Source: Nitrospirota bacterium | Lineage (GTDB): Bacteria; Nitrospirota; UBA9217 | Assembly: GCA_963705595.1 (NCBI GenBank) | Contig: CAVPKD010000007.1 | Span: 2,640-66,639, forward strand | Reading direction: 5' to 3' | Length of the DNA stretch: 64,000 bases | Shown: in pieces, positions 1 to 64,000 of the stretch | Numbering within the stretch: position 1 is the first letter of the stretch | Layout of the letters: each line of letters starts with the position of its first letter | Notes under the pieces: generated by a model | Told to the model about the DNA's origin: nothing | What the model saw: the letters and a program-made list of their open reading frames with translations, nothing else | Databases searched by the model: none | Translations under genes and position numbers: made by a program

Positions 1-430
1 ATACTCTCCGTCGCATTTGCTCTCGCTCTCCGCATTTGTCGTAGCGATCATCGCCGAGACGGGGAGGGTGCCGGTCGACAACCCGGACACGCATCTCGAG
101 CTCACCATGATCCACGAAGGAATGATCCTGGAATATTCGGGCCGTTATCTGGCGCTCATGGAATGGGCTCACTACATGAAGCAGATGGTCCTTTTTACGC
201 TGGCAGTCGATATCTTCTTCCCCACGGGAATTGCCAATAATGTTGCATTTGCTGGGCTTATCCTCCCGCTCGGCATCTACGCGGCCAAGATGCTCGGGAT
301 GGCCGTCCTCATGGCGGCGGTCGAGTCCACGCGCGCAAAGGTGCGCTTCTTCCAGCTTCCGTCGATCCTCGGAGGAGCCTTTGTCCTTGCGTTCCTGTCG
401 CTCGTGACGCATATCATGATGGGGAAGTGA
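1..430 (+). CDS. hyfC: HyfC/EhrB-like (complex I NuoH family) membrane subunit, Ehr operon 1, 5'-truncated by window edge
   Basis: AETGRVPVDNPDTHLELTMIHEGMILEYSG is the NuoH/HycD/HyfC signature; paralog at 7523-8468. Confidence 0.9.
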   Translation, partial: YSPSHLLSLSAFVVAIIAETGRVPVDNPDTHLELTMIHEGMILEYSGRYLALMEWAHYMKQMVLFTLAVDIFFPTGIANNVAFAGLILPLGIYAAKMLGMAVLMAAVESTRAKVRFFQLPSILGGAFVLAFLSLVTHIMMGK

Positions 431-600
431 CGATGTACGGTGAATGTCGAATTGAACATTGAAGATCGGAGACTAAGGAATACATTCACCCCTGAGGCCA
501 TGAGGTCACTGAAAAAAACATTGCGATGTTTTACCTCTGTGTGCCCTGTTTCTCTGCGGGGACAACTTTAGTGCTCATCTTTAAAAGAAGGGTTCGCGTT

Positions 601-1261
601 ATGAAAGTCTGGCTTGAAGCATTCTCGATAATCTGATTTCATTTCCGTCGGCATTCTCCTGACGGCCGTCACCCTGAACGCCTTCAAGAGCATCGAGTCC
701 TATGTGAAGGCATACACGATCAATTCCTGGCTCCTGTCTGGCTTGATCGCCGTGGTAGCGGTCCTCGTGGGCGAGACGCACCTCTATATCGCGGCTCTGC
801 TCACGCTCACCACGAAGGGGATCATCATACCGCTTTTCCTGCGGAGGATCGTGCGCCAGATGCGGGTGACGCACGAAGTGCAGCCTTACATCAGCAACTC
901 CGTGTCGCTTGCCATCTCGGGCATTCTCGTGGCCGTGGTGTATGCGTCGCTCAAGGACGGCATCTTCGTCACCGGGTTTTCAAGGAACGTGCTCCAGATA
1001 TCCATCGCCGTGATCCTTATCAGCCTCTTCATCATGATCACGAGAAAAAAGGCGTTGACTCAGGCGATAGGGCTTCTGTTCATGGAGAACGGACTGTTCC
1101 TCGCGGGGTTCTCTTTGACCTTCGGCATGCCGACGATAATCGAGCTCGGCGTTCTTTTCGACATGCTGATGGGCGTGATCATTCTGGGGATCTTTGCCAT
1201 CCAGATCAAGCGGGCCTTTGCATCGGCAGATCTGGACAAGCTTACGGTGCTTAAGGGATAG
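601..1261 (+). CDS. hyfE: HyfE/EhrC-like membrane subunit (frameshift near 620-640)
   Basis: C-terminal ITRKKALTQAIGLLFMENG and ELGVLFD motifs; hydrophobic frame FISVGILLTAVTLNAF extends upstream of ORF 704 toward ATG 601. Confidence 0.8.
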
Positions 1262-1312
1262 GACGTTCGGAGTGCAGAGCACACAGCCCAAGTTAAGGTA
1301 GAGAGGATATAC

Positions 1313-2804
1313 GTGGTCACCATACTGATCATACCGGTCGTAACTGCCTTCATATGCTATGTGATGAGGAATGCACGCTTAATCGGCTACGTGAGCCTCG
1401 TCGGCACTGCCGCTCTGGCGCTGTATGCCTATCCGACGGTTGCGGCATCCATTTCCGCGCCGGTTGCGGCCATGGGCGGAGCATTCTCGATGGACGCTCT
1501 CTCGGGTTATATCATGGCGATCGTGATTTGCCTGAGCCTCGCATCGGCGATCTACTCCATCAGCTACCTCGAGCACGAGCTTGAAGCGGGGCTCATTGAT
1601 CTCCGCGGGGTCAGGCGCTATTACGGCCTGTTGCAGCTTTTCATCTTCACCATGCTTATCGTGACCATGGCGAACAATCTGGCGATCATGTGGATCGGGA
1701 TCGAGGCCACGACGATCGTGTCGGCCCTTCTCATCGGGCTCGGGTTCCATAAGCGGCCTCTGGCGATCGAGGCGGCCTGGAAATACATCATCCTCTGCAC
1801 GGTCGGCATCACCTTCGCGCTACTCGGGACCTTCATCGCCTACTATGCTTCCACGGCGGTCATGGGGACTGAAGGGGCGCTCAACTGGACGGCGCTCAAA
1901 ACCGTGGCCCCACGGCTTAATCCCATAGACCATGAAGCTCGCATTCATTTTCGTGCTCGTGGGTTACGGTACCAAGGCCGGCCTGGCGCCGGTGCATAAT
2001 TGGCTGCCGGACGCGCACAGCCAGGCACCCAGCCCCATCAGCGCGCTGCTCTCGGGGATCCTCCTGAACACGGCATTCTACGGGATCATGCGCTTTGTAT
2101 CTATCGTCGAACCGTCGACGGGAGAAGCGTTCACCGGCAACCTGTTGATCATCTTCGGGCTCATCTCAGTCGGCATCGCGGCCATATTCATCCTGGTGCA
2201 GGAGAACTACAAGCGGCTCCTTGCGTACAGCAGCATCGAACACATGGGCATCATCTCCCTCGGCGTCGGCATCGGCGGACCAATCGGCATCTATGGGGCC
2301 CTCCTTCATATCCTGAACCACGCGCTGGCAAAGCCGCTCATGTTCTTCGCCTCGGGAAAGATCCAGGCGCGCTTCGGCTCGACGAACATTGCGAACGTGA
2401 ACGGCGTACTCTCTTCCATGCCGCTCCTCGGCACGTTGACCTTCATCGGCGCTTTGTCGCTTTCGGGCACGCCACCCTTCAACATTTTCGTGAGCGAGTT
2501 CACGGTGCTGAAGGCAGCGGTCGATAGGGGGCTCTGGCCCCTGGTGATCCTCTTCCTTCTCTTCGTCGTCATCGTGTTCTACGGGGTCCTGTCAGGTTTC
2601 GGAAAGATGCTGTTAGGAAAGCCGGAAGAAGCGTCAGGCGTTCCGGCAGAGCATCATCATGTCGCAGGCTATAATGCCGGCAATGCTCTCGGCAATGGGG
2701 TCATGATCATTATGGCGCTAGCGGTAATCGTTATGGGCTTCAAAGTTCCCGGGTTTATCGACAGCACTATCAGGACCTGCGTTCAAGTCCTCGGAGTAAA
2801 TTGA
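1313..2804 (+). CDS. hyfF: HyfF/EhrD-like antiporter-type (NuoM/MrpD family) subunit, split by a frameshift near 1925
   Basis: ORFs 1313-1999 (WIGIEATT, EAAWKYIILC) and 1932-2804 (GYGTKAGLAPVHNWLPDAHSQAPSPISALLSG, KRLLAYSSIEHMG) join into one HyfF. Confidence 0.88.
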
Positions 2805-4372
2805 TGGAGAACATCTTCAAGAAAGCGGTATCGACGCGGGAGCATCACAACGAGGTCTTTATCGAGGTCAGGAAAGAGGACTTCAAGGACGTCTGCGTGC
2901 ATCTCCATGCCAGGCAGCATGCGCTCCTGCGCCTCATGTTCGCAGCGGATGAACGGGAGAAAGACGGCCTTTTTCGGATTTATACCGTATTCACCATCCC
3001 TGGCGTGGACAGGTTTTACTTCATCGTGCTACCCATACGGGAACAGGATCCCTCCTTCCCGTCCATTACGAGCTCGATCCCCGCGGCCCACTGGTACGAG
3101 CGCGAGATCAACGATATGGTTGGACTTGTGCCGCACGGGCATCCCGACCAGCGCAGGCTTGTTTTCCATGAATCATTCCCCATGCGTTCTCATCCGCTCC
3201 GGAAAGATTGGAAGATCACGGAATCGGATGCCAAGGAGTGGGGAGAGGGAACGACGATAAAGGTTCCCCATCCTTTCATGGAGGTCGAAGGCGAAGGAGT
3301 CGTCCAGATCCCCGTTGGCCCGGTTCATGCAGGCATCATCGAGCCCGGACACTTCCGGTTCAGCGCCGTGGGGGAGACCATTTTCTTCCTCGAGCCTCGT
3401 TTGTTCTATACTCATAAGGGTACGGAGAAACATTTCGAGACCCTGGGCTTTATCGAAGGGGTGAAGCTCGCTGAGCGTGTTTCCGGTACCTCATCCTTCT
3501 CCCATGGTGCAGCATACTGCATGGCGGTTGAGCGGATGACGGGGGCCGAAATCACGGAAAAGGCATCTGCTGTGAGGACCCTCCTGCTCGAACTCGAACG
3601 TATCTACAATCATGTCGGGGACATCGGGAACATGTGCGCGGGAACGGCGCTCGCCGTGGGATACATGAAGGGCGCGGTAATCAAAGAACAGCTCATGCAG
3701 CTCAATGAACGGCTCACGGGCAGCAGGTATCTGCGCGGAGTGAACGTGGTCGGCGGCGTCACCAGGGATGTATTTGCTCAGGCCGATGATATCCTTAAGA
3801 CCCTTGATATCGCTACCAGAGGTTATAAAGAGCTTATGCAGCTTTTGCTCGGGTCGGTATCGCACATCGAACGGCTCCAGAACACGGGCAAGCTGTCCAA
3901 GGACATCGCAATGAAGCTTGGCGTCACGGGCGTGGCTGCGCGCGCGTCTGGTCTTAACGATGATATGAGAAAGTCCCATCCTCATCTTCTGTACGACCGG
4001 CTGATCTTCGAATCCCACACTCACGAAAAGGGCGACGTGTTCGCGCGCATGATGATACGTGGTGAAGAAACGGAATGCTCCATATCCATGATCCAGGCGC
4101 TCATTGAAAGCGGATATAAGGGCGAACTTGCTGTTCCGGTGCAACAGGCCGCTGCCTATGCGTCGGGACTGGGCTATGCTGAGACGCCGCGCGGTTCGGT
4201 GTTCTACTGGGTCATGGCTGATAAGGAAGGGAAGCCGTTTCGCGTAAAATTCCGCTCACCGTCCTATTGCAACTGGCCCGCGGTGCCCTTTGCGGTCCAT
4301 GGGAACATCGTGCCCGATTTCCCTCTCTGCAACAAGAGCTTTAACTTGTCGTATTCAGGGACGGATATGTAG
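2804..4372 (+). CDS. ehrL: EhrL large subunit (NuoC-NuoD/HycE-like fusion) lacking NiFe-binding cysteines
   Basis: WYERE...GHP, GPVHAGIIEPGHFRF, HKG; has ERVSGTSSFSH in place of RxCxxC and DFPLCNKSFNLSYSG in place of DPCxxC. Confidence 0.88.
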   Translation: MENIFKKAVSTREHHNEVFIEVRKEDFKDVCVHLHARQHALLRLMFAADEREKDGLFRIYTVFTIPGVDRFYFIVLPIREQDPSFPSITSSIPAAHWYEREINDMVGLVPHGHPDQRRLVFHESFPMRSHPLRKDWKITESDAKEWGEGTTIKVPHPFMEVEGEGVVQIPVGPVHAGIIEPGHFRFSAVGETIFFLEPRLFYTHKGTEKHFETLGFIEGVKLAERVSGTSSFSHGAAYCMAVERMTGAEITEKASAVRTLLLELERIYNHVGDIGNMCAGTALAVGYMKGAVIKEQLMQLNERLTGSRYLRGVNVVGGVTRDVFAQADDILKTLDIATRGYKELMQLLLGSVSHIERLQNTGKLSKDIAMKLGVTGVAARASGLNDDMRKSHPHLLYDRLIFESHTHEKGDVFARMMIRGEETECSISMIQALIESGYKGELAVPVQQAAAYASGLGYAETPRGSVFYWVMADKEGKPFRVKFRSPSYCNWPAVPFAVHGNIVPDFPLCNKSFNLSYSGTDM

Positions 4373-4450
4373 AGAATCCCTAAGGGGTAAGGTGTCAGTC
4401 GTATGGAGTATGCAGGAGCCGAAGGATTCGGCCTGTGCGGATGAACGATC

Positions 4451-4523
4451 GACAGGATAACGGGATTAACAGGATTGATGCCTTGGTTTTGAAAAATCCC
4501 GTACATCTTGTCAACCCTGTCAA
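4451..4523. repeat. Intercistronic inverted element with 9-nt periodic arms
   Basis: ACAGGATAA-CGGGATTAA-CAGGATT ... AATCCCGTA-CATCTTGTC-AACCCTGTC. Confidence 0.75.
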
Positions 4524-4559
4524 AGAGATTTGCATTTTATCATTACTTGAAGGCAAGAA

Positions 4560-5084
4560 ATGTTAAAAGAGATCATAAATAATATTGTACAAAAAAAACA
4601 GGTCATTCCTTTTCCCGAGGGATTCACCGTCACGCCTGAGCAGGCGGCGAAGATTGTTGACATTCAGAGGAAAATTGATACAATCTTCGGGAGGTCGCTT
4701 CGGATCAGGCAGATCGATGCGGGCTCGTGCAATGCCTGTGAATGGGAATGCACGGCGCTCACCAATCCCATCTACGATATCCAGCGGTTCGGCATCGACT
4801 TCGTCGCGTCACCGCGGCACGCCGACGTGCTGCTCGTGACCGGCCCGGTGTCGCGCCAGATGGAGCTTGCGCTGAAGAGGACGTACATCGCGACTCCTGA
4901 GCCGAAGCTTGTTGTAGCGTGCGGTGATTGCGCGAAAGACGGCGGTATATATAAAGGAAGCTACGCGGTCACGAACGGGGTTGAAAACGTTGTTCCCGTC
5001 GACGGCTACATCCCGGGATGTCCGCCGACGCCTATCGCGATCTTGTTGGGGCTTTCCCAGCTCATCGATAGACGCACTAAATAA
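4560..5084 (+). CDS. ehrS: EhrS small Fe-S subunit (NuoB/HycG family)
   Basis: GSCNACE, ASPRHAD, ACGDC and GCPP motifs. Confidence 0.9.
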   Translation: MLKEIINNIVQKKQVIPFPEGFTVTPEQAAKIVDIQRKIDTIFGRSLRIRQIDAGSCNACEWECTALTNPIYDIQRFGIDFVASPRHADVLLVTGPVSRQMELALKRTYIATPEPKLVVACGDCAKDGGIYKGSYAVTNGVENVVPVDGYIPGCPPTPIAILLGLSQLIDRRTK

Positions 5085-5124
5085 GCTGAAGAAGCCAAGC
5101 GTTATGATCCCGTAAAAAACGGAT

Positions 5125-5203
5125 TTACCACTGAGTCATAGTGTCACAGGGGTTTTTTTATTCACAGCACGTTTTATGCCGTGCCTTAGTTTCTCTGTAG
5201 CAG
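5125..5203. repeat. Intercistronic inverted element, ACCACAGAG-type
   Basis: TTACCACTGAGTCATAGTGTCACAGGGG ... CCGTGCCTTAGTTTCTCTGTAGCAG. Confidence 0.65.
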
Positions 5204-5294
5204 ATTTTCTTTTTTTAAATGTATCAGACGCGGTTAAGAGATGAAATGATCGGTTTCAGGTCAAAGATGCAGGGATACTCCGGGAGGTAGGGAC

Positions 5295-7339
5295 GTGCTT
5301 CTTTCACCTATCAGCATCATATCCTTGTCTTTTGCTGTGCTTCTGCTCCTGCTTGCGCTAACGCCGTTCCTGCGCAATAACCAACGGCTCCTCATTAATT
5401 CTGGTTTTTCCCTTACCACCATCGCTTCTCTTCTTGCCACTGTTGCAGGTGTCTGGACCGTGGCAAGCGGCGACACTTATCAGGCTCATTCTGCCTATCG
5501 GTCTGCCCGACCTTCCGTTTCATCTCAGGCTCGACCTCCTGTCGGGTTATTTCCTCGTAGTCATCGGACTGCTGGCCTTTTTCGTGTCCATCTATTCCAT
5601 CGGGTACGTCAAGGGGTTTCTGGGCCACCGGTCGATAACCAGCCTGGTGGTTTTTTATGCCTTCTTTCTCGCGGGGATGTTCCTCGTCGTCCTGGCCGAT
5701 GACGCCTTGTTCTTCCTGATCGCCTGGGAGATGATGGCTGCGGCTTCGTACTTCCTGGTGCTCTTCGAGGATGAGCGTATCGAGAACAGGAGGGCCGCTT
5801 TTCTGTATCTCGTCGTCGCCCACGTGGGCGCGATCGCGATCCTTCTGTCCTTCGGCGTCATGGCGGGTCTTGCCACAGGTTTCAAGGGATTTGAAGGCTA
5901 TACCTTCGATGCCATGCGCGAGACCGATCTCCCCGCGGGATGGGCAACGGTGGCTTTTCTTCTCGCCTTCTTCGGGTTTGCGGCCAAGGCCGGCGTGATC
6001 CCTCTCCATGTCTGGCTGCCCGAGGCGCACCCGGTCGCACCGTCGAATGTCTCCGCGCTCATGAGCGGGGTGATGCTCAAGACCGCCATCTACGGGATCG
6101 TGCGGGTCGTCTTCGACCTCATCGGCGATTTTCCCTGGTGGTGGGGCGCCCTCGTCCTGGTCTTCGGCCTCGTGTCCGCGGTCATGGGCGTTCTCTACGC
6201 CCTGATGCAGCACGATCTGAAAAGGCTTCTTGCGTACCATTCCGTGGAGAACATCGGCATCATCCTCATCGGCATCGGTCTCGCCATGATCTTCACCTCC
6301 TTCGATATGTCCCTCCTGGCCGCCCTGGCGCTGATCGCCGGTCTCTATCACACGTTGAACCACGCCATGTTCAAGGGGCTCCTCTTCATGGGAGCCGGCG
6401 CCGTGCTCCACGCCACGCATGAGCGGAACATGGAGGAGATGGGCGGCCTCATCCGCTTCATGCCCTGGACCGCCGTGCTTCTTCCTGGTCGGCTGCATCT
6501 CGATCTCGGCGCTTCCGCCCTTTAACGGATTCGTGTCGGAGTGGCTCACGTACCAGGCGTTCCTGCTTTCGCCTGCGCTTCCCAGTCCGCTCCTGAACCT
6601 GCTCATCCCGCTGGGGGCCGCGCTCCTGGCGCTCACGAGCGCGCTTGCCGCCGCCTGTTTCGTGAAGGCCTTCGGCGTGACGTTTCTGGGACACCAGCGC
6701 GGTCACCATCATGGCCACGTCCATGAGGTGCGCTGGTCCATGCGGATCGGCATGATGCTTGCCGCCCTCACCTGTCTCGGCCTCGGCGTTCTGCCGACGT
6801 TCATGATCAAATGGATGGACCCCCTCGCCGAGGAACTGGTCGGCGGCACGATCGCCTCATCGGCATCGGGCTTCGGCTGGATGTGGCTCACGCCGATTGC
6901 GGCCGAACGGGCCTCTTATTCAGCGCCCATCGCATTTCTGGGCATCCTGTCCGTCGTGATCATAACCTATCTGCTGCTCCATACGCGGCCCGGGGCCATC
7001 CACCGGGTGCCGCTCTGGGACTGCGGATTTGAAAAGATAACCAACCGGATGCAGTATACGGCCACGTCCTTTTCCATGCCCTTACGCAGGATATTCGGCT
7101 TTCTCTTCAGCATCAAGGAGCATGTACGGCAGCTTCCGCCCGCAACGCATCCGGCCTTTCCCGAGCGCCTGCATTACCATCTCCGGGTGCGGGACCGTTT
7201 CTGGGGCTGGTTCTACCAGCCCGTGGTCGATGCAAGCTTCTGGCTTTCCCGCAGGATCGGAAGGATGCAGCATGGCCGTATCCAGATGTATCTTATCTAT
7301 TCGTTCGTGACGATCCTTGTGCTTCTGATATTTTCATGA
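5295..7339 (+). CDS. hyfB: HyfB/EhrA-like antiporter-type subunit, Ehr operon 2 (frameshifts near 5480 and 6480)
   Basis: GTG with GGAGG RBS; AWEMM, KAGVIPLHVWLPEAHPVAPSNVSALMSG, KRLLAYHSVENIG, PPFNGFVSEW, WDCG...RMQYTATSF across three ORFs. Confidence 0.88.
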
Positions 7340-7364
7340 TGAATAGTAATACGCAAAGAAAAAA

Positions 7365-7480
7365 TTGCTACAGAGTCACTGAGACACGAAGGAGATCTTA
7401 AACCTTTGATGATAAAACATAATACTATAATCTCGAAATAATGATTCCGCTTCTCTCCGTGTCTAGTAGCGTCTATGAGG
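7365..7480. repeat. Intercistronic inverted element, ACCACAGAG-type
   Basis: GCTACAGAGTCACTGAGACACGAAG ... CTCCGTGTCTAGTAGCGTCTATGAGG. Confidence 0.65.
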
Positions 7481-7522
7481 TTCCATTGTTGATTTCAGCT
7501 TCATCCGTTGAGGAGTCTTTAG

Positions 7523-8468
7523 TTGAACATTTATCCGTTTCTCATAGAGATCGTGCAGATCGCCGTCCTTCTCGCCCTGGCCCCTGCTGTTCGCGGGGTG
7601 GGTGAAGATGGTGAAGTGCTGGTTCCAGGGCCGTACGTCTCCGAGCCTGTTCCAGCCCTACCGGGACATCATGAAGCTCTTCTCAAAGGACGTGACGCTG
7701 GCCGAGAACGCATCGTGGATCTTCCGGTTCACGCCCTATCTCGTATTCGGCGTATCGGTCATGGCCGGCGGGATCATTCCCATCATTTCCACGGACCTGC
7801 CGCTGTCGGCTACGGCCGATGTCATCGCCCTCGTCGCGCTCTTTGCCATCGCGCGGTTCTTTACCGCTCTGGCCGGCATGGACATCGGCACCGCCTTCGG
7901 CGGCATGGGGTCGAGCCGGGAAATGACCATCGCCTCCCTGGCCGAGCCCGCCATGCTCATGGCCGTCTTTGCCGTTTCCCTGGTGAGCAAGTCCACGTCC
8001 CTGTCCCAGATGGCCGCCGTCATTTCCCAGGGGCACACCATGCTGAGGCCGTCGCTTGTCTTTGCGCTCTTGGCGTTCATTCTCATCGCTCTTGCCGAGA
8101 CGGGGAGGGTGCCGGTGGACAACCCGGCAACTCATCTGGAACTCACCATGATCCACGAGGCCATGATCCTCGAATATTCCGGCAGGCACCTCGCCCTGAT
8201 CGAGTGGGCGAGCATGATGAAACTCTTTCTCTTCACGGTCCTGGGAATCGCGTCCTTTTTCCCGTGGGGGATCGCTCCGAATGATGACCTGGCAGCCGTC
8301 TTCGCTGCCTTTCCGGTCCTGCTGATCAAGCTCGGGATCGTCGGCATCGGTCTGGTGCTGATCGAGACCGGTCTGGCGAAGATGAGGATATTCCGCATAA
8401 CCGAATTTCTCGGGAGTGCTTTTCTCTTTGCCACGCTCGGGATGCTGTCGTATTTTATGCTGGAATGA
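7523..8468 (+). CDS. hyfC: HyfC/EhrB-like subunit, operon 2 (frameshift near 7600)
   Basis: FQPYRDIMKLFSK, FGGMGSSRE, AETGRVPVDNPATHLELTMIHEAMILEYSG. Confidence 0.88.
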
Positions 8469-8478
8469 AATCGGATTC

Positions 8479-8548
8479 GGCCACAGAATCTCAGGGACAC
8501 GGATGATTCAGAAGTTCTTCATCCGCGAACTCTATCGTCTCTGCGATT
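8479..8548. repeat. Intercistronic inverted element, ACCACAGAG-type
   Basis: GCCACAGAATCTCAGGGACACGGATGA ... TCATCCGCGAACTCTATCGTCTCTGCG. Confidence 0.65.
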
Positions 8549-8582
8549 CGCACTTAGGTCAGGAATGAAAAGAGGAAATCGT

Positions 8583-9249
8583 ATGAACACCCAGCTTGCA
8601 TCGCAGATCAACAGTCTTCTCGCAGCACTGATCCTTCTGACGGCATTCGGCCTGGTCGTGCAGCGCAGGATGAACGCGCTGCTCCACCTGTTCGCGTGGC
8701 AGGGGTTCCTGCTTGCCGTGAGCACCGCCATCGTCGGGTTATGTGGGCGGAGTGCATGATCTGTACATCTCTTCAATCCTGACGCTCTCCATGAAGGTCG
8801 TTCTCCTGCCGTACATTTTGCATAAACTTATCGTGAAATTGAAGATCCATAAGGAAGTGGAGACGGTCGTGAATATCCCGACCACCATGCTGATGGGGAT
8901 CGTTCTGGTGATCTTTTCCTATCATCTTACCGCGCCGATCAGGGAGCTTTCGACCCTCGTGACCCGTTCGACCCTCGCGGTGGCCCTCGCCACGGTCATG
9001 CTCGGCTTCCTGATGATGATCACCCGAAAACACGCGGTCACCCAGATCATCGGGTTCCTCGCCATGGAGAACGGGCTCCTGTTCGCCGCCACGAGCGCGA
9101 CCTACGGCATGCCGCTCGTGGTCGAGCTGGGCGTGGCCCTGGACCTTTTGATCGCGGCCTTCATCTTCGGGATGTTCTTTTTCCATATCAGCACCACCTT
9201 CGACAGCCTTGATGTGGACCAGATGGCGAGGCTGAAGGAAGAGGATTGA
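8583..9249 (+). CDS. hyfE: HyfE/EhrC-like subunit, operon 2 (frameshift near 8745)
   Basis: MNTQLAS...FAWQG joined to ITRKHAVTQIIGFLAMENG...ELGVALD. Confidence 0.85.
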
Positions 9250-9422
9250 TGCGGGCATGCATGCAAAGTACCAAACCTACGAGAACATAAAATGCCAAAC
9301 ATCATCTCGCAATGGTGCAGTGGACGCAGAAAGAAGATTCAAGATAGATATTTCAGTGCAGATTTCAACGTTGCGAACGTTATGCCTCTGTGAGGATATG
9401 AATTTAACGAATTGAGGTTTTA

Positions 9423-10872
9423 ATGTCCCTTCTCATTCTCTTAGGTCGTTCCTCTTGTCGCGTCCCTGGCGCTGGCCTTCATCGGCGACCGGAAGCTTGC
9501 GCCCGAGGTGAACATCCTCGGCTCTGCTGCCACCTTTGCGGCAAGCATCGTGCTGGCGCTCCAGGTCTACGAGCAGGGGCCGATCCTGGCATGGAACAAT
9601 TTCTTCTTCGTCGACGCCTTCAGTGTCTACCTGACGGTGCTCACTGCGTTCGTCTCCATGACCACCGCCATCTTCAGCAGGCGGTACATGCGCCGCGAGC
9701 GCGAGCACGGCACCATCGGCCACCGGAGGATTCGCTTCTACCACGCCATGTTCCAGCTCTTCATCTTCGCCATGCTGCTCTGCCTCCTGACGAACAACGT
9801 GGGCATTCTCTGGATCGCCATGGAGCTGGCCACGCTGTCCACGGTCCTCCTCGTGTCCCTCTACCGCACGCCCGCCGCGATCGAGGCGGCATGGAAATAT
9901 TTCATTCTCTGCGGCGTGGGCATCGCCCTGGCGCTGTTCGGGACCGTGCTTCTGTACTTTGCCGCGGAAAAGGTGCTCGGCGCGGGCGGCGCGGCGCTTC
10001 ACTGGACGAACCTCGCCCAGGTGAGCGACCAGCTCGAGCCGACCATCCTGTCCCTGGCCTTCGTGTTCCTCATGGTGGGATACGGCACCAAGGTGGGGCT
10101 CGTGCCGATCCACAACTGGCTTCCCGACGCTCACAGCGAAGGTCCGACACCCATCTCGGCCGTGCTTTCGGGACTCCTGCTCAATATCGCCCTGTACGCG
10201 CTGGTCCGCTGCAAGGTGCTGGTGGACGGCTCCACGGGCACGCACCATTCAGGAGACATCATGATGGGCTTCGGCATCATCTCGATCATTGTCGCTTCCT
10301 TCTCCCTCTTGCGGCAGAAGGACATCAAGCGGCTGTTTGCTTATTCATCCATCGAGCACATGGGCATCGCCACGTTTGCCTTCGGCCTGGGCGGGCCGGT
10401 AGCCACCTTCGGCGCATTGCTTCACATGCTGGTCCACAGTCTGACCAAGTCGTCCATCTTCTTCACGGTGGGCCACGCCTCGCAGATGCACCGGACGCAG
10501 GAGATGGACAGGATCAAAGGGCTCATCAGGGGAAATCCGTTAGTCGGGTGGGGACTGGCGCTCGGGGTCATGGCGATCGTGGGAATGCCGCCCTTCGGGG
10601 TGTTCACGAGCGAGTTCCTGATACTCACCGCCACGATCAAGGACGCGCCACTCTTCGCGCCATTCCTCCTTCTGGGGCTCGGAGTGTCCTTTGCAGCCCT
10701 CTTCAGGAAGGTGCAGCCCATGGTCGCCGGTGAGGTGCCGCCGTATCAGAAACACTTGAAGGCAGCACATGTTCCGGTGATATTGCATATGGTCGTGGTA
10801 CTGGTTCTCGGCCTGTATATGCCGAAATTTCTCGCCGGCTGGTTCCAGACGGCAGTGGGTATCTTGAAATGA
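9423..10872 (+). CDS. hyfF: HyfF/EhrD-like subunit, operon 2 (frameshift near 9445)
   Basis: WIAMELATL, EAAWKYFILC, GYGTKVGLVPIHNWLPDAHSEGPTP, KRLFAYSSIEHMG. Confidence 0.88.
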
Positions 10873-10900
10873 GGCTGTTTCGTTGATTGAAAAAACATTT

Positions 10901-11054
10901 TTCCACAGAGGCATGGAGAGAAGCTCAAACCTTTGACATGGGAAAGACATGATTCCTTATGATTAACACGGAGAGAATCATAGTTCGTCAGGGTAAATCA
11001 GTGTCAAGGAATTTGATCGTTATTTTTTCTCCGTGTCCTCAGTGACCCTGTGGT
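10901..11054. repeat. Intercistronic inverted element, ACCACAGAG-type
   Basis: CCACAGAGGCATGGAG...ACACGGAGA ... TCTCCGTGTCCTCAGTGACCCTGTGG. Confidence 0.7.
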
Positions 11055-11084
11055 GCTGTGTTCTCTTTTTACGAGTGAGCTAGA

Positions 11085-12659
11085 ATGAGCAAACTAAAAG
11101 AAACCATACTATCAACATTCGGCGCAGACGCGAAGCAGGATGAAGGCCAGCATCCTTCTTCCGTTGTTTCCCTCCTCGTGCCGAGGGAGAGGTTTGCAGA
11201 AGCGGCGAGGGTGCTCAAGAAGGAATACGCCTTGCTCGCGGCCGAGTGGGCGACGGATGAGACCCCGTTCGGAAGGGGATTCGGAATCTATCGCCTGCTA
11301 TCGGCATGAGTCGGAATACCTCATCGTTAAGACATTCGCGCCTCTGGATGATCCGACATTCCCGAGTCTGACGAAAAAGTTTGTTCCTGCCTACCGGTTC
11401 GAGCGCCAGATGAAAAGCCTTATGGGTGTGACTGCCGTTGGCCATCCTGACCAGCGTCCCTGGATAAAACACGAAGACTGGCCCGAGGACGCCTGGCCGC
11501 TCAGGAAGATCATTTAATGCGTCGAAATCGCTGCCACGAGTCCCGGGCGAATACCGCTGGATACGGGCCGAAGGGGAAGGTGTCTATGAGATCCCCGTCG
11601 GGCCCGTGCACGCTGGTATCATCGAGCCCGGCCATTTCCGCTTTCAGGCCATGGGAGAGGACATCATCAACCTGGAAGAGAAACTAGGGTACGTGCATAA
11701 AGGGATCGAAAAGAGGTTCGAGTCCTTCTCATGGAACGAGGCGGCACGTCTGGCAGGCAGGGTGTCGGGCGATACCACGGTCGCGCATTGCCTGGCCTAC
11801 TCGCGGGCAGTGGAGGCTATGACCGGATGCATGCCTCCGGAGCGTGCGCTGTGGCTTCGGGCCTTGTTCCTCGAGCGGGAGCGTATCGCCAACCATCTCG
11901 GAGACCTGGGCGCCATCTGTAATGACGTGGCCTTCGCGTTCCTCCTGTATCAGTTCATGCGGCTCAAGGAGGCGCTCCTGCGCACGAACCTCAAGCTCTT
12001 CGGCCACCGGTTTATGATGGACAAGGTCGTTCCGGGCGGGGTGGCCGTAGATATCGATGCAGAAGGGGTAAAGACGATCCTTGCGGAAATGGACTGGCTG
12101 GCGAAGGAGTTCGAGCGGCTGGTGATCATCTACGATGAAAATTCATCTGTTGAGGACCGGGTGAGGGACACCGGCATGCTCAGATCAGAACAGGCGCGGG
12201 ACCTCGTGCGTGGTGGGTTTCGTGGCGCGGGCAAGCGGGCTGAACCTTGACTGCCGCATTCATCATCCGTTCCCTCCCTATGACCGCATCAGCGTGAGCG
12301 TACCGGTGCTTGTCTCCGGTGATGTCCATGCCCGGGCATGGGTCAGGGTGGAAGAGATCAGGGATTCCATGCGGATCATCCGGGAGATACTGAAAACCCT
12401 CCCGGATGGTGGAATGACATCCTCCGTGAACGCGCCGCTGCCGGACAGATCCGGATTTGCCGCTGTCGAAGGCTGGCGCGGAGAGATCATCTACTGGGTC
12501 CAGTCCGGTCCGAAGGGGGAGATCAACCGCTGCATGGTCAGGGACCCGTCGAGCGTGAACTGGCTGGGGCTTGAGCAGTGCATCCACGGGAACATCGTTC
12601 CCGACTTCCCGGTGTGCAACAAGAGCTTTAACCAATCGTATTCCGGGAATGATCTGTGA
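11085..12659 (+). CDS. ehrL: EhrL large subunit, operon 2 (frameshifts near 11290, 11515, 12210)
   Basis: RFERQMKSLMG..GHPD, HAGIIEPGHFRF, GRVSGDTTVAH (no Cys pair), DFPVCNKSFNQSYSGNDL. Confidence 0.85.
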
Positions 12660-12703
12660 GAGAACGAGAATATTAATCTGGACACGGCGTAATGATGTGC
12701 TTG

Positions 12704-12780
12704 AACCGCGACAGCGCCAAGAACGCAAAGTCTTAATATCTCAGAAATAGTTCATGTTATGTTCGCCGTTTTCAGCGGTT
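12704..12780. repeat. Intercistronic inverted element, AACCGC...GCGGTT type
   Basis: AACCGCGACAGCGCCAAGAACGCAAAG ... TTCGCCGTTTTCAGCGGTT. Confidence 0.65.
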
Positions 12781-12829
12781 CTGCTTCATAATTGTTTTCG
12801 TTTTGACATGGATTGGATCTAGGAGCATT

Positions 12830-13339
12830 ATGATCCGAATCCTCAAACAGATATTCCGAACCGGCATCGTCACAGAACCGCTCCCTCCCATTACCGACCC
12901 GGAGATCGAGAAGATCGGCGTACAGTTGGAGGAGATCATCAGGCGGCGTTTCAAGAGGAGCTTCGCTATCCGGCAGGTGGATGCGGGCTCGTGCAACGGC
13001 TGCGAGCTCGAGATCCACGCGATCAATAATCCCATCTACAACTGCGAGCGCTTCGGCATTCATTTCACTGCCTCTCCGCGCTTTGCGGACATGCTGCTGG
13101 TCACGGGTCCGGTCTCGCACAATATGGAGATCGCTCTCAGGAGGACCTACAACGCCACGCCGCCGCCGAAGCTGGTGGTCGCCGTGGGAGACTGCGGATG
13201 CACGGGCGGCATATTCGGCGAGAGCTATGCGTCCCTGGGCAGCATCGACAAGGTCATCCCCGTGGACGCGCGCATCCCCGGGTGCCCTCCAACGCCTACG
13301 GCCCTGCTCCAGGGCATCCTCAAAGCTATTGGGGGGTAG
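12830..13339 (+). CDS. ehrS: EhrS small Fe-S subunit, operon 2
   Basis: AGGAG RBS before ATG 12830; GSCNGCELE, ASPRFAD, VGDC and GCPP motifs. Confidence 0.9.
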   Translation: MIRILKQIFRTGIVTEPLPPITDPEIEKIGVQLEEIIRRRFKRSFAIRQVDAGSCNGCELEIHAINNPIYNCERFGIHFTASPRFADMLLVTGPVSHNMEIALRRTYNATPPPKLVVAVGDCGCTGGIFGESYASLGSIDKVIPVDARIPGCPPTPTALLQGILKAIGG

Positions 13340-13354
13340 CTCTTCATTAATTAT

Positions 13355-14843
13355 CATCTGTGCCGTAAAACCCCGTTCTTCAGGGCGGGGATATAAGGCG
13401 CTGGTTGCGAAGGAACCAGAGTCGTGCTGACCCAAATTATGAGTAGACAATCGTTCACCTTTCTGCTATAATTAAATAATGAACGGATTTGCTAAAGAAC
13501 CCGATTTGCAAACGATGACTGCTGTTGGCAAAGCATTAGTAACTGACGACAGCACCGCCCTCCTGCTTGGGTTGCTGGGGTATTCTGCGACAAAGCTCTG
13601 GAACACCGCCGTGTGGCATGCCAAAGAAGTCTGGAAAACGACCGGTAAGATCCCTTCCTATGCAAAGATGGATGTCACCATAAAACAAGAGCATCCTCAT
13701 TGGTACCGCCGTCTGCACTCACAAAGCGCCCAGGCTGTCCTTGAAGAGCTTTGGCAGTCATATAGATCATGGTTTGCTCTCCGGAAGAAGGGCGACAGCA
13801 AAGCCAAACCGCCCGGTTTCAGGCGGAAAACCAGCCTGTCGGTAGTGACCTTCAAGCAAAACGCCGTAAAGTGGAACCCGAGAACGTCTACAGCGCGTTT
13901 CAGCATCCCGAAAGACATCTACGGCAAGCAATTCCTCTATCTGAAGGTTAGGATGCCGGAGGGGACCTGTCTTGCTGAAGACAATATCCAGTTGGCCCGG
14001 CTGATCTACCACAACGGTACGTGGTCAACCCACTTTGTATACAATATAACCCTCCCCGAACTGAAAGAATCCGGGGAGACCATGGCCATAGACCTTGGAA
14101 TGAAGCATCTTGCCGCTACCGCATGCACGGATGGGGATACGACCCTCTGGTCAGGCGGCGAGTTGGCTGCCCTTGAGAGGCACTTTGACAAACAAAAGGC
14201 AAAGACCACCAGGAGCACGTCCAAAAAATCGTGTACCTTGAACCAGAAACGCTCTCGTCAGCGTTCCCACCTGCTCCACAGTTTCACTAGATCTCTTGTC
14301 AGCGATGCAGACGCTCGCGGTGTCTCCACGATCATCGTGGGGGACCTTAAGGACATTAGAAATGGCAAAGACTGGGGAGACAGCGGGAACCAGCAACTCC
14401 ACAAATGGCCGTTCGATAGGATCATCAAGATGCTCACGTACAAGGCCAGGCTTAAAGGCATCCGCGTTGTTAAGGAACCCGAGGACTATACGAGCCAGAC
14501 ATGCTGCATATGTGGCACAATATGCAAATCCAATCGTGTCCATCGTGGCCTCTATGTCTGCAACCAATGCGGTGCCGTGATCAATGCCGATGTGAATGGC
14601 GCAATCAACATTCTCAAAAGGTATCTCCCGGTGCAAATAGGTGCCTCCTGGAGTAGTGGCTGCTTGGCACAGCCTGCGGTCAACCGGTTTGCCTGGAGAA
14701 AAACCAGGCCGCTAATATCAGCCCATAAACCGGGGACGTGGCAAACAACCCTGCTACATCCGCAAACAGAATCAGCAGTGGCTCTTAGCAGCAATAGGGC
14801 CTGATTCGGGAATCCTCGGCCTTCAGGCCGGGGAGGATGTCAA
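13355..14843 (+). mobile_element. Non-autonomous IS200/IS605-family (IS1341-like) element carrying tnpB only
   Basis: Left hairpin CCCCGTTC-TTCA-GGGCGGGG (13371-13390) preceded by AAAA; right hairpin CCTCGGCC-TTCA-GGCCGGGG (14814-14833) preceded by GAAT and followed by the TCAA end (14840-14843); no tnpA inside. The left cut site (after TTAT 13351-13354) is inferred. Confidence 0.85.
13479..14804 (+). CDS. tnpB: TnpB RNA-guided endonuclease (IS200/IS605 OrfB)
   Basis: RuvC-I AIDLG, RuvC-II IIVGDL, zinc finger TSQTCCICG...CNQCG, RuvC-III NADVNGAIN. Confidence 0.95.
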   Translation: MNGFAKEPDLQTMTAVGKALVTDDSTALLLGLLGYSATKLWNTAVWHAKEVWKTTGKIPSYAKMDVTIKQEHPHWYRRLHSQSAQAVLEELWQSYRSWFALRKKGDSKAKPPGFRRKTSLSVVTFKQNAVKWNPRTSTARFSIPKDIYGKQFLYLKVRMPEGTCLAEDNIQLARLIYHNGTWSTHFVYNITLPELKESGETMAIDLGMKHLAATACTDGDTTLWSGGELAALERHFDKQKAKTTRSTSKKSCTLNQKRSRQRSHLLHSFTRSLVSDADARGVSTIIVGDLKDIRNGKDWGDSGNQQLHKWPFDRIIKMLTYKARLKGIRVVKEPEDYTSQTCCICGTICKSNRVHRGLYVCNQCGAVINADVNGAINILKRYLPVQIGASWSSGCLAQPAVNRFAWRKTRPLISAHKPGTWQTTLLHPQTESAVALSSNRA

Positions 14844-14863
14844 AAAGGACGGTAATAGTGATG
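14660..14863 (+). ncRNA. Putative TnpB omegaRNA (reRNA): scaffold overlapping the tnpB 3' end plus flank-derived guide
   Basis: Inferred from established TnpB architecture; the right-end hairpin and TCAA are seen, the 5' boundary is a guess. Confidence 0.5.
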
Positions 14864-15391
14864 GGAATTCTTCGCTCGCTCTGGGGGCTGGCAGGTGTCA
14901 TGCTTCTGCTCGGAAGCGCTGTTTACCGGCTGACCCCCCTGGCTGTGGACGCTTTTTCGCATGAGATGCTCTGGTATCATTGGGCATTCTTTGCGTTCGT
15001 CCTCTTCTTCATGGCGTACGCCGAGGGTTATCGTGCATTCCAGCAGGGATTTTCTCCGCGGGTCGCCGCGCGCGCCCGGTATCTGCGCACTCACCGGAAT
15101 ATGCTCCACGCGATCCTCGCGCCCCTCTTCTGCATGGGCTATTTTCATGCGCCGAAGAGGAGGCGGGTGACGTCCATTTCCGTGACAGCCGGCATCATCG
15201 TCCTGGTAATCCTTGTGCGACTCCTGCCCCAGCCCTGGCGGGGGATCGTCGATGCAGGAGTGGTGGTGGGACTGGCATGGGGCCTCGTATCGCTCCTGGT
15301 CTTCGCAATCCAGGCATTTACCATGAAGGAGTTCAAGTATTCTCCGGAAGTCCCGGAAGAGACAATAGGCCAGGCCTCCGATCTACCCTGA
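14858..15391 (+). CDS. Hypothetical integral membrane protein
   Basis: About four hydrophobic segments; AAGGA RBS before GTG 14858/ATG 14861; the ORF-track start at 14837 lies inside the IS end. Confidence 0.7.
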   Translation: MMGILRSLWGLAGVMLLLGSAVYRLTPLAVDAFSHEMLWYHWAFFAFVLFFMAYAEGYRAFQQGFSPRVAARARYLRTHRNMLHAILAPLFCMGYFHAPKRRRVTSISVTAGIIVLVILVRLLPQPWRGIVDAGVVVGLAWGLVSLLVFAIQAFTMKEFKYSPEVPEETIGQASDLP

Positions 15392-15456
15392 GACCCGGAG
15401 AGGGAAGGCATGAGACGGACATCCATTATAATAAGACCGAGAAGAAGGTGAATGTC

Positions 15457-16482
15457 ATGGAGCCGGAAATAAAAATGATCCCCGGTAAGCTCGTCGTGTT
15501 CCTCTTCGGCGAGACCGGAATGAACCTCGAGACCTCCGCAGTGGTCGAGATCAAGACCGTCAAGAGCGCCCCGAGCTACCCGGACGTCATCCCGAAGCAG
15601 AAGGTCATCAAAGTCGAAAAACGCATGAGTGACGGCGTCGAGGTCGGTTTCGTCGTCAAGGCGTATTTGCCGGATGTGGTTGTCGTCGAGGCTTCGCTGG
15701 AAATGGACGACATCCTGTCCGACACCACCCTGGAGCTCAAGCGCTCGCTCATCAACGAATGCAGAAAGATACTGGGAGAGTTCGGCTGTGACCCGCAGTT
15801 CGACGAAGAGTACAGCGTGTACTGCATATCGGGTTACAGCGGCGACCCGGAGGTGTACCTGTCCCTGTACGGGGACAAGATCGCCGCATTCCTCAAGAAC
15901 GAGCGGATCGCTCTCGACGAGGAAGAAGTGAAGGCCACGCTGTCGTCATACCTGAAATACGGCAAGGATGACATCACGATCGTGGATTGGGACGGTGCAT
16001 TCATCTTCGATTCCGCCGGCGACTTCGAGAGCAATATCGAGCTGTTCGAGATCGCGAACCTCCAGCTCCTGAAATCGCGGATCCTCGACTACGATCTCGA
16101 TGAACGGCTCGAAAAGACCTTACGTCTCATGGGAGTCTCAAAACGGCTTCCCATCATCAGGTCCGGAGAGGTCAGGAAGGTTGTCAAGGAGATCATCGAG
16201 ATACGGACGCAGTCCATTCTCGAATCAGAGGCCGTGGAGCGGAACATCAAGCTGATCGGCGACTGGTATTCTGCAAAGCTGTATTCTCTCATATCAAAGA
16301 AATTTCACCTTGACAGCTGGAAGTCCGAGATCAAGGAAAAGCTCGATACGCTCGAGGATGTCTATACCATGGCGACGGAGAACTTCAGCGTGTCCTACCG
16401 GGCGACGCTCGAATTCGTCATCCTCGGCGGATGGTTCGTGCTGCTGCTCCTGTACGTGGCTGAATTCCTGTTCACGAAATAA
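15457..16482 (+). CDS. Hypothetical protein with C-terminal TM helix (RMD1/DUF155- or CorA-like helical domain, tentative)
   Basis: AAGGTG RBS before ATG 15457; DITIVDWDGAFI...ELFEIANLQLL followed by a helical region and one TM; strong codon bias. Confidence 0.6.
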   Translation: MEPEIKMIPGKLVVFLFGETGMNLETSAVVEIKTVKSAPSYPDVIPKQKVIKVEKRMSDGVEVGFVVKAYLPDVVVVEASLEMDDILSDTTLELKRSLINECRKILGEFGCDPQFDEEYSVYCISGYSGDPEVYLSLYGDKIAAFLKNERIALDEEEVKATLSSYLKYGKDDITIVDWDGAFIFDSAGDFESNIELFEIANLQLLKSRILDYDLDERLEKTLRLMGVSKRLPIIRSGEVRKVVKEIIEIRTQSILESEAVERNIKLIGDWYSAKLYSLISKKFHLDSWKSEIKEKLDTLEDVYTMATENFSVSYRATLEFVILGGWFVLLLLYVAEFLFTK

Positions 16483-16789
16483 CGAAACAGAACCTTTCTC
16501 GCGATACTCTTCATGCTTTTTCTTCTCACGACTTTGATGCAATTGACCTTTTCAATACCCAACAGAGCTTAGGGGATATTCGATACCGCATTGTTTGCGG
16601 CATCCGACACCAGTCTCTTATTTAGGCTTTTTGCCGATAGCACAATTGATATTACTGTTGGATAACTCACGACCTTCTCCCCAGAAACGGTTCCAGTTTT
16701 CGGGGAAGATCATGGATAACTCTGCTTTGGGTTCGGGAGGTTGAACAAATAGAACAGATTATTATGAGGTTTTGTAGCTGTCTGTATTT

Positions 16790-16806
16790 TGTCGGTTTTA
16801 CTTACA
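16790..16806. promoter_or_regulatory. TGT-N11-ACA enhancer-like site upstream of the PEP-CTERM gene
   Basis: TGTCGGTTTTACTTACA. Confidence 0.45.
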
Positions 16807-16980
16807 AGTATTGGCTCTTGCCTTCGGCCTTTTTCTGCTCGATGGTGTTCATTTGAGAGATTTGTAGTTCATTAGTTCCTAAAATTATTGATATTTATAG
16901 TCCATTGTATTTCAAAACAAGGCAACGAAAACTTAAATTGAAATCCATCAACCCCTGTGGACTAGAAAATCCATGAGCAT

Positions 16981-16997
16981 TGTCGATAAACTTTACA
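16981..16997. promoter_or_regulatory. TGT-N11-ACA enhancer-like site (candidate PrsR-type box)
   Basis: TGTCGATAAACTTTACA; the first 10 nt recur exactly at 17088. Confidence 0.55.
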
Positions 16998-17307
16998 GCG
17001 TCATTATTGCTATTTTAATTTATTTGTATTTTCAACAAGTTAGTATTTAGCACCGAAATTGCTTTTAATAATATTTGATTATAATAATGTCGATAAAGTA
17101 AAACCATCCCTGAGGATGGGACGGAATGCCCATTAGGTCTCTTCGAGACAATTGGGTTGCAGAAGTATCAGATAATATTGGCGACACGACTTTGCACTTT
17201 AAACGACAAGTGACAGCGTGATTGGTTAAAAAAATGAGATGTAAGATATAGAAAAGAATCTAGGTGGGGCTTGAGAGGCTCATAACTCATTTAGAAAGGG
17301 GAAAAAC

Positions 17308-17991
17308 ATGAAAAAAATGCGCATTAAGCGTAGCTTGTTGCTCTTTGTGCTTGCAGTGGCGGCCCTAGTTACAACGACAGTCCCAGCGCATGCCACCTTT
17401 ATCAAAGACCTAAATGTCCTAGACCCAGCCCCCGTCGGCGATAGATTATTCCTAGAGAAAAACGACGTAGGCGCTAACTCCTTTAGTGGCTTTGTCGGTG
17501 CCCAAAGCTCCGGGCCCAAAGTTGATGCGATCGCTAACGTAAACGTTACAACTGGGAGTGGCTGGGCGAACATCAAGCCAGATAAGGATGCTACGCTGAC
17601 GGTCCTGACCTTTACTCCCGATATAGCAAATACAACCAAGTTTAGTGACTTCTCCTTCCGAGCGCAGCTATTATGGGACTTGAAACTCTCTGATCATGAT
17701 ACCGGGCAAGTCGACGTTATAGTCACCGATCAGAACAACCTTGATTCTACTATTCATTTCACTGGTCTTAAAGGGCCGAATGCCGACTTCGACGTTATCG
17801 GCGTCGTGTCGATCGATGACGAGTGGATTAAATCAGTCAAAATCCTTACTACTATAGGAACTTCGGAAGGAGCTTTGGAAAGCTTTAAAGAGGTCAAACA
17901 AGTCAGTTTCTCCTCCGTTCCCGAACCCTCAACTTTCCTCCTCCTGGGTGCCGGCCTTGGCGGTCTGTGGATCTGGAGGCGGCGGAAGTAA
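17308..17991 (+). CDS. PEP-CTERM sorting-domain surface protein
   Basis: Signal peptide ending VPAHA; C-terminus VPEPSTFLLLGAGLGGLWIWRRRK. Confidence 0.95.
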   Translation: MKKMRIKRSLLLFVLAVAALVTTTVPAHATFIKDLNVLDPAPVGDRLFLEKNDVGANSFSGFVGAQSSGPKVDAIANVNVTTGSGWANIKPDKDATLTVLTFTPDIANTTKFSDFSFRAQLLWDLKLSDHDTGQVDVIVTDQNNLDSTIHFTGLKGPNADFDVIGVVSIDDEWIKSVKILTTIGTSEGALESFKEVKQVSFSSVPEPSTFLLLGAGLGGLWIWRRRK

Positions 17992-18016
17992 CAGCAACTG
18001 ATGCTTCTTACTATCG

Positions 18017-18044
18017 GGGCCGAGAAGTTACTCGGCCCTTTTTT
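18017..18044 (+). terminator. Intrinsic terminator after the PEP-CTERM gene
   Basis: GGGCCGAG-aagtta-CTCGGCCC followed by T6. Confidence 0.8.
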
Positions 18045-18249
18045 ATTCTTCAGAGCTTTGATTGCTGTACGTTATCCTTTGCCTGTAGATATATTATATA
18101 GTAGGTTAAAGTTACGGGTCCCACGTTCAGGTTTGTTTGCAAGAAAGAAAACACTGAAACGGAGAAGCTTCGCGACATCGCGGTGAATTTATTTGCCATT
18201 TTAGCAAGAATTCAAGTCGGTAAGTTATTATGAATATCTTTACCGATCG

Positions 18250-19620
18250 TTACTTTTGCAATCCCAGTTTTTTCCTGAGCGTCAACCGGTTGATGCCGAG
18301 GAGACGTGCTGCCTCGGACTGATTGTCCCTCGTACGGGATAGAAGATACTCTAGAACGTGCCTGTCCACCTCGCTGTGGATCTTATCGTAAATATTCTTT
18401 TCCTTCTTTTCCAGAGATTCCTTCACATAGGGGATTAATGCGGCAGCCATGGCATCGGAAATCCCTGCTGCCGGTTTAGCGACAGCATGTTCGCCGAGGT
18501 CCTTGAGCTCGTGCGTTGTAAGGTAGTCGGTCTTGCTCAGGGCGATGGCTGACCGGAGCGTGTTCTCGAGCTCGCGGATGTTGCCAGGCCAGTCATAAGA
18601 GAGCAACCGATCGAGAAATGCTTTGGTCACGCCTTTGATCGGTTTCTGTGCTGTATGGGCGTGGCGATAGAAAAGACACTGGACAAGGGGAACGATGTCC
18701 TTCTTACGTTCCCGCAGCGGCGGAACGTGGATCGTGGCCACGCGGAGGCGGTGATACAGATCCTCCCGAAATTTACCTTCCCGCACCATTGCCGCGAGGT
18801 CCCGGTTCGTGGCTGAGATCACCCGAACATTCACCTGAACTTCTTTCGTACTCCCTACAGGATAAAAGGTCTGCGTCTGTAAGAACCTGAGCAATTTCCC
18901 CTGAAGCGAGAGTGGCAGCTCACCAATCTCATCGAAGAACACACAACCACCATCGGCTGTCTTGAGCATTCCTTCTTTTGGCGCAAAAGCGCCGGTAAAG
19001 GCTCCTTTTTCATATCCAAAGAGCTCTGATTCGAGCAGCGTTTCCGGCACAGCCGCGGAGTTGATAACGACAAAGGGCTTCCCGAAGCGGGAGGAGAGCT
19101 GCGCGATAGCCTCGGCAACAAGCTCTTTTCCCGTGCCGGTCTCTCCGGTGACCAGGACCGGGACCTCAACCTGAGCGATGCGGGCAACCTTTTCGCAGAG
19201 GCTCATGACCAGGGTGGAGCGGCCGACGATGACACAGGTGGCTGCCGGCGCGATCGTGTCTTTGGAGATCGTGACGGCATGGGCCATTTCCTGCCTGATC
19301 TCGTGCAGGTCCCGTAATATTCGATCAATCTGACCTTTTTTGAGCGGCCGGTGAATGATCTCGTAAGCCCCCCAGGTCGCCGCTTCCATGACGGGACCGG
19401 TTCTCTCCTGGTCCGTGATGGCGATCACGAAGGTCTTTGCGCTGTATTCCTTGATAAGGTGAAGGTCGATGGAATCCATATCGAGAAATAGGACCGATGA
19501 ACCATCGAGCTGCAAGGCTTTCCCCGACCGTGCAGAAACAACCTTGCTGCCCTTGGGAAGGACCGTAGACAGCTCTTTTACGAGTGAGGCGTCTTCGCTG
19601 AAGAGAAGGATTTCCTGCAT
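18250..19620 (-). CDS. Sigma-54-dependent transcriptional activator (atypical receiver, AAA+, Fis HTH)
   Basis: GETGTGKE, GAFTGA, FFDEIGEL, WPGNIRELEN, NQSEAARLLGINR; GGAGG RBS before ATG 19620. Confidence 0.92.
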   Translation of the reverse strand: MQEILLFSEDASLVKELSTVLPKGSKVVSARSGKALQLDGSSVLFLDMDSIDLHLIKEYSAKTFVIAITDQERTGPVMEAATWGAYEIIHRPLKKGQIDRILRDLHEIRQEMAHAVTISKDTIAPAATCVIVGRSTLVMSLCEKVARIAQVEVPVLVTGETGTGKELVAEAIAQLSSRFGKPFVVINSAAVPETLLESELFGYEKGAFTGAFAPKEGMLKTADGGCVFFDEIGELPLSLQGKLLRFLQTQTFYPVGSTKEVQVNVRVISATNRDLAAMVREGKFREDLYHRLRVATIHVPPLRERKKDIVPLVQCLFYRHAHTAQKPIKGVTKAFLDRLLSYDWPGNIRELENTLRSAIALSKTDYLTTHELKDLGEHAVAKPAAGISDAMAAALIPYVKESLEKKEKNIYDKIHSEVDRHVLEYLLSRTRDNQSEAARLLGINRLTLRKKLGLQK

Positions 19621-19753
19621 AGTTCCTCCCATGTATATATAGTGACCTGGAGATACAGGCTTTAGCCTGTTTTTTTGTAATCACCCTGAGGGCAAGAGTA
19701 TCTTTGTTTCTATGCGCAAACTGAACTTTGCGGCAATTGTGTGTGTGCAGTAC

Positions 19754-19769
19754 TGTATAAAATATATAC
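19754..19769. promoter_or_regulatory. Palindromic upstream activator site TGT-N10-ACA
   Basis: TGTATAAATATATACA, about 75 bp upstream of the sigma-54 promoter. Confidence 0.55.
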
Positions 19770-19842
19770 AACATATATAAATAATAATCAACAGATATTT
19801 ACACCATCAAGCAAACTCCTCGATTTTAGTCCGTTTTCCATC

Positions 19843-19858
19843 TGGCACGGATGTTGCT
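19843..19858 (+). promoter_or_regulatory. Sigma-54 (-24/-12) promoter
   Basis: TGGCACGGATGTTGCT is an exact consensus match. Confidence 0.88.
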
Positions 19859-19979
19859 CTATGGAACTGTAATAATTCACCGCTAAAGCGCGAAGGCAGG
19901 AAGTAAGTATTCTTCCCCCCTTTTTCTTGCTTCCTGTCTTCGCACTTCGTGACAAAAAACGAAAGAGAGAGGTGACGCC

Positions 19980-21122
19980 ATGGGAGACCTTGTCACATCA
20001 AAAGTAAATCTCGATGAACTGAAACGAGTCGGGATCATCGGCCAAAAGCAGAAGGACTATTATCTGATCCGCCTCAGGACCGTGGGTGGCGGTATGACGG
20101 CTGAGGAACTGAGCGTCGTCGCCCAAGTTTCGAAGAAATACGGCAAAGGTCAGGTGCACCTCACCACGCGCCAGGCAGTGGAGATCCACAATATCCATCT
20201 CGACGATCTTCAGTCTGCACGTGAGGAACTCGAACAGAACGGGATCGTGCTCGGCGTCTGCGGTCCCCGGGGCAGGGGAATCGTGGCCTGTCCGGGAAGT
20301 GCGACCTGTACCTCCGGCATTATCGAGACCAAAGAACTTGCTGCGGACCTTGATGCTGTTTATTTCCGCCAGCAGGCGCCGCATAAATTCAAGATAGGCG
20401 TCTCCGGCTGCCCGAACAACTGCTCAAAGCCTGTGGAGAACGATGTCGGTGTCATGGGCGGCGTGCTGCCGGGCTGGGACAAAGAAGCGTGCATCTCGTG
20501 CAAGCTGTGCGTGAGCATCTGCCCGGCCCAGGCAATTGAAGAGAGGGATTCAGAGTTCATTCTCGATAGGGATGCATGCATTTACTGCGGGCTTTGCATC
20601 AGGAACTGTCCCTCATCAGCATGGACTGCGCGGAAGACAGGATACACGCTCTACCTGGGCGGTACCATGGGCAAGAAGCCTCGGCTTGGAACTAGAGCAA
20701 AAGCGCTTATTGAATCAAAGGAAGAACTGCTCAGCCATATCAGAAAGGTGTTTGATTTCTATCTCGCTCAAGGCAGGAAAAAGGAACGGTTCGGGCACAC
20801 CCTTGACCGGATCGGGGTGGAAAAGGCATTTGCCGAGATATTTTCTGAAGAGGCTAAGAGAACCCCGGTCGACGCAGTTCCTGACACCGCATCGGCGGCA
20901 AAGAGGAATTTTCTCGACCTCAGAGGCGTCTGCTGTCCCCTGAACTTCGTGAAAGCAAAGCTCGCGATGGACAAGATCAAGAGCAGCGAAACGATCGAAT
21001 TCTATCTTGATGACGGTGAGCCGATCGTGAATGTCACGCGAAGTCTCAAGGATGAGGGACATCAGGTATTGCTTGTGATTCCTGACACAAACTACTTCAA
21101 GGTCATGGTGGAAAAAAAATAA
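19980..21122 (+). CDS. Siroheme/4Fe-4S sulfite/nitrite reductase-like protein with ferredoxin insert and C-terminal TusA/SirA domain
   Basis: LTTRQAVE, ACPGSATC, KIGVSGCPNNC, two CxxCxxCxxxCP motifs, LDLRGVCCPLNFVKAK. Confidence 0.85.
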   Translation: MGDLVTSKVNLDELKRVGIIGQKQKDYYLIRLRTVGGGMTAEELSVVAQVSKKYGKGQVHLTTRQAVEIHNIHLDDLQSAREELEQNGIVLGVCGPRGRGIVACPGSATCTSGIIETKELAADLDAVYFRQQAPHKFKIGVSGCPNNCSKPVENDVGVMGGVLPGWDKEACISCKLCVSICPAQAIEERDSEFILDRDACIYCGLCIRNCPSSAWTARKTGYTLYLGGTMGKKPRLGTRAKALIESKEELLSHIRKVFDFYLAQGRKKERFGHTLDRIGVEKAFAEIFSEEAKRTPVDAVPDTASAAKRNFLDLRGVCCPLNFVKAKLAMDKIKSSETIEFYLDDGEPIVNVTRSLKDEGHQVLLVIPDTNYFKVMVEKK

Positions 21123-21135
21123 GTGACATAAGATC

Positions 21136-31632: not shown

Positions 31633-33631
31633 TCATACCAGGGCCGCTTCTACGACGTCCGCGATGGTGTCGACGAGCCGGATATCGATGTCTCTTTTCA
31701 TGTCGTCGGACAACTCCTCGACGTCGGCCCTGTTGCGTGCGGGCACGATCACGGTCTTGACCTTTGCTCGCTTGGCCGCAAGGATCTTATCCTGGATCCC
31801 GCCGACGGGGAGGATGCGGCCCGTAAGGGTTATCTCGCCGGTCATGGCGACGTCACGCAGGGCCGGCCGACCGGTCAGGAGCGAGACGAGGGCGATAAGG
31901 ATGGTGATGCCCGCCGAGGGGCCGTCCTTCTGGATCGCGCCGGAGGGTACGTGGATGTGGATGTCGTGGTGCTCGAAAAAATCATCGGGGATGCCGAAGG
32001 TTCCGGCATTGCTCCTGATGTAGCTGAGCGCCGCCTGAGCCGATTCCCGCATCACGTCGCCGAGCGAGCCGGTGATGATGAGTTCTTTGTCGCCCTTCAT
32101 TTTGGCTGCCTCGACAAAGATGATGTCTCCGCCGGTCTCGGTGCGCACGAGACCCGTGGCTACGCCGATCCGGTCCTGTTCCTCGATCACCTCGAAATGG
32201 AATTTTTTTCTCCCGAGATAGTGTTCCACGGACTCAGGGGCTATGGTCACGACCTCCGGGCCCCCCGTATTCTGGAGCGTTTTCCGGGCGATCTTGCGGC
32301 AGACCGTGGCGATCCTTCTTTCGAGGTTCCGGATGCCCGCTTCATGCGTGTATTCCTGGATGATCTTTTGCACGGCCTCATCGGTAAAGACGACCTGGTT
32401 CGAAGACAGGCCTTTTTCCCGTATCTGTTTGGGGCAGAGGAACCGCAAGGCGATTTGTGCCTTCTCCTCCTGCGTGTAGCCCGCGAACTCGATGACTTCC
32501 ATGCGGTCGCGGAGTGGCGCGGGGATGGTGTCAAGCACGTTTGCGGTGAGGATGAACATGACGCTCGACAGATCGAACGGCACGTCAAGGTAGTGGTCTA
32601 CGAAAGAGCGGTTCTGCTCGGGGTCGAGCACTTCGAGCAGTGCCGAGGCCGGGTCGCCCTTGAAGTCGCGTCCGATCTTGTCGAGTTCGTCGAGCATGAC
32701 CACGGGATTGGCCGATTCCACCCTCCGGATTTCCTCGATGACCCTGCCTGGCTTTGCGCCCACATAGGTCCTCCGGTGCCCACGGATGTCGGCCTCGTCC
32801 TTCAGCCCGCCGAGAGCGATCCTCGTGAATTTTCTGCCGAGCGCCTGGGCAATGGATTTCCCGAGCGACGTCTTCCCCGTACCTGGAGGGCCCGCAAAGC
32901 AGAGCACCGATCCCTTGGTGATGGGCCTGAGCGATTTTTGGTCGACCGCCCGCTTTACGGTGTCGCGCACTTCGTCGAGCTTGAACGGTTTTGCGATATA
33001 GTGGAACGCGCCTTTCTTCATCGCCTCGATGGCCGAGGGGACGGTGGCGTAGCCAGTCACCATGATCACTTTAGTGTCGGGGTATTTTATCTTGACCCGC
33101 TCCAGGAGATCCATGCCGTCGATTTTCCCCATGCGGAGGTCGGTCAGGACCACATCGAACTCCGAAGATTCCAGCACCCGGAGCGCTTCTGCTCCGTCCG
33201 CTGCCGTCATCACGTCATAATTCTCTTTCACCAGGATGTGCGCCAGGTTTTTCCTCGCGATCTCTTCATCGTCGACGACCAGGACGCGAGCCTTTTTGTT
33301 CATCATGAGCACCTTGATCGCCAGGTGCTCCATGATCCGCTCTTTGATCTTGTCCAGGCCATAATGGTTTTCATTCAGGATGCGCTCGGCACGGACGATA
33401 TCGAGATTGTCTTCGGTTTTTTTGTTCCAGGGCAGGGAAACGAGGTAGTCGATGTAGGTGATGCCGATGGTATATTCTGCGGACGAGGGACTGATCCTGG
33501 TCAGGAGTTCAAGTTCCTGTTCTGCGATCTTTTGCAACAGGAGGGGGCATGTGCGCCGACGATATCTTCTGGCGAAGTTCTTCAATGATAAATTCCTGCT
33601 GCTGGTCTTCTGATTTTTTAAAGAATTTCAT
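31633..33631 (-). CDS. lon: Lon-type ATP-dependent protease with an inserted receiver domain and no LON N-domain (frameshift near 33535)
   Basis: [14 protein letters not shown] insert, [22 protein letters not shown] (Ser), KILAAKR (Lys); start MKFFKK at 33631 with AGGTG RBS. Confidence 0.9.
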
Positions 33632-33734
33632 AGCACACCTTTGAAATTTTGAAACGGTTGCATTTTACAACGTTTTCATTTTTATTGCAACAGTCAAAAA
33701 TTGCTTGTAAATTCAATGGTTAATGGGCATTTGG

Positions 33735-33749
33735 TGCATTCCTATTGCA
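33735..33749. promoter_or_regulatory. NtrC-like activator site TGCA-N7-TGCA
   Basis: TGCATTCCTATTGCA, about 90 bp upstream of the -24/-12 element. Confidence 0.5.
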
Positions 33750-33835
33750 TTATAAAACATTCGGAACAAGAGCCTGATTCAAAAACTCAGCTCAATAATA
33801 GCATGATTTCAATATGTTAATGCTTTTATTTTTTC

Positions 33836-33851
33836 TGGCACGGTAGTTGTA
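33836..33851 (+). promoter_or_regulatory. Sigma-54 promoter, near-consensus
   Basis: TGGCACGGTAGTTGTA (TTGT instead of TTGC at -12). Confidence 0.7.
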
Positions 33852-33890
33852 ATAAGAATAGCAGAATAACAAATGATAAACAAGGAGGAA

Positions 33891-34073
33891 ATGACAATGA
33901 CAAGCATATTCAAGAAATTCGAAACAACAATGGTAGCAGCATCATTCGCGGAAGAGGGTGAGTTTGAGACAGCCCGCCAGATCATGAATGAAGATCGCCC
34001 GAGAAAGACCGACCGTCCGTCCGCCTATGATTACAAGCGGCCCGTTGCAAGAAAAGAACTGCGTGCAGACTAA
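33891..34073 (+). CDS. Small protein with AASFAEEGE motif
   Basis: Strong AAGGAGG RBS; motif shared with the next gene. Confidence 0.75.
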   Translation: MTMTSIFKKFETTMVAASFAEEGEFETARQIMNEDRPRKTDRPSAYDYKRPVARKELRAD

Positions 34074-34118
34074 GTTGCGCTTCGAGGGTCATCTTTGCGA
34101 GTAAATCCGGGGATTATC

Positions 34119-34623
34119 ATGGAAACGATCAATCTTAAGAAAATGATAAAAAGTATGGAAAGTGCTCTGACAGCAGCCTCCTTCGCGGAAGAAGGCGAAG
34201 CCGAGGCAGCACGGTCTATCCTGAAGGAAGACCGAAGGGTCCTTCTTGCGCTCAAAGAAGGACAGATCGACGCCAAGACCCTGAAATACGCTCTGAACAC
34301 TGCCAAGAGGATCGGCGCTCATCTCGACATTCTCACTGTTTCGGCAACGGGACGAGGAGCGAGCAAGCTGGACCCTTTGCTCGAGCATTTCGTAACGGAA
34401 CTCGGGGCGGAACGGATCCAATACCGCCTGATCCCGCGGACCGGTTGTCTCAAGCAGCAGATCATCGACTATACGAACAGCGAAAAGGAGATCCTTTTCG
34501 CCGTCATCGAATCACCGCACAGTCTCGATGCCGATTGCAATAAGAAGGACAAGAGCACTTTCGGAATTATGGCAGAAGCTGAAATGCCCGCTCGTCGTGG
34601 TCATGGACGGGGCCCGGGCATAG
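34119..34623 (+). CDS. USP-like protein with N-terminal AASFAEEGE motif (frameshift near 34555)
   Basis: RVLLAL...LKYALNTAKRIGAHLDIL; corrected C-terminus LWQKLKCPLVVV. Confidence 0.7.
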
Positions 34624-34722
34624 CACCCGCTTAGAAGAGATACGAATTTGACAGGAGAGGGGCGGAGAAAAGCATTTTTTGTCTCCGCGGTCCTGTCCAA
34701 AAAACCATAAGGAGGAATTATC

Positions 34723-34977
34723 ATGGCACAAAGCACCACAAAGAAGAAGCCGGTGGCGCAAGTTGATCGTTATGGGTATCATATCCATAGCGCTCTACAC
34801 GACCCTCCTGCTCAAGCAGGACCTGGTAAACAGCACCTTCGCCAAGGGGCGGAATGTATGCGCTGCTACCCGATCATCACGGCATTTGTTTTTTCGTACT
34901 TTCACGGTTCGTTCACCGGTAATTTCTGGACCGTGCTCGGCATCGAGGCCGCGAAGAAAAAGAAGGAGGTAAAATAA
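34723..34977 (+). CDS. Small two-TM membrane protein of the family found upstream of TauE transporters (internal indels)
   Basis: GGAGG RBS; KLIVMGIISIALY in an alternate frame; FSYFHGSFTGNFWTVLGIEA. Confidence 0.65.
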   Translation: MAQSTTKKKPVAQVDRYGYHIHSALHDPPAQAGPGKQHLRQGAECMRCYPIITAFVFSYFHGSFTGNFWTVLGIEAAKKKKEVK

Positions 34978-34978
34978 C

Positions 34979-36064
34979 ATGCATGACGTTCGCGCGAATT
35001 TCATCAATCTCGATGCCATCACCATCCTCTATCTGTTCGGGGTGGGTTTTGTCGGCGGTCTCGTAAGCGGATTCATCGGTTCCGGCGGCGCGTTCGTTCT
35101 CACGCCGGGCATGATGAGCCTGGGCGTCCCCGGGCTCGTGGCGGTGGCAAGCAACATGTGCCACAAGTTCCCCAAGGCGCTCGTGGGCGCGATCAAGCGG
35201 TCCAAGTACGGCCAGGTTGACGTGAAGCTCGGCCTCGTCCTCGGCGTATCGGCCGAAGCCGGCGTGCTCTACGGCGCCCATATCCAGGAGAAGATCAAGG
35301 CTGGCCTTCGGCGATGCCGGTTCGAACCTCTATGTGAGCGTGGCCTTCGTCGTGATCCTCGCGACGGTCGGCGGTTTTGTTCTCCGTGATGCCTGGAAGA
35401 CCTACAAAGTCCGGAAATTCCAATGCGGAGGAAAAGGCTGGGAAGCTCGCCAAGTGGGTACAGTCCATCAATATCCCGGGCACCATGGTCTATTTCAAGA
35501 GCATCAACGCACGCGTTTCGGTGCTCTTCACCATCCCCCTCGGTTTTGCAACAGGCATGCTGGCCGCCACGATCGCGGTCGGCGGTTTCATCGGCGTTCC
35601 CGCAATGATCTATGTCCTCGGCGCTCCCAGCCTCATGGCCTCGGCCACGGAGCTCGTGATCGCCTTTGTCATGGGTCTCGGCGGTTCGCTCAAGTATGCC
35701 ATGCACGGCCTGGTCGACATCCGGCTCGCCATGATCATCCTCGCCGGCTCGCTCTTCGGCATTCAGCTCGGCGCCATCGGCACCACCTATGTGAAGCCGT
35801 TCATGATCAAGGTCGTCATGGGCGTGATCATGGTGATCGTGCTGTTCAGCCGCGGCCTCATGGTCCCGGTATACCTGGCCCAGCTCGGGCTTATCGAGAA
35901 ACTTGAGCGACGGCACGGTGAGTTTGCTTAAGACCACCAGCTTTGCTATAATGATATTCGCATTGCTGCTCGGTGCATTCATCGTCCTGCGCGCCATGTG
36001 GCAGGGCCGTCAGGCCGAGAGACTGCAGCATGCGTCAGGAGCCCTGGAGCATGGGGAAGTATAG
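34979..36064 (+). CDS. TSUP/TauE-SafE sulfite exporter family permease (frameshifts near 35305, 35410, 35910)
   Basis: GLVSGFIGSGGAFVLTP, AVASNMCH, VDVKLG, IAVGGFIGVP, ASATEL, GIQLGA. Confidence 0.85.
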
Positions 36065-36912
36065 GAAGATCCTTGTTGCCGTCGATAGCTCGGAATCCAG
36101 CAGGAACGCGCTTCGCCAGGCGTTCAAACTGGCGAACGAAGAGAAATGCTGGATAACCGTCACGTCGGTGGTGCCCCCGTACGAAGGCGAGATCGAGATC
36201 CTCGGGGTCAAAGACATCAGGGCTGCGTTGAGAAAGCCCTGCGAAGACGCGCTCGCCGAGGTCCAAAAGATAGCCAAGACCGAGCGGATGCTCGTCAAGA
36301 CGGTATGTGAAGAAGGCGAGGTCCACGAGCGGATCGTAGACCTCGCCGATGCAGAGAACTGCGATGTTATCGTCATGGGAAGGCGCGGACTGCGCCGCAT
36401 CGAGCGTACGCTCATCGGGCAGCGTGACGGCGAGGGTCATCGGCCATACACAGCGGGACGTCCTTGTTGTCCCGAACGGCACGACGGTCGGCTGGAAAAC
36501 GATCGTGCTCGCGACTGACGGATCGAAGTACAGTGCTGCGGCAGCAGAGCGCGCGATCGCTTTCGCAAAGTCCTATGGCGGCGAGTTGAAGGTCCTGTCG
36601 GTCGTGGATGTGCCGACGGAATTTTATGCCGAGGCACCCAAGGCGGTAGAGGACCTCGTCCAGAAAGGCAAAAGGCTTCGTGGCCGATGTAAAAAAACAG
36701 GCCGAGGCTGCCGGTGTATCAGGCCGAGACCTTTGTGGGTGAGGCCGAAGCATACCAGGCGGTCAATAACCTGGCGCAGGAACAGAAGGCCAACATGATC
36801 GTTCTGGGATCTCACGGCAGGACCGGCCTCCGACGGCTCCTCATGGGCAGCGTCACCGAAAAGGTCATCGGTCATGCGCTCCTGCCCGGTGCTCGTTGTT
36901 AAAAGCTCATGA
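36051..36912 (+). CDS. Tandem-domain universal stress protein (several frameshifts)
   Basis: KILVAVDSS, IVMGRRG...GSVTARV, IVLATDGS, IVLGSHGRTGL...GSVTEKV. Confidence 0.85.
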
Positions 36913-37020
36913 TACGCACTGCTGCACTTTCCTCTTAACTTTTTTCCCATAACTTTTTTCCCGTATTGACAATACGACAGGCAGTGGTTTATAATCGGCA
37001 GCATAAAGAAGGGGTGATCC

Positions 37021-37206
37021 ATGGAAGGACTTTTTCAGCCGATGCATTTGATCCTAATATTGTTTATCGTGCTCATTATTTTCGGCCCGGGGAAGCTTCC
37101 CGAGCTTGGAGAAGGACTTGGAAAGAGTATCAAAGCGTTTAAGAAGGGCATGAAGGACGAACAGAACGCCACGGCAATAGAACATAAGGAAGAAAAAAAG
37201 GCATAG
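37021..37206 (+). CDS. tatA: Twin-arginine translocase TatA/E subunit
   Basis: LIIFGPGKLPELGEGLGKSIKAFKKG. Confidence 0.92.
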   Translation: MEGLFQPMHLILILFIVLIIFGPGKLPELGEGLGKSIKAFKKGMKDEQNATAIEHKEEKKA

Positions 37207-37386
37207 CCTGCTCCCTCTAATCTTAGAGCTACCCCAGGACATGAATAAAGGTCTGCCATCTCTTGTTCATGTCCTTCCATTTTCTGCCTGCTCCCATGCT
37301 CTTTTCACCTTGCTTTTTCAAAAAAACTGTATTATCTTTAACACAGCACTTGTCCAACGAACCGCTTTTTCTTTGACCGCATTTCT

Positions 37387-39207
37387 ATGCCTGACAAGGT
37401 ATCCCCAGCTAAAGGAATCATAAAGTCCCTCGGCCTCGTGTTCGGCGATATCGGCACGAGCCCGATCTACACCTTACGGTCATTATCCTTCTCACGAAGC
37501 CTACCGAGGCAAATATTTTCGGGGTCCTGTCGCTCATTGTCTGGACGCTCATCATCCTGGTCACCGTGGAATACGCCTGGCTCGCCATGAGCCTCGGCAA
37601 GCGCGGTGAGGGCGGTACCATCGTGCTCCGGGAACTCCTCGTCCCGCTCCTCAAGTCGGGCAGGCAGGTGGCGCTTGTCACCCTGCTCTCATTCATCGGC
37701 ATCTCACTGCATCATCGGCGACGGCGTGATCACGCCGGCCATCAGTATCCTGAGCGCCGTCGAAGGCATGCTCCTCATCCCGGGATTCGAAGCGACGAAC
37801 CAGACCGTCGCTCATCGTCATCGCCGGGCTCATTGCGATCGTCCTCTTCTCGTTCCAGAAGAAGGGGACCGAAAAGGTCGCGGGCGCATTCGGGCCGATC
37901 ATGCTCCTCTGGTTCGCAGCCCTTACGATCTCCGGCATCAGCCTCGATCATCCAGGTCCCGTCCGTGGTCAAGGCCGTGAACCCTTACTATGCATTCAAG
38001 TTCCTGTACGAGAACGGCATCACCGGCTTCTTTGTGCTCTCCGAGGTCATCCTCTGCGCCACGGGCGGCGAGGCGCTGTACGCGGACATGGGACATCTGG
38101 GCCGTGAGCCCATCGTTCGTGCATGGTACTTCGTGTTCTTTGCCCTCGTGCTCAACTATCTCGGCCAGGGCGCGTTCCTTATCGCTGCATCCCGACGCCA
38201 AGAACGTGCTGTTCGAGATGGTCTTCCATCAGGCACGGTTTCTCTACATCCCATTCCTGCTTCTCAGCATCATCGCCACGGTCATCGCGTCGCAGGCCAT
38301 GATCAGCGGCATGTTCTCGATCGTGTACCAGGGCATCACCACGCGTATCATGCCCATGTTCAAGGTGGACTACACCTCCGAGGAGCGGCATTCCCAGATC
38401 TACATCGGTTTCGTCAACTGGTTCCTGCTCCTCGCCGTGCTCTTCATCATCATGGAATTCCGCGAATCGAGCAAGCTTGCGGCAGCCTACGGCCTGGCGG
38501 TCACCGGCACCATGACGCTTACCGGCATCTTCATGACCTGGATATTCTATCTCAGGAGAAAATTCGGCACGATCGGCACTCTCGCTCCTCGTGACCTGGT
38601 CACCATGACGTTCCTCATGTCCAATACCTACAAGATCCCTCATGGCGGGTACTGGTCCATCATCATCGCCGCAATCCCGTTTCTGATCATCATGCTTTAC
38701 CGGACGGGCCAGCGGAAGCTCTACTATGCGCTCCAGCCGCTGCCGCTCGACGTTTTTCTGCTCGAGCTATAACCAGATCTATCAAGGCCGTGAACAAGAT
38801 CAGCGGCACGGCCCTTTTCTTCGCCCGGGACGCAAAAGAGATGCCCCCCTATATCGTTCATACCATGTTCAAGAACAATATCATCTATGAGGACAATATC
38901 ATCGTCTCGATCGTCAAGCGGGAAGACCCCTTCGGCGTCACGGGCTTCTTCAAGGAGGATCTTGCACCCGGGCCTCAGGTCCTTCGAGATCCAGATGGGG
39001 TACATGGAAGTGCCGGATGTGGAGGAGATCCTGCGCGAGGCGGGGATCAGCGAGAAGACCATCTTCTACGGGGTCGAGGATATCATTCCGACGAACATCA
39101 TCTGGCAGATATTCTCGGTCATCAAGCGACTGACGCCGAACATCGTCCAGTTCTACAAGCTCCCGGCGAACAAACTGCATGGCGTGGTGACGCGGGTGGA
39201 GATGTAG
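37387..39207 (+). CDS. kup: KUP/HAK/KT potassium transporter (roughly 8 frameshifts)
   Basis: GLVFGDIGTSPIY, GEGG, GDGVITPAISILSAVEG, TGGEALYADMGH, ASQAMISG, LAAAYGLAV. Confidence 0.88.
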
Positions 39208-39287
39208 TGGTGAACGCGATAAGACCGCGTTAAGCGAACAGGCGGGAAGAAGATACGGGATACTCATCTGCAAAAAAAGAGGTGTCC

Positions 39288-39620
39288 ATGAAACTCTTCG
39301 AAGTAGCAGAAAAGGTACAAGATTCCGGCGAGTACATCCTCGGCTCGCGTGAGACAGGAAGCCATGCCTGTTATCTGGTTTATGGAGTGCTCAAGCCGGG
39401 AGAGAAGGGGAGAGAGTTAAGACCTGGTCATGGCCATGAGGAGATCGTTCTTGCATTGACCGGGGATCTGAGGTTAACGGGACATCATACAGGAACACTC
39501 AAACAGGGACAGGCGCTGCATTTCACGGGAGAGGAATCCATCATCGTGGAGAACACGGGTAATTCGCAGGCTCTCTATGTCATCGCCGGCGGCCATTCAA
39601 GCCATGGGCATCATGAGTAA
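39288..39620 (+). CDS. Small cupin-like protein
   Basis: GHGHEEIV...GQALHF beta-barrel pattern; AGAGGTG RBS. Confidence 0.6.
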   Translation: MKLFEVAEKVQDSGEYILGSRETGSHACYLVYGVLKPGEKGRELRPGHGHEEIVLALTGDLRLTGHHTGTLKQGQALHFTGEESIIVENTGNSQALYVIAGGHSSHGHHE

Positions 39621-39689
39621 CTTATGATTCAAATTCTTTTCAAACGCTTTGTCGATAGATTTGATTTCGGTTCGTCAGGGTTAGGGAAA

Positions 39690-40793
39690 TTACAACGGCA
39701 GCTTTTCTGTCCTCTCTTCGATAAGCGTTCGGGATTCGGCGCCACTTAACGACTGGAGACGGTCACCGAACTTCTCAAGCCGTTTGTCCGCTTCGTCATA
39801 CCTCGCCTTCGTGTTCGTCAGGTGCTTGCCCACCAGTTCGAAATCATCCTGAAATTTCTCGAAGTCGCCGGAAAGCCTCGCAAGATCTCTCAGGATTTCC
39901 TGCGCTTGCTCCTCGATGTGCAAGCCTTTGAGGCCGAGGAGGATGGTCTGGAGGTAGGCGTAGAAACTGTTCGGCGAGACCGGGATGACCCGCTTGGCGA
40001 AGGCGTAGTTCAGGAGCGCCTTGTCCGTGTCCACGGCCTCGTCCTTGATGATGAGCTCGTAGTACACGTTTTCCGCCGGGATGTACATGAGCGCAAAGTC
40101 GAAGGTGCCTTCATCGGGCAGGATGTATTTCGAAGCGATGGCATCGACATGCCTCTTCACGTCGGCAATGAATTTCTTCTTTGCGGCCTTTCGTTCATCT
40201 TCCGATGCTGTCTCAACGACGCGCTTGAAATTTTCAAGAGGGAATTTGGCATCCACGGGCACGAGGTTGTGGCCGAGCCGGATGACCGCGTCCACGACCT
40301 CGCCGCTCTTGAACCGGTGCTGAAGCGTAAAGTGGGCCGGCGGGAATATCTGGGCCAGGAGATCGCCGAGAAAGAGCTCGCCGAGCCCGCCGCGCAGCTT
40401 GGGTGAGCGCAGGATCTCCTGCAGGCTCGCGATGTCCTTCCCTACATCGAACACTTTTTTCGTGGCCTCGCTCAGGCTGCCGAGCCCCTTGCTTACTTCC
40501 TGCACAACACGCGCGGCGTTGTCCAGCCGCGTGTTCAGGTCGCCCGTCGATTTCTGGAGCTGTTGGGTAACCTGGCCAAGCTGGGTGTTCACCTGCATCG
40601 TGATCTGGCCGAGCTGATGGTTCACGGTCTCCTGGCTCTTGAGCATGGCCTCGGTGAGCTGGCCCCGGAGGGACTGTACCTCCTGCTGCATCAGACTCAA
40701 AGTCGGGTCAGCGGTCTTCTTCTGGGACTGGAGGATGAACCAGATCAGGATCACAAGAACAGCGGCAAGAAGTATGAGGATGGCTGTCAGCAT
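39690..40793 (-). CDS. rmuC: DNA recombination protein RmuC
   Basis: N-terminal TM and coiled coil, RGGLGE, VDAVI, PVDAKFP, FALMYIPAE, PVSP. Confidence 0.93.
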   Translation of the reverse strand: MLTAILILLAAVLVILIWFILQSQKKTADPTLSLMQQEVQSLRGQLTEAMLKSQETVNHQLGQITMQVNTQLGQVTQQLQKSTGDLNTRLDNAARVVQEVSKGLGSLSEATKKVFDVGKDIASLQEILRSPKLRGGLGELFLGDLLAQIFPPAHFTLQHRFKSGEVVDAVIRLGHNLVPVDAKFPLENFKRVVETASEDERKAAKKKFIADVKRHVDAIASKYILPDEGTFDFALMYIPAENVYYELIIKDEAVDTDKALLNYAFAKRVIPVSPNSFYAYLQTILLGLKGLHIEEQAQEILRDLARLSGDFEKFQDDFELVGKHLTNTKARYDEADKRLEKFGDRLQSLSGAESRTLIEERTEKLPL

Positions 40794-40880
40794 GAAGAAA
40801 CCTTCAGGATGAGCTTAAGGTATGAGGACAAGGAATACCGTAACACCTGTGTCAGTCTCTAGCCCTGACCTCTGCACTGT

Positions 40881-41879
40881 TCACTTGATCTCCAGCATCC
40901 TGTCCAGCGCCCGCTTGGCCGGGATGCGGATGTCTTCGGGCACCTTGATCACGTACTGCATCTTCTCCATGGCCGTCAGCACGCTCTCGAGCTTCGTCCG
41001 CTTCATGTTCGGGCAGACCATCTTCGTGTTCAGGACGTAGAACCGCTTATCCGGGCTGTCCTTCCTGAGGCGGTGGAGCAGGCCTTCCTCGGTGCCGATG
41101 ATGAATTCCTTGTGATTCGATTCCTTGCAAAAGCGGAGCATGCCTGAGGTGCTCGTGATGTGATCCGCCATGTCCTGCATCTCGGGCGGGCATTCGGGAT
41201 GGACCACGAGGACGGCATCAGGATGCTCTGCCTTCGCCCTTTTCACGTCTTCAATATCAAGATGCGCCATGTGCACGTTGCAGAACCCGTCCCAGGAAAT
41301 GATCTTCTTCTTCGTCCTCTTTGCGGCATAGGCCGAGAGGTTCCGGTCAGGGATGCAGATGACCGTGTCTTCCTTGAGCGACTCCACGACCTTTACCACA
41401 TTCGACGAGGTGCAGCAGATGTCGCTTTCGGCCTTGACCGCTGCCGAGGTGTTCACATAGGCGACGACAGGCGCGCCGGGGTATTTTTTCTTCATGTCCC
41501 GGAGCGTGAATTCGTCGGCAAACTCGAAGGTGATGCCGAGCACATCCGTGTAGAACTCCCTCCGGGTCTTGCGCGGGCCTTCGACGGTGACCATGTCGGC
41601 CATGGGGCAGCCCGCGCTGATCTCGGGGAGCAGCACGGTCTTGTCCGGCGAGAGGATCGAGGCGCTTTCGGCCATGAAATGCACGCCGCAGAACACGATG
41701 ACGCGATAGTCGGTCTTCGCCGCGGCGCGGGAAAGCTCGAGCGAGTCGCCGGTGATGTCGGCGATGTCCTGGACCTCCGGACGCTGGTAATTATGCGCGA
41801 GGATGATGGCGTTCAGGTCTTTCTTGAGCTTCAGGATATTGTCGCGAAGGGCGGTGATGTCGATCTTCTCTGCACTCAT
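40881..41879 (-). CDS. nadA: Quinolinate synthase
   Basis: [38 protein letters not shown]. Confidence 0.97.
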
Positions 41880-42378
41880 ACGTATGAAGATAATACAGAT
41901 AATTGCAGCCGGTTGTCAATGGAATTTGTGTTGACATGAATGGGAGATAGGCGCAGCGCGGTCACTTTTACCGCAGAAGCGATGGCGTGACACGACAGCC
42001 TTGTTAGCCCGCACATAGTGGACCGCATTCCTGCTGAATCAACCGGTAAATGACGGAATGCCCCTTCATGATCGCGCTCCCTTCTTTCCTTCACCAGGAA
42101 GTGAGGATGGGATAAACGACCGATCAAGATGGTCCGGATCGATATCATCATCACAACCCCGGGGCACGCACATCTGCCGGTTCTATCCAGCCAAAGATGA
42201 CTGCGCTATATTTTGTACCAACTACAGACCGCATCGAAAGTACTTACCACCAAAGTCGCAGAGATTCGAAGTCCTCATGCGCTGAGCCAAGGCCTAATTA
42301 CGACTTGCGCCGGAAAGACGGAGTAGTGTATATTGAACTGAAATTTCAAGTCCTTCTGAAAGGGATCGACTGTTTCTT

Positions 42379-44253
42379 ATGTCTCTTAAGAAAAAGCTGA
42401 TCATTCTTTTAATCGCTTTCACTCTCATACCGGTCATGTTCGGCGGGGTCATGTTCTCGCAAGCCAGAACTGCTCTGCAGGCCGTACGTATCGCCCAGTT
42501 GAACAACATCGCAGACCTGGAAAAAGAAAAGATCGAGACGTTTTTCAGTGAACGAATTGCCGATATCCGGTCAACCCAGAATTACCTGAACATCAAACGG
42601 AACCTTCCTTTACTTTACGCTAGTTCGACCGAGGGGACCCGCGCATCCTCTGCGAACGTCCTGAGAGAATTGGACAGCCAATTAAAGCCATTCCAGGTGG
42701 ATTACGGATACCTTAATCTCATGCTCACGGACCAACACGGCAGGGTCGTCTATGTCAGTGACGACGCGCTGAGACCAAAGCTCGTGGGGAAACCACTTCC
42801 GGACAGACACATCTATGAAGAAGGGAAAAAAGCAATCTACTTTTCCGACATCTTCGTGAACAATGCACGGGGCAATACATTTGAAATGTACTGCGTGGCC
42901 CCGGTAAAGGGTCTAAACGGACACTTTATCGGAGAAGTGGTCATCGAGATCGATATGGGGCCCATCTACAGATTCATTCAGGACACTACCGGCATGGGCA
43001 AAACCGGCGAGGTGTTGATCGCCAAACAGGAAGGCAACGAAGCGGTGTTCCTGAGCCCTCTCCGTTATGATCCTGAAGCGGCCCTTAAGAAAAGGGTCTC
43101 CTTTAATGATACTATGGCTCACCCGGCGCAAATGGCGGCCCGTGGCGAGGACGGGTCAGGGATAACCCTTGATTATCAGGGGACAGAGGTGCTGGCTGCG
43201 TGGAGGTATATCCCGTTCTTGCGGTGGGGGCTCGTAACGAAGATCAGCGCTGACGAAGCCTTCGCGCCGATCTCGCGATTAAGGACATTCTTCATGGCCG
43301 CGGGATTCTTCGTCGTGGCCTTGGGTGCTTTCGCGGCACTCGCCATGTCAAAAACGATAACTGGTCCGCTCCGCTCCCTGCAGGAAGGCGCTAATGCTAT
43401 AGCAGCGGGCGACCTGGACCGCCATGTCGGTACGAACGCTCGTGACGAAGTAGGGCAGGTGTCGCGCGCCTTTGACGTCATGACGGACGCCCTCGTTCAC
43501 GATATAACCGAACGTAAGTATGCCGAGGAAAAAATAAAAAAACTGAACGAGGATCTGGAACATCATGTCGCGCAGCTTGTCCAGTCGAACAAAGAACTGG
43601 AGGCGTTCAGTTACTCCGTTTCGCACGACCTGAGGTCTCCACTCAGGGGCATCGACGGGTTCAGTCTCGCGCTCCTGGAGGATTACGCCGATAAGCTCGA
43701 TGACGCGGGCAGGGACTACCTCGAACGCATTCGTCTTGCGAGCCAGCGTATGGCACAACTCATCGACGACCTGCTGAACCTTTCCCGCATAACGCGCAGC
43801 GAAATGAAGCGTGAACGAGTGGACCTGAGCAGGATCGCGCAAGATATCGCCGACCGGCTTAAAAAAAATCATCCGGAACGCACGGTCGAGTTTGTCGTGT
43901 CCGGCGGCCTGACGGCCTACGGCGACGAGCGGCTGCTGAGAGTCGCCTTGGAGAACCTTTTCGGTAATGCCTGGAAATTCACGGGGGCCCATCAGCAGGG
44001 CCGGATCGAGTTTGGATCGGCGCAGCGCGATGGCCGAGCCGCCTTTTTCGTGAAGGATGATGGGGCCGGATTCGACATGGCCTATGTCGATAAACTGTTC
44101 GGACCCTTCCAGCGCCTGCATGCGTCGAGCGATTTCCCCGGCACGGGCATCGGCCTTGCCACAGTGCAGCGGATCATTCATCGACACGGCGGCCGTGTCT
44201 GGATCGAGGGTGAGGTGGAAAAGGGGGCGACTGTGTATTTTACGCTCTCTTGA
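42379..44253 (+). CDS. Sensor histidine kinase (Cache-like periplasmic domain, HAMP, HisKA, HATPase)
   Basis: SVSHDLRSPL, NLFGNAWKFT, DDGAGFD, FQRLH...GTGIGLA. Confidence 0.93.
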   Translation: MSLKKKLIILLIAFTLIPVMFGGVMFSQARTALQAVRIAQLNNIADLEKEKIETFFSERIADIRSTQNYLNIKRNLPLLYASSTEGTRASSANVLRELDSQLKPFQVDYGYLNLMLTDQHGRVVYVSDDALRPKLVGKPLPDRHIYEEGKKAIYFSDIFVNNARGNTFEMYCVAPVKGLNGHFIGEVVIEIDMGPIYRFIQDTTGMGKTGEVLIAKQEGNEAVFLSPLRYDPEAALKKRVSFNDTMAHPAQMAARGEDGSGITLDYQGTEVLAAWRYIPFLRWGLVTKISADEAFAPISRLRTFFMAAGFFVVALGAFAALAMSKTITGPLRSLQEGANAIAAGDLDRHVGTNARDEVGQVSRAFDVMTDALVHDITERKYAEEKIKKLNEDLEHHVAQLVQSNKELEAFSYSVSHDLRSPLRGIDGFSLALLEDYADKLDDAGRDYLERIRLASQRMAQLIDDLLNLSRITRSEMKRERVDLSRIAQDIADRLKKNHPERTVEFVVSGGLTAYGDERLLRVALENLFGNAWKFTGAHQQGRIEFGSAQRDGRAAFFVKDDGAGFDMAYVDKLFGPFQRLHASSDFPGTGIGLATVQRIIHRHGGRVWIEGEVEKGATVYFTLS

Positions 44254-44325
44254 CTGTTTCAGGTTTCGGGTTGAAAGAAACTTCATTCTGAGAAAAAGGA
44301 AACCACTACTCATAAGGAGCTTGAA

Positions 44326-44757
44326 ATGCACAATAAGGTGATTTTACTGGTTGAAGACAACCCGGATGATGTAAAGCTGACCATGCGGGCACTCAAGAAG
44401 AGCAATGTCCTCAATGAAGTGGTCGTGGCTCAGGACGGAGAAGAGGCCCTCGACTATCTTTTTTGCACCGGGAAATATGCCGGCCGCGACAAGAAGCGCA
44501 TGCCCCAGGTGGTCCTGCTCGACTTGAAAATGCCCAAAGTGGACGGTTTCGAGGTGCTGCAACGGATACGGGAGGACGAGAGGACCAAGCTCCTTCCGGT
44601 GGTCATCCTTACGACGTCGAGCGAAGATAAAGACCGCGTTGCCAGCTATCAGTTCCACGCCAACAGCTTCGTCCGCAAACCGGTGGATTTCGACCAGTTC
44701 ACGGAAGCGGTGAGGCAGCTCGGTCTCTACTGGCTGCTGTTGAATGAAACAGCGTGA
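44326..44757 (+). CDS. Single-domain response regulator (Rcp1-like)
   Basis: [29 protein letters not shown]. Confidence 0.93.
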
Positions 44758-44854
44758 CCGGGAACGAACGCGCGCAGGAAGTGCATTGCCGGTCGCCGCA
44801 CCGTGAGGATGCTCTTGCCGTTACGGTTGGCTTGCTGGAGCTGCGGGGGAAGGG

Positions 44855-46310
44855 ATGGGCAAACCGCTTCGGGTGTTGATGGTAGAGGATTCGGAAGACG
44901 ATGCGCTCCTGCTGCACATAGAGCTGCGGAGGAGCGGATATGAGCCCGACTTCAAGCGTGTTGAGACGAGCGCGTCGATGAGGAAAGAGCTCGAACAGCG
45001 AGAATGGGACGTTGTGATCTCGGACTACGTCATGCCGACGTTCAGCGGCCTCGAGGCCCTGACCGTGCTCAAGGAGACCGGGTTCGATGTGCCCTTCATC
45101 ATCGTCTCGGGCAAAATTGGCGAGGATATCGCCGTGGACGCGATGAGAGCGGGAGCGCACGACTATATTCTAAAGGGCAATCTGGCGCGGCTGGTGCCCG
45201 CAATCGAACGGGAACTCCGTGAGGCCGAGACGCGAAGGGCGAGAAAACGGGCGGAGGAGGAGCGCATTCGCCTTGCGGCTGCCGTCGAATCCGCCGCTGA
45301 CGCCGTCGTCATCTCTGATCCGCAGGGCATCATCCAGTATGTGAATCCTGCCTTCGCGAAGATCACCGGTTATAGGCGGGACGAGGTCGTAGGACGGGAC
45401 TTTCGTCTCCTCGACATTGACCAGAGCGATGATCTCTTCTCACGGGGCATGCGGGAGGCAATGAAGGGGGAGGAGGGGGCCTGGACGGGCCGCACCACCA
45501 GCAGGAAGAAGGACGGTACGCTTTATGAGGAGGAGTGCACTTTTTCTCCGATCAAGGACTCATCCGGCGAGATCATCAACTTTGTTTTCCTGAAGCGCGA
45601 CATCACGGAAAAACTCAGGCTCGAATCGATAGCCCAGGCAATGGACACCATGAACAGCATCGGTTACATCTTTACGGGGGTGAGGCACGAGATCGGCAAC
45701 CCGCTCAACACGGTTATGCTAACACTTGGGTCTGATAAAGGATAAGATCGATACCTTCGACAAAGCGACCATCGAACAATATGTCGACCGCGCGTTGACT
45801 AATAGCGAAAAGATCGCCTTCCTTCTCCGAAGCCTTCGGAGCTTCAATATGTACGAGAAGCCGGAACTTCAAGTGGTGGAGATGGCTAATCTCCTGAGGC
45901 AATTTTTGGCTCTGGTGGAAGAGGATTTCGCGAAGAAAGGCATTACGATCGATACCTTCGTAGAGGCAGAACGGGTCTACGCTGATCCACGGGCACTTCA
46001 GCAGGTTCTGCTGAACGTGTTTACGAACGCCGCTGACGCTTTAACAGGCCGGGACGATCCGAAGATAACGGTGGGTGTTACCAGGGCAGGAAGCATGGTC
46101 CGGATCCGGGTACGCGACAACGGGTGCGGCATTCCCGAAGACCGGCTGAAGGACCTCTTCAAACCCTTTCACACCTCCAAGATCCACGGTAATGGCCTTG
46201 GCCTAGTCATCGTGAAAAAGATGCTCACCACGATGAACAGTACCATCTCGGTGACGAGCCGGAAAGACGAGGGGACCAGCGTGGAGATACTCATCCCGGA
46301 AAAAGGTTGA
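44855..46310 (+). CDS. Hybrid REC-PAS-histidine kinase (frameshift near 45725)
   Basis: REC, PAS (YVNPAF..ITGY), RHEIGNPL, NVFTNA, DNGCG, GNGLGL. Confidence 0.87.
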
Positions 46311-46497
46311 AGTGACGCAGTTCCTGTAGCGGGAGCCGAAGGCATGCAGCAGAAGTTGTTTCTGAGAGGTGTGCCTTGATGAAAAGCATGTCAATGCGTG
46401 ACTGGTCTGCTCTCCAGCAGGAATGCAGTTGACGAATGAACCGTGGGGCCAAAGAGCGATTATTTGAGGTCAGTTTCTTTAGGGTAGGAGAATATTT

Positions 46498-47115
46498 ATG
46501 GATACTATGCCGATAAAAGTGCTGCTCATCGAAGACGATCCCGATGACGCCATGCTCATTCAGAGGTACTTGTCTAATGCCCCGAAGGTCCGCTGCGAAG
46601 TGACCCATGTTGATCTTCTGAAGAAAGGGTTGGAATACCTCCAGGACGGCGGCTTTGATGTGGTGCTCCTGGACCTCGGCCTGCCGGACGCGCCCACGGG
46701 CCTCGACACCTTTAAAAAAGCGCATGCGCACGCACCTCAGGTTCCCATAATCGTGCTGACCGGACACGATGACGATGAGTTTGCCATCGAGGCCGTTCAG
46801 AAAGGCGCTCAGGACTATCTCGTCAAGGGCCAGGTCACGGGCGTCCTGCTCGGGCGCTCCATTCGCTACGCCATCGAGCGCCAGAAACTGCTCATGCAGC
46901 AGGAGCAATCCGCAAAGGAAATTAAAACGCTGAGAGGCTTCCTGCCCATCTGCGCGAATTGTAAAAAGATCCGCGATGACAAGGGCTATTGGACCCAGAT
47001 CGAAACATACATCAGTACTCGCACGGAAGCGGAATTCAGCCACGGCATCTGTCCGGAGTGCGCAAAGAAACTCTACGGGGAATTCTTCGACAAAATTGGG
47101 AAAAAGCTGCCCTGA
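46498..47115 (+). CDS. Response regulator with C-terminal Cys-rich output domain
   Basis: REC followed by LPICANCKKIRDDKGYW...FSHGICPEC. Confidence 0.88.
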   Translation: MDTMPIKVLLIEDDPDDAMLIQRYLSNAPKVRCEVTHVDLLKKGLEYLQDGGFDVVLLDLGLPDAPTGLDTFKKAHAHAPQVPIIVLTGHDDDEFAIEAVQKGAQDYLVKGQVTGVLLGRSIRYAIERQKLLMQQEQSAKEIKTLRGFLPICANCKKIRDDKGYWTQIETYISTRTEAEFSHGICPECAKKLYGEFFDKIGKKLP

Positions 47116-47300
47116 AGCGGCTGGATCCCAAGTATGGATGAATGAAGCTTCTCTCTTTTACCAACCGTCAAAGAATGATCACGATAACGCCTGTCGGCCT
47201 AAGCAGAGAGCATAGCTCCTAACCCTCTGCTCTCTGCTCAGTGCTTCTTCCTCCGGCTTTTCTGTTGCGCGGAAAGCTGATTTCGGGTATTCTACCGTCC

Positions 47301-48200
47301 ATGAGCGATGAAAAGCGGTTTAAATCAGGCTTCATCTCGATCATCGGCAGGCCCAACGTGGGCAAATCCACCCTCCTCAACGCGCTGCTCGGCGAGAAGA
47401 TCGCAATCATATCGGACAAGCCTCAGACCACGCGGAACAGGATACTCGGCATCGTGAACCAACCGGGCGCGCAGCTGGTTTTCATGGACACGCCGGGGAT
47501 CCACAAGCCCATGCACAAAATGAACGAGTTCATGGTCAAGACCGCGCTCGCGACATACAACGAGGTGGATGTGATCTTGATGCTCGTTGAAGCCACGGAA
47601 CAGCCGGGCGGGGGAGACAAGTTCATCATCGAAACGCTTTCCGAAGTGAAGTCGCCGGTCTTCCTCCTCATCAACAAAGTGGACCTCATCAAAAAGGAAG
47701 CCCTCCTTCCTTTGATGCAGGAGTACAGCAAACTCTATAATTTTGCCGAGATCATACCCGTGTCCGCGCTCCGGAATGACCTCGGCGGACTTCTTGACGC
47801 CATTCTCAAACGGCTGCCGCAGGGGCCAAAATATTTCCCCGACGATCAACTCACGGACCAGCCCGAGCGATTCATCGTGTCAGAACTGATCCGGGAGAAG
47901 GTCTTTGCCCTTACCAAAGAGGAGATACCCTACTCCACGGCCGTAGTCATCGAAGAGATGAAGGAAGAGCCGGACATAACACGGATCACCGCCATCATCT
48001 ATGTGGAGCGGGATTCCCAGAAGGGGATCCTGATCGGTAAGGGCGGCGGTATGCTGAAGCAGATTGGCACGCTTGCACGGCAGGAGGCGGAGAAGCTGCT
48101 CGGGGCAAAGATCTTCCTCCAACTCTGGGTCAAGGTCAAGAAGGGCTGGCGCGAGGACGAACGCATGCTCAAGAACATCGGAATCGTGACGGAAGAATAA
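47301..48200 (+). CDS. era: GTPase Era
   Basis: GRPNVGKST, QTTR, DTPG, NKVD, KH domain. Confidence 0.97.
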   Translation: MSDEKRFKSGFISIIGRPNVGKSTLLNALLGEKIAIISDKPQTTRNRILGIVNQPGAQLVFMDTPGIHKPMHKMNEFMVKTALATYNEVDVILMLVEATEQPGGGDKFIIETLSEVKSPVFLLINKVDLIKKEALLPLMQEYSKLYNFAEIIPVSALRNDLGGLLDAILKRLPQGPKYFPDDQLTDQPERFIVSELIREKVFALTKEEIPYSTAVVIEEMKEEPDITRITAIIYVERDSQKGILIGKGGGMLKQIGTLARQEAEKLLGAKIFLQLWVKVKKGWREDERMLKNIGIVTEE

Positions 48201-48352
48201 GAACGAAAACCGGATAACAAATTACAAGTTCCAAATAGTAGCGAAGCGCCAAATCTAAAGTATTCAGCCATCTTGTGCTGTGATCTTGAGATTTGAAATT
48301 TCTTTGGGAATTGGCTGTGACGATTTAGAATTTACTCTTAGGAGTTTAAATC

Positions 48353-48979
48353 ATGCACGAATTGATAAACTGGCTTATTATGACCATCGGAGCCCTGGGC
48401 TATCCCGGGATCTTCGTTCTCATGGCTCTGGAGAGCTCGGTCATTCCCATTCCGAGCGAGCTCGTGATGCCACCGGCCGGGTATCTCGCCCAGCAGGGGC
48501 AGATGCATATGGCTGTCGCCATCCTCTGCGGCACTGCCGGCAGCCTCGTGGGCGCCTACGCGAATTATTTCGCCGCCCATTATCTCGGCAGGCCGCTCAT
48601 CCTCAGGTATGGCAAGTACGTCTGGATAACGGAGGAGAAATTCGCCAAGGTCGAGACGTTCTTTAAGAACCACGGGGAGGTTTCGACCTTCATCGGCCGC
48701 TTGCTGCCGGTGGTGCGTCACCTCATATCGCTGCCGGCGGGTCTCGCGGGCATGAACCATGTTAAATTCTCCCTGTACACCTTGGCCGGGGCCGGCTTGT
48801 GGGTGACCGTGCTCACTTACATCGGCTACTTCATCGGGGCCGAGCGTGAGCTGATCATGCAGTACTCACATCAGGCGTTGATCGGGGCCGTGGTCCTGAG
48901 CGTGGTCATTATCGCCGTGTATGTATGGAACCACCGAAGGAAGAAACAGCTTAATCTGAAAGAAAGGATCGAGCCTTGA
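48353..48979 (+). CDS. dedA: DedA family membrane protein
   Basis: ESSVIPIPSE, GRLLPVVRHLISLPAG. Confidence 0.92.
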   Translation: MHELINWLIMTIGALGYPGIFVLMALESSVIPIPSELVMPPAGYLAQQGQMHMAVAILCGTAGSLVGAYANYFAAHYLGRPLILRYGKYVWITEEKFAKVETFFKNHGEVSTFIGRLLPVVRHLISLPAGLAGMNHVKFSLYTLAGAGLWVTVLTYIGYFIGAERELIMQYSHQALIGAVVLSVVIIAVYVWNHRRKKQLNLKERIEP

Positions 48980-49045
48980 TCACGAATGGCACGAATAAAG
49001 ACAAAAGATCATGAGTACGGATCTTTAGCTCTTCGTGCAATTCGT
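48979..49045. repeat. Intercistronic inverted element, CACGAAT type
   Basis: ACGAATGGCACGAA ... TTCGTGCAATTCGT (13 of 14 complementary). Confidence 0.7.
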
Positions 49046-49127
49046 TACGTCCTGCTCTTCGCGGTAAGGTTTTCGGAGCCTGTTTTTCCCTTATCATCTT
49101 CATTGGTGCTTTAATTTATAAACAAGT

Positions 49128-49901
49128 ATGAAATCAAAGACCGAAGCGATCATCATCGGCAGCATGAACCTGGGCGAGGCGGACAAGCTCGTCACCTTCT
49201 TTTCCCTCGACCGGGGCATGCTCAAGGGCGTTGCCAAGAATGCGCGGAAATCGTTCCGGCGCTTCGGCGCCGGGCTCGAGGCGTTCACCTACTGCAGGCT
49301 TCACCTCTACGAGCGGGAACACCAGGAACTTCTGAGGATCGAATCATCCGACATCATAACGCAACCTGCACGGATCTGCGAAGACCTGGGCCGTTCCGCT
49401 GCCGGCGCCGTCATGCTGGAACTCGTAAAAGAGCTTGCGCCTGCAGGGGAGCGCAATGCTTCCGCATTCCTTCTCCTCGCCCATACCCTCCAGCTCCTGA
49501 ACTCAGGGGAAGACCCCTCGTTCCTGCTCAGGATCTTCGAGATCAAGTTCCTTTCGCTCCTGGGGTATCAGCCCAGGCTTGATCACTGCCTTTCCTGCGG
49601 AAGGGAGCCGAAAGGGGAGATGATATTCCACGGAATGAAAGGCGGGGTGCTCTGTCAGGACTGCATGGTTTCTTCAGGAGAACCGCAGATAGGCCTTTCA
49701 CAGGGCGCGGCCGGGTTCTACTACCAGGCGCTCAGGATGGAAATGGACAAGGTCTGCCGTCTCAGGCCTTCTCCCGCGATCATGCAGGAACTTGACGGGA
49801 TGTTTTCCGCGCACACGTTCCACATCCTTGGCAAGGGACTCAAGTCAATGGAGTTTTTCAAATCGATCAAGACGCTCGAACGAACGATTGGGTGCCAATG
49901 A
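49128..49901 (+). CDS. recO: DNA repair protein RecO
   Basis: LGEADKLV, VAKNARKS, LGYQPRLDHCLSCG...GGVLCQDC; downstream of era. Confidence 0.95.
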   Translation: MKSKTEAIIIGSMNLGEADKLVTFFSLDRGMLKGVAKNARKSFRRFGAGLEAFTYCRLHLYEREHQELLRIESSDIITQPARICEDLGRSAAGAVMLELVKELAPAGERNASAFLLLAHTLQLLNSGEDPSFLLRIFEIKFLSLLGYQPRLDHCLSCGREPKGEMIFHGMKGGVLCQDCMVSSGEPQIGLSQGAAGFYYQALRMEMDKVCRLRPSPAIMQELDGMFSAHTFHILGKGLKSMEFFKSIKTLERTIGCQ

Positions 49902-49984
49902 ACCGGAGCGCGGACAGAGCAGAGAAATATTTTGACTTTCCTACTGCCGTATGATATAAAACGACCATAATTTACCAACGATCA

Positions 49985-50151
49985 CATCCAGGCGAAGGGA
50001 ATCCCGTGTAAATCGGGAGCGGACCCGCCGCTGTAATCCCGGCCCCGCAGGAAGCGGGGTCTATAACCGTTACCAGTATCATTGCCACTGGCCCGCAGAT
50101 CGGGCTGGGAAGGCAGGTAAGGGTGGGAGAGCCAGAAGACCTGTTTGGATG
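49985..50151 (+). ncRNA. Cobalamin riboswitch upstream of btuFCD
   Basis: AAGGGAAtcccGTGtAAATCGGGAGCGGACCCGCCGCTGTAA...GCCACTG...TGGGAAGG...GAGCCAGAAGACCTG; P1 CATCCA/TGGATG. Confidence 0.92.
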
Positions 50152-50203
50152 TCCTCGCACAGTCTTCGGCGTTAAGATCATGTGTGGGTTAATACGCCCT
50201 ATT

Positions 50204-50241
50204 AATCCCCAGTCTTGAAGAGAAGACTGGGGATTTTTTTT
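50204..50241 (+). terminator. Riboswitch expression-platform terminator
   Basis: AATCCCCAGTCTT-gaagag-AAGACTGGGGATT followed by a T-run. Confidence 0.88.
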
Positions 50242-50317
50242 ATATCCACAGCCTAGGACGCGGAGGCGAGATGCGATTCAGAAAAATGCCGGACTCAGAT
50301 AAAAAAGGAGAGAGCGG

Positions 50318-51232
50318 ATGTTCAAGGGCAGAGCATTATCCGGTTTCTCTGCGAAGATCCTCGTCCGGACATTTATTAATCTTATGAAACAATTTTTCAT
50401 AACCCTATTCTTCATCTTAAGCTTATCGAGCATCACCCCAGCGGCTGAACCCGCATCACCGCCCAAGCGGATCGTCTCGCTTGCGCCGAGCATGACGGAG
50501 ATTCTGTTCGCACTGGGGCTCGGCGATAACATCGTCGCGGTGACCACCTTTTGCGACTATCCCGAGGAAGCGAAGAAGAAACCGAAGATCGGCGGCATGT
50601 CCAACCCGTCGCTTGAGGCCGTCGTCTCATTAAAGCCCGATATCGTCGTGATGACCACGGACGGCAATCCGAAGGAATTTGAGGAGCGGCTCCGCTCGCT
50701 AAAGATCCATACCTATGTTTCCCGAGCGCGCAGGCTTGCGGAGCTTCCTCAGGACATCAGGGAACTGGGTGCTGCGCTTGGGGTCCAGGGGCGGGCGGAT
50801 GCATTGGCCGATACGATAGCGGCCGGTATCAAGAGGTTGTCCGCAGGATCAAGTTCGTCGTCCGTTTCTTCTCCCACCTCGCCTAAGAAGGTGCTGTTTA
50901 TCGTCTGGCCCGAACCGCTTATCGTTGCCGGGCCCGGCACGGTCATAGACGACGCTATCACGCTGCTCGGATATGAGAACATCGCAGCGACGGCAAAGAC
51001 CACCTATCCCAAGTATTCCATCGAGGAGGTCATCCGTCAAGCGCCGGATGTGCTGTTTATCGGCAAGGGATCGGGGATGGACATGCAAGCGGTCTCGCAG
51101 GGGATCCTGCAGAGACTTGCGACCGTGCCGGCGGTGAAGAACGGGAAGGTCTATTTCATGAGCGATAGCCTGTACCGGCTCGGACCGCGGGTCATCAAGG
51201 GCATCGAGGAGCTCGCCGCATGTCCAAAGTAA
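50318..51232 (+). CDS. btuF: Cobalamin ABC transporter substrate-binding protein
   Basis: RIVSLAPSMTEILFALG, FCDYP, PSLEAVVSLKPD, RLGPR; alternative start at 50384. Confidence 0.9.
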   Translation: MFKGRALSGFSAKILVRTFINLMKQFFITLFFILSLSSITPAAEPASPPKRIVSLAPSMTEILFALGLGDNIVAVTTFCDYPEEAKKKPKIGGMSNPSLEAVVSLKPDIVVMTTDGNPKEFEERLRSLKIHTYVSRARRLAELPQDIRELGAALGVQGRADALADTIAAGIKRLSAGSSSSSVSSPTSPKKVLFIVWPEPLIVAGPGTVIDDAITLLGYENIAATAKTTYPKYSIEEVIRQAPDVLFIGKGSGMDMQAVSQGILQRLATVPAVKNGKVYFMSDSLYRLGPRVIKGIEELAACPK

Positions 51233-52188
51233 GGATGTCCATCCTCATTGCTTTCGCCCTGCTCATCGTGCTGTGCTCGGTGCTCCTCGGGCCGACGCAT
51301 CATCTCTCCCTTCGGCCTGACCGCTATGGACCGGGAGATCCTGTTCTCCATCCGTCTTCCGCGCGTGCTGGTCGCGCTGCTCATGGGCATGGCGCTTGGC
51401 GCTTCGGGCGCGGTGCTGCAGGGGATCCTGCGGAACCCGCTCGCCGACCCCTATATCCTCGGCATATCGAGCGGCGCGTCGCTTACAGCGGCGCTCGGCA
51501 TCATCGGCGGGATGACCTTTCTCGGCAGTTTCACGGTGCCGGTGCTCGCTTTTGTCGGCGCTCTTATCACCGGCGGTATCGTGGGAGCGATGGGTTGGAA
51601 GCGGGGAGGACTCTGGCCCGAACGGCTGCTGCTCGCGGGTGTGGGCCTGAGCTTTCTCTTTTCCGCGCTCTTGATGCTCATGATGAGCATCTCGACCGAT
51701 GAGGGACTGCGGCGGGCCATGCTCTGGATCTTCGGCGACCTTTCCATGTCCGAGTGGCAGCGGATACCTTACGGGCTGGTGTTCGTCCTGGCGGGCACTC
51801 ATCCTGTCGGCCACGCGGGCAAAGGCGCTCGAATGCGCTGATCCTCGGCGATGAGTTCGCCCACAGCCTGGGGTTCGCGCCGCAGCGCGAACGGTTCATT
51901 CTCTTCGTCTCCGTCGGGCTCATGACCGCGGCATCGGTCTCGCTCGGCGGCATGATCGGGTTCATCGGCCTGCTCATCCCGCATATCATGCGCTTCTTTC
52001 TCGGCTCCGACAGCAGGATGCTGATCCCGGCGTCGGCGCTCGGCGGCGGTTCGCTCCTCTGCGTCGCGGATCTGGTCAGCAGGTCGCTCCTGCCGCCCAT
52101 GGAGCTTCCGGCGGGTGTCATCACGGCCATTATCGGCGCGCCCTATTTTTTGTACCTGCTCAGGAGAAAAGATGTCCTCAGCATCTAA
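51220..52188 (+). CDS. btuC: Cobalamin ABC permease (FecCD family; frameshifts near 51305 and 51810)
   Basis: [45 protein letters not shown]. Confidence 0.88.
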
Positions 52189-52949
52189 ACCCAAAATACT
52201 CGATCTTGACGGCGTCTGTTATTCATACGATAAGGACAGACCCTTTATCCAGGATCTTTCCTTTTCCGTGGGCGAGGGAGACTTCATCGGCCTGCTCGGC
52301 GCGAACGGGTCGGGAAAGTCCACGATCCTGAAGCTCGGGAGCGGCATCCTGAAGCCTTCGTCAGGGAGTCTCCTGCTCTGGGGCAAGGATATGCACACGT
52401 TGAACAACCGGGACCGCGCTAAACTGATCAGCTATCTGCCCCAGACACTCGATATCAGCGTGCCGTTCACGGTCAGGGAACTGGTCGGCATGGGGCTCTA
52501 CCCGTACGACATCCCTCCTGCCATGACCGTTGATGATGCCCTTGATATGGTCGGGCTCAGTGACAAGGCGGATGCCCATCTCCCGGACCTGAGCGGAGGG
52601 GAACAGAGGAGGACCTTCATCGCCATGACACTCCTGCAGGGGGCGGGCCTGCTCCTGCTTGGATGAACCGCTCGCGAACCTCGATATAAAATATCAGATC
52701 GAACTGGTAAGGCTCCTCAGGAGACTGAAGGAGGAGAGGAATATATCGGTGGTCATGGCGCTCCACGATATCAATATGGCGCTGCAGTTCGAGAGCGTGA
52801 TCCTCATCCAGGAGGGGAGGATCATCGCGTCAGGCAACCCGGAAGCCGTGCTGACCCGGGACATGGTTAAGCAGGCGTTCGCTGTGAATGTGGAGATCAA
52901 GCGGTCCGGGACCGATGGCATCTATGTCAGCTACGAGGATAATTTCTGA
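52172..52949 (+). CDS. btuD: Cobalamin ABC ATPase (frameshift near 52660)
   Basis: GANGSGKST, LSGGEQRR, DEPLANLD, ALHD. Confidence 0.88.
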
Positions 52950-52983
52950 GAAAGGAGGTGGAGAAAAGACCGGGAACAGGCCC

Positions 52984-53216
52984 GGGAATGGTTCTCTATA
53001 AGAAGAAACACCGTATCTGAAGAGCGTAATCAAAAGGGAATAGAGAAGCGGAAAGGGGTGAGAATCCCCTGCTGTCACGCAACTGTGATGGAAACGAAAG
53101 CCGTGATCGCCACTGGAAGAGCTGTTCGAACAGTTTAAACGGTTCAAGCTGTTTGAGCGAATGCTCCGGGAAGGCCGGCAAGTAGGATGTCCTAAGCCAG
53201 GAGACCTCTCGTTCCC
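52984..53216 (+). ncRNA. Second cobalamin riboswitch, internal to the operon, upstream of btuB
   Basis: AAGGGAA...GGTGAGAATCC..GCTG..CGCAACTGTGA...GCCACTG...GGGAAGG...AAGCCAGGAGACC. Confidence 0.88.
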
Positions 53217-53245
53217 AAAACCTCGATGGAAGGAGATATATAATA

Positions 53246-55093
53246 ATGAAGGGAATTGTGGTCAGTATTATTCTGATATGCGCGGCAATGGCAGCGGCGG
53301 TTCCGGAAGTCAAGGCAGAAGAGGAAAGCGTACAGTTAAAGGAAGTAGTCGTCACCGCAACGAGAACAGAAAAAGAGCCGCAGGACCTCACCCAGACGGT
53401 CACGGTCATCACCGCGAATGATATTCAGAAATCGGGAGCAACGACCGCAGCGGAGGTGATCGAACGAACGGCCGGGGCTGATGTGAAGGACTATGGGTCA
53501 AAGGGTTCTCTCAGCACCATTAATCTGCGGGGAGCCAATGCCGAGCAGGTCCTGGTGCTCCTGGACGGGAGACGACTAAATTCAGCGAGTGCCGGCGGGT
53601 TCGATATGGCAGATCTGGCGGTGCCTCTTGAAGAGATCGACAGGATAGAGATCGTGCGCGGCCCTTCCTCGGCCCTGTACGGTGCGGATGCCGTGGGTGG
53701 CGTCGTTAACATCATTACAAAAAAACCAGGTGGAGCAGCGACAACGGCGATTGGCGAGGGCGGGAGCCACGGATTCGGGTCTTTCACGCTCAGCAATTCG
53801 AACAAGCTCGATAAATTTTATTACACGCTTTCTGCGGCGAAGACAAAGTACGATGGCTTTCGAGAGAACAGCGACCTCGATCAGTGGACCGCGGGGGCAA
53901 AATTGGGCTATGGCTTGAGCCCGGATTCGAACCTGGAATTTACTACGGATTATTTAGCCAAAGAGATCGGGGTGCCCGGTTCGCTCGATTTCCCAAGTCC
54001 TTTGGCCCGTCAGTGGGACCGTAACATCGGCTCATCGCTGACATACAATACAAAATTCTCCAAAGAAATGGACCTGAGACTTAACGCGTACCAGAATCGC
54101 GAGAAGATCACCTACACAGATCCTAATCCGGTGTTTCCTGTAAACAGCAAGCACACCAGCACATCGACCGGCGCAGAGGCCCAGTCAAACTGGCTTGCCA
54201 ATTCATGGAACCAGTTGACCTTCGGCCTTGACGCGAGGCAGGACCATGTCGAGAGCACTGATGCGGGCGAGCATACGGCATCGCTCTGGGCGGCCTATCT
54301 CCAGGATGAGATCTCTCTGGGGGAGTCGCTCATTGTCGTTATCGGCGTCCGGAATGACAACCACTCGGTCTATGGCGACAAAGTCAGTCCCAAGATAAGC
54401 GCGCGGTACCTCTTTTCCGGTACCGGAACGATCATCAGGGCCTCTGCAGGTCAAGCATTCAGGGCGCCCACCCTTAACGAACTCTTTTGGACGTTCGACG
54501 GCTTTGAGCAGGGGAACCCGAATCTCAAACCCGAAACCGCAACAGAATACGAGGCCGGGATCGAACAGCCTTTCGGGAAGGGAAACTCGATCAAGTTCAC
54601 GTATTTCGAACGTAAGATCGATAATCTCATTCAATGGCTGCCTGACTCGAACTTCATATACAGCCCTATTAATATCGGAAAGGCCAAGATCACCGGATCG
54701 GAAACCGAGCTCAAATTGGTTCCTTTCGAGCATCTCACCTGGGCGATAAACTACACGTATACGAAAGCCGTGGATGAAAACACAGGCTTGTATGTTTATA
54801 ACGTCCCTGCGGAGCAGCTTAAAAGCTACTTGAATCTGACGCTCCCGACAAGAACAAACGTCTATCTGGAAGGCCGATATGTGAGAAATTACAGTCAGCC
54901 CGTGCTTCCGAATCCGACACAGCACTACACCGTGGTAGATGCAAAGATTTTGCAGCCGGTCAAATTAGGTGAGAAGATGAAGTGCGACGTATTCTTCGGC
55001 GTCAAGAACATGTTCAACCGTCAATATCAGGTTCTCGCAGGATATCCTGCGGCTCCGGAAGAACTGTACGGAGGAGTTTCGGTCCAGTTCTAA
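53246..55093 (+). CDS. btuB: TonB-dependent vitamin B12 receptor
   Basis: Signal peptide, EVVVTATRTE, LVLLDG, RIEIVRGPSSALYGADAVGGVVNIITK, C-terminal Phe; riboswitch upstream. Confidence 0.9.
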   Translation: MKGIVVSIILICAAMAAAVPEVKAEEESVQLKEVVVTATRTEKEPQDLTQTVTVITANDIQKSGATTAAEVIERTAGADVKDYGSKGSLSTINLRGANAEQVLVLLDGRRLNSASAGGFDMADLAVPLEEIDRIEIVRGPSSALYGADAVGGVVNIITKKPGGAATTAIGEGGSHGFGSFTLSNSNKLDKFYYTLSAAKTKYDGFRENSDLDQWTAGAKLGYGLSPDSNLEFTTDYLAKEIGVPGSLDFPSPLARQWDRNIGSSLTYNTKFSKEMDLRLNAYQNREKITYTDPNPVFPVNSKHTSTSTGAEAQSNWLANSWNQLTFGLDARQDHVESTDAGEHTASLWAAYLQDEISLGESLIVVIGVRNDNHSVYGDKVSPKISARYLFSGTGTIIRASAGQAFRAPTLNELFWTFDGFEQGNPNLKPETATEYEAGIEQPFGKGNSIKFTYFERKIDNLIQWLPDSNFIYSPINIGKAKITGSETELKLVPFEHLTWAINYTYTKAVDENTGLYVYNVPAEQLKSYLNLTLPTRTNVYLEGRYVRNYSQPVLPNPTQHYTVVDAKILQPVKLGEKMKCDVFFGVKNMFNRQYQVLAGYPAAPEELYGGVSVQF

Positions 55094-55109
55094 ACAGCAG
55101 AGGATCAAT

Positions 55110-55183
55110 TTACTGCAGAGCCGCAGATGGCGCGGGGGATACGATCATGAAACTCCTTATGACCTTTGCGTCCTCTGTGGTAA
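55110..55183. repeat. Intercistronic inverted element between btuB and tonB
   Basis: TTACTGCAGAGCCGCAGA ... CTTTGCGTCCTCTGTGGTAA. Confidence 0.65.
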
Positions 55184-55193
55184 GATATTCACT

Positions 55194-55870
55194 ATGACGT
55201 TTCAGCGTTCATTATATATCTCCCTCTTTATCCATGTCCTGGTCTTCGGCAGCGCCATTGCTTTTGCCCAGTTCGCCAGGGGTACGCTTTCGGGCCATCG
55301 GGATGTGACTGTCGTGTCTCTCGTCGATCCAGGATCGGGAACTCAGGGCAGGGCCTCGCAAAGCAGGGAGCGTCGCAGAGGTATTGTCTGACCGACGGTC
55401 GGAAGCGATTCACGAAACAGCCTCATCTGCGGCGCAACCGGAAGTCCCTGCGGAGAGGCAAGCTGCACGAGAGGAGGCTTCGCTTCCAGGGGTCCAGGAA
55501 AACAATAAAGTCGGCACCGGTGACGCCGGCGATGCGGGTGCGCTTGCATGGGCAGGCCGGGGAAGGTTCAGCGGGGTCAGGTCCTGATACGCAGTTCGGA
55601 CTGGTCCCTGCGGAGCAATGGGCAGTGATCGTTTCCTCCATCGAGCGGGTGAAAAGCTATCCGCGTTTTGCCCGGGAGCGCGGTATCCAGGGAGTGGTGC
55701 ATCTCCGGTTCCGGGTGAGGCCCCAAGGCGAGGTGGACCGCGTTGAGATCGTCAGGAGCTCAGGATATGAAATACTGGACACTGCTTCGGTCCGCACAGT
55801 GTACCGCGCTGCCCCGATGCCGTATGTGAGCGGGTGGATCGAAGTGCCGATATCATATGTGCTTAAATAA
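55194..55870 (+). CDS. tonB: TonB energy transducer (frameshifted in the linker)
   Basis: N-terminal [10 protein letters not shown]; C-terminal [14 protein letters not shown]...SSGYEILD. Confidence 0.8.
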
Positions 55871-55887
55871 AGGTGTGGAGTTTAGGA

Positions 55888-56091
55888 ATGGAAGGCAAGA
55901 AGACAAGATGTCCGATCTGTAAAAAAGAGGCCGCGTGGGACAATAATCCTTTCAGGCCTTTCTGCTCCGAGCGGTGCAGGATCATGGATCTCGGCAAGTG
56001 GGCTTCCGAAGGATACCGGATCGCCGGAGAAAAGAAAGAGACACCGGGAGAGGGTAGCGAAGAAAAAAATAATAAAGAGAAGGCTGGATAA
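55888..56091 (+). CDS. yacG: DNA gyrase inhibitor YacG
   Basis: CPICKK...[22 protein letters not shown]. Confidence 0.95.
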
Positions 56092-56277
56092 TTTTTTAAA
56101 AATATACTACAATAAGTTATCAAATTTAAAAACTAAAGAGAAAAATCCTGAACAACCAGAATCTCGGGTCACGCTGTTTTAGGTTTCGGTTATTCTAAGC
56201 GTTGCAGATCCGGGCCGTATTGAGAATGTGAACATGAACCGGCGGTTGTGATTCCTTAAATCAGGAGGCCATGCAGC

Positions 56278-57375
56278 ATGGAGATCCGGTGTGGAAGCTG
56301 CAATAAGCTTTTCCGTGTCGCCGATGAAAAAATTACCGGGACGGGTATCAAGTTCGCCTGTACGCGCTGCGGCAACTATGTAAAGATCACCAGGCAGGAC
56401 TTCGAGCAATATGATCTGTCCAAGGCCGCCGCTGACGTTCCCCCCGCGTTTGTACCGCCTGCTCCCACGGCAACTTTCGAGACCGCAAAAACCGAGGCGA
56501 CAGCAGGCTATGAGCCTGCGGCTGCAGTGCCCGAAAGAGGCCCTGAGCACCCTCTGCCGCCTGCCGCAGAGACCCCGCACTTTGAACCGGTTTCGCTGGC
56601 AACAAAACCAACACCTGCACCGGAACCGGAGCATATACTGCACCCGGAGCCCGTGGTGAAACCGGGACAAGAAGCGAAGCCGGCCACCGCGTCCAGACCC
56701 GAACCTCTCCGTCCATCAACACCAGCTGCGTCACGACCCGAGCCGATACCTTCTGCGGCGCGGCCCGCGACCACCGGAGCGGATATCATTTCAGCCGGGT
56801 CTCTTGCCCCTGCTTCCTCGGGGAAGAAATATCTTATCCTGGCCCTTTTGCTCGTCGTCCTCTGCGCAGGAGCGTTCTTCATCCTCCGTTCGGCAGGTTA
56901 TAACGTTTTCAGGTTCACGCGGCCGGCCTCGAAAGGAACTGAGGTGGCTCCAAAGGGGATGACCTCACCCGAGGGGCTGCAGATCACCTCTGCCTCGGGA
57001 TCTCTTGACCAGAACCAGGACCTTATCATCAGCGGCGCGATTGAAAATACCACGGACAAGGAACGGACGGCCTGGTACGTAGTGGTTCATGTGTACGACG
57101 CTCAGGGTGCGGTCCTTATGAATTCGAGGATGTTGAACGGCAAACAGCTCTATACGAAGAGAGACTATGAGGTCCTGGAAAAACGCGGAGTGAACGTCCA
57201 GGAACTCAAGGCAAAGGACCTCCAGGAACCGGGGGTCGTCATACCGCCAAAAGGCTCGGTGCAGTTCGAGATCCGCTTCATGGAACCGCCAGTCGGCATT
57301 TCCAGCTTCAATGCCTCGCTCCAGCCCTTTGATCCGGAACAGTTGTTCAAAGAAATGGCTGAGGAACAGAAATAG
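56278..57375 (+). CDS. MJ0042-type zinc-ribbon protein with Pro-rich linker, TM and DUF3426-like domain
   Basis: CGSCNKLFRV...CTRCG; PEP-rich linker; single TM; IISGAIEN. Confidence 0.8.
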   Translation: MEIRCGSCNKLFRVADEKITGTGIKFACTRCGNYVKITRQDFEQYDLSKAAADVPPAFVPPAPTATFETAKTEATAGYEPAAAVPERGPEHPLPPAAETPHFEPVSLATKPTPAPEPEHILHPEPVVKPGQEAKPATASRPEPLRPSTPAASRPEPIPSAARPATTGADIISAGSLAPASSGKKYLILALLLVVLCAGAFFILRSAGYNVFRFTRPASKGTEVAPKGMTSPEGLQITSASGSLDQNQDLIISGAIENTTDKERTAWYVVVHVYDAQGAVLMNSRMLNGKQLYTKRDYEVLEKRGVNVQELKAKDLQEPGVVIPPKGSVQFEIRFMEPPVGISSFNASLQPFDPEQLFKEMAEEQK

Positions 57376-57673
57376 CAGAAACCTCCAACTTTTTGACAAA
57401 CCGTTCTCTATGAACCAGAACAAAGCGAATGGCCTCGCAATATAATGAAAAAACTGGATTTTTCATTATGTTCAGATCTTATCCAATATTGTGCTTTAAT
57501 TTAATTTGTACAGGATGCCCAGATACCCCAAAAATACCCCGATACCATCAAAAATTACAAATTATTGAATTATAAAGATAATATTTGTTTGTTTTTGGAA
57601 AAACAAATTAAATTTGCTAATAATTAAAAATATCCCCTTGACAATAAAATTCTTGTACCTTTATTTTAATATT

Positions 57674-57731
57674 TGTAGTATAATTTTACATATAATGGAT
57701 GTTCCCTGTAATGTTGTAACATAGTTTTACA
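57674..57731. promoter_or_regulatory. Pair of TGTA-N6-TTTTACA (TGT-N11-ACA) sites upstream of the EPS operon
   Basis: TGTAGTATAATTTTACA (57674-57690) and TGTAACATAGTTTTACA (57715-57731). Confidence 0.6.
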
Positions 57732-57991
57732 GTCTCTAAGTATTACCCGTGCTTTTAACATTGCTGTTATTTTAAAAATTCGTTGTCGTTACCTTCCTAC
57801 CTTAATGATGTGATCATGTAAGTGAGAGGGCGGAGCCGTGCCAGAGCCTTTCACTTGTCGTAACATGAGTTCAATCAAAAGAAAACCTTTGGCTTATAAC
57901 TCCAAAAAGCATCGTAAAATGACAGGATTCACCCGTTCTTACCACCATTTCATGAGAAAATGATCGAGGGCCGGTCAAGAGACAGACCATC

Positions 57992-59062
57992 ATGTACCTT
58001 AATTTTTATAATCTGAAAAAGGAACCATTCAAGATAGCGCCTGACCCCGAGTTCCTCTTCTTAAGCCCCAGCCATAGAGAGGCATTGGCATCGATCATGT
58101 ATGGCGTGGAACAGCGGAAGGGTTTCATAACGATAACCGGCGAGGTCGGGGTAGGGAAGACATCGGTCCTGCGCTACTATCTCGAACAGGTTGATAAAGC
58201 AAATCTTAAAGCGGTCTATATATTCAATCCCAACCTCTCATTCACAGGTCTTCTGAAGACCATTTTTCAGAAGATGGGTTTCGATACCAAAACAGAAGAT
58301 CTCGCTGAGATGGTGAATAATTTTCACCTGATATTGATCGATAGATACAAACAGGGGCGCAATATGGCGCTGATCATCGACGAGGCCCAGAACATGCCGG
58401 TGGAGACCCTGGAAAATCTTCGCATGCTGTCGAACCTCGAGACCTCGAAGGAAAAACTTCTCCAGATCGTGCTCGTCGGCCAGCCGGAATTCGCAGAAAC
58501 GCTCAAGAGAAAGGAATTACGGCAGCTCCAGCAACGCATTTCCATAAAGGCGACAATCTCGCCTCTTACGAATAAGGAGTGCACGGAATACATTCAGCAC
58601 CGCATGACAAAGGCCTCTCTCAACGGTACTAAGGTGTTCGCGCAAAGCGCAATAAAAAAGATCATCGCTGAATCTCAGGGGATCCCGCGTCTCATCAATG
58701 TCCTCTGTGACAATGCCCTCATCACCGGCTTCGGCTATCAGAAAAAACGCATTACCGCCCGCGTGGCGGAAGAGGTCATTGCTGACTTTAAGGGAGAGAG
58801 GAAGCCTGTTTCTTCTCTTTCTTCATTTGAAGTCGGTTTTTTTGGCGCCGTAGTTCTATTGTTCTTAGTGGGCGCCTTTTCACTTTATCTGCATGGACGC
58901 AATTTCATGTCAACATTGGAGGGTATGCCGAAATACGCCACGCAGGAAAACCAGGTTCCTCAAGGGGCCGACAATGCCGGCCGCTCCAGAACGGGTAAAA
59001 TTTCCACGACCAGGGTGGAAAGCGAACCACTGGTCAAAAAAGAAATATCAGGGGACAGATGA
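57992..59062 (+). CDS. ExeA/GspA-like AAA ATPase (PEP-CTERM/XrtA system-associated type)
   Basis: MYLNFYNLKKEPF, ITGEVGVGKT, LIIDEAQ, LVGQPE, SQGIPRLINVLCDNAL. Confidence 0.9.
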   Translation: MYLNFYNLKKEPFKIAPDPEFLFLSPSHREALASIMYGVEQRKGFITITGEVGVGKTSVLRYYLEQVDKANLKAVYIFNPNLSFTGLLKTIFQKMGFDTKTEDLAEMVNNFHLILIDRYKQGRNMALIIDEAQNMPVETLENLRMLSNLETSKEKLLQIVLVGQPEFAETLKRKELRQLQQRISIKATISPLTNKECTEYIQHRMTKASLNGTKVFAQSAIKKIIAESQGIPRLINVLCDNALITGFGYQKKRITARVAEEVIADFKGERKPVSSLSSFEVGFFGAVVLLFLVGAFSLYLHGRNFMSTLEGMPKYATQENQVPQGADNAGRSRTGKISTTRVESEPLVKKEISGDR

Positions 59063-60873
59063 GCAAGTTTTACGAAGCACTGAAACGGGCAAAAAAAGAA
59101 CCGAGAGGGAACGGGACGGGTGCTGTCAGAGACGCTCATCAGAGCGACGAGACAGTAAATGATAATGCCGTCCAGAGTCTCCCTCAGCAACCGGGTGTTC
59201 CGGCCGTGGTCAAGCAGGGCGGTCCCAGGAGAACGGACTCGGAACAAATGTCGAATCCCGGCAGGGATGGTCACAGGACGAATGCTGTCAGAGACGCTCA
59301 TCAGAGCGACGTGACAGTAAATTATGATGCCGTCCAGAGCCCCCCTCGGCAACCGGGCGTTCCTGTCGTGATCAAGCAGGGCAGTCTCAGCGGCAGGGAT
59401 GCAGACCAAACGCAGGCTCTGGACATAAAACAGGTCGATGCGACAGTAATTAATAATGGCCACCAAAACGCCCCTCAGCAGCAGGGCATCTCCATCGTCG
59501 TCAAGGAAGGCGGTCCCCGGAGAGCAGGCGCCGAACAAACGCAGGAACTGGACATAAAGCGATATCTTCTTCTCGTACGGAAACGGCGCTCACTTTTTGC
59601 GGTTGTTGCCGCTTTCATCATGAGCGCTGCGGTCGTGACCAGCTATGTCATACCTCCGGTCTATGAGGCCCAGACCATTGTTTCCATCGAGAAAAACCTT
59701 CTGAATGACATCAGCAAAGGCCTCGCCATGTCGCCGTCCATGGATACCAAGGTCAGCCCTCTTGCCACGATCATGAAAAGCAGGACAGTTATTTACAAAG
59801 TGATCAGTGATCTCGACCTTGATCTGGGTAGGAAGAATGAAGCCGATATCGAGAGCCTCATCAAAAGTATCCAGGAGAGGACCGAAGTCAAGCTCGAGTT
59901 CAACAAAGTGAGCAGAGGCAATATTGATTTTTTCACCGTGTCCTTTCAGGACCGGGATCCGAAGGTGGCGAGGGATTATGTGAATACGCTGGTCGGGAAG
60001 TACATTGAAGAGAACCTCAGGTTCAACAGAGAGGCCTCGACTGGCACAAACAGTTTTCTTCTCGACCAGATCAATCTTGTCAAGGCGAAAGTAAACAAGC
60101 TCGATGGGGAGATTGTGCTGCTCATGGAAAAGGAAGCAGAGATCGAGCAGTTGAAGAAAAAAGAAGAAGAGATCGCGTTACAGAACGAGAACAGGCCTAG
60201 TGTTGCCGATTCCCGAGCGCTTGAACTGAAAAAACTGAAAAAAAGGCTCGATTATCTTCTTGTCCATTATACGCCGGATTATCCCGAGGTGACCAAGGTG
60301 AAAGCAGATATCGAGTCGCTCAAAGCGGAGATAAAGGCTTCGCCGCGAGATCCTGCCAGTGTTAATGGTCCCGTGAGACGATCCGCCGAAAAAAGCAATG
60401 TCAATCCGACAGCCTCTTCGGATGTGAAGACCCGGCTGGTCGAACTCGAGCGTGAACGCGACACGAACAAAAGGATCTACGACGAACTGTCTGCGGCCTA
60501 TGGCATATCGCAGGTGTCTGCGCAGGCGGAAATACAGGACAAGGTAGGCAAATTCAGGATCGTGGACCCCGCCATCCTGCCTATCAAACCCGTCAAACCG
60601 AACCGCATCATGATCATGCTGCTGGGAATTCTCGCCGGGATCGCGGGTGCCTTCAGTCTTATCGTGCTCCTTGATGTCTCGGACAAGTCCGTCAAGAGCG
60701 TTGGGATGCTCAAGAACTTCGGCTTGCCTGTGCTTGTAGTCCCGCATATTCTGACCCCAGGTGAATTGAAAAAGGTCCGAATAAACAATGTCTTCTTCTA
60801 CGGTCTTTCAGGACTGTACGTATTGCTGCTTGCAGCCGTCATTGTGCGGGAAGTGATCAAAACGCTCGCGTAG
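59059..60873 (+). CDS. Polysaccharide chain-length determinant (Wzz/GumC-like) with repetitive N-terminal extension
   Basis: TM, PPVYEA, DRDPKVARDYVNTL, YTPDYPEV, FRIVDPAILP, TM. Confidence 0.88.
   Translation: MSKFYEALKRAKKEPRGNGTGAVRDAHQSDETVNDNAVQSLPQQPGVPAVVKQGGPRRTDSEQMSNPGRDGHRTNAVRDAHQSDVTVNYDAVQSPPRQPGVPVVIKQGSLSGRDADQTQALDIKQVDATVINNGHQNAPQQQGISIVVKEGGPRRAGAEQTQELDIKRYLLLVRKRRSLFAVVAAFIMSAAVVTSYVIPPVYEAQTIVSIEKNLLNDISKGLAMSPSMDTKVSPLATIMKSRTVIYKVISDLDLDLGRKNEADIESLIKSIQERTEVKLEFNKVSRGNIDFFTVSFQDRDPKVARDYVNTLVGKYIEENLRFNREASTGTNSFLLDQINLVKAKVNKLDGEIVLLMEKEAEIEQLKKKEEEIALQNENRPSVADSRALELKKLKKRLDYLLVHYTPDYPEVTKVKADIESLKAEIKASPRDPASVNGPVRRSAEKSNVNPTASSDVKTRLVELERERDTNKRIYDELSAAYGISQVSAQAEIQDKVGKFRIVDPAILPIKPVKPNRIMIMLLGILAGIAGAFSLIVLLDVSDKSVKSVGMLKNFGLPVLVVPHILTPGELKKVRINNVFFYGLSGLYVLLLAAVIVREVIKTLA
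59121..59560 (+). repeat. Degenerate in-frame coding repeats (162-nt and ~129-nt periods)
   Basis: TGCTGTCAGAGACGCTCATCAGAGCGACG at 59121 and 59283; CAAACGCAGG..CTGGACATAAA twice. Confidence 0.85.
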
Positions 60874-60883
60874 GAGAGAACGA

Positions 60884-61707
60884 ATGGGTAGAGTAGAAAA
60901 AGCTCAGGAAAAGACGATCCGGCGAACAAGATCGAATAATACGGATGGCACGGATCGTGAGGCGATGTCCCTCCTTAAGGACCCGCGGAGTCGGAGAGAA
61001 TGATGTTCAAGCCTACCAATCCCTGCGTGGTGACCTTCAACAATCAAGATTCGCCCGTTACTGAGCAGTATCGGAAATTGAAGACTCTGATCCTGAAGAT
61101 GACTAGGAAGGAGTTCCGGAACACGCTCCTCGTCACCAGCTCCGTCGGCGGAGAAGGTAAGAGCATCACATGCGCGAATCTGGCGATCATGCTCGCCCGG
61201 GAATACGGGCATACGGTTATGCTGGTCGATGCTGACCTGAGGAAGCCGGCACTCCACGAATATCTCGGGCTCAAGTCCGTCTTTGGCCTTGCTGACTGTC
61301 TTAATGACAGGATAGATCTTGGCAAGGCTATCGTGAAAACCGGGTTGCCGAAGCTCTCGTTCCTGTCAGCGGGGAAACAGGTGGCGGATCCCGCGGAGCT
61401 CCTTTCGTCGTACCGGATGAAGGAGCTCCTGATGGAGCTGAAGAACCGATACCAGGATCGGTACATCATCATCGACACTCCGCCCACTCTCCTGTACGCT
61501 GAAACGCTGGCATTGAGCGCCCTTGTCGATGGGGTTGTCGTTGTGGTCAAGGAAGGGGTTGCTTCTCTGCAAGGTGTCCGCGATACGCTGGACGTCCTGA
61601 AGGGTGCAACGCTGCTGGGTATCGTCTATAACGATGTGAGTAATGCGAGCCTGGATGGAAGTTACCGCAACTACAAGGATCATTACAAAAAATATCAGAA
61701 GCAGTGA
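60884..61707 (+). CDS. BY-kinase (CpsD/CapB/Wzc cytoplasmic domain; frameshift near 60990)
   Basis: GGEGKS, LVDADLRKP, IIDTPP, C-terminal Tyr cluster SYRNYKDHYKKY; upstream start MGRVEKAQEK. Confidence 0.88.
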
Positions 61708-62033
61708 TCCGGTCCCCAATGATCAGCTAAGCCGTGCCCCTCCCTCCGGGACTAAGACGTGAACGACCTCGCTTTAAACCATCTTTAAAATCTCAGCCCG
61801 GCGATTATTTACACCACCCCCGCCGATGGCAGCGTCCAGAATGAACGAGGAAATGCGAATGCCATTTTTCTCGTCCACATCCTCATCACGGGAACAGTGC
61901 AGGACATGACGCGCCCGCAGCATGGCTGCCACTCCGTGCAGAGAGCCTTAGACAGTTCCATGGTCTCAGGCATTCCGAAGAATAGCCAGGCAACGTGTGA
62001 AACCATAGAAAACCGGCGATCATCTCAAACTCC

Positions 62034-63215
62034 ATGACACTACCAGAAGTAAACCAAATAAAGAAAACGGAAGACAAACCTGCTGTACCGCAGCAGCGCT
62101 CCTCTGTGTTATATGATGAAGAATTCGACTGTTACGGGGAAGAATACTTCAATGAATTTCTCGCGTTCGAGCGAAAACGGAGCGAACGTACAAAAAGACC
62201 ATTTGTGGTGCTGACGCTGGATTTTACCGGCATCACTGATTTGACGAACAGGCGTGAATCCATTAAGTGGGCCGTGAAGACGCTGTCCACGATCACCCGG
62301 GAGACCGATATCAAGGGATGGTACCGACGCCAGGACGTGCTTGGCGTTATCTTTACGGAAATAAACGGTCTCGAAACGGAGACCATGCAGAAATATATTT
62401 TAAAGGACCTGCAGGCCAGTCTGGCGAAAGAACCACTTGATTTTATACGCATGTCCCTTCTCATCCGGATATCCGTTCACCGGTTTCCCGATGATGGGAG
62501 TCCGAACATCCCGCGTGGCCTCGCAGATAAAATGTTCTATCCCGATCTCCCCAAAAGAGATCGAAGCCAAACAAACGCCCTCAAGGTGAAACGGTTCATG
62601 GACGTTGTCGGCGGTATCGCGGGCATCCTGCTCTTCTCTCCCTTCTTCATCCTGATCCCGATAGGCATCAAGCTCACTTCACGAGGGCCAGTGCTGTTCC
62701 GGCAGGAGAGGATCGGACGATATAGAGAAAAATTCACCTTTCTGAAATTCAGGAGCATGTACGTCAACAGCGATGAGGACGTGCACCGAACGTATGTTCA
62801 CGACCTTATTGCCGGAAAGGCATCCGGCGAAGCCGGCGACAACGGCGCCGGGCAGAAGGTATACAAGATCACGAAGGACAAGAGGGTGACCCCCTTCGGG
62901 TACATCCTCCGGAAGACGAGCCTCGATGAACTGCCTCAGTTCTTCAACGTGCTGAGCGGAGAGATGTCATTGGTAGGGCCGAGGCCTCCTCTTCAGTACG
63001 AAGTCGAGAAGTATGATATATGGCACTGGTGCCGTGTTCTGGAGGTAAAACCAGGGATCACCGGGCTGTGGCAGGTCTCGGGGCGGAGTTCAACCACTTT
63101 TGCTGAGATGGTGCGCCTTGACCTCGAGTACGCGAGAAATTGGTCGCTGCGGATGGACATTGATATTCTGTTGAAGACGCTAAGGGCTGTTCTGAATAGA
63201 AAAGGCGCGTATTGA
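62034..63215 (+). CDS. Priming phosphoglycosyltransferase (Bac_transf family) with N-terminal degenerate GGDEF-like domain
   Basis: KRFMDV, GPVLFRQERIG, FLKFRSM, LRKTSLDELPQFFNVLSGEMSLVGPRP, KPGITGLWQVSGR. Confidence 0.92.
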   Translation: MTLPEVNQIKKTEDKPAVPQQRSSVLYDEEFDCYGEEYFNEFLAFERKRSERTKRPFVVLTLDFTGITDLTNRRESIKWAVKTLSTITRETDIKGWYRRQDVLGVIFTEINGLETETMQKYILKDLQASLAKEPLDFIRMSLLIRISVHRFPDDGSPNIPRGLADKMFYPDLPKRDRSQTNALKVKRFMDVVGGIAGILLFSPFFILIPIGIKLTSRGPVLFRQERIGRYREKFTFLKFRSMYVNSDEDVHRTYVHDLIAGKASGEAGDNGAGQKVYKITKDKRVTPFGYILRKTSLDELPQFFNVLSGEMSLVGPRPPLQYEVEKYDIWHWCRVLEVKPGITGLWQVSGRSSTTFAEMVRLDLEYARNWSLRMDIDILLKTLRAVLNRKGAY

Positions 63216-63618
63216 GAACTCATGCTATTCCGACTTCGGTATGCGTAGAACTAAGTAACCGGGCGGAAAGCGGACCTAGGTCGCCAACAGTAGGCACCTC
63301 TAGGCGATGCGGAAAGAAGCGGATAATAAATTTACCGCGAGGACGCGATGAGCGCGAAGAAAAACAAGCATTCATGTTTTAATTAAGTCAAGCAACCTTT
63401 GCATCCCTTGCGCCACGTGTGGTCGCTTCTGATTTTAGGCTATGGCGGTTCCAGATTATGGTTCGATCTTATCTGACTGCATAACTTAATCTGCGTGTAT
63501 CTGCGAAAATCTGAGTTCTGGAACACAATGAAGAAGATATAGATTTTTTATCAAGAATTTCTCCGCGTCCTCCGCGGTGAAGGATTTCGATAATGCGGGT
63601 GAATGAGTTGGAGGACAT

Positions 63619-64000: not shown

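Follow-up and report, generated by a model that had tools for sequence, protein, structure and literature searches.

Intervening sequences (IVSs) with an S23p (23S_rRNA_IVP) open reading frame are known from the 23S rRNA of Leptospira and Coxiella (PMC4990558), and they are the closest described counterparts of the elements reported here. In either case the insertion has complementary borders that pair into a long stem, and some copies carry a four-helix-bundle ORF of ~120 amino acids (PF05635) and others are ORF-less. Both kinds are sporadic among close relatives, and both are tolerated because they sit where RNA continuity is immaterial. Excision by RNase III is a feature of the IVSs and would be conjectural for our elements. 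A second set of counterparts comprises MITEs and the ERIC, BIME and Correia-type elements, which are intercistronic palindromes. Like our elements, these are gene-less insertions of ~70-150 nt between co-transcribed genes that could fold in mRNA; unlike them, the arms described below are built of repeated words.

The window analysed is a 64,000-nucleotide stretch of a Nitrospirota bacterium genome (G000) that contains two complex-I-like Ehr operons. All of its copies lie between Ehr protein-coding genes rather than in a 23S rRNA helix, the arms of the family are tandem arrays of 7-9-nt words, and a second, unrelated ORF family (GxxExxY/PDDEXK_3) occurs in the same architecture, three points that separate it from the rRNA IVSs. 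We consider it likely that the Ehr spacers contain old gene-less copies of a palindromic insertion family, each arm of which is built of two to four 7-9-nt words in tandem, inverted in the opposite arm. On this reading the window elements are fossils of an apparently undescribed IVS-like cassette family.

Spacers at the eight Ehr junctions measure 171, 187, 210, 183, 96, 173, 212 and 143 nt (1375 nt in total; range 96-212 nt), against 0-85 nt at the orthologous junctions of other genera, where the genes abut. Orthologous gaps are 28/21/85/~0/67/45/40/overlap (nt) in G008, 0 nt or overlapping in G027, 10/44/80 nt in G018 and 1-3 nt at the three junctions compared in G026 (NuoH1/X1, X1/NuoL1 and NuoCD1/NuoB1). 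A sequence-only reading of this DNA had proposed that genes that normally abut are kept apart by 110-210 bp through miniature insertions. All eight junctions are indeed expanded, the elements are missing at the orthologous junctions of other genera, and one of them (7340-7477) is precisely missing in the same-genus genome G001; by these comparisons the window elements are insertions relative to empty orthologous sites. Rather than identical spacers conserved without variants, orthologous junctions present empty (G008, G027 and G026), gene-less and gene-filled forms, the last at two junctions in G017. The G001 and G003 assemblies are without most of operon 2, and the within-genus comparison left out five junctions. 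Each insertion sits between the stop codon of the upstream gene and the ribosome-binding site of the next, the downstream ribosome-binding regions being intact, which is why the Ehr operons stayed intact.

The spacers are marked by their words. C-R-Y-N-G-R-G (CACAGAG-type) words occur 15 times in the 1375 nt, where their frequency in the remaining intergenic DNA predicts 4.2 (3.6-fold enrichment, Poisson P 3e-5), with a period of 8-9 nt, and 14 of the 15 read forward at the left and reverse at the right, as expected for arms. At least three word sub-families are present among the window spacers (Table 1). The period and the sub-families agree with the proposed ~9-nt periodicity and differing arms. 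Inverted tandem arms of 7-9-nt words are clear in 4451-4521, 10903-11053, 8480-8549 and 7367-7470, degenerate in 487-561, 5127-5203 and 12703-12781, and not found at 9322-9396.

Fold strength is confined to fewer spacers. Convincing hairpins are seen in only three or four (10903-11053, 4451-4521, 8480-8549 and, more weakly, 7367-7470); with the coordinates first proposed, no more than three elements outdo their shuffled versions in folding (z -4.1, -2.8 and -2.0), the rest giving z -1.2 or weaker. Whole spacers have a mean z of -0.52, the same as 240 intergenic segments drawn at random from the genome have on average (Mann-Whitney P 0.40). Their best inverted-repeat alignment scores lie slightly above intergenic background (P 0.016) with none above the 90th percentile, and a default inverted-repeat search with a 9-nt seed recovered none of the claimed hairpins. 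Most window copies have decayed so far that neither folding nor complementarity, taken alone, sets them apart from ordinary intergenic DNA. Of the claim that nearly every junction holds a hairpin, the enriched and oriented word arrays stand and general folding does not; likewise, in arm complementarity the spacers as a set are close to background, with 10903-11053 (z -4.1) and the word enrichment set against this. We dropped the notion that every spacer is a demonstrable hairpin, folding and inverted-repeat alignment giving no or only slight excess over background. It is very improbable that we are looking at ordinary divergent intergenic DNA, the arms being a product of pattern-seeking in degenerate sequence. 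Such chance would explain why the folding and inverted-repeat scores of most spacers stay within background, why a fixed word census is passed by only two of the eight and why 9322-9396 has no hairpin, but at six or seven of the eight junctions (9322-9396 being the exception) it conflicts with the enrichment and correct left/right orientation of the words, the fold of 10903-11053, paralogs elsewhere in the genome, better hairpins in G003 orthologs, and gene-carrying and gene-less word hairpins at the same junctions in G017 and G021. Because the numerous 1-nt indels of the G000 sequence may have arisen in assembly, part of the damage to the arms could be an artefact.

Table 1 Elements of the Ehr spacers, their word sub-families and the gene-carrying cassettes of a relative (window positions unless a contig is named).
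Feature	Coordinates	Strand	Site	Basis
ATTGAA-word left-arm remnant (GTCGAATTGAACATTGAAGATCGGAGACTAAGGAAT)	446-481	.	15 nt past NuoH-like stop codon	
S1, degenerate CACAGAG-type hairpin	487-561 (arms 487-512, 534-561)	.		CTCTGTG and CTCTGCG reverse words in right arm
S2, ACAGGAT/ACGGGATTA-type hairpin	4451-4521	.		Three 9-nt words per arm
S3, degenerate CACAGAG-type hairpin	5127-5203	.		CACTGAG and CACAGGG forward words in left arm
S4, 138-nt indel	7340-7477	.	Immediately 3' of NuoL-like stop codon	
S5, CACAGAG/CACGGAT-type hairpin	8480-8549 (arms 8480-8505, 8520-8549)	.		Words and fold
S6, extra DNA without demonstrable hairpin	9322-9396	.		Spacer length
S7, best-preserved element	10903-11053	.		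3+3 words
S8, GAACCGCGA-CAGCGCCAA-GAACGCAAAG type, weak hairpin	12703-12781	.		Outer stem GAACCGC/GCGGTTC
CACAGAG/CACGGAG sub-family	487-561, 5127-5203, 7367-7470, 8480-8549, 10903-11053			Words
ACAGGAT/ACGGGATTA sub-family	4451-4521			Words
GAACGCAAAG sub-family	12703-12781			Left arm matches C8:2856-2895 reverse complement, 85% identity over 40 nt, E 7e-6
GxxExxY gene, G017	L035:5433-5870		NuoCD/NuoB junction	TIGR04256, 153.6 bits; PF13366, 149.8 bits
Four-helix-bundle (23S_rRNA_IVP) gene, G017	L035:1079-1459		NuoH/next-gene junction	TIGR02436, 81 bits; PF05635, 58 bits

In S7 the outer pair of word arms reads CCACAGAGGCATGGAGAGAA / TTCTCCGTGTCCTCAGTGACCCTGTGG and the inner pair CCTTTGACA / TGTCAAGG. 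The element reaches a minimum free energy (MFE) of -47 kcal/mol that none of 200 shuffles equals, and passes both the strict and the loose census; it aligns with the G017 spacer at the same junction, which is without the right arm. S2 (MFE -25.1 kcal/mol, z -2.8) also passes the genome census and has a relative at C4:26849-26917; a G008 cassette with a four-helix-bundle gene also has the S2 word ACGGGATTA in its arms. S2 is common to G003 and G001 and missing in G002, G018, G014 and G008. S5 (MFE -23.6 kcal/mol, z -2.0) corresponds to shorter orthologous spacers of unrelated sequence. The word arms of S4 (7367-7394 and 7450-7470; fold z -1.2) enclose a core that starts with AAACCTTTGA, and the indel is flanked by ATGA direct repeats (7336-7339 and 7474-7477). 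The same site in G001 reads TTTTCATGA joined directly to GGTTTCC with no intervening DNA, a difference of ambiguous direction: either G000 gained the DNA by insertion, or G001 lost it by a deletion between the ATGA repeats.

The two degenerate CACAGAG-type hairpins fold better in G003: S1 folds at z -0.9 in G000 and its G003 ortholog at -27.4 versus -20.6 kcal/mol, whereas S3 gives z -0.4 in G000 and -31.2 kcal/mol (z -2.1) in G003. S1 is missing in G002, G018, G014 and G008; S3 lies within a ~135-nt insertion (about 5088-5225) separating the two operons, missing in G002, G018 and G008. S8 folds weakly (z -1.1), its orthologous gap being ~33 nt in G002 while the genes overlap in G008. The weak hairpin suggested at 9322-9396 was not borne out (fold z +1.5), this stretch having a single word (CTCTGTG at 9386) and almost no family signal. 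Its spacer is 173 nt long, and the corresponding gaps of G008, G017 and G002 measure 45-83 nt.

Gene-carrying versions occupy two of the same junctions in G017. The GxxExxY gene is enclosed by arms CCACAGAG-ACGCAGAG-ACACGGAG and CTCTGTG-TCTCTGAG-ACTCTGTGG, of the CACAGAG-word type, and the four-helix-bundle gene by ATTGGAA-word arms, placing a PF05635 ORF between complementary borders as in the rRNA IVSs. Both genes run in the same direction as the Ehr genes, and gene-less word hairpins sit at other Ehr junctions in G017 and G021. The ATTGAA-word remnant of the window, overlooked in the earlier reading, matches the left arm (GTCGAATTGAAAATTGAAGATTGGAAATTGGAAATTG) next to the four-helix-bundle gene that G017 has at this junction and is also present in G003. 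Across relatives, inverted word arrays bracket 12/12 GxxExxY and 13/13 four-helix-bundle genes sampled. The bracketed genes, of ~125 amino acids, encode either GxxExxY proteins (Pfam PDDEXK_3, with a PD-(D/E)XK nuclease fold) or four-helix-bundle 23S rRNA intervening-sequence proteins, and so place two unrelated ORF families within one inverted word-array architecture. Both are very common hypothetical families to which, to our knowledge, no function has been assigned.

These cassettes, the two at identical junctions in G017 included, agree with the proposal that the spacers hold insertions of the GxxExxY/four-helix-bundle type. The narrower proposal of emptied cassettes fared less well: tblastn with 25 cassette proteins found no ORF or ORF remnant in any window spacer, and no TIGR04256 or TIGR02436 gene lies between arms in the window, where the copies are gene-less. 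Three gene-less copies (S4, S7 and C4:477171) have in common a core peculiar to them (AAACCTTTGA...), which suggests a separate lineage without a gene and not the emptying of cassettes on the spot; given spacers free of ORF remnants, descent from gene-carrying cassettes at the window sites is no more than a candidate origin.

Could the hairpins instead be functional Ehr RNA elements, serving as RNase III or RNase E processing sites or as 3'-exonuclease barriers that set subunit amounts? They lie on the transcribed strand between cistrons and spare the ribosome-binding region downstream. Two genera have a related element at the NuoM/NuoCD junction, and RNase III cleaves the stems of 23S rRNA IVSs that carry an ORF of this kind (PMC4990558). 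Among the stem differences between G000, G003 and G001, several transitions preserve G-U pairing on the + strand, in numbers too small for a compensatory or G-U test, and several other changes break pairs. We nevertheless regard such a role as unlikely. The same operon works without the hairpins in G008, G027, G026 and G018, and element presence varies even within the genus. Identity between G000 and G003 elements is 0.81, 0.86 and 0.71 against 0.869 at fourfold-degenerate sites, so that by this estimate the window hairpins drift no more slowly than neutral DNA. Folding of whole spacers matches that of intergenic DNA across the genome, most copies having no excess structure, and the spacers give no Rfam match. 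Terminator and promoter scans found nothing in them apart from one weak terminator-like stem (5167-5184), consistent with the statement that the elements are not intrinsic terminators (G+C-rich stem plus U tract); the terminator scan gave 5 sites in all against 12.4 expected from shuffles. The evidence thus runs against the suggested tuning of subunit stoichiometry through RNA processing or stability. Any effect of the window elements on Ehr mRNA would be incidental, and the elements appear inconsequential for the Ehr complexes.

The family resembles REP/REPIN-RAYT systems in being made of short, multi-copy intergenic palindromes with a small gene between inverted repeat copies, in repeat abundance that tracks gene presence and in the decay of hairpins after gene loss. 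It differs in bracketing genes for PD-(D/E)XK or four-helix-bundle proteins instead of a Y1 transposase, and in its low copy number and many coexisting word sub-families. That the elements are ordinary MITEs or REP/REPINs moved by a transposase elsewhere, such as an IS200/IS605 or RAYT-type Y1 enzyme, is distinctly unlikely. The elements are palindromic, intergenic and multi-copy, ATGA repeats flank the 138-nt indel, the genome has nine Y1_Tnp genes and a TnpB element adjoins the operon; yet those nine genes carry 0-2 CRYNGRG words (both strands) per 250-nt flank, which is background, in agreement with the earlier exclusion of REP. The genes that do lie between arms are not transposases, the arms are tandem word arrays instead of a unique terminal inverted repeat, and about 30 copies exist, not hundreds. 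We found neither a parent insertion sequence with matching ends nor a consistent target-site duplication. In a second indel, at the C10:290066 element, 202 nt are missing from G001; this deletion has a breakpoint within the right arm, whose last word survives, as opposed to an excision at the element ends.

Strict scans for word pairs and hairpins find about 5-6 clean copies genome-wide, one of them in the Ehr region, and a looser census counts 109 convergent and 77 divergent arrangements, an excess that would correspond to ~30 real copies on top of abundant background. The genome-wide map thus yields paralogous copies, but a fixed-criteria word census recovers only 4452-4520 and 10904-11051 in the Ehr region; in a de novo tandem-word scan, direct and reversed controls were as frequent as inverted matches, such a scan having no power at this level of decay. 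Copies also occur between divergent genes, which leaves the proposed targeting of inter-cistronic sites unproven; the position between stop codon and ribosome-binding site may be where insertions survive rather than a target.

Partner genes are absent from the window's genus: G000-G003 hold 0 intact GxxExxY and 0 intact four-helix-bundle genes, while in most of the family's other genera a genome has 1-12, and relics of them remain at C2:265349-265456 and C6:228261-228338. Word-pair counts follow GxxExxY copy number (Spearman 0.80 across 41 genomes, 0.76 within the family), a correlation uncorrected for phylogeny that partly reflects the genes' own arms; word pairs are numerous in G018 and G029, which have 0 GxxExxY genes. 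The elements entered the Ehr operons as DNA, between a stop codon and the next ribosome-binding site; the window's genus has lost all intact partner genes, and its hairpins now drift as neutral DNA, with loss of arm complementarity and removal by deletion. Judging from the co-oriented G017 genes, transcription of the host operon probably includes active elements, whose RNA probably folds into long stems like those that RNase III cuts in 23S rRNA IVSs; the encoded protein is probably what spreads or maintains the elements.

One set of orthologous sites thus provides a natural series: abutting genes, a gene-less hairpin, a hairpin with a nuclease gene, a hairpin with a four-helix-bundle gene, a decayed hairpin and a deleted hairpin. 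From this series it follows that the elements are insertions and that gene-less hairpins are tied to gene-carrying cassettes; it further suggests a dependence of the hairpins on those genes, and the nuclease gains a concrete candidate substrate, its own arms. More tentatively, and as a conjecture that may well prove too broad, word-array hairpins with a GxxExxY nuclease or four-helix-bundle (S23p/Avd-like) protein might constitute one widespread, undescribed selfish cassette class that both yields the 23S rRNA IVSs and colonises intercistronic spacers. The words would be binding sites of the protein, which would propagate or maintain the hairpins, and gene loss would lead to their decay and deletion. 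The series raises the question of whether rRNA intervening sequences are a special case of a general operon-invading element. In published full texts we found no paper linking GxxExxY/PDDEXK_3 or the 23S rRNA IVS protein to word-array hairpins outside rRNA, and no published name for such cassettes with GxxExxY or four-helix-bundle genes. A search with Rfam covariance models gave no match in 1-13400 at E up to 1; the only matches fall at 14619-14850, within the TnpB element beside the Ehr operon.

Two complex-I-like (Ehr-type) operons lie within bases 1-13339 of the window (C7:2640-66639 of its own genome G000, a 3.6 Mb Nitrospirota assembly in 10 contigs), with a TnpB element directly after operon 2. 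Their eight Ehr junctions measure 171, 187, 210, 183, 96, 173, 212 and 143 nt, and these spacers are insertions of a family of hairpins with arms built from repeated words of 7-9 nt. An earlier sequence-only reading held that Ehr genes normally abut, which relatives bear out: equivalent junctions are 28, 21, 85, about 0, 67, 45 and 40 nt plus one overlap in G008 (NuoCD 74% identical), 0 nt or overlapping in G027, and 10, 44 and 80 nt in G018, while G026 has 1 nt at NuoH1/X1, 1 nt at X1/NuoL1 and 3 nt at NuoCD1/NuoB1 (suffixes denote the operon; X1, the 219-aa gene).

Positions of the Ehr genes, of family relatives in G000 and of small palindromes in G021
Group	Feature	Position	Strand	Basis
Operon 1	NuoH-like	end at 430	+	
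Operon 1	219-aa gene (X1)	602-1261	+	no Pfam match
Operon 1	NuoL-like	1313-2804	+	
Operon 1	NuoCD-like, fused	2801-4372	+	
Operon 1	NuoB-like	4560-5084	+	
Operon 2	NuoL-like	5295-7339	+	
Operon 2	NuoH-like	7523-8468	+	
Operon 2	NuoJ/K-like	8565-9249	+	
Operon 2	NuoM-like	9423-10872	+	
Operon 2	NuoCD-like	11085-12659	+	
Operon 2	NuoB-like	12803-13339	+	
G000 relatives	CACAGAG type	C6:793778, C9:98480, C4:477171, C6:168166, C2:431193		blastn/word scans
G000 relatives	ACAGGAT type, resembling 4451-4521	C4:26849, C8:90004		blastn/word scans
G000 relatives	CACGGAT type	C10:290066, C9:59035		
G000 relatives	relative of 12703-12781 left arm	C8:2856-2895		85% over 40 nt
G021	small palindromes	L036 (G021:C23) 5842-5950, 3026-3163, within 1910-2082		

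The same reading placed a hairpin at nearly every junction, and this holds for three elements: with its coordinates, 10896-11045 (z -4.1), 4445-4530 (z -2.8) and 8474-8553 (z -2.0) beat dinucleotide shuffles, the remaining folds giving z of -1.2 to +1.5. Because whole-spacer folding, used to exclude that choice of coordinates, matches 240 intergenic segments drawn at random from this genome (mean z -0.52 in both; Mann-Whitney P 0.40), and because gapped inverted-repeat alignment, despite a slight shift over background (P 0.016), puts no spacer above the 90th percentile, the arms of five of the eight spacers show little complementarity beyond that of other intergenic DNA, close to the outcome that the reading itself named as its refutation. 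Word content does set the spacers apart: their 1375 nt contain 15 C-R-Y-N-G-R-G heptamers, against 4.2 expected from the remaining intergenic DNA (P 3e-5); 14 of the 15 run forward in the left arm or as reverse complement in the right arm, and the word period is 8-9 nt. Chance is a possible explanation for 9322-9396 only.

Searches of G000 with blastn and word scans recovered relatives of several word types, usually ending in (A)CCAC...GTGG(T). A core beginning AAACCTTTGA is common to 10903-11053, 7340-7473 and C4:477171. From 109 convergent versus 77 divergent arrangements in a loose census, we estimate about 30 real copies in the genome. Many contigs of G038 (Nitrospirota, without GxxExxY genes) carry the octamer CACAGAGG in long head-to-tail arrays; since the reversed control pattern is frequent there too, these look like the same word in tandem form.

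G003 and G001 belong to the genus of G000 (NuoCD identity 96-98%) and have its fillings at NuoCD1/NuoB1 and NuoB1/NuoL2; of these two, only G003 shows the NuoH1/X1 filling, that junction being absent from the G001 contig; operon 2 is mostly missing from the G001 and G003 assemblies, limiting comparison within the genus. These fillings are missing from G002 (same genus, only 59% identity at fourfold sites) and from other genera. In G017 (82%), two of these Ehr junctions hold complete cassettes, each an inverted word array around a gene co-oriented with the Ehr genes. At NuoCD1/NuoB1 this is a 145-aa GxxExxY gene (TIGR04256 153.6 bits; Pfam PDDEXK_3 149.8 bits), flanked by CCACAGAG-ACGCAGAG-ACACGGAG on one side and CTCTGTG-TCTCTGAG-ACTCTGTGG on the other; between NuoH1 and the next gene it is a 126-aa four-helix-bundle gene (TIGR02436 81 bits; Pfam 23S_rRNA_IVP 58 bits) within ATTGAAA/TTGGAAA arrays. 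Window bases 446-481 retain a recognisable ATTGAA left arm as in G017, just upstream of a CACAGAG-type hairpin, so both element types have apparently inserted at the NuoH1/X1 junction. At X1/NuoL1, G017 carries an ATTGGAA hairpin without a gene, and at NuoM2/NuoCD2 an element that aligns with window 10903-11053 but is missing the right arm. G021 carries a CACGGAT hairpin of three plus three words at NuoH2/NuoJK and a CGCAGAG element at NuoJK/NuoM2. The varied fillings of G000, G017 and G021 thus indicate repeated colonisation of Ehr junctions by different sub-families in different lineages. Unrelated GTCATTCCCG-type palindromes occupy two further Ehr junctions of G021. A small palindrome family different from the word hairpins (GTCATTCC[CG]G...C[CG]GGAATGAC) also sits at Ehr junctions there, and one of its copies lies inside the loop of a word hairpin of CACGGAT type.

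Among 40 relatives surveyed, most genera of the family carry GxxExxY genes (1-10 copies), which are almost absent from the phylum's other families; the four-helix-bundle gene numbers 2-12 copies in most of the family's other genera. The window's genus (G000-G003) has no intact copy of either and has lost both. Their only traces in G000 are a 36-residue GxxExxY N-terminus between CGGATG-word arms (C2:265349-265456; KELTVKIIGACFIVSNELGHGFLERMY...) and a 26-residue four-helix-bundle N-terminus (C6:228261-228338); no ORF remnant was found in any of the Ehr spacers. All 12 GxxExxY genes examined lie inside inverted C[AG]C[AG]GAG (or ACGCAGAT) arrays, and all 13 four-helix-bundle genes inside inverted arrays of very different words (CAGTAGA, GGGTCAG, CGGAGTT, GTCTGTCTG and others), one being flanked by ACGGGATTA, which also forms the arms of 4451-4521 in the window. 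Strict word-pair counts correlate with GxxExxY copies per genome (Spearman 0.80 over 41 genomes, 0.76 within the family), in statistics that ignore kinship and include a part from the genes' own arms. A GxxExxY cassette with CACAGAG arms has the same flanking gene pair in two genera (L056, G008:C142; L059, G012:C9; ~1340-2010), as either an old common insertion or one junction hit repeatedly.

Within the genus, the hairpins drift neutrally and undergo deletion. Between G000 and G003, NuoCD1 shows 86.9% identity at its fourfold-degenerate sites; the three elements common to both are 81%, 86% and 71% identical and their flanks 87-92%. The G003 copies of two fold clearly better than those of G000 (-31.2 vs -16.4 and -27.4 vs -20.6 kcal/mol), and the C6:793778 element, kept in G000, G003 and G001, has scattered, mostly non-compensatory changes. 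At C10:290066, 202 nt are missing in G001 with the last right-arm word kept, so the change there is a deletion. Bases 7340-7477, 138 nt between direct ATGA repeats of which the left includes the NuoL2 stop codon, are precisely missing in G001 (TTTTCATGA|GGTTTCC), a difference that reflects either insertion with a 4-nt duplication or microhomology deletion. A role in processing or stabilising Ehr mRNA is possible for well-formed copies, but as a selected function it is contradicted by presence/absence variation, by neutral drift and by structure no greater than background. Classical MITEs would likewise be short insertions, yet neither a parent IS nor a consistent duplication was found. REPIN/RAYT membership was rejected, the nine Y1_Tnp genes of G000 not being bracketed by words.

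Intervening sequences of 23S rRNA have complementary borders, are RNase III targets and can carry the gene for this four-helix-bundle protein (PMC4990558; PMC11270868). That protein is common to both systems, and by analogy the element stems here may act like theirs; active elements would ride host-operon transcription, and the cassette-encoded protein would spread or maintain the hairpins. Full-text searches returned no description of GxxExxY in this hairpin context, PDDEXK_3 being entered as 'unknown' and 23S_rRNA_IVP as lacking functional characterisation. The window contributes an allelic series at operon junctions that are orthologous between genomes, widens the architecture to the many word types seen around the four-helix-bundle gene, and shows loss followed by decay inside one genus.

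Single-base indels break at least eight Ehr genes of G000 (within 602-12659; for example near 636, 1926, 5700, 6420, 7600, 8750, 9500, 11520 and 12230), whose orthologs are whole in G001, G002 and G003. Two that were inspected lie outside homopolymers (GATAATCTGAT vs GATAACTGAT; CCCATAGACC vs CCCGT-GACC). An estimated completeness of only 78% despite 10 contigs suggests residual assembly errors, with real pseudogenes as the alternative. The ~55 nt before the NuoL2 start (about 5236-5294; TGATCGGTTTCAGGTCAAAGATGCAGGGATACTCCGGGAGGTAGGGACGTG) hardly vary among G000, G001 and G003 and can still be recognised in G002 and G018, the adjacent hairpin being only 71% identical; operon 2 may have a conserved leader or regulatory site here. 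The TnpB element (IS200/IS605-type) is multi-copy in the genus, its left end (13348-13400) having dozens of matches at 85-98% identity in G001 and G003. At 14619-14850, weak Rfam matches to sot0042 (42 bits) and HgcC (23 bits), both below the gathering score, overlap the TnpB 3' end, the expected place of the guide (omega) RNA.

What the first reader, a model, noticed from the sequence alone, without database searches (positions are those of the whole stretch)
33891..34210. A shared AASFAEEGE motif on a free peptide and on a USP-like protein opposite the REC-Lon
Seen: the first two genes of the divergent sigma-54 operon both encode (T/V)AASFAEEGE-x-E-x-AR-x-I (33936-33962 and 34173-34199); one is a stand-alone ~60-aa peptide. 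Inference: a docking motif or degron for the N-domain-less Lon, the kinase or the TauE complex, with the peptide acting as decoy or adaptor in a feedback loop.
Basis: partly seen in the sequence, partly recalled or inferred. Interest (0 to 1): 0.68.

Follow-up and report, generated by a model that had tools for sequence, protein, structure and literature searches.

The report
Portable helical tag in stress-transporter operons
The shared AASFAEEGE sequence is real: it is one copy each of an undescribed, widespread ~35-residue helix-turn-helix tag that anaerobic bacteria attach to small peptides, stress-protein-like regulators, receiver domains and a transporter subunit. Its distribution follows sigma-54-controlled anion-transporter operons more closely than the unusual Lon protease next door.

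Summary
Both genes carry AASFAEEGE at the stated coordinates, inside a longer shared block (18/34 identical residues).

A 37-position profile of the block finds 1,535 protein clusters in a 1.84-billion-protein library. It matches 110 of 301 sampled Nitrospirota genomes and 50 of 301 Desulfobacterota genomes.

- **The peptide:** it is a genuine 58-aa gene under purifying selection. It is the first gene behind a conserved TGGCAC-N5-TTGT promoter.
- **The module:** it is predicted as a helix-turn-helix that resembles TPR repeats below threshold. It is portable and occurs:
  - free, as 1-3 units with a basic tail;
  - at the N-terminus of, or inside, USP-like proteins (1-4 units);
  - at the C-terminus of receiver proteins;
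  - in about 41 Desulfobulbales loci, fused to the small membrane protein that precedes TauE.
- **Relation to REC-Lon:** the two dissociate in both directions, so an obligate Lon degron is unlikely.
  - Motif-bearing Desulfobulbales genomes have no REC-Lon.
  - 16 REC-Lon/TauE loci have no motif.
  - In Nitrospirota, however, 50 of 51 REC-Lon genomes carry the motif.

My best reading is a docking or assembly tag that ties cytoplasmic regulators to sigma-54-controlled anion-transporter modules. On this reading the peptide is the free form of the transporter subunit's arm. The binding partner is unresolved.

The parts
33836..33850 (+). Sigma-54-type -24/-12 promoter, TGGCACGGTAGTTGT, 61 nt upstream of the peptide start
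   Evidence: Read from the sequence. The same TGGCA[CT]-N5-TTGT element lies 54-77 nt upstream of the peptide gene in 11 of 18 orthologous loci. Similar elements precede motif genes in other operon types.
33897..34073 (+). Gene for the 58-aa free peptide (MTSIFKKF...RKELRAD*): motif unit plus a basic Pro/Arg-rich tail. Shine-Dalgarno AGGAGG at 33883-33888.
   Evidence: At least 249 homologues, mostly 58 aa. Third-position bias of substitutions, 208/141/509. No Pfam or NCBIfam hit.
33900..34010 (+). Motif unit 1 (37 profile positions: TSIFKKFETTMVAASFAEEGEFETARQIMNEDRPRKT). Core AASFAEEGE at 33936-33962.
   Evidence: HMM score 68.7 bits, E = 1.1e-18 in the own genome. Orthologous units are predicted as helix-turn-helix.
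33993..34070 (+). Basic tail of the peptide (DRPRKTDRPSAYDYKRPVARKELRAD)
   Evidence: Conserved columns R42 P43 S44 R50 P51 K55 R58 D60. The equivalent tail of the two-unit relative is predicted disordered. By eye...YKRPVARK resembles the juxtamembrane ...RKKPVGK of the small membrane protein.
34119..34623 (+). Gene for the USP-like protein (about 167 aa in intact orthologues) with the motif at its N-terminus. The window copy has a frameshift near 34551-34557.
   Evidence: The intact orthologues L004:5635-6135 and P0121 are 167 aa. In the AlphaFold2 model the alpha/beta core has pLDDT about 90. The best Foldseek matches are universal stress proteins, TeaD first. No Pfam Usp hit at E <= 0.01.
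34137..34247 (+). Motif unit 2 (KKMIKSMESALTAASFAEEGEAEAARSILKEDRRVLL). Core AASFAEEGE at 34173-34199. It runs directly into strand beta-1 (RRVLLAL) of the USP-like fold.
   Evidence: HMM score 56.3 bits, E = 4.2e-15. In the orthologue model: helix 3-22, turn 23-27, helix 28-38, pLDDT 48-60.
34723..34977 (+). Small two-helix membrane protein (83 aa in intact orthologues) that precedes TauE. The middle of the window copy is out of frame.
   Evidence: In Desulfobulbales the homologue carries the motif as an N-terminal arm (115 aa).
34979..36061 (+). TauE/SafE (TSUP) family transporter, 360 aa in orthologues. Several frameshifts in the window.
   Evidence: Pfam PF01925 on both halves. tblastn pieces and the intact orthologue P0123.
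36051..36887 (+). Tandem universal stress protein (282 aa in orthologues)
   Evidence: Pfam PF00582. Conserved position after TauE in 30 of 34 well-flanked loci.
31633..33631 (-). Divergently transcribed REC-Lon protease (665 aa in orthologues; short Lon N-terminal remnant, receiver domain, AAA+, protease). Frameshift near its 5' end in the window.
   Evidence: Pfam Response_reg, AAA, Lon_lid and Lon_C. Intact orthologue P0124. Gene maps.
28736..31629 (-). Histidine kinase (HAMP-HisKA-HATPase) and sigma-54-dependent response regulator, downstream of REC-Lon
   Evidence: Pfam. Gene maps.

Best explanation
**What it is.** The shared sequence is one unit each of a previously unnamed, portable helix-turn-helix module of about 32-37 residues. 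Its consensus is K-x-[LM]-[LMF]-K-K-[FIL]-E-x-x-M-x-A-A-x-F-A-E-[AE]-G-E-[FH]-[ED]-T-A-R-x-I-[LM]-x-E, and it resembles a single TPR-like hairpin.

**What I propose it does.** It is a protein-protein docking or assembly tag of sigma-54/two-component-controlled operons built as 'USP-type regulator plus anion transporter'.

**How it would work in this window.**
- The 58-aa protein (tag plus basic tail) is the free-standing counterpart of the cytoplasmic N-terminal arm that Desulfobulbales fuse to the small membrane subunit next to TauE.
- The USP-like protein carries the second tag.
- The two tags either pair with each other or bind the same site at the membrane complex.
- The peptide would therefore tether the USP-like regulator to the transporter, or compete with it there. 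This would set transporter activity after the operon has been induced.

**Shown:**
- that the module exists, how large the family is, and where it is found;
- its architectures and gene order, and the promoter in front of it;
- the fusion to the small membrane protein;
- the predicted hairpin;
- its independence from REC-Lon.

**Inferred:**
- that it binds anything at all;
- the identity of the partner;
- the tether or competitor role of the peptide.
For: - **Family size.** 1,535 clusters at E <= 1e-3 and 234 at E <= 1e-10. The motif occurs in 110 of 301 Nitrospirota and 50 of 301 Desulfobacterota genomes.
- **Portability across architectures**:
  - free peptides of 1-3 units;
  - the N-terminus of USP-like proteins;
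  - an internal position in USP-like proteins;
  - 2-4 units ahead of a USP domain;
  - the C-terminus of receiver proteins;
  - the N-terminus of the small membrane protein.
- **Gene-fusion clue to a shared site of action.** The 115-aa Desulfobulbales protein is the motif arm plus the small membrane protein. It is found full-length in about 41 loci, always just before TauE.
- **Copy number.** Two copies per locus is the mode (52 of 80 loci). One copy sits on a USP-like protein and the other on a peptide or the small membrane protein.
- **Linkage in 34 well-flanked loci**:
  - TauE: 30
  - tandem USP: 30
  - sigma-54 regulator: 30
  - REC-Lon: 19
- **Structure.** Helix-turn-helix is predicted in two different proteins, with low confidence of packing onto the host domain. 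This is typical of a partner-dependent binding element.
- **TPR likeness.** Sub-threshold TPR_4, TPR_14 and TPR_6 hits fall on the units. PF07721 is precomputed for two-unit peptides.
- **Precedent.** The USP-like core is closest in fold to TeaD, a USP that modulates a transporter.
- **Selection.** The peptide is under purifying selection and is the first gene after the sigma-54-type promoter.
Against: - No binding or complex prediction could be run; no multimer tool was available.
- The AlphaFold2 monomer model of a natural two-unit peptide gives no confident unit-to-unit packing (pLDDT 63, pTM 0.32). Direct tag-tag pairing is therefore unsupported.
- The motif also accompanies a second, unrelated transporter family (CitMHS/Na_sulph_symp). 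A docking site on TauE itself would not explain this. A partner common to all contexts, such as the kinase, the regulator or a USP domain, fits that fact better.
- Some loci have peptide, USP-like protein and REC-Lon but no TauE nearby (L027, L028, L035).
- Some loci with the USP-like protein have only one motif copy (L129, L130).
Confidence: 0.4

Rival explanations
1. The tag docks onto the signalling proteins: the histidine kinase or the sigma-54 response regulator of the same module. Motif-bearing USP-like proteins, receiver proteins and peptides would then be accessory inputs or feedback elements of the two-component system, and the free peptide a competitor.
For: - A homologous kinase plus sigma-54 regulator pair is the most constant neighbour across all contexts:
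  - 30 of 34 TauE-type loci;
  - the paralogous cluster of kinase, regulator, internal-motif USP and a second TauE;
  - the CitMHS-type operons;
  - the receiver-motif loci, which contain kinases.
- The motif gene is usually the first gene after the regulator's sigma-54 promoter.
- Fusion of the tag to a receiver domain suggests traffic with a kinase.
Against: - No direct evidence.
- The fusion to the small membrane protein points to the transporter complex, although the kinase is also membrane-bound.
- Co-occurrence with the kinase and regulator may only reflect shared transcriptional control.
Confidence: 0.2
2. The tag is a degron or adaptor handle read by the phosphorylation-controlled, N-domain-less REC-Lon. 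The peptide acts as decoy or adaptor, adding a proteolytic arm to the circuit.
For: - In Nitrospirota 50 of 51 REC-Lon genomes carry the motif (Fisher p = 6.6e-25).
- REC-Lon is the divergent neighbour of the peptide gene in many loci.
- The tag region is flexible in models.
- REC-Lon lacks the usual substrate-binding N domain.
- In D. vulgaris the Lon, kinase and regulator mutants have cofitness above 0.9.
Against: - Dissociation in both directions:
  - 60 Nitrospirota genomes have the motif without REC-Lon.
  - Four Desulfobulbales genomes with motif-bearing operons have only canonical Lon.
  - 16 loci with REC-Lon, the small membrane protein and TauE have no motif by a permissive HMM.
- The CitMHS-type motif operons have no Lon.
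- The strong Nitrospirota association can be explained by membership of one inherited gene cluster.
Confidence: 0.1
3. The acidic hairpin is a small sensing element rather than a docking site. It would sense, for example, a cation or pH, and its copy number would tune sensitivity.
For: - The core is an invariant cluster of carboxylates (A-E-x-G-E-x-E/D).
- The D. vulgaris system responds to high pH and other stresses, and its regulator also targets K+ uptake genes.
- A Kup K+ transporter gene follows the operon in the window.
Against: - No known ligand-binding fold of this size matches. PDB sequence search gives only a chance-level similarity to a ParD-like helix pair (E = 0.21).
- Hydrophobic positions are as conserved as the acidic ones, which suits a protein interface.
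Confidence: 0.07
4. The first ORF acts in cis as a leader or arrest peptide that controls translation of the downstream genes. Its resemblance to the USP-like N-terminus would then be incidental to that role.
For: - It is always the first ORF of the transcript.
- The C-termini of relatives end ...LRA[D/E/N]-stop or ...LRAPG... This loosely recalls RAPP/RAGP arrest motifs.
Against: - No Pro-Pro or Gly-Pro at the end.
- The context is not Sec/YidC.
- The whole 58 residues are conserved as protein.
- The same module is a stable part of larger proteins, and the peptide is replaced by a fusion to the small membrane protein in other lineages.
Confidence: 0.04

Closest known systems
DVU3303-DVU3305 'three-component system' and its target operon DVU3302-DVU3298 in Desulfovibrio vulgaris Hildenborough (Rajeev et al. 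2011, PMC3333781; Kazakov et al. 2015, PMC4641369; Trotter et al. 2023, PMC10102598)
   Same: - Same layout: Lon with a receiver domain, a histidine kinase and a sigma-54 response regulator, divergent from a five-gene operon. That operon holds three hypothetical proteins, a putative membrane/anion-transporter protein and a UspA-domain protein.
- The window has peptide, USP-like protein, small membrane protein, TauE and tandem USP in the same order.
- DVU3299 is needed under chlorate stress, and the three signalling genes are cofit.
   Different: - None of these papers describes the shared motif or the small peptide.
- I could not fetch DVU3302-3300, so whether they carry the motif is untested.
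- The window organism is a Nitrospirota MAG, not a Desulfovibrio.
Tetratricopeptide (TPR) and TPR-like helical hairpin repeats
   Same: - Predicted helix-turn-helix of about 30 residues.
- The small/large residue pattern V/A-A..F...G-E-F/Y-E-x-A...M fits TPR positions 7, 8, 11, 15-17, 20 and 24. This alignment is mine, by eye.
- Sub-threshold Pfam TPR hits. A bona fide TPR kinase protein (P0377) is picked up by the profile.
   Different: - It does not reach any Pfam TPR gathering score.
- It occurs as single units, or as units separated by 10-40-residue charged linkers, not as a contiguous superhelical array.
- TPR positions 4, 27 and 32 are not kept.
Universal stress proteins that regulate transporters or kinases: TeaD of the TeaABC TRAP transporter; the USP domain of KdpD
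   Same: - The second gene's core has the USP alpha/beta fold. TeaD (3hgm) is the best Foldseek match and the KdpD USP domain (7ji4) is also listed.
- It is encoded next to a transporter, as teaD is.
   Different: - No Pfam Usp hit at E <= 0.01.
- The ATP-binding glycine motif is replaced by SPxSLDxDC.
- It carries the extra N-terminal tag, which TeaD lacks.
Protease degrons and adaptors (ssrA tag, SulA C-terminus for Lon, and similar)
   Same: A short, portable, flexible sequence shared by otherwise unrelated proteins and encoded beside a protease gene.
   Different: - Distribution does not follow the protease.
- It is a conserved 35-residue hairpin rather than a short terminal tag.
- It can be internal or repeated.
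- No degradation data exist.

Membership tests
TPR repeat (Pfam clan TPR) | Helix-turn-helix unit of about 34 residues | tested here: met
   AlphaFold2 gives helix 3-22, turn, helix 28-38 in the USP-like orthologue. In a two-unit peptide it gives helices 2-19/23-29 and 43-55/59-67. Confidence is low (pLDDT 48-79).
TPR repeat (Pfam clan TPR) | Score at or above the gathering threshold of a TPR model | tested here: not met
   No hit for either window protein. The best score on a multi-unit relative is TPR_4 at 24.8 bits against a cut-off of 27.
TPR repeat (Pfam clan TPR) | Contiguous tandem arrays (usually 3 or more) forming a superhelix | tested here: not met
   Units are single, or separated by charged linkers of variable length. 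The two-unit model has pTM 0.32.
Universal stress protein (PF00582), for the second gene | USP alpha/beta fold | tested here: met
   Foldseek finds 29 PDB matches at E <= 1e-3, of which 27 are USPs, led by TeaD 3hgm at E = 1.4e-5, probability 1.00. Core pLDDT is about 90.
Universal stress protein (PF00582), for the second gene | Pfam Usp model at gathering score | tested here: not met
   No Usp hit at E <= 0.01 for the window protein. The Desulfobulbales homologue scores 17.4 bits against a cut-off of 24.
Universal stress protein (PF00582), for the second gene | ATP-binding motif G-x2-G-x9-G-[ST] | tested here: not met
   The 40-sequence alignment shows SPxSLDxDCxK..LSELW at that place, with no glycine motif (judged by eye).
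Lon degron or adaptor | Occurs where the protease occurs, and not without it | tested here: not met
   Motif without REC-Lon: 60 of 110 Nitrospirota genomes and four Desulfobulbales genomes. REC-Lon/TauE loci without the motif: 16. The positive association holds only within Nitrospirota (50 of 51).
Lon degron or adaptor | Tag-dependent binding or degradation by the protease | not testable with these tools
   Needs biochemistry or a multimer prediction.
DVU3302-3298 / DVU3303-3305 stress module | REC-Lon, kinase and sigma-54 regulator divergent from an operon of hypothetical proteins, a membrane protein and UspA | tested here: met
   Domain content and order agree with the published description.
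DVU3302-3298 / DVU3303-3305 stress module | The D. vulgaris hypothetical proteins carry the same motif | not tested
RAPP-like ribosome arrest peptides | C-terminal RAPP/RGPP/RAGP at the stall site, upstream of Sec/YidC genes | tested here: not met
   The window peptide ends KELRAD*. Relatives end LRA[DEN]* or LRAPG... The downstream genes are a USP-like protein and TauE. Motif definition taken from PMC10951233.

The most novel reading that the evidence does not exclude
The FAEAGE hairpin is a previously unrecognised, multivalent interaction tag. It would wire small free peptides, USP-type regulators, receiver domains and a transporter subunit into sigma-54-controlled anion-transport complexes of anaerobic sulfur-cycling bacteria. 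Free 1-3-unit peptides would act as diffusible subunits or competitors and so form a new class of small-protein transporter regulators. Where a receiver-domain Lon is present, it could be one of the readers of the tag.
Probability: 0.3. Interest if true: 0.7.

Novelty: new variant of a known kind. Interest (0 to 1): 0.5.

Why it matters
**Scale and absence from curation.**
- The module defines a large family: 1,535 clusters at 50% identity. It is present in about a third of sampled Nitrospirota and a sixth of sampled Desulfobacterota.
- It has no Pfam or NCBIfam model and no mention in the searchable literature.
- It includes a 58-aa protein that standard annotation often misses.

**Link to an experimentally studied system.**
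- It belongs to a stress and anion-transport module for which genetics already exist in a model sulfate reducer: the DVU3298-3305 genes, with their chlorate phenotype and induction by several stresses.
- The roles of three 'hypothetical' genes and of the receiver-Lon in that module are unknown.

**What follows if the tag is a docking element.**
- It gives a concrete handle on how USP-type proteins are coupled to transporters.
- It also gives a natural test set for dissecting that coupling: free, fused and repeated versions of the same tag.

Tried and rejected
- **Chance or low-complexity similarity:** rejected on profile E-values and conservation.
- **Peptide as a spurious ORF or a fragment of a frameshifted gene:** rejected. 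It has its own stop, 58-aa orthologues and coding-type substitution bias.
- **Strict regex scan of the genome:** it found only the two window copies. The HMM later found two more divergent ones, so the statement 'only two copies' was withdrawn.
- **PDB sequence search with the motif profile:** only a chance-level match to a ParD-type antitoxin helix pair (E = 0.21). A ribbon-helix-helix reading was rejected.
- **Docking of the tag onto its own USP-like core:** not supported (pLDDT 48-60).
- **Tag-tag packing in a natural two-unit peptide:** not supported (pTM 0.32).
- **Literature search for the motif strings:** nothing relevant.
- **Supplements of the D. vulgaris papers:** they give annotations only, no sequences and no fitness values for DVU3300-3302.
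- **Multimer structure prediction:** not available.
Full report
**1. Observation**

The + strand downstream of 33836 reads as follows:
- a sigma-54-type element TGGCACGGTAGTTGT (33836-33850);
- a strong Shine-Dalgarno sequence (AGGAGG, 33883-33888);
- a small ORF;
- 45 nt later, a second ORF starting at ATG 34119.

AASFAEEGE is encoded at 33936-33962 and 34173-34199, exactly as reported. The similarity extends over 34 residues, with 18 identical (BLASTP E = 0.052 for the single pair). The peptide most likely starts at ATG 33897, which gives 58 aa; this is the length of almost all homologues.

The window comes from a long-read-type MAG with many indel errors:
- The second gene is frameshifted near 34551-34557. 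Its true C-terminus...ELWQKLKCPLVVVMDGARA*, is read in the other frame.
- REC-Lon, the small membrane protein, TauE, the tandem USP, Kup, the kinase and the regulator are also broken.
- Genome completeness is given as 77.9%.
- I therefore used intact orthologues (L002, L004) wherever a full protein was needed.

**2. The peptide is a real gene and the motif is a real family**

The peptide has at least 249 homologues. Most are 58 aa, 74-93% identical over the whole length, and come mainly from Nitrospirota MAGs. Against 18 orthologues, substitutions fall 208/141/509 on codon positions 1/2/3. That is the signature of a translated gene under purifying selection.

TGGCA[CT]-N5-TTGT lies 54-77 nt upstream of the start in 11 of 18 orthologous loci and in the window.

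I built a 37-position profile from 47 motif segments of different architectures (A2). Its results:
- 1,535 clusters at E <= 1e-3 and 234 at E <= 1e-10 among 1.84 billion representative proteins;
- the two window copies at E = 1.1e-18 and 4.2e-15 within the genome;
- two further, more divergent copies elsewhere in the genome: C10:25822, a 166-aa USP-like protein with an internal unit, and C9:57492, a 59-aa ORF with half a unit.

The motif occurs in 110 of 301 sampled Nitrospirota genomes, including 57 of 64 in the window's own family, and in 50 of 301 sampled Desulfobacterota genomes. Neither window protein has a Pfam or NCBIfam hit. The motif strings do not occur in the searchable literature.

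**3. Anatomy of the module**

The consensus is K-x-[LM]-[LMF]-K-K-[FIL]-E-x-x-M-x-A-A-x-F-A-E-[AE]-G-E-[FH]-[ED]-T-A-R-x-I-[LM]-x-E.

AlphaFold2 predictions:

| Protein | Secondary structure of the unit(s) | Confidence |
|---|---|---|
| Intact USP-like orthologue | helix 3-22, turn at EEGEA, helix 28-38 | pLDDT 48-60 in the unit; about 90 in the alpha/beta core |
| Natural two-unit peptide | two such hairpins (2-19/23-29 and 43-55/59-67), then a disordered basic tail | mean pLDDT 63, pTM 0.32 |

The unit is therefore a helical hairpin that is not confidently packed on anything in a monomer model.

The spacing V/A-A..F...G-E-F-E-x-A...M fits TPR positions 7, 8, 11, 15-17, 20 and 24 (my alignment, by eye). 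Pfam gives only sub-threshold TPR hits; the best is TPR_4 at 24.8 bits against a cut-off of 27. Two-unit peptides carry a precomputed PF07721 hit. I call the module TPR-like but do not file it as a TPR.

The core of the second protein is a USP fold. Of the 29 PDB matches at E <= 1e-3, 27 are USPs, with TeaD first. It lacks a Pfam Usp hit and the ATP glycine motif.

**4. Architectures and contexts**

Across 160 loci from species-representative genomes, plus contigs from metagenomes, the unit appears in these forms:
- (a) free peptides with a basic tail, as 1 unit of 56-60 aa or as 2-3 units of 87-140 aa;
- (b) the N-terminus of 150-175-aa USP-like proteins;
- (c) an internal site (around residue 55) of 160-aa USP-like proteins in a paralogous cluster of kinase, sigma-54 regulator, a second TauE and USP;
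- (d) 2-4 units ahead of a canonical USP domain;
- (e) the C-terminus of stand-alone receiver proteins;
- (f) the N-terminus of a 115-aa protein whose remainder aligns with the 83-aa small membrane protein that precedes TauE.

Form (f) is present full-length in about 41 Desulfobulbales loci, always in the order USP-like(motif), small membrane protein(motif), TauE, tandem USP.

Linkage in 34 loci with at least 6 kb of flank on both sides:

| Neighbour | Distance | Loci |
|---|---|---|
| TauE | within 5 kb | 30 |
| Tandem USP | within 6 kb | 30 |
| Sigma-54 regulator | within 10 kb | 30 |
| REC-Lon | within 10 kb | 19 |

Two copies per locus is the mode (52 of 80 loci).

Forms (d) and (e) occur next to an unrelated anion-transporter family, CitMHS/Na_sulph_symp, often with TrkA_C. 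These operons again lie behind a kinase plus sigma-54 regulator pair and a TGGCA-N6-TTGC-like promoter, and they have no Lon.

**5. Test of the Lon idea**

Within Nitrospirota the association is strong but one-sided:
- 50 of 51 genomes with REC-Lon have the motif.
- 60 genomes have the motif without REC-Lon.
- The 2x2 table is [[50,1],[60,190]], Fisher p = 6.6e-25.

Outside Nitrospirota the link breaks in both directions:
- Four Desulfobulbales genomes with motif operons, including the isolate Hydrosulfovibrio ferrireducens, encode only canonical Lon paralogues.
- Two Nitrospirota MAGs without REC-Lon near the motif locus likewise encode only canonical Lon.
- 16 loci have REC-Lon, the small membrane protein and TauE but no motif. 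These include loci from Desulforhopalus, Desulfopila, Desulfogranum and Desulfobulbus rhabdoformis. The result comes from an HMM run with all filters off and a score floor of 8 bits.
- In those loci the small membrane protein carries a different conserved arm, MRQNDPYQTQLSV....

An obligate degron-protease pair should not show this pattern. A lineage-specific use of the tag by REC-Lon remains possible.

**6. What it most likely does**

Three facts favour an intermolecular docking or assembly tag:
- it is portable across unrelated host domains;
- it is flexible in monomer models;
- its copy number varies, with disordered charged linkers between units.

The fusion to the small membrane protein places one copy at the transporter complex. 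The second copy sits on the USP-like protein. USP proteins that modulate transporters are known; TeaD is an example.

I therefore propose that in this window the peptide is the free equivalent of the small membrane protein's arm. By eye, its ...YKRPVARK tail even resembles the juxtamembrane ...RKKPVGK segment. The peptide and the USP-like protein would then meet through the tag, or compete for one site, at the complex of small membrane protein and TauE.

This mechanism is inferred, not shown. The CitMHS contexts argue that the true partner may be something common to all contexts: the kinase, the regulator or a USP domain. I keep that as the main rival. Ion sensing by the acidic hairpin and a cis-acting leader-peptide role are minor rivals.

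**7. Comparison with what is known**

The gene set matches the D. vulgaris Hildenborough module:
- DVU3305 binds upstream of DVU3302-3298 and of DVU3303-3305. The operons respond to high pH, heat and stationary phase.
- DVU3299 is needed under chlorate stress. Mutants in DVU3303-3305 are fitter in chlorate and are mutually cofit.
- Those papers list DVU3300-3302 as hypothetical proteins and do not mention a shared motif. I could not obtain their sequences.

Another note reported the same stand-alone motif ORF in a different genome. Both were treated as leads only.

**8. Verdict**

A docking-type motif tied to TauE/USP operons is plausible. A specific Lon degron is disfavoured.
- Novelty: a new variant of a known kind, namely a TPR-like hairpin used as a portable single-unit tag, together with a new small-protein family.
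- Interest is moderate (0.5). The family is widespread and links to a genetically tractable stress system, but its function remains inferential.

Noticed in passing
window 28736-39233: Nearly every gene of this region is interrupted by frameshifts relative to intact orthologues:
- sigma-54 regulator, near 28880;
- kinase, near 31395 and 31547;
- REC-Lon 5' end, near 33540-33575;
- USP-like gene, near 34551-34557;
- small membrane protein, two shifts between 34755 and 34860;
- TauE, near 35300, 35400 and 35895;
- tandem USP, near 36420 and 36715;
- Kup, several.

The genome is rated 77.9% complete. Assembly indel errors look more likely than pseudogenes.
   Followed up: partly
window 34119-34623 (alignment A3): The USP-like family keeps one invariant cysteine (KCPLVVV) and two further conserved cysteines (TGCLKQ and LDxDC), at the place where canonical USPs have the ATP-binding glycine motif. 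A redox or metal site is conceivable.
   Followed up: no
window 34050-34073; L042, L044, L054, L055, L057, L064, L075: Peptide C-termini end either ...LRA[D/E/N]-stop or ...LRAPG(I/L)K(R). The conserved LRA just before the stop loosely recalls RAPP/RAGP arrest motifs but does not meet their definition.
   Followed up: partly
L133-L162 (e.g. L136:7908-8285, L138, L142, L146, L159): In Desulfobulbales loci that have REC-Lon but no FAEAGE motif, the small membrane protein carries a different conserved N-terminal arm: M(R/N)QNDPYQTQLSV..., S/T/K-rich, about 45 aa. It may be an alternative cytoplasmic handle.
   Followed up: no
genome contig C10:25822 (+) and C9:57492 (-), outside the window: There are two further motif copies in the same genome:
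- a 166-aa USP-like protein with an internal unit (MGKRQLLFVTYRDEN...AVSFAEVDEHDTARQIM), which belongs to the paralogous kinase-regulator-TauE cluster type seen in L010 and L013;
- a 59-aa ORF with half a unit.
   Followed up: partly
L163, L166, L167, L168; L050:9183-12664: There is a second operon type. It consists of kinase, sigma-54 regulator, a protein with 2-4 motif units plus a USP domain (or a receiver protein with a C-terminal unit), and a CitMHS/Na_sulph_symp permease, often with TrkA_C and a CBS protein nearby.
   Followed up: partly
window 33657-33671: The palindrome GTTGCATTTTACAAC lies in the divergent intergenic region. It resembles the DVU3305 binding sites listed in the 2011 supplement (GTTGCGAATGCAAC, GTTGCATTGGTAAC), but its half-sites are spaced one base further apart.
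   Followed up: no
L009 and L041: Two contigs carry the complete Nitrospirota-type locus at 51-93% protein identity. Their MAGs are labelled Betaproteobacteria (MAG281) and Chloroflexota (MAG246). This is likely mis-binning rather than distant transfer.
   Followed up: no

Follow-up and report, generated by a model that had tools for sequence, protein, structure and literature searches.

Post-translational control by c-di-GMP is well established in synthase-dependent exopolysaccharide (EPS) systems, among them BcsA, Alg44, PelD and YdaK. In pathways that depend on Wzx/Wzy, such control is incompletely understood according to a 2025 study (PMC12802240). Near the end of the 64,000-nucleotide stretch of Nitrospirota DNA analysed here (the window), a single gene raises the question of whether a c-di-GMP sensor can be built into the enzyme that starts a polysaccharide chain: its product joins a monotopic phosphoglycosyl transferase (PGT) to an N-terminal domain, about 130 aa long, without annotation in Pfam and NCBIfam. 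A monotopic PGT loads the first sugar phosphate onto a polyprenyl-phosphate carrier, and the priming PGT sets how scarce undecaprenyl phosphate is shared among pathways. The protein is collinear in alignment with 89 homologs, each of about 380–393 aa, and the segment singled out in a preliminary description of this DNA, 62034-62520 (aa 1-162), takes in the whole N-terminal domain. The features of the locus and of the fusion gene are as follows.

57992..59062, + strand: XrtA/PEP-CTERM system-associated ATPase (TIGR03015, E 9e-84, strong but below cut-off)
59059..60873, + strand: XrtA system polysaccharide chain-length determinant (TIGR03007, 285.5 bits, above cut-off)
61000..61707, + strand: XrtA-associated tyrosine autokinase (TIGR03018, 238.3 bits, above cut-off)
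62034..63215, + strand: degenerate-GGDEF/monotopic PGT fusion gene (ORF, 393 aa)
62034..62108, + strand: N-terminal leader, aa 1-25, predicted disordered and poorly conserved (pLDDT <50 for aa 1-24, variable columns)
62109..62489, + strand: GGDEF-fold domain core, aa 26-152 (AF2, Foldseek, hhalign, PDB profile search)
62169..62189, + strand: α1 motif ERKRSER, E46-R52 (translation, family conservation)
62298..62309, + strand: RETD, the RxxD I-site motif with R89 and D92 (aligned to DgcR 6zxm and to GGDEF domains of the same genome)
62310..62342, + strand: IKGWY and RRQDVL, β2-turn-β3 hairpin (G95-W96 invariant, turn residues variable)
62391..62396, + strand: K120-Y121 in α3 (column 121 equivalent to PleD R390, the PelD R402 position)
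62490..62570, + strand: low-confidence linker from sensor domain to PGT, aa 153-179 (pLDDT <50 for aa 155-164)
62571..62678, + strand: PGT re-entrant membrane helix, aa 180-215, broken at Ser202-Pro203 (AF2, conservation, Foldseek)
62679..63215, + strand: PGT catalytic part, with the Asp298-Glu299 dyad at nt 62925-62930 and a PRP motif
63603..64000, + strand: beginning of a gene like those for Gfo/Idh/MocA sugar 3-dehydrogenases, continuing past the end of the window

In its C-terminal half the protein is a genuine, intact small monotopic PGT. Pfam places Bac_transf (PF02397) at aa 186-387 with E 4.4e-65 and 219 bits against a cut-off of 27, and D298 and E299 are invariant in the homolog alignment. 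The AF2 model has helices at 180-200 and 204-215 with S202-P203 between them; P203 is conserved in at least 90% of homologs, and K186, R187 and D190 are invariant. Searched by Foldseek, the full-length model is led by four PGT matches, including PglC (8e37/8g1n, E 2e-14) and WbaP (8t53, E 4e-12). PglC is without an N-terminal domain, and large PGTs of the WbaP type have four transmembrane (TM) helices and a Rossmann-like DUF where the fusion protein carries its GGDEF-like domain. Membership of the large-PGT family TIGR03025 (EPS_sugtrans) was rejected at 289.8 bits against a cut-off of 295.55, as was that of TIGR03013 (EpsB_2, the XrtA/PEP-CTERM glycosyltransferase) at 149.2 against 393.35; both models match only the C-terminal catalytic part of the protein.

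Scanned with Pfam and NCBIfam, the N-terminal 189 aa had no match that reached threshold, and with NCBIfam none at all; the Pfam GGDEF model (PF00990) scored 12.4 bits (E 0.13), under its gathering threshold of 23.8 bits. In the AF2 model, which has a pLDDT of about 90 across aa 31-110, the domain core comprises a β-hairpin, α1, β1, α2, a β2-β3 hairpin, α3 and β4. Compared with the PDB by Foldseek, the domain-only model had GGDEF domains as all of its best 50 matches (E 9.5e-6 to 8.9e-4; TMq 0.46-0.56, TMt up to 0.69), and with the full-length model every match listed below the four PGTs was a GGDEF domain. With hhalign, 138 columns were aligned at 95% probability (E 3.8e-8) to a set of eight canonical GGDEF domains taken from this genome. 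A PDB search with the family profile returned GGDEF domains as 11 of its best 12 matches (best E 0.015), and in the same genome that profile found two canonical GGDEF proteins as its only further matches. Foldseek, hhalign and the PDB profile search therefore agree with the earlier proposal that a priming glycosyltransferase carries a degenerate GGDEF domain, and the check for a GGDEF-like fold suggested with it came out in its favour. We conclude that the domain, as modelled and aligned, has a GGDEF fold and GGDEF-derived homology, and the sub-threshold HMM score marks it as a remote member that Pfam misses.

The cyclase machinery of this fold is eroded. In the hhalign alignment, residues 98-103 (RRQDVL) occupy the GG[DE]EF position with one residue inserted, and among the 241 domains of the family (median identity to the query 34%) no residue is in the majority at positions 98-101. 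The first metal-binding Asp, on β1, is kept in just 135 of these domains, and the second aligns with T65. Of the guanine-binding FKxxNDxxGHxxGD block, K falls on T68, N on T71 and the final D on R74, with six columns deleted; the K/R segment that binds phosphate at the C-terminal end is missing too. Since the GG[DE]EF motif is unconserved, the second metal-binding Asp lost and the FKxxNDxxGHxxGD block deleted, the domain is, to judge from alignment, unable to make c-di-GMP. An unusual but active diguanylate cyclase, furnishing a local supply of c-di-GMP, would fit the presence of the fold, but the want of any majority residue at GG[DE]EF, the replacement or deletion of the second metal-binding Asp and of the guanine-binding N335 and D344 equivalents, and the missing phosphate-binding segment effectively refute it, and we give it next to no chance.

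What has survived is the allosteric site. The I-site of diguanylate cyclases consists of four residues, with mutational evidence (PMC7288161, PMC2270323), and the same reports describe the role of its trans arginine, R198 of WspR or R313 of PleD. In the translation of ORF 62034..63215, residues 38-64 read YFNEFLAFERKRSERTKRPFVVLTLDF and residues 84-109 read LSTITRETDIKGWYRRQDVLGVIFTE. The preliminary description placed RETD five residues before a GGDEF position reading RRQDV; hhalign sets RETD on RxxD and residues 98-103 on GG[DE]EF, so both the spacing and the reading hold with a tolerance of one residue. In a domain of such size, chance alone would be expected to yield a lone RxxD. Absolute invariance is limited to four positions in the family, R89 and D92 among them, and the retention of these two in 241 of 241 domains, which also answers the suggested check on conservation in homologs, argues at that median identity against a chance origin of RETD. 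In α1, R52 (239 of 241) aligns with the invariant α1 Arg of canonical GGDEFs, the equivalent of WspR R198 and PleD R313, and is accompanied by R49 and E46 (each 240 of 241). In column 121, 229 of 241 domains have K or R; the fusion protein and its seven closest relatives have Tyr there, each with Lys at 120, and a basic residue occurs at one or other position in 237 of 241. The same four positions, on the same elements and with the same hairpin spacing, are found in the active cyclases PleD (R359/D362/R390 and R313) and WspR (R242/D245 and R198). By alignment, then, the family retains the set of residues known from the allosteric I-site of active cyclases; in the fusion protein studied here, RxxD and the α1 Arg are in place, and the α3 site reads K120-Y121 where most of the family has K or R.

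The association with a PEP-CTERM system that had been suggested for this gene is borne out by its neighbours, with the XrtA ATPase, chain-length determinant and tyrosine kinase directly upstream and a FemAB-pepcterm gene downstream; the locus also has a TIGR03019 match that is strong and below cut-off. Beyond the sugar 3-dehydrogenase-like gene, the contig continues with genes of the acetyltransferase, DegT aminotransferase, FemAB-pepcterm and GT4 kinds. The dehydrogenase, aminotransferase and acetyltransferase genes suggest UDP-GlcNAc and UDP-2,3-diacetamido sugars as candidate donors for the PGT. A separate contig, C1, has at its start the only matches to an EpsH-family exosortase (over the cut-off of TIGR02602, under that of TIGR03109 XrtA), a Wzx-like flippase, PrsK and PrsR. 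About 19 GGDEF domains in the genome indicate that c-di-GMP is made. None of these matches lies on the 72-kb contig of the locus, which has no diguanylate cyclase gene. No c-di-GMP riboswitch was found when the window and L009 were searched at gathering thresholds and the interval 55000-62100 at E<=1, two cobalamin riboswitches being the only matches; we therefore see no local c-di-GMP wiring. Scans for promoters and terminators around the fusion gene gave nothing informative.

Across the family, the fusion forms 1,769 clusters at 50% identity (E<=1e-10) from Syntrophales, Nitrospirota, Acidobacteriota and Rokubacteria. It is nearly obligate, with the domain joined to a PGT in 48 of 50 loci. 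The domain is nevertheless modular: tandem copies exist (P0090), and in Syntrophorhabdus the motifs are retained in stand-alone copies that have no PGT and still show DSLTGLYN.

In active cyclases the I-site serves product inhibition of the A-site; the fusion domain has no A-site, so any output must pass to the fused PGT. By motif conservation and by analogy with known receptors, we judge it rather probable that the domain is a PelD/YdaK-type c-di-GMP receptor inside the priming enzyme of an XrtA/PEP-CTERM locus, activating by bridging of protomers. The cytoplasmic GGDEF-derived domain would act as the receptor. At high c-di-GMP, an intercalated c-di-GMP dimer would bind the RxxD and α3 residue in one protomer and engage R52 from another, and this cross-linking of two sensor domains would bring the PGT to, or hold it in, an active, probably dimeric, state. 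The lipid carrier would thus be given to the polymer solely in the sessile state, and the first step of the polysaccharide pathway may be the point at which c-di-GMP switches it. Both the direction of the effect and the dimerisation step are proposed by analogy: activation rather than inhibition is assumed because every characterised degenerate-GGDEF EPS receptor works in this direction. That a widespread GGDEF-derived I-site module gates the first membrane-committed Wzx/Wzy step through ligand-bridged dimerisation, with R52 acting in trans, is a more tentative proposal, and we would expect it to fail somewhat sooner than to hold.

Some observations stand against a receptor. The Pfam GGDEF score is sub-threshold, a Tyr sits at the R390-equivalent with its Lys one position earlier, and the locus has no c-di-GMP wiring of its own. 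An I-site does not account for the conserved G95, W96, E46, R49 and F107-T108-E109, which may belong to some other interface. These residues outside the I-site set would suit a ligand-free structural relic, in which a GGDEF-derived dimerisation or docking module uses its Arg and Asp in protein–protein salt bridges; it might dock on the catalytic domain of the PGT, on the tyrosine kinase encoded nearby or on the chain-length determinant. The near-obligate fusion, the lack of local wiring and the adjoining BY-kinase gene would suit such a relic too, BY-kinases being known to modify PGTs (CapB-CapM, as quoted in PMC12802240). On that account, however, the exact survival of four I-site positions amid erased cyclase machinery would be a coincidence, and the stand-alone copies retain the same motifs with no PGT to dock on; we regard such a relic as unlikely.

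The pocket might also hold another nucleotide, such as 3′3′-cGAMP, (p)ppGpp or GTP, and couple priming to that signal. 3′3′-cGAMP is used by Desulfobacterota with Hypr-GGDEF enzymes, and in favour of this reading the host lineage was taken as Syntrophales. The fold matches include PleD with ppGpp or pppGpp alongside c-di-GMP (9g85, 9g86), and the invariant Trp96 and the Tyr121 of this clade are aromatics absent from canonical I-sites. The family, though, is also present in Nitrospirota, Acidobacteriota and Rokubacteria, whose common denominator is c-di-GMP, and an RxxD with two arginines is the established signature of a c-di-GMP I-site (PMC2270323, PMC7288161), which makes a different ligand distinctly improbable.

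A c-di-GMP receptor of this kind would have close functional counterparts. As summarised in PMC7288161, PelD of Pseudomonas aeruginosa likewise has a dead GGDEF fold with RxxD and an α3 arginine, and is a membrane-associated, post-translational positive regulator from inside an EPS locus. PelD is a separate TM-GAF-GGDEF protein for a synthase-dependent pathway, whereas the fusion domain is shorter, is without a GAF and is joined to the priming PGT of a Wzx/Wzy-type lipid-carrier pathway. It was absent from the matches listed in the PDB profile search and in both the full-length and domain-only Foldseek searches, so we do not consider the fusion protein its ortholog; the missing GAF, N-terminal TM helices and pel genes, and the XrtA locus in their place, led us to reject orthology as well. 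PssE of Listeria monocytogenes is another degenerate GGDEF protein, with an RxxD required for its EPS machine. In YdaK, from the Bacillus subtilis ydaJ-N operon, the degenerate GGDEF domain needs its RxxD for EPS activation, and R202A and D205A abolish EPS (PMC5422440). YdaK and PssE are separate membrane proteins whose targets are GT2 synthase-type machineries rather than a PGT, and the relationship to the fusion domain seen here is that of the GGDEF superfamily. We infer that the latter would be a degenerate-GGDEF receptor of the PelD/YdaK type with a new target, the PGT.

Control of an initiating PGT is known from other signals. In Myxococcus xanthus, EpsW acts post-translationally on EpsZ, with EpsW~P proposed to promote an active dimer, and the same report quotes CapB-CapM of Staphylococcus aureus as a further post-translational case (PMC12802240). 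In both, as proposed here, the control point is the first membrane-committed step; neither is a built-in second-messenger sensor, and EpsZ is a large monoPGT. The preliminary description knew of no earlier account of c-di-GMP control at this step. Our searches of the literature, for fusions of GGDEF with a PGT and for c-di-GMP acting on a priming transferase, returned nothing relevant (the PGT network paper of O'Toole, Imperiali and Allen, 2021, might mention such a fusion); regulation of the PGT step by other means has its precedent in EpsW-EpsZ and CapB-CapM (PMC12802240).

If the proposal is true, a sensor built into the priming PGT would be a simple, direct answer to how c-di-GMP controls Wzx/Wzy pathways and a second-messenger counterpart of EpsW-EpsZ, and post-translational control by c-di-GMP would reach beyond synthase-dependent systems. 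The family is large, common in soil and sediment phyla (Acidobacteriota, Nitrospirota, Syntrophales) and absent from Pfam and NCBIfam. The biofilm and floc biology of these groups is little studied. Had only family libraries been used, the domain would have gone unnoticed.

The protein encoded at 62034..63215, within an EPS locus, is an intact priming phosphoglycosyl transferase (PGT) fused to a catalytically dead GGDEF fold whose I-site signature is intact. The peptides quoted in the preliminary description all occur in this reading frame, whose features are:

62034..63215, + strand: degenerate-GGDEF/PGT fusion ORF, 393 aa
62169-62189, + strand: ERKRSER motif, from the translation
62298-62309, + strand: RETD motif, followed in the translation by IKGWY and then RRQDVL

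Neither Pfam nor NCBIfam assigns a family to the N-terminal 180 aa; the Pfam GGDEF model reaches just 12.4 bits (E 0.13) there and NCBIfam gives no match. The GGDEF pattern described earlier from the sequence was borne out by four independent lines of evidence, which agree that this part is a GGDEF domain. In a full-length AlphaFold2 model (pLDDT 80) the elements run in the order α1(36-53), β1(57-63), α2(70-87), β2(93-98), β3(102-107), α3(114-131), β4(145-151); in a Foldseek search of the PDB, PglC and WbaP matched the C-terminal half and the rest of the matches listed were all GGDEF. With a domain-only model (pLDDT 78.6; above 90 across aa 31-110), the best 50 matches were all GGDEF structures (E 9.5e-6 to 8.9e-4, TMq 0.46-0.56, TMt up to 0.69). 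Of the 12 best PDB matches to a profile of 26 family N-domains, 11 were GGDEF chains. By hhalign, the family profile aligned with eight canonical GGDEF domains of the same genome over 138 columns (probability 95%, E 3.8e-8), and in a search of that genome it matched solely the gene itself and two canonical GGDEF proteins. Stand-alone relatives from Syntrophorhabdus retain DSLTGLYN, the classical start of GGDEF domains.

The cyclase site is eroded. The hhalign alignment places the GG[DE]EF positions on residues 98-103 (RRQ-D-VL, with one residue inserted), where the preliminary description had read a degenerate RRQDV; across 241 family domains, none of these positions holds a majority residue. 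The first β1 Asp is retained in just 135 of the 241. Thr65 is aligned with the second Asp, Thr68 and Thr71 with the Lys and Asn of the FKxxND segment, and the GHxxGD loop has lost six columns, its final Asp being aligned with Arg74. With GG[DE]EF unconserved and the metal- and guanine-binding residues replaced or deleted, the domain, judged from its sequence, cannot be a cyclase.

The I-site-defining residues, by comparison, are the most conserved of the domain. R89 and D92, which align with the RxxD of canonical GGDEF domains, occur in 241 of 241 family domains, where just two other positions are absolutely invariant, so that the RxxD site first noticed as RETD holds across homologues. R52 (239/241) aligns with the invariant α1 Arg of canonical GGDEFs, the position of WspR R198 and PleD R313. 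Column 121, K or R in 229 of 241, aligns with the first Arg of AERIR, PleD R390 by our own numbering of PleD, which fits the R313-R359 and R198-R242 spacings. These are exactly the four residues that make up the I-site in the literature, RxxD and R390 of one domain and R313 of the adjacent domain (PMC7288161), and c-di-GMP is lost in WspR R242A and R198A (PMC2270323). Tyr at column 121 with Lys at 120 is shared by the window protein and the seven relatives closest to it (≥80% identity); these eight also have a 6-residue insertion (aa 137-142) that is absent from 233 of the 241 domains.

The PGT half is intact. Residues 186-387 match Bac_transf (PF02397, E 4.4e-65) in a Pfam scan, and the NCBIfam large-PGT models match the catalytic C-terminal part only, below their cut-offs (TIGR03025, 289.8 vs 295.55 bits; TIGR03013, 149 vs 393 bits). 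The Asp298-Glu299 dyad (SLDELPQ), K186, R187, D190 and the PRP motif are invariant in the homologue alignment. The AlphaFold2 model shows a helix-break-helix at S202-P203, like the re-entrant helix of PglC. Because such a helix is re-entrant, both halves of the protein would lie in the cytoplasm, where c-di-GMP occurs, a topology extrapolated from PglC and WbaP.

The observation made earlier is thus confirmed, and sequence and structure, to the extent of what they can show, support its interpretation as c-di-GMP control. By analogy with PelD and YdaK, which do so via RxxD, the domain would bind c-di-GMP, and binding would switch on the priming step; we consider such c-di-GMP-dependent activation, in general, somewhat probable. 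How it would act is more tentative. Ligand-bridged dimerisation of two sensor domains is a possible mechanism that we hold with less than even confidence. We favour it because R52 is conserved like RxxD and its counterpart in cyclases acts from a second domain, clamping the intercalated c-di-GMP dimer (PMC2270323, PMC7288161). It would also fit the functional dimer of WbaP and the proposal that EpsW~P activates EpsZ by promoting an EpsZ dimer (PMC12802240).

Alternatively, the domain could be a relic that serves ligand-free docking or dimerisation. Residues invariant beyond the needs of an I-site (G95-W96, E46, R49 and F107-T108-E109) speak for this reading, which we regard as unlikely. That another nucleotide is the ligand seems more improbable still, and an active cyclase, at a negligible probability, is rejected on the erosion of the GG[DE]EF, metal-binding and guanine-binding residues.

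In c-di-GMP-dependent activation, the domain would work like PelD, YdaK and PssE, which are degenerate-GGDEF I-site receptors. Orthology to these was rejected on architecture, fusion and target: the window protein has neither a GAF domain nor N-terminal TM helices, its domain is fused whereas theirs stand alone, and its target is a phosphoglycosyl transferase of a lipid-carrier pathway rather than a synthase. Regulation of the PGT step is known only via the response regulator EpsW and via tyrosine phosphorylation, CapB-CapM (PMC12802240). A full-text literature search not covering the 2021 PGT network paper turned up no account of either a GGDEF-PGT fusion or an effect of c-di-GMP on a priming transferase.

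A word-index search found 89 homologues with the N-domain, all 89 with Bac_transf. An exhaustive profile search gave 3,253 cluster representatives at E≤1e-3, 1,769 at E≤1e-10 and 330 at E≤1e-30. The 1,769 are very probably true members, since E≤1e-10 corresponds to ~56 bits by our own estimate and exceeds the 44-bit ceiling of weak non-family matches in the genome search (both that were checked were canonical GGDEFs). Loci came from Syntrophales, Nitrospirota, Bryobacterales, Solibacteraceae, Terriglobia, Rokubacteria, Syntrophorhabdus, Chitinivibrionales and others; all 80 kept are uncultured, 79 being labelled MAG. Strong matches (E≤1e-30) occurred in 8 of 40 relatives' genomes, among them one of three of the same genus, and the gene is therefore accessory. 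The domain is fused to a PGT in 48 of 50 loci with long flanks, with a tyrosine kinase nearby in 20 and an ATPase in 15. Among metagenomic relatives, P0090 (628 aa) has tandem sensor domains ahead of the PGT, each with RETD and ERKRSERS, and P0174 (905 aa) is an aspartokinase-ACT-sensor-PGT chain, either a genuine fusion or an artefact of gene calling. Two Syntrophorhabdus MAG loci encode stand-alone proteins of 193-196 aa without a PGT (L080 7845-8435, L076 7833-8414), which retain TRDTDIKGW and a near-canonical DSLTGLYN or DSRTGLY start and could represent intermediates in evolution or forms that act in trans. One adjoins a PAS sigma-54 activator; the other lies near a receiver-domain protein.

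Directly upstream of the gene lie an XrtA/PEP-CTERM-associated ATPase, an XrtA chain-length determinant and an XrtA-associated tyrosine autokinase, the latter two exceeding their curated cut-offs; with a FemAB pepcterm gene on the 3' side, they uphold the PEP-CTERM association proposed earlier. The downstream genes are:

Downstream to the contig end: Gfo/Idh/MocA sugar 3-dehydrogenase-like, hexapeptide acetyltransferase, DegT-type aminotransferase, FemAB pepcterm, GT4 glycosyltransferase

The dehydrogenase, acetyltransferase and aminotransferase trio (1643-4327 of L009, the contig stretch downstream of the window), with the aminotransferase syntenic ~2 kb downstream in 39 of the 50 long-flank loci, suggests that priming in this family uses an acetamido-amino sugar, via a WbpB/WbpE/WbpD-like route to a 2,3-diacetamido sugar. 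Another contig, C1, starts (L091, 1-20000) with GT4 and GT2 genes, a Wzx-like flippase, an EpsH-family exosortase (XrtC the best specific match and XrtA next, both under cut-off), PrsK and PrsR; this is probably the same PEP-CTERM locus continued across a contig break, and the two contigs may plausibly be adjacent. The genome has about 19 GGDEF domains, none on the window's contig, and two further PGTs.

Two overlapping ORFs in different frames make up the Gfo/Idh/MocA gene (63603-64000 of the window running on into L009 1643-2242, and L009 2239-2661), and the PrsK histidine kinase on C1 is broken up likewise (L091 16035-17147 / 17107-18108), either by assembly frameshift errors or as real pseudogenes; the PGT gene, unlike these, is intact. 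A 326-bp non-coding gap (61708-62033) separates it from the tyrosine kinase. The gap showed no convincing promoter or Rfam match, nor an obvious Shine-Dalgarno before the ATG at 62034, and transcription or translation of the PGT may be separate from that of the upstream genes. No c-di-GMP riboswitch was found in the window. Two cobalamin riboswitch aptamers (RF00174; 49973-50162 and 53050-53205, + strand; 69.8 and 66.8 bits) precede a BtuF-like substrate-binding protein/ABC transporter cluster (50318-52666) and a TonB-dependent B12-type receptor (53246-55093). The N-terminal arm of the chain-length determinant (59059-59560, ~160 aa) is visibly repetitive and lies outside the TIGR03007 model, whose match begins at aa 165. 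Just 5' of the EPS genes, a 365-aa ORF (56278-57375, + strand) has a weak FxLYD-domain match only (NF038353, 25.6 bits).
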